In this document: positions 1-30,064 of the stretch, in pieces
How positions within the stretch are numbered: the stretch's first letter is position 1
Layout: every line of letters begins with the position of its first letter
Source: Oscillospiraceae bacterium
Lineage (GTDB): Bacteria > Bacillota > Clostridia > Oscillospirales > UBA929
Length of the DNA stretch: 30,064 nucleotides
Direction of reading: 5' to 3'
Assembly (NCBI GenBank): GCA_009777435.1
Contig: WRLW01000001.1
Span: 1-30,064 of the forward strand
Translations under genes and position numbers: made by a program
The notes under the pieces: model-generated
Told to the model about the DNA's origin: nothing
What the model saw: the letters and a program-made list of their open reading frames with translations, nothing else
Database searches by the model: none

Positions 1-103
1 CAAGCTCCTGCGATATAAGCTGGGCGTCGGTGTTGGCCACCATGCCGAGCAGTAATTCGGTGCCCACCGAAATGATTTCCGCGACCATGCCGGTTACTCC
101 TTT

Positions 104-1267
104 CTATCCGCCGCATTTTTCAATGCCCGCCAAAGCGCCGTCTATCAGCCCCTCGGCGTCCAGCGCGCGCTCCGCCGCCTCAAGCTCCTCCAAGGAGGGC
201 TTTGTCTTGGGATGCTTAGGCGTGAACACCGTGCAGCAGTCCTCATAAGGCAGTATGGACGTCTCAAACGTGCCTATCCTGCGCGCCACGGACACGATTT
301 CTTCCTTGTCCATCCCCACCAGCGGCCTGAGTACGGGCAGCCCGCACACGGCCTCGGTGACGCGCAGGGATTCCAGCGTCTGCGAGGCCACCTGCCCAAG
401 GCTCTCGCCCGTGACTAACGCCCCGCAGCCGCTGTCTGCGGCGATACGCTCCGCTATGCGCATCATAAAACGGCGCATGACGAGCGTGAACAGCCGCTCG
501 GGACATTCGCCGCGTATGGTCTCCTGTATGGCCGTGAAGGGTACGACCATGACCTGCCGCCGGCCGGTATACGCGGACATTATGCGCGCCAGCTCAAGCA
601 CCTTATTCTTAGACTCAATGCCGGTGTATGGGTAGCTGAAAAAATGCACGGGCAGTATGTCCAAGCCGCGCTTGGCCATCATGAAGCCCGCCGCCGGGCT
701 GTCGATGCCGCCTGAGAGCAGCAGAACCGCGCGCCCGTTCACTCCCACGGGCAGGCCGCCCGCCCCGGCCGCCGCCGCCGTGTGGATATACGCGGCGCGG
801 TCGCGCACCTCGACCACAGCCAGCACATCGGGATTGCGCACGTCAACCTTCAGATGCGGGAACGCGGCTATAAGCCTCTCGCCCAGCAGCGCGCATATCT
901 GCGGGGAATTCAGCGCAAAGGTCTTGTCGGCGCGCTTGGCCTCGACCTTAAATGTCCGCGCGCCGTTCAGAGCGTCCGCGAGATACGCTTTAGCGCGTTC
1001 GGATATGGCGTCCATGTCCTTCGGCGCGACGGCCGCGCGGCATACGGACGTCACGCCGAACACGCGCCGCAGCGTCGCGAACACGGCCTCGCCGTCGATT
1101 TCGCCTATCGGCTCCACATAGACGGTCGATTGCAGCGAGTATATCTCGAACCGCCCGTGAGGCTCCAGCCTGCGTTTCAGATTGGCCGTCAGACGCGCCT
1201 CGAAGCGGCCGCGGTTCAGGCCTTTCAGAACCAATTCGCCCAGCTTAAGTAAAAATATCTCGGTCAT
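104..1267 (-). CDS. thiI: tRNA 4-thiouridine synthase ThiI (short form, no C-terminal rhodanese domain)
   Basis: N-terminal LKLGELVLKGLNR, THUMP region (TFKVEAKRADK), PP-loop LLSGGIDS, TGESLGQVASQT and YEDCC motifs. Start moved from the track's 1372 to ATG 1267 (MTEIFLLK), which follows a GGAAGGGA RBS. Confidence 0.93.
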   Translation of the reverse strand: MTEIFLLKLGELVLKGLNRGRFEARLTANLKRRLEPHGRFEIYSLQSTVYVEPIGEIDGEAVFATLRRVFGVTSVCRAAVAPKDMDAISERAKAYLADALNGARTFKVEAKRADKTFALNSPQICALLGERLIAAFPHLKVDVRNPDVLAVVEVRDRAAYIHTAAAAGAGGLPVGVNGRAVLLLSGGIDSPAAGFMMAKRGLDILPVHFFSYPYTGIESKNKVLELARIMSAYTGRRQVMVVPFTAIQETIRGECPERLFTLVMRRFMMRIAERIAADSGCGALVTGESLGQVASQTLESLRVTEAVCGLPVLRPLVGMDKEEIVSVARRIGTFETSILPYEDCCTVFTPKHPKTKPSLEELEAAERALDAEGLIDGALAGIEKCGG

Positions 1268-1297
1268 GCCGATATCATCCCTTCCGCAGTCGCGTAC

Positions 1298-1327
1298 AGT
1301 ATACATCATGCGCCCGGCGGTTGACAA
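1298..1327 (-). promoter_or_regulatory. possible sigma70/sigmaA promoter for thiI
   Basis: Minus strand TTGTCA-18 bp-TATACT upstream of the thiI start; spacing is suboptimal. Confidence 0.4.
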
Positions 1328-1382
1328 CAAAAAATAGGGGGCGTTTTTCAGCGCGTCGGCCCCGGACGGCATAATTTCATCA

Positions 1383-1410
1383 TTGCAAAATTTGTGTGGA
1401 CTGGTATAAT
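1383..1410 (+). promoter_or_regulatory. sigmaA-type promoter for the gdpP-rplI-dnaB cluster
   Basis: TTGCAA-16 bp-TATAAT with an extended -10 TG (TGGTATAAT), 27 bp before the GTG start. Confidence 0.6.
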
Positions 1411-1437
1411 ATATAAGCCTATAAATCCTGACGGGAT

Positions 1438-3408
1438 GTGAAGGTCTTGAAGAAGGGCTTTACCAACCACATATTTTTTGTGTGTATGCTGCTTTTCAGC
1501 GCCGCCACGGTGTATTTCACACCGGTTTTGGCGTTCACGGAGTTAGCCGTGTTGATCCTTGTGTTCCTGATATACCGCCACGCGCGCTCGAAACAGCGCG
1601 GCGAGCTGGCAAAGGAGATCGACACCCTCAACCTGCCCGAAACGGCGGCGGCGTCCATAAGCATATTAAACCAGCCGCTGCCGGCGTGCGTGGTCAGGCT
1701 TGAGGACGGCGAGCTGCTGTGGGGCAGTCCGGCTTTCATGCGCCTTACGGGGCGGCCTGAGCCGATATTTGAGCGGAGCATAACCGATATGGTCGATCTG
1801 CCTCTGAAATGGCTTAAGGAGGGCAAAACGGCGTGTCCGCACAACGTGTCGCTGAACTGCCGCGACTTCTCGGTCTGCGGGACGCTGGCGCGCGGCGGCG
1901 ACGGCGGCGTTCTGGCGCTGCTGAGCTGGATCGACGTGACCGAGCTGACCCACGCGCGCAACGAGCTGGCCATGCGCGAGCCGGTGGTCGGCGTTATCGC
2001 GCTTGACAATTACGAGGAGATCGTCAAGGGTCTGCCCGACTCGCAGAAGGCCAATCTTTTGGCCGCCATAGACGACCGTATAGCCGGGCTGACCAATATC
2101 TCCAAAGGCATCGTCAGCAGATACGAGCGCGACCGCCACCTTTGCATATTTGAGTCCCAGGGCCTTAAAAAGCTGTCAGACGGGAAGTTCGCGCTGCTGG
2201 ACAGCGTTCGCGAGCTGACCGGCGCGGGCGGCATACCGGCAACCCTCTCCATCGGGCTGGGCTGCGAGGGCTCGTCGATGCAGGAGTCGCTCGCGTTTGC
2301 CAATCTGGCCATAGACATGGCGCTGTCGCGCGGCGGCGATCAGGTGGTAATCAAGAACAAGCACCGCTTTGAGTTTTACGGCGGCAAGGCGAAGGAATTT
2401 GAAAAGCGCACCAAGGTCAAGGCGCGCGTTATGGCGCACGCCCTGCGCGAGCTTATGGCGGGCGCTTCTATGATAATAGTAATGGGGCACACACAGGGCG
2501 ACATAGATTCCGTGGGCGCGGCGGGCGGCATAGTCGCGCTGGCGCGCAAGCTCGGCCGCCGCGTCCATATCGTCAGCGACACAAGAAACACGACGGCGCT
2601 GTCGCTGATAGACCGGCTCATGGCGCACAAGGAATACAACGGCGTGTTTATCGACGCGCAGAACGCGCTCCTGCTGGCCGACCGCGATACGCTTCTTGTG
2701 GTGGTGGACACCTCGCGCCCCGAGATGGTGGAAAGCCCCGTGCTGCTGCAGGCGCTCCACCGCGTCGCCGTCATCGACCACCACAGGCGCGCGGCGACCT
2801 ATATCGACAACGCGACCATGACCTTCCACGAGCCATACGCGTCGTCCTCCTGCGAGCTGGTATGCGAGCTTATCCAATACACGCTCGACACGGGAGACCT
2901 GCTGCGCGTCGAGGCCGACGGCCTGCTGGCGGGCATAGCTATGGACACAAAGGATTTCACCATGCACACCGGCGCGCGCACCTTCGAGGCGGCGGCTTAC
3001 CTAAAGGACGCGGGGGCCGACACCATCAGCGTCAAGAAGCTGTTCCAGACCGATTTGGCCAGCAACCTCGCGCGCTATCAGATTGTCTCAAAGGCCGAGA
3101 TGATAGGCAGCCAGATCGCCATCGCCGCGGCCGAAAGCTCGGTTGACCGCGTGATCGCGGCGCAGGCGGCCGACGACCTGCTCACGGTGTCGGGCGTGCA
3201 GGCGTCGTTTGTGCTTACCACCATGAGCGGCCAGGTCGTGGTCAGCGGACGCTCGCTGGGCGGCATAAACGTACAGGTGATAGCCGAAAAAATAGGCGGC
3301 GGCGGCCATCAGACAAGCGCGGGCGCGCAGCTGCCCAACACGACCGTCGCCGAGGCCAAGGCGCGTCTGACCGACGCCATAAACGAGTATCTCAGCGAGT
3401 GCGGATAA
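1438..3408 (+). CDS. gdpP: cyclic-di-AMP phosphodiesterase GdpP/YybT family (2 TM, PAS, degenerate GGDEF, DHH/DHHA1)
   Basis: Two N-terminal hydrophobic helices, SRGGDQVVIK, GHTQGDIDS, VVVDT, IDHHRR, HEPYASS and GGGGH motifs; canonical position upstream of rplI-dnaB. Confidence 0.88.
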   Translation: MKVLKKGFTNHIFFVCMLLFSAATVYFTPVLAFTELAVLILVFLIYRHARSKQRGELAKEIDTLNLPETAAASISILNQPLPACVVRLEDGELLWGSPAFMRLTGRPEPIFERSITDMVDLPLKWLKEGKTACPHNVSLNCRDFSVCGTLARGGDGGVLALLSWIDVTELTHARNELAMREPVVGVIALDNYEEIVKGLPDSQKANLLAAIDDRIAGLTNISKGIVSRYERDRHLCIFESQGLKKLSDGKFALLDSVRELTGAGGIPATLSIGLGCEGSSMQESLAFANLAIDMALSRGGDQVVIKNKHRFEFYGGKAKEFEKRTKVKARVMAHALRELMAGASMIIVMGHTQGDIDSVGAAGGIVALARKLGRRVHIVSDTRNTTALSLIDRLMAHKEYNGVFIDAQNALLLADRDTLLVVVDTSRPEMVESPVLLQALHRVAVIDHHRRAATYIDNATMTFHEPYASSSCELVCELIQYTLDTGDLLRVEADGLLAGIAMDTKDFTMHTGARTFEAAAYLKDAGADTISVKKLFQTDLASNLARYQIVSKAEMIGSQIAIAAAESSVDRVIAAQAADDLLTVSGVQASFVLTTMSGQVVVSGRSLGGINVQVIAEKIGGGGHQTSAGAQLPNTTVAEAKARLTDAINEYLSECG

Positions 3409-3439
3409 AGCTCAGAAATCTCTAAAAGGGGGACACCGC

Positions 3440-3916
3440 ATGAAAGTCATATTGCAGGCCGACGTCAAGGATCAGGGCAAGCGCGGCGACCTTGTGGACG
3501 TTTCGGACGGCTACGCGCGCAACTTCCTGCTCCCGCGCAAGCTCGCCGTTGAGGCCACGGCCGGCGCCCTCAACGATTACAAGAGCCGCGAAGCGGCCAA
3601 GCGCCAGCGCGCCCAAGCCGAGCGCGAGAACGCCGCGAGGCTGTCGAAGCTGCTCAAGGAAACCGTGATAACGGTGACGGCGCGGGGCGGCTCGGCGGGG
3701 CGGCTGTTCGGCTCGGTGACGTCCAGAGAGGTGGCCGACGCGCTCAAGAGCCAGCACAACATAGAGATAGACAAGCACCGCATCGTTATGACCGAGCCTC
3801 TGCGCACGGCCGGACGCCATACCGTGCAGGTAAAGCTGGGTTACGAGACGGTCTCCAGCATGACGGTTGACGTCGTTGTTGACAGCGGCCCGGCCGGCAA
3901 ATCCTCCGATGGATGA
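3440..3916 (+). CDS. rplI: 50S ribosomal protein L9
   Basis: MKVIL...GYARNFLLP and GRLFGSVT motifs; GGGGG RBS. Confidence 0.97.
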   Translation: MKVILQADVKDQGKRGDLVDVSDGYARNFLLPRKLAVEATAGALNDYKSREAAKRQRAQAERENAARLSKLLKETVITVTARGGSAGRLFGSVTSREVADALKSQHNIEIDKHRIVMTEPLRTAGRHTVQVKLGYETVSSMTVDVVVDSGPAGKSSDG

Positions 3917-5240
3917 AATCCGTTCCGTACCGAGGAGTATAGAGGCCGAACAGGCCGTACTCGGCTCCATGCTGGTGGACGCGCGCTGTATACCGGACGT
4001 AATTACCTCCGGTCTGCGTGCCGAGGACTTTTACGGCGACCAAAACCGCCTGTTATTTGAAACTATTTACAGCATGTTTACAAACGGCGGCGTGATCGAC
4101 CCCATAACCGTCCTCGGGCAGCTTCAGGTGACGGGCAACTACGACCCGGCGGTTTCGCGCTCGTTTGTGGGACAGCTTGTCGAGATAACTCCCACCGCCG
4201 CCAATGTGCTGGCGTATGCCGAGATAGTGAAAGAACGCGCCCTGCTCAGGCGGCTGGGCGACGCGGCGTCGGAGATATCGGGCATGGTGGCCTCGGGCGA
4301 GGGCGAGGCCGGCGACGTACTTGATTCGGCCGAGCAGAAGATATACAAAATACGTCAGGGCAGCGCCGAAACCGGCGTCAAGCCGGTGTCCGTCCTTATG
4401 GCCGACACATACCGCTATTTGGACGAAATGGCGGCGTCCAAAGGCCGCCTGCCCGGCCTGACCACCGGCGTCGAGCCGCTCGACCGCATGATCGGCGGCA
4501 TGATAAATTCCAATCTGATACTGATAGCCTCGCGGCCGGGTATGGGTAAAACCAGCATCGCGCTCAATATCGCGCTCAACGCGGCAAGGGCTTCGGGCAA
4601 ATGCGTGGCCTTTTTCTCGCTGGAAATGTCGCTGCAGCAGCTCGGGCTGAGACTGCTGTCGTCCGAGGCGGTCGTTGACTCCAACACCCTGCTCGGCGGC
4701 ACGCTGTCCGACGAGGAATGGGCCGCCGTCGCGAACGCCAGCATAGCCATCAGCAAGACTAAGATGATGTTCAGCGACGCGGCCGCCGTGAAGGTAAGCG
4801 ACATTCTGGCGCAGTGCCGCCGCATAGACGGCCTGGGGCTGGTGGTAATCGACTACCTCCAGCTTCTGCAAGGCTCGCGCAAGACCGAAAACCGCGTGCA
4901 GGAGGTCGGCGACATCTCGCGTTCGCTGAAGATTATGGCCAAGGATCTGAATGTCCCGGTGCTGTGCTGCGCCCAGCTTTCACGCGGCGGCGACGCGCAG
5001 GGCGGCAAGCGCCCTCAGCTTTCGCATCTGCGCGAGTCAGGCTCTATCGAGCAGGACGCCGACGTGGTAATGCTGCTGTACCGCGACGACTACTATAACG
5101 AGGATTCCGAGGAGCGCGGCATAGCCGAGTGCATCGTCGCCAAAAACCGCCACGGGGGAACCGGCACCATAAAGCTTTCGTGGATGGGACAGTTCACGTC
5201 GTTCTCCGCCTTGGATACCATACATGGCCATGAAGCCTGA
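3909..5240 (+). CDS. dnaB: replicative DNA helicase
   Basis: PRSIEAEQAVLGS, Walker A ASRPGMGKT, FFSLEM, VIDYLQL, LRESGSIEQDAD, AKNRHG. Start placed at ATG 3909 (MDEIRSVP), overlapping the rplI stop (ATGGATGA). Confidence 0.96.
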   Translation: MDEIRSVPRSIEAEQAVLGSMLVDARCIPDVITSGLRAEDFYGDQNRLLFETIYSMFTNGGVIDPITVLGQLQVTGNYDPAVSRSFVGQLVEITPTAANVLAYAEIVKERALLRRLGDAASEISGMVASGEGEAGDVLDSAEQKIYKIRQGSAETGVKPVSVLMADTYRYLDEMAASKGRLPGLTTGVEPLDRMIGGMINSNLILIASRPGMGKTSIALNIALNAARASGKCVAFFSLEMSLQQLGLRLLSSEAVVDSNTLLGGTLSDEEWAAVANASIAISKTKMMFSDAAAVKVSDILAQCRRIDGLGLVVIDYLQLLQGSRKTENRVQEVGDISRSLKIMAKDLNVPVLCCAQLSRGGDAQGGKRPQLSHLRESGSIEQDADVVMLLYRDDYYNEDSEERGIAECIVAKNRHGGTGTIKLSWMGQFTSFSALDTIHGHEA

Positions 5241-6654
5241 GTTTATTGAGAAAATCCGCCATGTGCCCGAAGGCGCGGCCATCCTCTGCGCGCTGTCGGG
5301 CGGCGCCGATTCCACGGCCATGACCGCCGCGCTTGTTGAGCTGAGCGCGCGTATGCGCTTAACTCTTGCCGCCGCGCATTATCACCACGGGCTGCGCGCG
5401 GCCGACGCCGACGCCGACCTGCTGTTTTGCGAGCGTTTGTGCGCGGCTTGGGGCATCCCGCTGTATCATGAGCGCGGCGACGTCGCGGCGGAGCGCGGCG
5501 GAGCGCGGTCGCGCGGGGCCGAGGCCGACGGCCGGCGGCTGCGTTATGATTTTTTGGAGCGTGTGGCACGTGAGCGCGGCATAAGCCATATCGCGACGGC
5601 GCATACCGCCGACGACGGCGCCGAGACGCTGCTGCTCAACCTGATACGCGGCTCGGGCATAGACGGCCTGACGGGCATACCGCCGGTCAGGGGCAATATC
5701 ATAAGGCCCATACTCGCCTGCACGCGCGCCGAAGTGCTTGAATACCTCGCTCAAAAGGGGCTTAATCACCGCGAGGACGCCACAAACCGTCAGGACGCTT
5801 ACCGCCGCAACCGGCTTCGCCGCCATGTGATACCGCTGCTGGCCGCCGAAAACCCCGCGCTGCCGCGGACTCTGCTGCGCACGGCGGAGCTGATTAGCGC
5901 CGACGCGGAATATCTCAATGGCTTAGCCGCCCGGGCGCTCGAAGGCATGATGGACGGCTACGCGCGGAAGCCGCGCGCTTATGACACGCGGCTTTTCGAC
6001 GCTCTTGACCCCGCGCCTGACGGCCGCGTGTGTGCCGGGGCCGCCGAACTTGCGGCCCTGCCGCCGCCGCTGGCGCGGCGCGCGGCGCGCATGATGGCCG
6101 CGCGGGCCGCCGGCGCGGATGTCCCCGACCTGTCGCGCGCGCATATCGAAGCCATATTGGGATTATGCCGTGAGCGGCGCGGCGGCGTGAACCGCGCGGT
6201 TATATCCCTGCCCGGAGGGTTGGCGGCCGAGCGCGAATACGACGGTATCTGCCTTTACGCGGTCAGGAAGCCGGACGGCTTCGAGCCGGCGGCCCTGCGC
6301 CTTGGCGAACGCGCGGAGCTGCCCGAGCTGGGGCTTTGGGTCTCGTGGCAAAAAAAACCGACAAAAGTTAACAATTTAGTCTATTCTTTTGAGGCGCCTT
6401 CTGATATAATAAATGGCGTTATGCGCGTAAGGCCGCGAAAGACGGGCGACAGGATAAAATTTCCGGGCCGCGCGACGCGTTCATTGCAGGATATTTTCGT
6501 AGACGCAAAGCTTCCGCGCCGTCTGCGGGACAGGGTGCCGGTGGTCGAGGAAATTACCGGCGGCGGAATAATCGCGGTTTACGGCTTCGGGGCGCGGGGC
6601 GCGGGGCCTGAAAACGCCGGCGGCGGCACGGTATTTGATTTTTACAGGGAATAA
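5230..6654 (+). CDS. tilS: tRNA(Ile)-lysidine synthetase
   Basis: ALSGGADS PP-loop, AHYHHGLR, RRLRYDFL, TAHTADD, IIRPIL, YRRNRLR; upstream of hpt-ftsH. Start could be ATG 5224 or 5230. Confidence 0.93.
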   Translation: MKPEFIEKIRHVPEGAAILCALSGGADSTAMTAALVELSARMRLTLAAAHYHHGLRAADADADLLFCERLCAAWGIPLYHERGDVAAERGGARSRGAEADGRRLRYDFLERVARERGISHIATAHTADDGAETLLLNLIRGSGIDGLTGIPPVRGNIIRPILACTRAEVLEYLAQKGLNHREDATNRQDAYRRNRLRRHVIPLLAAENPALPRTLLRTAELISADAEYLNGLAARALEGMMDGYARKPRAYDTRLFDALDPAPDGRVCAGAAELAALPPPLARRAARMMAARAAGADVPDLSRAHIEAILGLCRERRGGVNRAVISLPGGLAAEREYDGICLYAVRKPDGFEPAALRLGERAELPELGLWVSWQKKPTKVNNLVYSFEAPSDIINGVMRVRPRKTGDRIKFPGRATRSLQDIFVDAKLPRRLRDRVPVVEEITGGGIIAVYGFGARGAGPENAGGGTVFDFYRE

Positions 6655-6657
6655 GGG

Positions 6658-7203
6658 GTGTCCGGTATACATCAAGATATAGAAAAGATTCTTATAGACG
6701 AGCGGACGCTGAAGAAGCGCGTCTGTGAGCTGGCGGATGAAATACGCCGCGACGCCGGACAGCCCGAACCTCTGCTTGTCGGGGTGCTGAAGGGTTCGTT
6801 CATATTTATGGCCGACCTTCTGAGGGCGCTGGACATGTACTGCGAGATTGATTTCATGGCCGTTTCGTCATACGGCGCGAACACTGTGAACACAGGTCAG
6901 GTGCGCATCCTCAAGGACATCGGTCAAAGCATTGAAAACCGCGACGTTATCCTTGTGGAGGACATATTAGACAGCGGGGAGACGCTCGGTTATATTATGC
7001 GTCTCATGAAGGCGCGTCAGCCGCGTTCGCTGAAGTTATGCGTGATGCTCGATAAGCCCGAACGCCGCAAGGTGGACATCACGCCCGATTATGTGGGGTT
7101 CTCCATACCCAATGAGTTTGTGGTAGGATACGGGCTGGATTACGCGGAGCGCTACCGCCAGCTGCCTTACATTGGCGTCCTAAAGCCTGAAATATATAAA
7201 TGA
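6658..7203 (+). CDS. hpt: hypoxanthine phosphoribosyltransferase
   Basis: GVLKGSFIFMADL, PRPP-binding VILVEDILDSGETL, FVVGYGLDYAERYRQLPYIG; GTG start. Confidence 0.96.
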   Translation: MSGIHQDIEKILIDERTLKKRVCELADEIRRDAGQPEPLLVGVLKGSFIFMADLLRALDMYCEIDFMAVSSYGANTVNTGQVRILKDIGQSIENRDVILVEDILDSGETLGYIMRLMKARQPRSLKLCVMLDKPERRKVDITPDYVGFSIPNEFVVGYGLDYAERYRQLPYIGVLKPEIYK

Positions 7204-7228
7204 TTAAAGATCGGGGGGATGTTCCGCC

Positions 7229-9088
7229 TTGGCTACCCAAAACAACAAACGAAATAACGGTCTGCGCGATATAGGCTTCTATCTGATCGTATTCATAATA
7301 TTGCTGACAACCATGATGGTGCTGGTGCGCGGCGGCGGCGAAAAGCCTGTGAATTATTATCAGGTGAGCCGGTATTTCCAGCAGGAAAAGGTCGAGAAAT
7401 TCTATATCAAGGATAACAATGTGCTGATACTTTCGGTAAAGGGCGAGCCGGATCCGATAAAGTACAGCCTGTTCAGCGTGGATTATTTCCGCGAGGATCT
7501 GGGCGATCTCATTGCCGATCAGGTCGCGCGCGGCGTTATAACGGATTATGATTACGAGCTGGCGTTTGAACCGCCGTGGTGGGTAGGGTTCATACCGTAT
7601 TTATTCATGATTGTCATATTTGTGGTGCTGTGGTATTTCATGTTCAACCGCGGGGCCGGGGGCGCCGACCGCACCATGAAATTCGGCAAGGCGCGCACGC
7701 GCCTCGGCAGCGACGAAAGCAAACGCGTCTCATTCGGAGACGTGGCGGGCGCGGACGAGGAGAAGGCCGAGCTGGCCGAGATAGTGGATTTCCTAAAAGC
7801 GCCCAAAAAGTTTATAGAGATAGGCGCGCGTATCCCAAAGGGCATTTTGCTGGTAGGCCCGCCCGGAACCGGCAAGACGCTGCTGGCGAAGGCCGTGTCC
7901 GGCGAGGCCGGATGCCAGTTTTTATCCATATCAGGCTCGGACTTCGTTGAGCTGTATGTGGGCGTCGGCGCGTCGCGCGTGCGCGACTTGTTCGAGCAGG
8001 CCAAGAAGCTGTCGCCGTGTATCGTTTTTATAGACGAGATAGACGCCGTGGGCCGTCACCGCGGCGCGGGGCTTGGCGGAGGGCATGACGAGCGCGAGCA
8101 GACCCTCAATCAGCTCTTAGTCGAAATGGACGGCTTTGGAAACAACGAGGGCATAATCGTGCTGGCCGCGACCAACCGCCGCGACATACTCGACCCCGCA
8201 TTGCTCAGGCCGGGACGCTTTGACCGCGAGGTATACGTCGGCATCCCCGACATCAAGGGCCGCGAGGCCATATTAAAGGTACATTCGCGCAACAAGGTGC
8301 TTGACGCCGAAGTGAACCTTACCAATATCGCCAAAACCACGGCGGGCTTCACGGGCGCGGATCTGGAAAACCTGCTCAACGAGAGCGCGCTGCTGGCCGC
8401 CCGGAAGAACCACCGCGCCATTAAGGACGAGGATTTGTCCGACGCGCTCCTTAAAGTCATAGCCGGCCCCGAGAAGCGCAGCAAGGTCATAACCGACAAA
8501 GACCGCAAGCTGACGGCCTATCACGAGGCCGGGCACGCGGTGGTCAGCCGTTCGCTTGAGACGCAGGATCCCGTGCATCACATCACCATAATACCGCGCG
8601 GCATGGCCGGAGGCATGAATATACGGCTGCCCAAAGAGGATAAGTCATACATGGCCAAAAGCGAGATGTATGAAACCATCGTGGTATGTCTTGGAGGCCG
8701 CGTGGCCGAAAAGCTGGTTTTGGACGAGATCTCGACGGGGGCGTCCGACGATATCCGCCGCTCCACGCAGATGGCGCGCAGTATGGTCACGCGCTACGGC
8801 ATGAGCGACAACATCGGCCCCATAAACTTCGACGCCGACTCCAACGAGGTGTTCATAGGCCGCGACTATGGCCACACGCGCTCCTATTCCGAGCAGACGG
8901 CCTCGCTCATAGACAGCGAAATAAAGGGCATCATCGACCAAGCCTATAAGCGCTGTCAGGAGATACTGCAAACGCATATGGAAAAGCTGCACAAGGTGGC
9001 CGACTATCTGCTTGAGCATGAAACTATGGACGGCCCGGTGTTCGAGCGCTTCTTCTCAGGGGACGAGCTGCTCTTGCCCGAGGTTTAA
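7229..9088 (+). CDS. ftsH: ATP-dependent zinc metalloprotease FtsH
   Basis: Two TM segments, Walker A GPPGTGKT, Walker [35 protein letters not shown] zinc motif; TTG start after a GGGGGGA RBS. Confidence 0.97.
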
Positions 9089-9103
9089 CGGAGAATAAAG
9101 AAC

Positions 9104-9129
9104 GCGCGGCGGGAGTAATCCCGCCGCGC
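9104..9129. terminator. hairpin between convergent ftsH and rplL, probably a bidirectional terminator
   Basis: Perfect 11-bp stem GCGCGGCGGGA-GTAA-TCCCGCCGCGC between two convergent stop codons; U-tracts are imperfect. Confidence 0.7.
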
Positions 9130-9152
9130 AGCCGTTTGCCGTTTTCGCGTTC

Positions 9153-9536
9153 TTATTTTACCTCGATCTTCGCGCCGACTTCCTCAAGCTTTTTCTTGAT
9201 TTCCGCGGCTTCGTCCTTGGAGACGTTCTCCTTGACGGCCTTGGGCGCGCCGTCTACAAGGCCCTTGGCCTCGGTCAGGCCCAGACCGGTTATCTCGCGG
9301 ACTACCTTGATGACCTTGATCTTCTCGGAGCCGACCTCGGCCAGCACCACGTTGAACTCGGTCTGCTCCTCGGCGGCGGCGGCCGGAGCGGCGGCGGCCG
9401 GAGCGGCCATCATGGCCATAGGAGCGGCGGCCGAAACGCCGAATTCCTCCTCAAGAGCCTTTACTAACTCGGACAGCTCCAGAACCGTCAGCGCTTTGAC
9501 CTCATCGATCAATTTTGTTACTTTATCGCTTGCCAT
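9153..9536 (-). CDS. rplL: 50S ribosomal protein L7/L12
   Basis: [23 protein letters not shown], Ala-rich hinge, [20 protein letters not shown]. Confidence 0.98.
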
Positions 9537-9577
9537 TGTATTTTTCCTCCTTGTTTCTTACGGCGCGGGGCGATGCC

Positions 9578-10117
9578 CTACGCGCCTTTTTGTTCCGCTA
9601 TGGCGTTCAGCGCGACCACAAGGCCGCGGATGTTGCCGTTGAGTACGTTGACTAAACCGGAAATAGGCGCGTTCAGGCCGCCCAATACGCGCGCGATAAG
9701 CTGTTCGCGCGGCGGCAGCTCGGCTAAGGCCGCGACTTCCGCGCTCGTGATGACGCGGCCGTCCACAAAGCCGGCCTTTATGCTGAACTTCCCGTTGGAT
9801 TTCTTCGCGTAATCGCTGAGTATCTTGGCGGCGGCGACCGGGTCGTCGGCGCTGACGGCCAAAGCCGTCGTGCCTTTCAGGTGCGTGCTGAGATTAAGGC
9901 TGTCGAAGCCTATTTTTTCACAGGCGAAATTCAGCAGTGTGTTCTTGGTCACGCTGTAGTCCACCCCGGCGGCGCGCAGCTCACGCCTGAGCTTGGTGTC
10001 GTCGGCCACGTTGATACCCTTGTAATCGACCAGAACGCCGGCGCTGGCGTTTTTAATCTTTTCGGCGAGCTGATCGACAAAAGCCTGTTTTTGAGCCAGA
10101 ACGCTTGGATTCGGCAT
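9578..10117 (-). CDS. rplJ: 50S ribosomal protein L10
   Basis: VLVDYKGI, VTKNTLL, LKGTTA, IKAGFVDG, LAELPPREQL. Start ATG 10117 (MPNPSVL) after a GGAGGGGAGG RBS. Confidence 0.96.
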   Translation of the reverse strand: MPNPSVLAQKQAFVDQLAEKIKNASAGVLVDYKGINVADDTKLRRELRAAGVDYSVTKNTLLNFACEKIGFDSLNLSTHLKGTTALAVSADDPVAAAKILSDYAKKSNGKFSIKAGFVDGRVITSAEVAALAELPPREQLIARVLGGLNAPISGLVNVLNGNIRGLVVALNAIAEQKGA

Positions 10118-10159
10118 AGGTTTTCCTCCCCTCCCGTATACGATAAATGGCGGCGATCC

Positions 10160-10191
10160 AAAACAAGAAAAGCCCCGCGTCTCAGCGGGGC
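10160..10191 (-). terminator. attenuator terminator in the rplJ leader
   Basis: Minus strand GCCCCGC-TGAGAC-GCGGGGC followed by TTTTCTTGTTTT, lying between the leader core and the rplJ RBS. Confidence 0.7.
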
Positions 10192-10250
10192 GAATACGAC
10201 ACGCGCGGCGCGGCGGCCCTGAGCCGCTTTGTCCGCATATTTGCCGCACC

Positions 10251-10322
10251 CCTCGGCAGGCGGCCGCCCGATAAGCGGCGCGTTACTGCGGCTCCGAAAA
10301 AGCCGCAACCTGCTGTCTGTGG
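10251..10322 (-). ncRNA. ribosomal protein L10 leader (autogenous cis-regulatory RNA)
   Basis: Minus strand CCACAGACAGCAGG...TAA...CCTGCCGAGG resembles the L10-leader core (AGACaGyAGG / CCUrCcGAGG) upstream of rplJ. Recognised from memory of the family, not by covariance search. Confidence 0.75.
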
Positions 10323-10334
10323 AACGCTTGTTAT

Positions 10335-10363
10335 AATATAACAGCCGGGCCGCCGTTTGTCAA
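10335..10363 (-). promoter_or_regulatory. sigmaA promoter of rplJL
   Basis: Minus strand TTGACA-17 bp-TATATT immediately upstream of the leader. Confidence 0.75.
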
Positions 10364-10426
10364 GCGGCGGCCCATAATTTTTATATAACGCCGCCGCCGG
10401 GACGGCTTTGGAGCGCCCCGGAGGGG

Positions 10427-11839
10427 TCAGTCGGTATTAAACTCGCCCGTAAGCGATGATATGGTGGCCTTCGCGTCCCCGTATATCATAAGGGTATTTC
10501 CCATATGGAACAGCTCGTTTTCGATTCCTGAGAAGCCCTTGCCCTTACCGCGCTTGAGGACGAACACCGTTTTGGCCTCATAAGCCTTTATGATGGGCAT
10601 ACCGTATATGGGCGACGAAGGCTCCGTTTCCGCGGCGGGGTTTACAACGTCGTTGGCCCCGATGACGATAGCAACGTCTTGCGCGGGCATGATCGGGTTC
10701 GTTTCCTCCATTGTTTTAAGCTGCTCATAAGGGATATCCGCCTCGGCCAGCAGGACGTTCATGTGACCGGGCATACGTCCGGCGACCGGGTGTATGGCAA
10801 AGCTTACCTCGGCGCCGTTTTGCTCAAGCTTCGACGCAAGCTCCTTGACGACGTGCTGCGCCTGCGCGACGGCCATACCGTAGCCCGGTATGAACACCAC
10901 CGACTGGGCGGCCTCCAGAATTAAATACGCGTCCTCGACCGATATGGCCTTGGGCTCGGCTTGGGGGCCTTTTTTGCCGGAGGACGATTCGGAAGCGCCA
11001 AACCCGCTGAAGAGAAGGTTGCTGATAGAACGGTTCATGGCCTTGCACATTATCAGTGTGAGGACTACGCCCGAAGCGCCCACTAAGCATCCGGCCACTA
11101 TCAATACCGTGTTGGAGATTATGAAACCGGCCATAGACGCGGCCAATCCCGAAAAGCTGTTCAGCAGGGATATGACGACCGGCATATCGCCGCCGCCTAT
11201 GGGCAGCACCGCGGTAAAGCCCAGTATAAGCGCGAGCGCCGTGAGGGTTATGACCATGACGGTCTTTACATAAACGTCGATGCCGGGTATGACGTAGATA
11301 ACTATGGCGGAGAGCGAAACCAAGATGAGCAGCAGGTTAATGGGCTTCTGCCCCTTGAATAAAATCGCGCGCCCCGTGATTTTTTCCGCAAGCTTGGCCC
11401 ATGCCAATACGGAGCCGGTAAAGGTTATCGCGCCGATCAAAATGGTCAGCCCTATGGACACGGCGCTGACCAAATCGCTGCCCTCGGGGTCTTTAAGGAA
11501 CTCCGACAAGGCGACCAGCAAAGACGCGAGGCCTCCGAAGCCGTTAAAAAGCGCCACCAATTCGGGCATCCCCGTCATCTTTACCCTTTTGGCCCATATG
11601 ACGCCGACGGCCGAGCCTATAACGATGCTTATAAAGCACCACAGATATCCGTTCTGCATCCAGTCCGAGGTGTTCCACGACGCCGCGACGTCCTTTTCGC
11701 AAAGCACCGCGACGACGGCTATCAGCATACCAAGGGAGGAAATAAAGTTGCCCTGACGCGCGGTTTTTACTTTATTGAGCCTCTTTATACCTATGATGAA
11801 TAAAACGCAGGCCACTATATACGCGAGATTGATAAGCAT
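10427..11839 (-). CDS. pntB: NAD(P) transhydrogenase subunit beta
   Basis: MPELVALFNGFGGLAS, IGGGDMPVVISLLNSFSG, IPGYGMAVAQAQH, HPVAGRMPGHMNVLLAEA, GANDVVNP. Start ATG 11839 overlaps the upstream stop (TAATG). Confidence 0.95.
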   Translation of the reverse strand: MLINLAYIVACVLFIIGIKRLNKVKTARQGNFISSLGMLIAVVAVLCEKDVAASWNTSDWMQNGYLWCFISIVIGSAVGVIWAKRVKMTGMPELVALFNGFGGLASLLVALSEFLKDPEGSDLVSAVSIGLTILIGAITFTGSVLAWAKLAEKITGRAILFKGQKPINLLLILVSLSAIVIYVIPGIDVYVKTVMVITLTALALILGFTAVLPIGGGDMPVVISLLNSFSGLAASMAGFIISNTVLIVAGCLVGASGVVLTLIMCKAMNRSISNLLFSGFGASESSSGKKGPQAEPKAISVEDAYLILEAAQSVVFIPGYGMAVAQAQHVVKELASKLEQNGAEVSFAIHPVAGRMPGHMNVLLAEADIPYEQLKTMEETNPIMPAQDVAIVIGANDVVNPAAETEPSSPIYGMPIIKAYEAKTVFVLKRGKGKGFSGIENELFHMGNTLMIYGDAKATISSLTGEFNTD

Positions 11840-12132
11840 TACTTCCTGTCCTCCTTCTTGCGGAACATACGCAGCATACGGTCGGTTATCAGATATCCGC
11901 CCACTACGTTTATGGCCGCGAATATCACGGCCAGAAAAGACAGGATCATCCCAAGCGTCCCCGTGGCCTGCACGGCGCACACCGCCAAAGCGCCCACTAT
12001 GGTTATGCCCGATATGGCGTTTGTGCCCGACATCAGGGGCGTGTGCAGCTGTGAGGGCACCTTTGATATAAGCTCTACACCCAAAAACGCCGCGATTACG
12101 AATATGAATATGAGGAATACTATATTTTCCAT
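11839..12132 (-). CDS. pntAB: NAD(P) transhydrogenase subunit alpha part 2 (membrane)
   Basis: LHTPLMSGTNAISGI and INVVGGYLITDRMLRMF motifs; three hydrophobic helices; AAGGAG RBS. Confidence 0.93.
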   Translation of the reverse strand: MENIVFLIFIFVIAAFLGVELISKVPSQLHTPLMSGTNAISGITIVGALAVCAVQATGTLGMILSFLAVIFAAINVVGGYLITDRMLRMFRKKEDRK

Positions 12133-12149
12133 TTAAGGGCGCTCCTTTG

Positions 12150-13271
12150 CTATCTGAATTTTTCGTGTACGATCTTATGGCCGTCCGTTATGAGACAGCC
12201 GGACATGATTTCATCGGAGGCGTCTGCCTTTAACGACTTGCTTTCGCCGTCCCAGAAGTGGGTCAAAAACGCGGTGATATTCCCGGAGAACATATTCGAG
12301 GCGTCCTTGGGGACGAAGCGCTCAAGGCCGTCTCCGCCCAAGATGACTACGCCGTTATCCAAAATAACTTCCTTTTCGGGGTCTGAGCCTTCAACGTTGC
12401 CGCCGGTTCTGACCGCCATGTCGATTATGACCGAGCCGGGCTTCATCTGCCGCGTCATATCACTGGTCAGCAAAACGGGGGCCTTGCGCCCGAATACCTT
12501 CGCGGTGGTTATAACTATGTCCGACTGCGCGCACACCTTTGCCTGCGCCTTGCGCTGCAGCGCTACCTGCTCGGGCGTCAGCTCTTTGGCATAGCCCTGT
12601 TCGGTCTGCCCGGTCTCCCCCAAGTCGATTTTTACGAATTTGGCCCCCAAGGATTTCACCTGCTCCTCGACGACGGGCCTCGTGTCGAACGCCTCGACCC
12701 GCGCGCCCATCCGTTTGGCCGTGGCGATGGCCTGCAGTCCCGCGACGCCGACGCCTATGATAAAGACCTTGGCGGGGGAGATCGTTCCCGAGGGCGTCAT
12801 CATCATGGGGAATATCTTGGGGAGCCTCGAGGCCGCCAATACGACCGCGTAATAGCCCGCCAGCGACGCCTGAGAGCTTAGGATATCCATTTTCTGCGCT
12901 AATGTCGTACGGGGGATCATTTCAAGGCTGACAAGCCTTATGCCGGCCGCGGCGAACTCGCCTATGGCGGCCCGCTCGTTGAAAACGTCGAATGAGCTGA
13001 TATGAAGCGTATGCTCGCGGAGGCCCTCTATGCCGCCGGGCTTGTTGACGCGCACAACGATGTCGGCAAACTCACAGCCCTCGCCGTAGGTCTGCACTAT
13101 CTTCGCGCCGGCTTCCGCGTATTCGCGGTCGCCGCAGCCGGTTTTAAGCCCCGCGCCGCTTTGCACCGCCAGCTCATATCCCATCCGGGCCAGCTTGGCA
13201 ACGTCGGAGGGGACGAGCGCCGTTCGCGTCTCGTTTTTATCGGTTTCCCTGCACAAAAAAACTTTGTTCAT
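12150..13271 (-). CDS. pntAA: NAD(P) transhydrogenase subunit alpha part 1 (NAD-binding domain I)
   Basis: ETRTALVP, IPRTTLAQKMDILSSQA, Rossmann IIGVGVAGLQAI, DTRPVVEEQV, GGNVEGS. Confidence 0.93.
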   Translation of the reverse strand: MNKVFLCRETDKNETRTALVPSDVAKLARMGYELAVQSGAGLKTGCGDREYAEAGAKIVQTYGEGCEFADIVVRVNKPGGIEGLREHTLHISSFDVFNERAAIGEFAAAGIRLVSLEMIPRTTLAQKMDILSSQASLAGYYAVVLAASRLPKIFPMMMTPSGTISPAKVFIIGVGVAGLQAIATAKRMGARVEAFDTRPVVEEQVKSLGAKFVKIDLGETGQTEQGYAKELTPEQVALQRKAQAKVCAQSDIVITTAKVFGRKAPVLLTSDMTRQMKPGSVIIDMAVRTGGNVEGSDPEKEVILDNGVVILGGDGLERFVPKDASNMFSGNITAFLTHFWDGESKSLKADASDEIMSGCLITDGHKIVHEKFR

Positions 13272-13360
13272 AAGCTACATCCTTCTTATGAAATATAAAG
13301 ACGCCAACCAACAGCCTGAAGAAACAGGTGCCGGCAAACGCCTTTGTCTGCTCGGTGAAG

Positions 13361-13390
13361 AGTATATCAAATACCGGGATAATTTGTCAA
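13361..13390 (-). promoter_or_regulatory. probable sigmaA promoter of the pnt operon
   Basis: Minus strand TTGACA-18 bp-TATACT with an extended TG (TGATATACT), about 90 bp upstream of pntAA. Confidence 0.55.
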
Positions 13391-13409
13391 GTAAAATTTA
13401 CAGGATTTT

Positions 13410-13459
13410 CGCGTCCCCCCGTCACCGCGGGTCAGACCCGCGATGACGAAAGGGGCGCG
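13410..13459. repeat. long intergenic palindrome (possible terminator or mRNA stabiliser)
   Basis: CGTCA-C-CGCGGGTC-A-GACCCGCG-A-TGACG core flanked by CGCG.CCCC / GGGGCGCG; no U-tract on the minus strand. Confidence 0.5.
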
Positions 13460-13527
13460 GTTTCCACAAGGCCCCGGCACGGATGGGGCTGTTTATGGCG
13501 CTTGGGCCGTTCTATGGGTTGCCGGAG

Positions 13528-16410
13528 TTACGGCGTCAGTGCGAATACGGCGCTGTCCACCGTTCCCGGGGCTTTGCCGGTGCCGGGTTCGGTGTAGAAC
13601 ACCCGGACAAAGACGTGAGTTACTGTTGGCCCAGGTGTGGTAAGAGTTGCGGTCGTCATTCCAGATATGGGGGTCGGGTCGGCTTTACTCGCATTAGTGC
13701 TATACCACTGATACGAAAGCACTCCGCTTCCGCCGGCGGGGACGGCGGCACCGACGGTCGGTGAAGTTGCGGTCGGCTGCGTGCCAATTGTGGGCGCGGG
13801 CGAGGTGGCCGACACCACCGTTACCTTGACGACAACGCTGTCAAGCGAAGCCGCGTTTTTGTTGGGTTCTTTGCTTGTCACGCGGACGAAGTAGAAATAC
13901 TCGCCCGTAGCTAAAGTTTTCGGGATGGTAAGCGTCGCGGTTCCGGCGTTCTTGTGTCCCCAGGTCGTATCCGCGTCGGTAATCATTTGCGGGCTTCCCT
14001 TGCTTGCGTTGGCGCAGCGATACCAGCGGTAAGAGAGGATCGAGGTCGGGGTGCCTGTGGCGACGACGGTTAGCTGCCCGTCCTCGTAACCCATATTGAT
14101 AGGCACAGGCTGCGTGATAATTTCGGGCGGGTCGGAGGTTTCAGGCAGGACTATGACTAAATCCTCCGGCGGATCGGGCGGCTCCATGCCCGGCGCGAGG
14201 AACCACGCGGCGGCAACCGCGTCCTTGCCGTTGGTGGCCTTGCCCCAGTAGATATGTATCGAGCCGTTGATGCTCGCGGAGGCCCCGGTGTAGCCTGTGC
14301 CGTCCTTGTCGGCCTTGGCTGTGGCCTTTAGGCGCGTGTCGGGGATGGAGGTAATGGAGGCGGTCAGCGCGGGCAGGCCGCCCCATTTTTTGCTTGTGGC
14401 GTTCCAAATCTCATATTTTCTCGAATCCAGCTTGATCTTGCCGTTGGGAGCGGGTATGGCCACGGCCTCTTCGGGCATCTCTATCCTCGGCGCGAGCTTA
14501 ATATTCTGTATGCGGCTGGCCGGCTTCTTCGCGGTGGCCGTCATCCAGGCGCGGACGGAGCCTTCCGCCGCTCCTATGGCGCTCTCAATGGATACGCCCT
14601 TTAGCTCGGGCGTCCCCTTCGCGTATATCACGGTCTCGATGCCCGTGCCGCTGAGAGACATCCCCACTTTGGGCTTTATGTTCTCCAGCTTATAGTTAAC
14701 CTTAATCTTGGGCTGCGCGAGCTGGCCGGAGGCCGTTACTTTATAGAGCTTGCTCGCCGCTTTCGCGTTGCCGTCATTGCCGCCCACGGGCGCGCCGCGC
14801 ACTAAGTAGACGGTTTTAGCCGGCTTCTGCCCCGCCTCTGTGGGCATGACGTTGATGCCCTGCGCCCCTCTGAAGCGGCCCCAGCCGTCCTCGTCGGGGT
14901 CTTTTTTGTTGGAGGCGGCCACCGCGATTTGCAGGCCGCTCAAATCGGAGGCCTCGGTCGCGTTTTTGGGGGTAAGCGTCCACTGGCCGGGGGTTTCGCT
15001 TGTGTTGTCGGGATATATCGAATAGTTGACGGTAAGCTTGGTCACGGAGGGACGCGCGGCGATTTTGGCAAACGCTATGATGGTCGCGCCGGGCACGGCG
15101 GCCGTCTCCCCCTCGGCCGCTTTTCCGGCGATGGGCTTTTTGGTGGCCCTGTCAATTTCGAGATTAGACAGATGCAGTGTCAAATCCTTGCTCAGCAGCT
15201 TGCTGAATTCGGCCGGCGGCGCGCCGGATTTCCAATTGCCGCCGCCGTCGATGCTGAAAGCGGCGACCGTGAAGCCGCTCGGCAAGGTCAGCTTTTCAGC
15301 GTCAAGGTCTATAATCGCGCTGTCGGCGGTGTAGGTGTTTGGGTCTGTGCTGTGCGCCGCGTCCTTAACCGGCGTGGCCGTCACGAGGGCGGAGGAGGGC
15401 ACATAAGCGATATTGTGCTTGCCTCCGCCGGACTGAAAGGTTGGGCGGGAGCCGCCGCTCTTGATTGTCCAGGTTTCTTCAAAATCCCAGCCCAATTCAA
15501 TCCACGTTTCAGGTTTTTTCACTTGCTCCGCGGTGATGTCATGGCCATCTTCTTCGATAATGTAGGTGGTTTTTTCCAGCGATGTGCTGCCATATTTGAG
15601 AACCACTGATTCAGATGCGTAGTTTTCTTCATAGGTTCCCGAATCCTTCTTTGCTATGCGAAAAACAGCAGTGGATGCGTCCTTTGTCGTCACGCTTGTG
15701 TTCAGCGACACGCTTCTTTTGATGGCGCCGCTTAAATTTACGCTTGCTATGCCGCCGACTAACTTATCGGCGCTAATCTCGGCGGTGCTGTAGCAAAACT
15801 CTATGAGGCCGCTGTTCTGGCCCACTATACCGCCGAAATTTCCCGGATCTGTACCCCCTCCGGTTATTTTGCCGGTCACATAGCAGTTGGAAATCGTGCC
15901 GCCACTCTCATTCACACCCGCTATTCCCCCAGCGTACGAACGAGCGGTAATGTTGATGTTCTCAAGACCGAGGTTTTTCACAACGCCGCCATCCCGAATG
16001 TTGTTGAACAAGCCTTGATTAACACCAAAGGTTTCATGGTCTTTCGGTTCGTTAGCGTATCCGGTTCTGTTAATGGTCAGTCCGGTGATTACAAACCCGC
16101 CGCCGTCGTATGTACCCACAAAATAGCCTTCCGCGGCACTGAGGTTGGCTCCGGGTGTGCCGGGGTAGCCGTTTCCGCCTATGGGCATCCAGTTGGTGTA
16201 AGACGAGATATCAATGTCGGCTATTTGCTTGTAGTGGGCGTCCATCGTCCAGCCGTCCTCTCCGCTGCCGACCTTTCGCAGGGTCGCCGCTGTGCTGACA
16301 ATGAACGGGCTTTCGGCCGTGCCGGACGCTTGCGCCGACGGCGCCGCCGCCGTCACTAAAGAGAGAGCCATGATGGCCGCGAGGGTTAGCGATAACACTT
16401 TCCGTTTCAC
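13528..16410 (-). CDS. secreted modular protein A (about 960 aa): signal peptide, GLUG-like repeat region, shared Lys-rich module, two Ig-like repeats
   Basis: Signal peptide KRKVLSLTLAAIMALSLVTAAAPSAQA. FVGTYDGGGFVITGLTI, VKNLGLEN, AGGIAG and FGGIVG are GLUG-type motifs. C-terminal LSYRWY / LSYQWY repeats. Start GTG 16410 lies 7 nt after GGAGGT. Confidence 0.8.
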   Translation of the reverse strand: MKRKVLSLTLAAIMALSLVTAAAPSAQASGTAESPFIVSTAATLRKVGSGEDGWTMDAHYKQIADIDISSYTNWMPIGGNGYPGTPGANLSAAEGYFVGTYDGGGFVITGLTINRTGYANEPKDHETFGVNQGLFNNIRDGGVVKNLGLENINITARSYAGGIAGVNESGGTISNCYVTGKITGGGTDPGNFGGIVGQNSGLIEFCYSTAEISADKLVGGIASVNLSGAIKRSVSLNTSVTTKDASTAVFRIAKKDSGTYEENYASESVVLKYGSTSLEKTTYIIEEDGHDITAEQVKKPETWIELGWDFEETWTIKSGGSRPTFQSGGGKHNIAYVPSSALVTATPVKDAAHSTDPNTYTADSAIIDLDAEKLTLPSGFTVAAFSIDGGGNWKSGAPPAEFSKLLSKDLTLHLSNLEIDRATKKPIAGKAAEGETAAVPGATIIAFAKIAARPSVTKLTVNYSIYPDNTSETPGQWTLTPKNATEASDLSGLQIAVAASNKKDPDEDGWGRFRGAQGINVMPTEAGQKPAKTVYLVRGAPVGGNDGNAKAASKLYKVTASGQLAQPKIKVNYKLENIKPKVGMSLSGTGIETVIYAKGTPELKGVSIESAIGAAEGSVRAWMTATAKKPASRIQNIKLAPRIEMPEEAVAIPAPNGKIKLDSRKYEIWNATSKKWGGLPALTASITSIPDTRLKATAKADKDGTGYTGASASINGSIHIYWGKATNGKDAVAAAWFLAPGMEPPDPPEDLVIVLPETSDPPEIITQPVPINMGYEDGQLTVVATGTPTSILSYRWYRCANASKGSPQMITDADTTWGHKNAGTATLTIPKTLATGEYFYFVRVTSKEPNKNAASLDSVVVKVTVVSATSPAPTIGTQPTATSPTVGAAVPAGGSGVLSYQWYSTNASKADPTPISGMTTATLTTPGPTVTHVFVRVFYTEPGTGKAPGTVDSAVFALTP

Positions 16411-16499
16411 AGTAAATACCTCCATGTTTAATGATTTGGATCCTTCCGTTTATTATGCTCAAAGTCGTAATGACCGTGATGCCGCTAAAAGGTTGGCGC

Positions 16500-18551
16500 T
16501 CAGCCGCCTATAATTGTCAACACCTGCTTTTCAAGCACGGTATTGTAAGGCGGGTTGTTGCTGATTACCCGCAAGATATACTCTCCGTCAGGCAAGCTGT
16601 TCAGCACGGGGCTGCCTTGCCGGAACCGTATCATTCCGCTCCCGGCGATGTCTCTCTCGTAATCCGTGTTAAGTACCAGCGGCCGGGGATTCGTCCCGTC
16701 GGTATTGACGATATACGCGGCGGTATAGGCGGCATTGACGCCCGTAAGCGTGGTCGCTTTCCTGCCGTAGCCTCTTTCATCAAGACCCGTAAAGACGATT
16801 TGCTCATATACGTAGCCGGGGGCAGTAAATGGGGTCAGGCTCTTGTCGAAGGTTATCTGAGCGGGAGAACCCGGGAAGCTCGGCAGCTGGGCGTTGTCCC
16901 TTATGGTGAGGGCCTTTGATATAGGCCCGCTGGGGGATATGCTGCCACCCTCAAATGTAAGGCCCTCGAAGTCGTCGTTGAATCTGATTTCAATGGTGTA
17001 GTTCCTGCGCCAATCCATATTCGAGTACCAATCCAAGGGCAGGCTGTCAAACCAGTTCCCATCCGCGTGCAGTATGGTGAGCTGCGTGCCGCTGACGGTG
17101 TAGTCTGCCGGCTCAAGCACCCTTTCCCCGAATTTGATCGAGGTGATGCCTGTAGCGGCGGCGGGGCCGCGCCCCCAGTTAAGGGTTATGTTCAGGTTCG
17201 CCCCGACATAGATCTGATTGCCGTTCACCCCGTATAGGGTGTGTACGCTCATGCCGCCTACCGCGCTGTTTAAGAAGTTGGCGACAATCGTGAAGTTCGG
17301 CGAGGACGTAGGCTCGGTCATACCTTTCGGCAGAACCTCTATCTCGATTTCGTCGCTCGTCGTATCTAACGTGGTCACGTTGTTGTCATACATGAACCGG
17401 ACTTTGACGGAGTAATAGTGTATGCCTACGCCCAGATTTCCGGGCAGGGTATACTCGGGGTCGTCGCCGAAATCGCGGGCTCTCGACGAGAACCGATCCG
17501 AAGGCCCTTTATGCCACCATTCGTATTGAAGCTTTCCGTCGGTAAAGGTGGTTGTGGCGGCCACGGTCAGTGTATGGCCGGTTGTGCCCTCTTCAAAATA
17601 GGCGCTTTCGGGCGGCTCGGTGATTTCGATCTGCAATATCTTGCCGGGGGTCGGTTTGCTGCCGTCGGCTATTATTTCGCCTATGGACATGCCTGTTTTG
17701 TTCTTGCCGTCGCTGTCCGTGTAATCGCCGTAAGTGATTTTGATTTTGCCGCCCGAGCTGGCCGCCTTGGCGTTCGCGCCCTTGGGCACGGCCTTGGCGC
17801 GGATGTAAAACACATGCACCCCCGGCGTGTTTATCTTGGGGAGCTTGCCCCACTTGCTCTTGGCCGGATTGGCTGTGTTTTCCACCCATATCTCATAGGG
17901 CTTCATGTCGGTGGTTATCTTGCCGCTGTTTATGGTGAGCTGCATACTCTCAAACGGGCCGCGCTTGAGCGCGGTGAGGATCTGGTTCTCGGTGGCCGGT
18001 TTTTTCCCCGTGGGCGCTTTGCGCAGCAGCAGCTCGCCGTCCTCGTCGCTTATAAGCGGCTCGGCGTTATAAGGCATAGGCTTCCCCTTGCTGTCGAGCG
18101 GGACGTCCGTCCATTCTTTGCCGCCGTCAAGGGAATATTGGTCGCCCTTTTTCATCTTGATTATCTCGTTTTTGTAGTCGATCTTGTATTTGGTCGGCTT
18201 GCCGTAGTTGGCGGGCGTTAGCTTGGCCGCCTTGCTGGGGGCGCTGCCCGACGCGCGCACGAAAACCGGGGCCTTCGCGGAGCTGCTCGGCTTCATGTCA
18301 AAGCCCGTGAAGCTTACGGCCGTCCACGGGCCGTCCGCGCTCGCGGCCCACTCATACCCGGTCGAGAGCTTTTCGGTCTTGCCTTTCTCGACCAAAAACC
18401 ATTTGGCGGGGTTTGCGGGGTCGTAATACGCCGCAACCTTGGGCGCGGGCGCTTCTCCCGCGGAAGTCGCAAGCGCCGGCGGCGGCAGCGCCGCCATCAG
18501 CGACAGAACCGTCATGGCCGCGAGGGTTAAGGATAACACTTTCCGTTTCAT
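16500..18551 (-). CDS. secreted modular protein B (683 aa): signal peptide, shared Lys-rich module, Ig-like domain, two X2-like Ig domains
   Basis: Signal peptide MKRKVLSLTLAAMTVLSLMAALPPPALA; GGGAGGT RBS; LQYEWW...HYYSVKV Ig-like segment. ITSIKFGERVLEPADYTVSGTQLTI and LVLNTDYERD...LPDGEYIL resemble X2 modules (family call tentative). Confidence 0.8.
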   Translation of the reverse strand: MKRKVLSLTLAAMTVLSLMAALPPPALATSAGEAPAPKVAAYYDPANPAKWFLVEKGKTEKLSTGYEWAASADGPWTAVSFTGFDMKPSSSAKAPVFVRASGSAPSKAAKLTPANYGKPTKYKIDYKNEIIKMKKGDQYSLDGGKEWTDVPLDSKGKPMPYNAEPLISDEDGELLLRKAPTGKKPATENQILTALKRGPFESMQLTINSGKITTDMKPYEIWVENTANPAKSKWGKLPKINTPGVHVFYIRAKAVPKGANAKAASSGGKIKITYGDYTDSDGKNKTGMSIGEIIADGSKPTPGKILQIEITEPPESAYFEEGTTGHTLTVAATTTFTDGKLQYEWWHKGPSDRFSSRARDFGDDPEYTLPGNLGVGIHYYSVKVRFMYDNNVTTLDTTSDEIEIEVLPKGMTEPTSSPNFTIVANFLNSAVGGMSVHTLYGVNGNQIYVGANLNITLNWGRGPAAATGITSIKFGERVLEPADYTVSGTQLTILHADGNWFDSLPLDWYSNMDWRRNYTIEIRFNDDFEGLTFEGGSISPSGPISKALTIRDNAQLPSFPGSPAQITFDKSLTPFTAPGYVYEQIVFTGLDERGYGRKATTLTGVNAAYTAAYIVNTDGTNPRPLVLNTDYERDIAGSGMIRFRQGSPVLNSLPDGEYILRVISNNPPYNTVLEKQVLTIIGG

Positions 18552-19750
18552 GCTGAAATACCTCCCTGTTAATCAATTCGGATCCTTCCGTCTATTCAGC
18601 TCAAGTCGTATATTATGGTGAGGTGAAGCCGGGTAACTCCTTCGGTTTCTCCGACCGAGAATTTGGACTCAGCCACTATACAGCCCGGGAAGAGGTTGAA
18701 CACCGTGTCGTCAACATTCTCGAACTTATATTCCCCGGTGGCGCTCAGCGAGACCTGAAAGCGAATTTTGTCTTGCGGGTATGTACCGTCATCTAAGCCT
18801 TCATATAAAGGCGTTTGCGGCTCGATGATATACCATGTCCCGCCTTCCAAGCCGGGGTTGTAAACGCCGCTCACGGCCTTTAATTTCGCCCGCGGCTGGC
18901 CCACTACGGGCTTCGGGATGAGCAGGCCCTCAAGCTCAGGCGGGTACAGCACGGCGCCGGAGCCGATTTGGGCCGCCGTTATGCCGCTCTTGTTATCGCT
19001 CAGCGAGCCATAAGTCACCTTGAGCGTGCTGCTCAGGCTGGCCGCCTTGGCGCTCGCGCCCTTGGGCGCGGCTTTTACGCGGATGAGAAACTCATGCACC
19101 CCGTCGGTGGTTATTTTGGGGAGCTTGCCCCACTTGCTCTTGGCCGGATTGGCTGTGTTTACTATCCATATCTCATAGTTTTTCATGTCGGAGGTTATCT
19201 TGCCGTTTGCCACGCTCAGCTCCGCGTCGGCAATTACGGCGCGGGGCAGCGACGTTATGGTCTGGGTCTCGGTGGCCGGCTTTTTCCCCGTGGCGCTTTT
19301 GCGCAGCAGCATATCGCCGTCGCCGCCGCTTATAAACAGCTCGGCGTTATACGGTATGGGCTTCCCCTTATCGTCGAGCCGGACATCGGCCCAGGTCTTG
19401 CCGTCGTCGGTTGAATACTGGTCGCCTTTTTTCATCTTGATTATCTCGTTTTTGTAGTCGATTTTGTATTTGGTCGGCTTGCCGTAGTTGGCGGGCGTTA
19501 CCTTGACCGCCTTGCTGGCGGGTATTTTGCCGAATTCCATGGCGCGCACAAAAACCGGGGCTTTGGGCGCGCTGCTCGCTTTTATGTCGAAGCCGGTCTC
19601 GGGCACGGAAGTCCACGGGCCGGTGGCGCTTGAGGCGTATTCATATCCGCCCGTAAGCATTATGGGCGTGTCTGTTTTGACCTTCTCGGTCAAAAACCAT
19701 TTGTCGGGGCTTTTGAGGTCATAATAGGGCGCGAGCTTGGGCGCGGGCGG
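17727..19750. repeat. direct repeat of the module-coding DNA in genes B (about 17727-18452) and C (about 19007-19750)
   Basis: 18141-18220 vs 19421-19500 match at 78/80; 17836-17880 vs 19116-19160 match at 45/45; both offsets are 1280 bp. Confidence 0.9.
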
Positions 19751-20251
19751 CTCTTTCACGACCGCGTTCTCGCTGATAACGACCGAGGCGTGAATTGTGC
19801 CCTGAGTGTTTTCTGCTAAATTGGTATCAAAGTTTATTAAAAAGGCGAGTCTGAAGCTGAGCCTGAGCGTTTGCGCAACGACAAACGGCTGTTGAACCGC
19901 GGAGATGTCGCCGGGGCCGTTGGGGTTGGCGATCACAAACTCAAATGTGACCGATTTCCCGTCTCCGCTTACCACTATGTTCCGGCAGGGGTTAACCGTG
20001 CCGTTATGGGCGGGGTATACTATACCTATAGATGTATAGTTGAGACCGGTATCTGTAAAACTGCTCGCGTTGAATCTGCCATTGCCTTTGACTATGCTGA
20101 CCGTGATGGTTGTGTCGCCCACATTTACCGGCTGGATTCTCACGTCGGCGCTTGTGGAATTGCCGGACGCCAGCGCGGCCGGCGATAACGCCGTCACAAG
20201 CGACAGTGTAATGGCGGCCGTGAGAGCTATTGACAAAAGTCTCCTTTTCAT
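18596..20251 (-). CDS. secreted modular protein C (about 551 aa): signal peptide, unique N-domain, shared Lys-rich module, short unique C-domain
   Basis: Start ATG 20251 (MKRRLLSIALTAAITLSLVTALSPAALA) after GGAGGT; central region is homologous to protein B. Confidence 0.8.
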   Translation of the reverse strand: MKRRLLSIALTAAITLSLVTALSPAALASGNSTSADVRIQPVNVGDTTITVSIVKGNGRFNASSFTDTGLNYTSIGIVYPAHNGTVNPCRNIVVSGDGKSVTFEFVIANPNGPGDISAVQQPFVVAQTLRLSFRLAFLINFDTNLAENTQGTIHASVVISENAVVKEPPAPKLAPYYDLKSPDKWFLTEKVKTDTPIMLTGGYEYASSATGPWTSVPETGFDIKASSAPKAPVFVRAMEFGKIPASKAVKVTPANYGKPTKYKIDYKNEIIKMKKGDQYSTDDGKTWADVRLDDKGKPIPYNAELFISGGDGDMLLRKSATGKKPATETQTITSLPRAVIADAELSVANGKITSDMKNYEIWIVNTANPAKSKWGKLPKITTDGVHEFLIRVKAAPKGASAKAASLSSTLKVTYGSLSDNKSGITAAQIGSGAVLYPPELEGLLIPKPVVGQPRAKLKAVSGVYNPGLEGGTWYIIEPQTPLYEGLDDGTYPQDKIRFQVSLSATGEYKFENVDDTVFNLFPGCIVAESKFSVGETEGVTRLHLTIIYDLS

Positions 20252-20309
20252 AGACCATACCTCCATGTGAAATATTCGGACATAAAGCGGCTCCTTCCGC
20301 CTCGTATAT

Positions 20310-20337
20310 ATTATACGAAGCAAAGGGAGCCGGACAA
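20310..20337 (-). promoter_or_regulatory. probable promoter of gene C (and possibly of the whole C-B-A cluster)
   Basis: Minus strand perfect -10 TATAAT with a weak -35 TTGTCC and a 16-bp spacer, about 60 bp upstream of the start. Confidence 0.5.
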
Positions 20338-20347
20338 AAGCCCTTTG

Positions 20348-20379
20348 ACGCGGTTGGTCAAAAAACGGACGTAGTTGGT
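20348..20379. promoter_or_regulatory. candidate LytTR-type operator (direct repeat, 21-bp period)
   Basis: ACGCGGTTGGT (20348-20358) and ACGTAGTTGGT (20369-20379), just upstream of the weak -35. Confidence 0.45.
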
Positions 20380-20393
20380 AACGTCGGGGCGGG

Positions 20394-20720
20394 TTATTCG
20401 GAGGAAGGCGGCCACAAAAGCCAGCCGTAGTCCTGACGGCAGTCAACGGCCGCCGTTATGTAGACAACGCCGTCCCGGATTTCAAATAACGCCATATGAT
20501 ACTTGCCGAAGCGAATTTTGCGGTATCTCTGAAACGGTATGGCTTCATGCTCTAACCAGGGGCAGCGTTCGGGGCTTTGCGCGAGGGCGCCGGCGGCTGC
20601 GACAAAGGCGTCGGCAAGCCTGTTCGCGGCTTCCGCGCTGACGTTCGCGAGGAAGCGCGCGTGGGCGAGCATTTGCTCAAACGCCGCGTCGGTGACCTTG
20701 ACGGTAAAGGTTTTATCCAT
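20394..20720 (-). CDS. type II toxin, RelE/ParE superfamily (ParE-like)
   Basis: 108 aa; VKVTDAAFEQM...AANRL...LAQSPERCP...YRKIRFGKYHMALFEI...VYITAAVDCRQDY matches the ParE/RelE pattern; 8-bp overlap with the upstream antitoxin. Confidence 0.8.
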   Translation of the reverse strand: MDKTFTVKVTDAAFEQMLAHARFLANVSAEAANRLADAFVAAAGALAQSPERCPWLEHEAIPFQRYRKIRFGKYHMALFEIRDGVVYITAAVDCRQDYGWLLWPPSSE

Positions 20721-20988
20721 TGGCGGCTTCCGCTGCGGCGCGTCTCATCGCTGCGGCGGTGTCCTCCGCCGTGCGGACGCGGGCGTTTTGGATATCGGCT
20801 TCCGAGCGCAAAAGCGTTTCACGCAGGCGCAGCACGCTTTCCCTGCGGGCAAAAGTTTCCAAGTCCATCACAACAAGGTCGCCCTCGCCGTTTTTGGTCA
20901 AAAAAACAGGTTCTCTCGTGCGCTTGCACAGCGCGGATATTTCATTGTAGTTTTTCCGTATAGCCGCGGAAGGCTTAATATTCATCAT
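20713..20988 (-). CDS. type II antitoxin, Phd/YefM family
   Basis: 91 aa; IKPSAAIRKNYNEISALCKRTREPVFLTKNGEGDLVVM is typical of Phd/YefM; AAGGAG RBS before ATG 20988. Confidence 0.88.
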   Translation of the reverse strand: MMNIKPSAAIRKNYNEISALCKRTREPVFLTKNGEGDLVVMDLETFARRESVLRLRETLLRSEADIQNARVRTAEDTAAAMRRAAAEAANG

Positions 20989-21006
20989 GGCGGTTCTCCT
21001 TGTGGC

Positions 21007-21060
21007 AATATTATATGCTTTTATGATACTTATTATACTACGGTAAAGGCGCGCTGTAAA
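21007..21060 (-). promoter_or_regulatory. toxin-antitoxin promoter with probable autoregulatory operator
   Basis: Minus strand TTTACA-17 bp-TATAAT (21060-21032), followed by the imperfect palindrome AATATTATA-6 bp-TATGATACT (21007-21030, 7/9 symmetric). Confidence 0.65.
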
Positions 21061-21077
21061 GAGGCGGATGCGGCCCT

Positions 21078-22550
21078 CTACCATTCTATCTTCAGCGCGG
21101 CCTCCGCGCTGAAGGAGTCGCCCGTATGCTCAAACGAGACGAAGCCGCCGTGTTTTTCCGCTATTTTGCGGATGATGCCGATGCCGTATCCGTGCAGTAA
21201 GCGGTCGCCCTTGGTGGTGACGTAGCGCCCGCCGTCCATGCCGACGTCCCCGTGCCGCGCGTTGGTAACCGAAAGGTACATATAGGGCTTGCTGGCGTTA
21301 AGCTGGACTTTGGCCCAGCGGCCTTCAGGGTCTTGGATGTTCGCGCAGCTTTCCAGCGCGTTGCTGAGCATGTTCATAAACAGGCTCACGAGATCCGCGT
21401 CGGGGACGTCGAGAGGCGGCAGCGGCGAAACGTCGAATTCGATTTCAAACTCAAGCTGGCGCGCGCGCCGTGCGGCGTGGGTGAACAGGGCCTGTATGAT
21501 GCGGTTGCCGCAGTAGACCGGCCCCTCAAGATCCCCATAGCTTTCGTTTAAGCCGGACAGGTAGTTCGACAGCCGCTCATACTGCCCCTTCTCAAGCAGT
21601 ATGCTTATGGCCAGCAGATGATGGTGCAGCTCATGCCGCATGTGGGCGATCTGCGCGATATAGTTTTCTAAAGTTTGGTAATTTTCCATCAGGAACTCGT
21701 TTTTTACTTCCAGCATCCGTATTTCGGACTGATGGCCGACCAGCTCGCGGGTGTTTATAAGCAGGACATGGCACATCATATAGGCCGCGCTGAGCAATAT
21801 GGCGTTTTTGTATTCGTCGTGAAATAAGAATGGGCTTCCGGCCAGTGTCCTGACGAGCAGATAGAGCCAAAAAACGGCCCAGACGGCGGTCAGCGTCCTC
21901 ATATACCGCGCCGCGTCCTTGGATTCCGGCCAGAGGGAGCCGGCGGGCAGGAATAAAAAGGCGCATACCCCCGCTATGGGGCTGTACAGCCTGTCGGGTA
22001 TATCAAGCGGCAGTCCGAGCGCGAAGAACATAAGCCACGCGGCGGCGCCGTAAGCGGCGAGTATGATTATGGGCGCGAGCAGCCATTTTTGGGCGCGGGG
22101 GCTCAAATAAAGATAGAAGTGCAGAAACAGCGCGATAGGGTATCCGTAAAAAGAGAGCTTATTGACATAGAACAGAAGCTCCAGGCTTAAAACCCGCGAG
22201 GCCGGCCCGGTCATGGACAGCGTGTTCAGCGCGAACAGCGACGCGAAAAGCCCCATCAGGAGGATATGCCCGCACCTCAGCTTATTTGCGGCGCGTATCA
22301 GGCCCAAGGCGAAGCAGACCAGACCTAAAAACAGGCAGATAACGCCTCCCGCGATGTCAAAGGCGCCCCATTCGAGGGTATAGGGCATGACCGGCGGCAC
22401 GTTCTCGCCTATGCGGAGGTTTGGGAAGCGTTCCGCGTCGATAGGCATACCGCCCGACAGCCGGACATGGGGGGAGACCATGCCGATGTAAATAAGACAT
22501 ATCAGGGCGGCCGCCGCCATCAGGAGATACCAGGTTTTTTGTTTGCCCAT
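21078..22550 (-). CDS. membrane sensor histidine kinase, AgrC/HPK10-like GHKL
   Basis: One N-terminal TM, an extracellular loop and about 7 further hydrophobic helices; H-box MRHELHHHL, N-box FMNMLSNALES, VTNAR, TTK...HGYGIGII. Confidence 0.85.
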   Translation of the reverse strand: MGKQKTWYLLMAAAALICLIYIGMVSPHVRLSGGMPIDAERFPNLRIGENVPPVMPYTLEWGAFDIAGGVICLFLGLVCFALGLIRAANKLRCGHILLMGLFASLFALNTLSMTGPASRVLSLELLFYVNKLSFYGYPIALFLHFYLYLSPRAQKWLLAPIIILAAYGAAAWLMFFALGLPLDIPDRLYSPIAGVCAFLFLPAGSLWPESKDAARYMRTLTAVWAVFWLYLLVRTLAGSPFLFHDEYKNAILLSAAYMMCHVLLINTRELVGHQSEIRMLEVKNEFLMENYQTLENYIAQIAHMRHELHHHLLAISILLEKGQYERLSNYLSGLNESYGDLEGPVYCGNRIIQALFTHAARRARQLEFEIEFDVSPLPPLDVPDADLVSLFMNMLSNALESCANIQDPEGRWAKVQLNASKPYMYLSVTNARHGDVGMDGGRYVTTKGDRLLHGYGIGIIRKIAEKHGGFVSFEHTGDSFSAEAALKIEW

Positions 22551-22659
22551 GCTTTCACTTCCGGTTTGAGTTCAATTTATAATAAATATAAAACTCTCCG
22601 CTTGGGTATTCAGCGCTCTCTTTTTTGTTACGATATACTATAAGCGGAGGTGTGCCTTT

Positions 22660-23367
22660 ATGTACAGGATTGCCATATGCGAGGACGAGGCGGTTTTCCG
22701 CGCCGAACATGAGCGGATATGCCGCCGCATTTTCGCTAAGCTGAATATAGAATACCACATATCCTCATTTGAATCCAGCGCGGCTTTTTTAGACGCCTTT
22801 TCCAAGGGGAGGAGATACGACCTCTTTTTGCTGGATATCGTCATGGACGAAACAAACGGCATGGAGCTGGCGCGGAAGATACGCGAAAGCGGCGATGACG
22901 CCGCCATTATATTCATTACCTCAAACCCCGACCATGTATGGCAGGGGTATGACGTGGGCGCGCTGCATTACCTTATGAAGCCGCCGGACGGCGATGTGCT
23001 GGAGCGCCTGATAGCGTCGGATTACGACCGCAGGTTCCAAAGCGGCTCTATCGTCGTCAGGGCCGGGGCGCAGACCCTGCGCATACCTGCCGAGGACGTG
23101 ATCTGCCTTGAGACCGTGGGAAAGCGCGTGGCGGTCACGCTGGACGACAGGACGGTCGAGTGTTCGGGAAAGCTGTCGGAGCTTTTGAGCGGGCTGCCCA
23201 AGGAGCAGTTTGTCCGCTGCCATGTCGCCTATGCCGTCAACGTGCGCAAGATGCAGGAAATCACGCGGACGGACGCCGTGGCCGTAAACGGCAAAAAAAT
23301 ACCGATCAGCCGCGCGTACTCCAAAGACGTGCAAAAGGCGTTTCTGAGGAAGATGCGCAAGGCTTAG
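22660..23367 (+). CDS. LytTR-family response regulator
   Basis: Receiver IAICEDE / FLLDIVM / GMELARKIR / IIFITS / YLMKP and LytTR FVRCHVAYAVN...IPISR; GGAGGT RBS. Confidence 0.92.
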   Translation: MYRIAICEDEAVFRAEHERICRRIFAKLNIEYHISSFESSAAFLDAFSKGRRYDLFLLDIVMDETNGMELARKIRESGDDAAIIFITSNPDHVWQGYDVGALHYLMKPPDGDVLERLIASDYDRRFQSGSIVVRAGAQTLRIPAEDVICLETVGKRVAVTLDDRTVECSGKLSELLSGLPKEQFVRCHVAYAVNVRKMQEITRTDAVAVNGKKIPISRAYSKDVQKAFLRKMRKA

Positions 23368-23368
23368 G

Positions 23369-23417
23369 CCCCCCTCCCGGCGTCCGCGATAACTTGGACG
23401 CCGGCGCGCCGGGGGGG
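23369..23417. terminator. GC-rich hairpin after the response regulator
   Basis: CCGGCGTCC-10 nt-GGACGCCGG (23377-23404), extended by C6/G7 runs and followed by TTGACTTTT. Confidence 0.5.
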
Positions 23418-23446
23418 TTGACTTTTATAACGGCGTATGATACACT
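23418..23446 (+). promoter_or_regulatory. sigmaA promoter of the nitrogen operon
   Basis: TTGACT-17 bp-TACACT with an extended -10 TG. Confidence 0.65.
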
Positions 23447-23452
23447 CCATAA

Positions 23453-23560
23453 ACGAACAAAGGCGTTCGTCATATGAGGCAAAGGATGGTTGGGGATCGG
23501 GGGTTATGAGACCGGTCGGAAGCTGTCCCCCGTTGCACCGTGTGATGGCCGCTTGTTTTT
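23453..23560 (+). promoter_or_regulatory. structured 5' leader, candidate ANTAR antitermination element
   Basis: Hairpin ACGAAC-[AAAGGC]-GTTCGT, a second C-AAAGGA loop sequence 22 nt later, and a long alternative hairpin ending at TTGTTTTT (hand-folded). Confidence 0.5.
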
Positions 23561-23614
23561 ACGAGTTCTAATTTTGCCGTGTATACGCGTACGGTTAGGA
23601 GAGGAGAGGTTTCC

Positions 23615-24796
23615 ATGAGAGCGTTTGGAACAATTTCGCGGGGTGTTCGCGCCCCGATCATCAAGAAAGGCGACGATTTAGCCGAAATCGCGGCCCTTTC
23701 GGTAACGGAGGCCGCGGAAAAGGAAGGATTTGAGCTGCGCGACAGGGATGTCGTGGGCATAACCGAGTCGGTGCTGGCCCGCGCCCAAGGCAACTACGCC
23801 TCCTTGGCGCAGATCGCCGCCGATGTGCGCGCGAAAATTCCAGGCGGCGTCTTTGGCGTTACCCTGCCCATTCTCAGCCGCAACCGTTTTTCACAGATAC
23901 TGCGCGGCGTATCGGCCGCGGCGGATAAGCTTTATATATTGCTCGCGTATCCGGGCGACGAGGTGGGCAACCCTCTGCTGAGCTGGGAGCAATTAGATGA
24001 AAAAGGGATTAACCCATATACCGACGTGTTAGACGAGGCCGAGTTTACCGCCTTGTTCGGCAGGGCGGTTCACCCCTTCACCGGCGTGGACTACATTTCG
24101 TATTACAAGGAGCTTACCGGCGGCAAAGCCTCTATATTATTCGGCAATGACCCGCGCGCCGTTTTGAAATACACAAAGCATGTCATAACGGCCGATATCC
24201 ATACCCGCCACAGGTCAAAGAAGCTGCTTCGCGGCGCCGGGGCCGAGACCGTTCTCGGATTGGACGATCTTTTGAACGGGCCTGTGGAGGGAAGCGGGTA
24301 TCACCCGCAATACGGCCTGCTGGGGTCGAATTTGGCGACGGAGGATTCCGTAAAGCTTTTCCCCCGCGACGCCCAAGCCTTCGCGGAGCGTGTGGCGGCC
24401 CGCCTTTTGGCGCTCTCCGGGAAAAACATAGAAGTTTTGGTATACGGCGACGGCGCGTTTAAGGATCCGGTCGGCGGAATTTGGGAGCTGGCAGACCCTG
24501 TTGTCTCTCCCGGCTACACCAAAGGGCTGGAGGGCACGCCGAACGAGCTTAAAATCAAATATTTGGCCGATACGGCCGCCGGCGACAAGAGCGGCGACGC
24601 GGCTTCCGAGCTTATCAAGGACATGATCCGCAACAAGCAGGAGAGCTTGGTGGGCGATATGTCCTCTCAGGGCACCACTCCCCGCCGCCTGACCGATTTG
24701 CTGGGCAGCCTGTGCGACCTGACCAGCGGCAGCGGCGATAAGGGCACGCCGATCGTGCTGATTCAGGGATACTTTGATTCATATGCGGATATTTGA
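23615..24796 (+). CDS. F420-0:gamma-glutamyl ligase (CofE)-family protein; substrate unknown
   Basis: GVRAPIIKKGDDL...DRDVVGITESVLARAQG N-terminus and DLLGSLCDLTSGSGDKGTPIVLIQG C-terminus are CofE-like; ATG 23615 after AGGAGAGG. Confidence 0.7.
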   Translation: MRAFGTISRGVRAPIIKKGDDLAEIAALSVTEAAEKEGFELRDRDVVGITESVLARAQGNYASLAQIAADVRAKIPGGVFGVTLPILSRNRFSQILRGVSAAADKLYILLAYPGDEVGNPLLSWEQLDEKGINPYTDVLDEAEFTALFGRAVHPFTGVDYISYYKELTGGKASILFGNDPRAVLKYTKHVITADIHTRHRSKKLLRGAGAETVLGLDDLLNGPVEGSGYHPQYGLLGSNLATEDSVKLFPRDAQAFAERVAARLLALSGKNIEVLVYGDGAFKDPVGGIWELADPVVSPGYTKGLEGTPNELKIKYLADTAAGDKSGDAASELIKDMIRNKQESLVGDMSSQGTTPRRLTDLLGSLCDLTSGSGDKGTPIVLIQGYFDSYADI

Positions 24797-24817
24797 ACTG
24801 AAAGGGTGGCCCGTATT

Positions 24818-25303
24818 ATGCGTAAAGACATACTCTCCCTCATGGAGCGCAACGCAAAGCTGACGGCGGACGAGATCGCCGTGCGCTTGGGCGTATCTGA
24901 GGCGGACGTGCGCGACGAGATAGCGCGGATGGAAAAGGAGCAGATTATCTGCGGCTATAACACGCTTATTAACTGGGATCGCGCGGACAGCGAATTCCTC
25001 ACCGCGCTTATCGAGGTGAAGGTCACTCCGTCGCGCGGGCAGGGCTTTAACCGCATCGCCGAGCGGATATACCGGTTTGACGAGGTTAAGGCGGTATACC
25101 TTATGTCGGGCGGCTATGACCTGACGGTTATTATTGAGGGCCAGTCAATCAAGGACATAGCCTATTTTGTCTCCGACAAGCTCTCGCCCCTTGAGTCCGT
25201 CCTGAGTACGGCCACTCATTTTGTTCTTAAAAAATACAAGGATCACGGCGTCGTCCTGAACGAGCGGGGCGGCGACGACGAGAGGATGATCGTTTCGCCA
25301 TGA
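24818..25303 (+). CDS. Lrp/AsnC family transcriptional regulator (YugG/AlaR-like)
   Basis: ILSLMERNAKLTADEIAVRLG helix-turn-helix plus YLMSGGYDL RAM domain; paired with an aminotransferase as in B. subtilis yugG-yugH. Alternative GTG start at 24806. Confidence 0.88.
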   Translation: MRKDILSLMERNAKLTADEIAVRLGVSEADVRDEIARMEKEQIICGYNTLINWDRADSEFLTALIEVKVTPSRGQGFNRIAERIYRFDEVKAVYLMSGGYDLTVIIEGQSIKDIAYFVSDKLSPLESVLSTATHFVLKKYKDHGVVLNERGGDDERMIVSP

Positions 25304-26457
25304 GGAGCTTCGTCGCGCAAACGATCCGAGATCTGCCCCCGTCCGGCATACGCCGCTTCTTCGACGTGGCGGCCACCATGAAGGACGTGGTTTCGCTGGG
25401 CACCGGCGAGCCGGATTTCGCCACGCCCTGGCATATCCGCGAGGAGGCCATATTCACATTGGAACGGCGGCGCACCACCTACGGCGCCAACGCCGGCATG
25501 ATGGAGCTGCGCCGGGAGATAGCGCGGTATATGTCCAAATACGGGCTGGAGTACGATGCGGAGACGCAGGTGCTGGTGTCGGTCGGCGCCAGCGAGGACA
25601 TCGACGTGGCGATGCGCGCCATACTTAACCCCGGCGACGAGGTGCTGCTGGTTGAGCCGTGCTTTGTGGCTTATAAGCCGTGTGTTCTGATGGCGGGCGG
25701 CGTGCCTGTAACCATACCGACGAGCGCGGACAACGATTTCCGCGTCACGGCCGCCGACATAGAGGCGCGCCTCACATCCAAGACCAAAGCCGTCCTGCTC
25801 AGTTATCCCTGCAATCCCACGGGCGCCACCCTTGAGCGGACGGAGATAGAGTCCATAGCCGCCCTGCTGCGAGAGCGGGATCTGGTGGTTATCAGCGACG
25901 AGATATACTCAGAGCTGACATACGGCGGCGAGCCGCATGTTTCTATAGCGTCCCTGCCGGGCATGGCTGAGAAAACCATTGTCATCAACGGATTTTCCAA
26001 GGCGTTCGCCATGACGGGCTGGCGGCTGGGGTTTGCCTGCGGGCCGGCGGATTTGATTGCCGCCATGGTCAAAATCCATCAGTATATATTGATGTGCGCC
26101 CCCATTATAGCCCAGTACGCCGGCGTCGAGGCCCTGCGCAACGGCGCGGCGAGCGTGGAAGCGATGCGGAAGGAATACGACGGCCGGCGCCGCTTTATGC
26201 TCAACGGCCTGCGGGAAATGGGGATAGACTGCTTTGAGGCAAAGGGCGCGTTTTACCTGTTCCCCTCCATAAAGCGGTTCGGGATGTCCAGCGAGAAATT
26301 CTGCGACCGCCTGCTGCACGAGGCGCGGCTGGCGGTTGTGCCGGGAACGGCGTTCGGCGCTTCGGGCGAGGGGTATGTGCGGTGCTGCTACGCGTATTCC
26401 ATCGACAGCATCAGGGAAGCCCTGTCCCGGCTGCGCGGTTTTATACAGTCAATATAA
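25300..26457 (+). CDS. class I/II PLP-dependent aminotransferase (YugH/AlaT-like)
   Basis: SLGTGEPDF, YPCNPTG, SDEIYSEL, PLP lysine in NGFSKAFAMTGWRLG, YVRCCY; ATGA overlap with the regulator. Confidence 0.9.
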   Translation: MRSFVAQTIRDLPPSGIRRFFDVAATMKDVVSLGTGEPDFATPWHIREEAIFTLERRRTTYGANAGMMELRREIARYMSKYGLEYDAETQVLVSVGASEDIDVAMRAILNPGDEVLLVEPCFVAYKPCVLMAGGVPVTIPTSADNDFRVTAADIEARLTSKTKAVLLSYPCNPTGATLERTEIESIAALLRERDLVVISDEIYSELTYGGEPHVSIASLPGMAEKTIVINGFSKAFAMTGWRLGFACGPADLIAAMVKIHQYILMCAPIIAQYAGVEALRNGAASVEAMRKEYDGRRRFMLNGLREMGIDCFEAKGAFYLFPSIKRFGMSSEKFCDRLLHEARLAVVPGTAFGASGEGYVRCCYAYSIDSIREALSRLRGFIQSI

Positions 26458-26476
26458 TCTTAAGGGGGGCGCGGCC

Positions 26477-28285
26477 ATGTGCGGCATTATAGGTTATGTT
26501 GGAAGTGAAAACGCCGTCCCTATCATTGTTGACGGGCTGAAAAAGCTTGAATACCGGGGATATGACTCGGCGGGAATCGCGGTCTACGGGCGCGGCGGCT
26601 TTGATGTGGTTAAGCAGGAAGGGCGCTTGGAGGCTTTAGAGGCGCGGCTGGCGGGCAGCCCGCTTTCCGGGAATATGGGCATCGGGCATACCCGCTGGGC
26701 CACACACGGCGAGCCGTCGGATATAAACTCGCACCCCCATGTCGGCAGCAAGAATAAAATCGCCGTTGTTCACAACGGCATAATTGAGAACTACAAGCAA
26801 ATAAAGGAGCGTTTGGAGCAAAGGGGCGTCCGCTTCGCGTCGCAAACCGACAGCGAGGCCATCGCGCAGCTTGCAGAGTATTATTATGACGGCGATATTA
26901 TGGATACGGTCATAAGGGTGGCCGGCAGGCTGGAGGGCTCATACGCGCTGGGCATCATGTGCCTCGACGAGCCGGACACGCTTATAGCGGTCAAGAAAGA
27001 CAACCCGCTGATTGTCGGCGTATCCGAACACGGCCGGTTCATAGCGTCCGACGTGCCCGCCGTGCTGAAGCACACCAACAAGGTCTATTACCTGAACGAT
27101 ATGGAGATCGCCGTGCTGCGGGAAGGCGACGCGCGGTTTTTCAACTTTGATAAAGAGCCGTTAGAAAAAACTCCTGAGACCGTGACATGGAGTCTTGACG
27201 GCGCGGAAAAAGGCGGATACCCGCATTTCATGCTTAAGGAGATCATGGAGCAGCCCAAAATACTCCGGGATACCATCAGCTCCTCCATGACCGGTAGCAA
27301 TGGGGATATAATTGACGGAATGGACGCCGCCCGGTTCGGCAAGGTGGTGATAACGGCCTGCGGCTCGGCGTATAACGCGGGGGTCGTGGCCAAATATGTA
27401 TTTGAGAGGCTGTGCAGGATATCGGTCGAGGTGGAGCTTGCCAGCGAATTCCGCTACAAGGACGCCGTTATAGATGAAAAAACGCTTGTGATTTTGGTCA
27501 GCCAGTCGGGGGAGACGGCCGATACCATAGCGGCCATGCGCGAGGCCAAGTCCAAGGGCGCCTTTACGCTGTCCATTGTAAACGTCGTCGGAAGCACGAT
27601 AGCCAAGGAAGCGGATCGCTGCCTGTTTACGGCGGCGGGGCCGGAAATCGCGGTGGCCACCACAAAGGCCTTTTCCGCGCAGCTTGTGATATTATATATT
27701 CTGGCCGTGCGGTTTGCCGCCCGTTTAGGTAAAGTGCCGCCCGGCAGGGAGCGGGAGATGCTTTCGGAAATCGAGAGCCTGCCCGCCAAGATAACCGAGA
27801 TACTCAGGCAGGTCGATTCTATTCAAAAATACGCTTCCACTTGCGTCGGCTATAAGAATATCTTCTTTATCGGCAGAAATATCGACTACGCCATCGCGCT
27901 TGAGGGTTCGCTCAAGCTGAAGGAGATATCCTACATACATTCCGAGGCGTATGCCGGCGGCGAATTGAAGCATGGCACCATCTCCCTTATCGAGGACGAG
28001 ACGCTGGTCGTGGCGATTGCCAACTGTGAGCGCCTGTATGGGAAAATCATGAGCAATGTGGAGCAGGTTATAAGCCGCGGGGCCAAGGTGCTTCTGATAG
28101 GAAGCTGCCTTGGCGCGGAGCCGGACGGGAAGCTTTACCGCATAATACTGCCCGAATCCGGCGACCTGTTCTCACCGTCGCTGTCCGTCGTCGCTTTGCA
28201 GCTTTTCAGCTATTATGTGGCGGCCAACAAGGGCTTGGATATAGATAAACCGCGAAATTTAGCAAAAAGCGTTACGGTAGAATAG
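26477..28285 (+). CDS. glmS: glutamine-fructose-6-phosphate aminotransferase
   Basis: MCGIIG (catalytic Cys1), LEYRGYDSAG, GHTRWATHG, VHNGIIEN, SQSGETAD, VATTKA, DKPRNLAKSVTVE. Start ATG 26477. Confidence 0.96.
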   Translation: MCGIIGYVGSENAVPIIVDGLKKLEYRGYDSAGIAVYGRGGFDVVKQEGRLEALEARLAGSPLSGNMGIGHTRWATHGEPSDINSHPHVGSKNKIAVVHNGIIENYKQIKERLEQRGVRFASQTDSEAIAQLAEYYYDGDIMDTVIRVAGRLEGSYALGIMCLDEPDTLIAVKKDNPLIVGVSEHGRFIASDVPAVLKHTNKVYYLNDMEIAVLREGDARFFNFDKEPLEKTPETVTWSLDGAEKGGYPHFMLKEIMEQPKILRDTISSSMTGSNGDIIDGMDAARFGKVVITACGSAYNAGVVAKYVFERLCRISVEVELASEFRYKDAVIDEKTLVILVSQSGETADTIAAMREAKSKGAFTLSIVNVVGSTIAKEADRCLFTAAGPEIAVATTKAFSAQLVILYILAVRFAARLGKVPPGREREMLSEIESLPAKITEILRQVDSIQKYASTCVGYKNIFFIGRNIDYAIALEGSLKLKEISYIHSEAYAGGELKHGTISLIEDETLVVAIANCERLYGKIMSNVEQVISRGAKVLLIGSCLGAEPDGKLYRIILPESGDLFSPSLSVVALQLFSYYVAANKGLDIDKPRNLAKSVTVE

Positions 28286-28300
28286 AGGAGGCGCGCCCTG

Positions 28301-29620
28301 ATGAACAGCACGGCAAGCGAGGTTCTGGAGTTTGTAAAGGAAAACGAGGTCAAGTTCATAAGGCTCGGCTTTTGCGATATGTTCGGGCTTCAAAAAAACA
28401 TTTCGATCATGGCCGACGAGCTGCAATCGGCCTTTGACGGCGGGGTTTCCTTTGACGCGCACGCTGTGCGCGGATTCCGCGGCGTCACCGAATCGGATCT
28501 GTTCCTGTTTCCCGACCCCTCGACGATTTCGGTTCTCCCGTGGCGGCCGGGGCCGGGCCGGGTCGCGCGCTTTTACTGCGATATACGCAGCCCGGACGGC
28601 TCTGAATTTTTACACGACGGCAGGGGCTTGCTCAAGCGTGTGGCCGGGCGCGCCGAAAAAATGGGATACGCCTGTAAAGTGGGCGCCGAATGTGAGTTTT
28701 ATCTGTTCAAGACCAACGAGGACGGCGAGCCGGCCGCCGTAACCTTTGACAAAGGGGGATATTTGGATATCGCGCCTCTCGACCGCGGGGAGGACATACG
28801 GCGCGAAATATGCCTGACCCTCGAGGAAATGGGGATAAGCCCGGAAAAATCGCACCACGAGCGGGGGCCGGGGCAGAATGAGATTGATTTCAGGTTCGGC
28901 GACGCCCTCTCCTGCGCCGATAACTTCCAGACCTTCAAGTCGGCGGTCAAGGCCATCGCCGCGCGCAACGGGCTGTTTGCCTCCTTTATGCCCAAGCCCA
29001 TATCCGACAAGCCGGGCAGCGGGATGCACATCAATCTCTCGCTCGCCCAAAACGGGCGCAATATCTTCAAAAACGTAAGCGAGGGACACTCGCGTGTCGC
29101 CGAGAGCTTTATGGCCGGGATACTTGCCAGAATCGTTGAGATAACCCTGTTTCTCAACCCCATAGCCAACTCCTATGAACGCTTTGGCAAATACGACGCG
29201 CCCAAGTATGTGTCGTGGTCACACCAGAACCGCTCGCAGCTCATAAGGATCCCCGCCGCGCTCGGCCAAAAGGTCAGGATGGAGCTGCGTTCGCCGGATC
29301 CGTCGCTGAATCCTTATCTCGCCTTCGCGCTGATTATAGCCGCGGGGCTTGACGGGATTGACAACGGCATGGCGCTGCCGCCCGCCGTGGACGCGGATTT
29401 ATATAAGGCGGGGCCGGACGTGACCGGGCCGCTGGCGGTTCTGCCGCGCAGCCTTGGCGAGGCCGTTGAGTCCGCCCAGGACAGCGGCTTTGTGAAAAGC
29501 GTGGTCGGCCAGGAGCTTTTTACAAAGTATATTGCCGCCAAAAAAACCGAGGCGGCCGATTTTGCCGCCTCCGGCGACAAGCCCGGGTTTTACGGGGAGC
29601 GATACTTTACCGTCGTATAA
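28301..29620 (+). CDS. glnA: type I glutamine synthetase-family protein
   Basis: GAECEFYLF, HHERGPGQNEI, FMPKP...GSGMH, NRSQLIRIP, ELRSPDPSLNPYL; GAGGAGG RBS. Some motifs deviate (see findings). Confidence 0.75.
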   Translation: MNSTASEVLEFVKENEVKFIRLGFCDMFGLQKNISIMADELQSAFDGGVSFDAHAVRGFRGVTESDLFLFPDPSTISVLPWRPGPGRVARFYCDIRSPDGSEFLHDGRGLLKRVAGRAEKMGYACKVGAECEFYLFKTNEDGEPAAVTFDKGGYLDIAPLDRGEDIRREICLTLEEMGISPEKSHHERGPGQNEIDFRFGDALSCADNFQTFKSAVKAIAARNGLFASFMPKPISDKPGSGMHINLSLAQNGRNIFKNVSEGHSRVAESFMAGILARIVEITLFLNPIANSYERFGKYDAPKYVSWSHQNRSQLIRIPAALGQKVRMELRSPDPSLNPYLAFALIIAAGLDGIDNGMALPPAVDADLYKAGPDVTGPLAVLPRSLGEAVESAQDSGFVKSVVGQELFTKYIAAKKTEAADFAASGDKPGFYGERYFTVV

Positions 29621-29654
29621 AGCCACTGAAATACTACAGAAAGGCGGCGATAAG

Positions 29655-30064
29655 ATGGAAAGCGCTCTGATAGTATCATCCACGGATAAGAGCGCCTCCT
29701 ACTTCGCGGAGCTGCTGAACGCAGCTTCCGTTAAGCATATCGCGGCCTTGCCGTCGTGCGGGGAAGCCCGGAGGCTTCTCATGGAGCGGGATTTCGATTT
29801 GGTAATCGTCAACGCCCCGCTCAGGGATGAATCGGGCGAAAGCATGTCGAGGCATATAGCGTCCAAAAGCATGTCGCAGGTCATACTTGTCGTGAAAAGC
29901 GAGTATTTCGAGGCGGTGTCCGCCGTCTGTGAGGAGGACGGCGTGCTGACGGTTTCAAAGCCGGTGAACCGAGCGGTTTTCTGGTCGGCTTTGAAGCTCG
30001 CCAGCTCGGCCCAGAGCCGGTTAACGCGCGTACACGCCGAGAACAGCAGGCTTAAACAGAAAAT
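29655..30064 (+). CDS. pseudo-receiver regulator, probably ANTAR-domain (NitR/AmiR-like); 3'-truncated by the window end
   Basis: Open frame from ATG 29655 to the end (absent from the ORF track): MESALIVSS...FDLVIVNAPL...VILVVK...LTVSKPV...ENSRLKQK. Receiver fold followed by a coiled-coil start, directly after glnA. The ANTAR domain itself would lie beyond the window. Confidence 0.65.
   Translation, partial: MESALIVSSTDKSASYFAELLNAASVKHIAALPSCGEARRLLMERDFDLVIVNAPLRDESGESMSRHIASKSMSQVILVVKSEYFEAVSAVCEEDGVLTVSKPVNRAVFWSALKLASSAQSRLTRVHAENSRLKQK

Follow-up and report, generated by a model that had tools for sequence, protein, structure and literature searches.

A conserved basic cassette in secreted proteins of an Oscillospiraceae bacterium: a candidate module for retention at the cell envelope

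Three secreted proteins with a common module

Three neighbouring genes in the window (the whole stretch of 30,064 nucleotides of Oscillospiraceae DNA that was analysed) encode exported proteins in which a common, Lys-rich module is joined to different partner domains. The question that this locus raises is what the module is, and whether it might hold its proteins at the cell surface. An earlier note on this DNA had proposed a single novel domain of about 250 aa, acting in envelope anchoring or polymerisation and used as a display scaffold.

Gene A occupies positions 13528..16425 (965 aa) and gene B positions 16500..18551 (683 aa), both on the minus strand as judged from their open reading frames and translations. 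Gene C lies at 18596..20251 on the same strand and encodes 551 aa counted from the Met at 20251. This Met is the likely start; it coincides with the end coordinate in the earlier note, and C is recorded as P0004, also of 551 aa. The three genes are co-oriented and their translations all carry Sec signal peptides, which are related to one another as had been claimed (55% identity over 29 aa between B and C, and 57% over 35 aa between A and B). A sigma-70-like promoter, found by consensus scan only, is located upstream of C (20310..20337, minus strand; TTGTCC, a 16 nt spacer and TATAAT). The intergenic gaps are 44 nt (C-B) and 74 nt (B-A) and no strong minus-strand terminator was seen in either, which suggests that A, B and C probably form a single operon. 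No sequencing runs were listed for 16500-20251. A GHKL kinase and a LytTR regulator adjoin the three genes. These neighbours are not kept beside module clusters in other genera (G008 yielded no LytTR match, and in genomes G007, G010 and G015 LytTR is on contigs other than those of the module clusters), and a linkage of the module to a two-component system was therefore dropped.

Sequence comparison of B with C gave 64% identity over 267 aa (E 1e-103), and that of A with B gave 27% identity over 410 aa (E 5e-16). A profile of the module matched all three proteins with E values from 1e-104 to 1e-138. In A the module spans 14197..15342 on the minus strand (residues 362-743; profile positions 1-357, E 4.6e-138), in B it spans 17670..18455 on the minus strand (residues 33-294; profile positions 77-355, E 1.6e-104), and in C it covers 18962..19756, again on the minus strand (approximately residues 166-430; profile match 18965-19783, E 4.9e-113). 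It is thus central in A and C and N-terminal in B, as previously described. The shared unit is real; however, its full length is not ∼ 250 aa but ∼ 360 aa, and it comprises four subdomains, here termed R0 to R3. All four are present in A, whereas B and C contain R1-R3 and lack the N-terminal R0. On the minus strand of A, R0 extends over ∼ 15052-15336 (residues 364-458), R1 over ∼ 14716-15051, R2 over ∼ 14500-14715 and R3 over ∼ 14188-14499, the subdomain borders being drawn from DSSP assignments and motifs. Three further module paralogues are encoded in the same genome, on contigs C2, C125 plus C111, and C250.

The partner domains differ from protein to protein. In A, the signal peptide is followed by a GLUG-type head, the four-subdomain module and two C-terminal Ig-like repeats; in B, by module subdomains R1-R3, an Ig-like domain common to A and B, and a unique C-terminal part; and in C, by a unique 135-aa N-terminal domain, R1-R3 and a unique 120-aa C-terminal domain. 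The GLUG label proposed earlier for A was borne out by Pfam (Glug, 26 bits against a cut-off of 20.5), which also returned a weak Big_13 match, but the ‘X2-like’ label for B was not, the CBM_X2 match being insignificant (E 0.086). The head of A has weak matches in three of 40 relatives and the C-terminal part of B in none of the 40. A cargo-swap comparison, in which the same cargo would be found with SLH in relatives devoid of the module, yielded no usable pairs because the cargo is too divergent.

The absence of known anchors from A, B and C was upheld. PF00395 (SLH) gave no match in the three proteins at E<=1, and Pfam matches to PF04122 (CWB2), LysM, CW_binding_1, SH3b/GW and dockerin were found neither in A, B and C nor in the tallies for the wider family. 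Inspection of the three translated C-termini revealed neither an LPXTG tail nor a hydrophobic tail. The module itself is likewise unrecognised: the Pfam matches are confined to sporadic Asp-box hits, with none to fn3; NCBIfam gave no match; and the module profile found nothing among PDB sequences at E<=1. It did not map in full to any characterised family. The module family is real, and it has no name in any of Pfam, NCBIfam or the PDB.

Subdomain structure and charge of the cassette

An AF2 model of A residues 355-750 was obtained with a pLDDT of 94.8 and a pTM of 0.86, values indicating that the subdomains pack as a single body. In this model the cassette consists of four β-domains and not one, and R0, R1 and R2 are predicted to be FN3/Ig-like sandwiches of the ordinary kind, so the notion of a single novel domain was abandoned. 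Only R3 stands apart. It is a small β-domain of ∼ 100 aa, modelled for B (residues 186-294) with a pLDDT of 95.1, and structure searches with the predicted model returned no convincing neighbour. Being compact and confidently modelled, R3 should lend itself readily to structure determination.

Comparison of the subdomains by hhalign paired R0 with R2 (probability 73%, E 3e-5), and all the remaining pairs were at background; an initial view of the cassette as a single repeat in four copies was consequently dropped. R0 and R2 are homologous, and both carry an Asp-box hairpin. The motif reads YSLDGGKEW in B, YSTDDGKTW in C and FSIDGGGNW in R0 of A; among R0 sequences there is almost no variation at its S, G and W positions. 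PF02012 (BNR) matches 12 of 94 modules, at best with E 1.3e-5, and the BNR/Asp-box is here a motif and not a functional family. CHB_HEX_C (PF03174 / PF13290) gave weak matches (E ∼ 0.04) in two of the 94, and is also present in the ESM Atlas shape neighbours of the module.

The cassette is strongly basic. The median pI of the modules is 9.41, with 91% above 8.5, whereas that of the cargo is 4.67, with none above 8.5; within B alone, the values are 9.5 for the module and 4.7 for the remaining protein. Across 94 divergent sequences, individual Lys/Arg columns are retained in 80-95%, and conserved basic motifs (A-T-x-K-K-P-A-S/T, Y-K-K-E-x-I-K-L-K and K-W-G-x-L-P-K) can be recognised, of which the A-T-x-K-K-P-A-S loop is exposed in the AF2 model.

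Placement, cargo and relation to SLH proteins

The module occurs in 748 cluster representatives at E<=1e-3 (312 at E<=1e-30), and its carriers are almost all within one family of the order, the nearest named relatives, as judged from PntB, being Oscillospiraceae MAGs from the termite gut. Proteins A, B and C thus belong to a lineage-restricted paralogous family that combines variable acidic cargo with a conserved basic cassette. The module is a terminal element and not an internal spacer: of 155 placements, 76 are at the C-terminus, 35 come immediately behind the signal peptide and 22 are internal, while in a further 22 the module stands alone. Where it is C-terminal, many proteins stop a few residues past its last strand, and some have tails of 10-35 residues. 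The cargo is varied and of a kind typical for surface proteins (Flg_new, Peptidase_C1/S8/M6, LRR_5, lectin, Glug, Big_2, RCC1). No SLH, CWB, LysM or dockerin was among the families listed for 111 module members, and an LPXTG tail was found in one of 155.

These data bear on the proposal that the cassette serves as a structural stalk, or as an element of a self-assembling S-layer-like lattice, with no specific wall ligand. The FN3/Ig-like nature of R0-R2, the rigid rod suggested by the high pTM and the occurrence of module-only proteins would all be consistent with it, as would weak Foldseek rows for the Ig-like assembly domains of Bacillus anthracis EA1 and Sap (E ∼ 2e-3, TM <0.2). However, generic FN3 arrays gave rows at least as good as the latter, a spacer placed at the very end of a polypeptide would space nothing, and the conserved charge and motifs exceed what a spacer needs; we regard this proposal as improbable. 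The polymerisation role suggested in the earlier note found no support of its own; a homodimer prediction with two copies of the A module (score 0.00, run without controls) counts neither for nor against it.

The relation of the module to SLH was examined across genomes. In G000, G002 and G020, with ∼ 15-25 SLH ORFs each, the SLH motif was present in none of ∼ 28 module ORFs, and all SLH matches were in ORFs lacking the module. The genome of A, B and C contains 35 SLH matches. Neither SLH nor a pyruvyl transferase was matched in G009 (99% complete), whereas both are present in its congeners G017 and G020; PF04230 was found in G008, G017 and G020, but not in G009 or in G000 (83% complete). The 2.2-Mb genome of G009 contains at least 50 module matches among 96 candidates, in ∼ 45 ORFs. 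In 20 of 23 ORFs inspected the module ends ≤ 3 residues from the C-terminus; in the other three the distance is 20-32 residues, one of these ORFs being cut by the end of the examined stretch. The G009 copies lack R3. In one G009 protein a CHB_HEX_C_1 match falls outside the module. Across the relatives SLH and module counts are inversely related, which is a trend among kin and not an independent test. TagF-type genes (PF04464) occur in 3 of 16 module carriers and 6 of 25 non-carriers; they do not track the module, and a teichoic-acid link was dropped.

An external target for the cassette, such as an acidic polysaccharide, the surface of a foreign microbe or host material, is a further possibility, with the proteins then being released or otherwise retained. 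Carbohydrate-binding modules usually take the form of terminal β-sandwiches, binding of a glycan or anionic polymer would suit the conserved Trp and basic residues, proteins comprising only a signal peptide and the module do occur, and the relatives inhabit the termite gut. Against this, proteases and adhesin-type repeats make up most of the cargo, with glycoside hydrolases rare, the attachment of R3 to membrane-tethered sortases (see below) points to a ligand on the producer’s own envelope, and the expansion in G009 is easier to explain if an anchor was replaced than if 50 binders were suddenly required. External binding is therefore considered unlikely, if less so than a stalk or lattice role.

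Our preferred reading, to which we give slightly less than an even chance, is that the cassette is a non-covalent retention module for the envelope of the producing cell. A Sec-exported protein would be kept on the producer’s own envelope with no covalent bond, the positionally conserved Lys/Arg residues would bind an anionic component of the wall, and the variable acidic cargo (enzymes and adhesins) would thereby be held at the cell surface. The circumstantial evidence for this reading, and for the display-scaffold idea in the earlier note, comprises the conserved family, the terminal placement, the varied cargo, the exclusion of SLH, the charge, the G009 expansion and the sortase fusions. 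Several observations count against it. FN3/Ig-like arrays are generic and often mere stalks. In one ESM Atlas neighbour cluster, all members have SLH together with a similar Asp-box Ig array, which suggests that a true anchor can take such arrays along as passengers. Moreover, the subdomains are separable, with R3 missing in G009, R0 missing in B and C, and only R3 or R2-R3 present in the sortases, so that no single part stands out as the would-be anchor. Finally, the inverse relation to SLH is the kin trend described above, and TagF-type genes do not follow the module.

Known retention systems and sortase fusions

About a dozen ways of retaining proteins at Gram-positive surfaces have been catalogued (PMC5817068), and two of these invite comparison. 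SLH triplets (PF00395), which require a pyruvylated wall polymer for binding (PMC6030368), resemble the cassette in forming a terminal unit (N- or C-) common to secreted paralogues that differ in cargo, and are abundant in the same bacterial family. However, the SLH motif is of ∼ 55 aa, and the all-β cassette of ∼ 360 aa has no sequence match to it; moreover, no SLH or pyruvyl-transferase match was found in the module-richest genome, and no ORF of the three genomes compared contains both SLH and the module. The CWB2 triplets (PF04122) of Clostridioides difficile wall proteins are tandem repeats at either end of proteins with varied domains, and bind an anionic wall polymer, PSII (PMC4973711). 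The cassette is analogous in being a tandem unit that can stand at the N- or C-terminal end of numerous paralogues whose functional domains differ, but CWB2 is not a β-sandwich and has no Pfam match in the cassette. By analogy, the logic of retention may be that of the SLH and CWB2 triplets, with a different fold and sequence family.

Among β-structures, the FN3/Ig arrays of fibronectin (FN10-12, 6xay) and CD148 (FN1-2, 7u08) gave low, generic scores; the cassette differs from these in being a rigid body (pTM 0.86), strongly basic, and terminated by R3, for which no convincing neighbour was seen. Asp-box Ig-like domains of the CHB_HEX_C / Reelin-subrepeat-B type, found in Bacillota surface proteins, share the S-x-D-G-G-x-x-W hairpin of R0 and R2 and include the nearest ESM Atlas shapes (TM 0.50-0.57). 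Their Pfam matches in the module are sporadic and below cut-off, however, and the SLH seen throughout one Atlas cluster is not a feature of the module family. The C-terminal domain (CTD) of type IX secretion (T9SS) substrates in the diderm Bacteroidota is an Ig-like β-domain that forms the very C-terminal end of dozens of otherwise unrelated secreted proteins in a single genome. In contrast, the cassette can also be N-terminal, has three to four domains and is hosted by Clostridia; this and a pilin parallel were considered and left as analogies only.

Membrane-anchored sortases of G009 and G002, whose catalytic motifs are intact, carry R3 or R2-R3 at their C-terminal end, attached through a Pro/Thr linker, and the sortase-R3 fusions adjoin LPXTG-type substrates. 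This arrangement suggests that the ligand of R3 may lie near the membrane or wall. It could also be taken to mean that the conserved Lys residues are acceptors for covalent cross-linking by a pilin-type sortase or a transglutaminase, the module being a platform for covalent assembly. Lys residues at invariant positions lie in the exposed A-T-x-K-K-P-A-S loop, and transglutaminase cores occur in two members of the module family. Nevertheless, only the single member noted above carries a sorting signal, neither a pilin motif nor an isopeptide-domain match was found, and the module clusters have no conserved sortase neighbour, which together make cross-linking very improbable.

Under the preferred reading of non-covalent retention, a wider proposal can be put forward tentatively, at a level of confidence well below even. 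The cassette, or R3 and R0-R2 separately, would be an undescribed non-covalent Gram-positive wall anchor with its own ligand, which in at least one lineage may have replaced the SLH/pyruvylated-polymer system for the whole surface proteome, and R3 would in addition position sortases at the wall. New modes of surface retention have each led to studies of wall polymers, surface display and host interaction, and G009, in which SLH was not found, forms with its SLH-bearing congeners a natural contrast for anchor switching in a surface proteome. The narrow taxonomic range and uncultured hosts limit the immediate reach.

In the genome of A, B and C, sortases are encoded on contigs C2, C17 and C110, of which only the one on C2 is ≤ 6 kb from a module paralogue. 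A frame of similar size with R2-R3 in G303 is a further candidate sortase fusion.

The gene cluster and its shared module

Genes A (13528-16425, 965 aa), B (16500-18551, 683 aa) and C form a head-to-tail series on the minus strand, with intergenic gaps of 74 and 44 nt. The open reading frame of C spans 18596-20446, and a plausible start methionine at 20251 gives a protein of 551 aa, the form held in database record P0004. A sigma-70-like site is located upstream of C on the same strand (20337-20310), no strong minus-strand terminator was found between the three genes, and together they probably constitute one operon. Their Sec signal peptides are related and each terminates in A-x-A. The cluster is flanked on one side by housekeeping genes (FtsH, L10 and PntB/PntA), and on the other, directly upstream, by a GHKL (HATPase_c_5) kinase and a LytTR response regulator (21078-23367). 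This pairing is not kept beside the module clusters of the related genomes G007, G010 and G015, and in G008 a LytTR gene was not detected.

The window genome is a MAG of 1.68 Mb that is 83% complete. The closest named relatives of its PntB (10427-11980) are termite-gut 'Oscillospiraceae bacterium' MAGs; Treponema and Defluviitaleaceae MAGs from the termite gut, 68-75% identical, are also among them, alongside the Oscillospiraceae MAGs. Judging from these sequences, the mixture may reflect gene exchange inside the termite-gut community, or binning noise.

The earlier note had proposed that A, B and C share a module that matches no recognised family, and both points hold. B and C are 64% identical across 267 aa (E 1e-103), and A and B are 27% identical across 410 aa (E 5e-16), the latter alignment spanning the module and one Ig-like domain downstream. 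No match to the module of A, B or C was found in Pfam, NCBIfam gave no match to the module, and a search of PDB sequences with the module profile returned none at E≤1. Over 94 modules, the sole recurrent Pfam match was Asp-box (12/94), followed by Reelin_subrepeat-B (4/94) and CHB_HEX_C (2/94). At the level of sequence comparison, the module is a new lineage-restricted family. The Ig-like domain common to A (residues 760-965, window 13531-14148, where there are two copies) and B (residues 310-404, approximately 17340-17620) sits directly downstream of the module and has a weak Big_13 match.

Three further paralogues were located in the window genome, on contigs C2, C125 plus C111, and C250. 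The C125 (3852-4976) and C111 (4681-5625) sequences lie at contig ends and represent two halves of a single gene, their translated ends overlapping in ...I-T-A-D-K-G, and so the assembled part of the genome holds six module genes, not seven.

Anatomy and distribution of the module

Alignment with database relatives showed that the full unit comprises approximately 360 aa in four subdomains, R0 to R3, and not the single unit of about 250 aa first described. R0 carries the motif A-Y-S-x-D-G-G-x-K-W, and is present in A and missing from B and C. R1 is marked by Y-Y...W-x-L...G-Y-E; R2 by K-x-D-Y-K-K-E-x-I-K-L-K followed by an Asp-box, terminating in A-T-x-K-K-P-A-S; and R3 by G-K-x...Y-E...K-W-G-x-L-P-K...I-R-x-K...A-A-S...G-I-x-x-A-x-I. 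By hhalign, R0 is homologous to R2 (probability 73%, E 3e-5), and no other pair of subdomains shows a detectable relationship.

An AlphaFold2 model of residues 355-750 of A, built with 94 aligned homologues (pLDDT 94.8, pTM 0.86), predicts that the module of A is four β-rich domains with a fixed packing geometry. Fold searches with the whole model returned solely generic tandem FN3/Ig arrays: Foldseek matches in the PDB reached E ~1e-3 at TM 0.2-0.3, those in AFDB clusters were unnamed or Ig/BIG2 proteins, and the nearest shapes in the ESM Atlas were Bacillota clusters (TM 0.50-0.57), two of them annotated CHB_HEX_C/BNR/Reelin-subrepeat-B and one with SLH in all members. When R3 was modelled separately (B residues 186-294, 96 sequences, pLDDT 95.1), no convincing structural neighbour was found in the PDB (best Foldseek E 0.17), AFDB clusters (best E 0.099) or the ESM Atlas (TM ≤0.51). 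In these models R3 stands out as the unusual subdomain, although this falls short of proof that its fold is new.

Searching 1.84 billion cluster representatives with the module profile gave 748 proteins at E≤1e-3, 312 of them at E≤1e-30. Among 301 genomes sampled across the order, matches were present in 12 of 18 genomes of family f1 and one of three of family f5, with no match in the remaining 28 families; a single weak match was obtained from 400 genomes drawn from the whole phylum. Inside f1 the module follows genus, occurring in 6 of 25 genera among the relatives. One member is an NCBI record from a termite-gut 'Oscillospiraceae bacterium' MAG.

Placement, charge and putative envelope retention

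Of the 155 best hits, 76 carry the module at their very C-terminus and 35 immediately behind the signal peptide; a further 22 consist of little else, and in the last 22 it is internal. Many C-terminal members finish a few residues past the last strand, and some have tails of 10-35 residues. A stalk or lattice element is rather improbable, since a spacer at a protein's end has nothing left to space. Pfam analysis of 111 full-length members listed Flg_new, Peptidase_C1, S8, LRR_5, lectin, Glug, Big_2, RCC1, transglutaminase, MACPF and one GH17 as cargo, which is typical of surface proteins; SLH, CWB, LysM and dockerin were absent from these families. A word-based protein search also recovered P0006, a member named by its source as an M6 metalloprotease-like protein. 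One family member has an LPXTG tail.

The module has a median pI of 9.41 (91% above 8.5), and the non-module parts a median of 4.67 (none above 8.5); in A, B and C the values are 9.5-9.7 for the module versus 4.5-5.5 for the remainder. R3 is the most basic subdomain (pI 9.5, net +5), then R1 and R2, and R0 is near neutral. Specific Lys/Arg columns are retained in 80-95% of 94 sequences at a mean column identity of 22%, which indicates, from the alignment, that the charge is positional, beyond mere composition. A covalent cross-linking platform using the conserved lysines is very unlikely.

No SLH motif was found in ~28 module ORFs of the window genome, G002 and G020, each genome having ~15-25 SLH ORFs, and the 99% complete genome G009, in which 50 or more of 96 candidates matched the module, gave no match to SLH or to a CsaB-type pyruvyl transferase; its four congeners (G017, G020, G022 and G024) have 28-43 SLH matches, with the transferase present in G017 and G020, and these module and SLH counts come from related genomes and hence are not independent. 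The 23 G009 ORFs inspected (for example L019:940-3444, L019:3511-6696 and L101-L120) carry the R0-R2 form in all but two cases: L101, in which all four subdomains (R0-R3) lie near the N-terminus of a frame truncated by the end of the analysed sequence, and L019:12188-14524, where the match envelope begins at residue 322. The module ends within three residues of the C-terminus in 20 of the 23 and 20-32 residues from it in three (one of these frames being truncated by the end of the analysed sequence). Commonly the chain terminates shortly behind the motif, and many G009 module proteins close with a near-identical tail, ...A-T-A-K-K-A-A-S-A-K-Q-T-V-G. In 21 of the 23, the module pI is 9.2-10.1 versus 4.1-6.2 for the cargo. 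A strong TagF-type glycerophosphotransferase was found in G009 alone among the sampled members of its genus; TagF overall does not track the module, and the G009 enzyme is a lead.

Two minus-strand genes fuse part of the module to a sortase. The G009 fusion (L012:1042-2244, contig C1, 400 aa) begins with a membrane helix, followed by a sortase domain whose H, TLxTC and R motifs are intact; a Pro/Thr linker then connects this domain to R2-R3. The G002 fusion (L013:1096-1974, contig C16, 292 aa) is a membrane-anchored sortase, also with intact catalytic motifs, whose C-terminus is R3 alone. In each case the neighbouring gene encodes a C-terminal LPXTG-type sorting signal, which in G002 reads LPQTG. 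G303 has a comparably sized frame (contig C35, 404 aa) that holds R2-R3 and is a candidate fusion by these two features. The tether keeps the fused domain within a few nanometres of the membrane, and the most plausible place for R3 or R2-R3 to meet its ligand is therefore the envelope of the producing cell itself. Beside this geometry stands the alternative of an outward-facing binding or adhesion module, which we consider unlikely.

Placement, module-only proteins, the conserved basic surface, SLH exclusion, expansion in a genome that gave no SLH match and the sortase fusions lead us to favour, tentatively, a putative envelope-retention module that would hold its cargo on the envelope non-covalently. 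The logic would be that of SLH (PMC6030368) and CWB2 (PMC4973711), but with the module carried by a different fold. Caution is warranted, as FN3/Ig arrays are generic and a similar Asp-box array co-occurs with SLH in one Atlas cluster. Moreover, the subdomains are found in several combinations, so that more than one of them could be the binding part. The original display-scaffold proposal is thus supported in part by placement, conserved charge, SLH exclusion, the G009 expansion and the sortase fusions, but its single domain gives way to four β-rich ones. The family is probably a new version of a terminal surface-address module, of moderate to high interest to Gram-positive envelope researchers; its hosts are uncultured.

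Tandem copies and cargo

Four further genomes, belonging to three other genera, contain tandem groups of three module genes (G007:C27:67303-74368, G015:C39:59843-67254, G008:C91:9379-17548 and G010:C184:3808-11068). Residues 1-445 of the relative P0005 (819 aa) are 67% identical to C and residues 167-819 are 59% identical to B, and the single module of P0005 takes the place of two modules in the window. This alignment pattern indicates that a single gene in the relative corresponds to the head of C and the tail of B. Either unequal recombination between tandem copies of the module or a duplication in which one gene became two would give this arrangement. The comparison suggests that cargo may be shuffled by recombination between tandem module copies.
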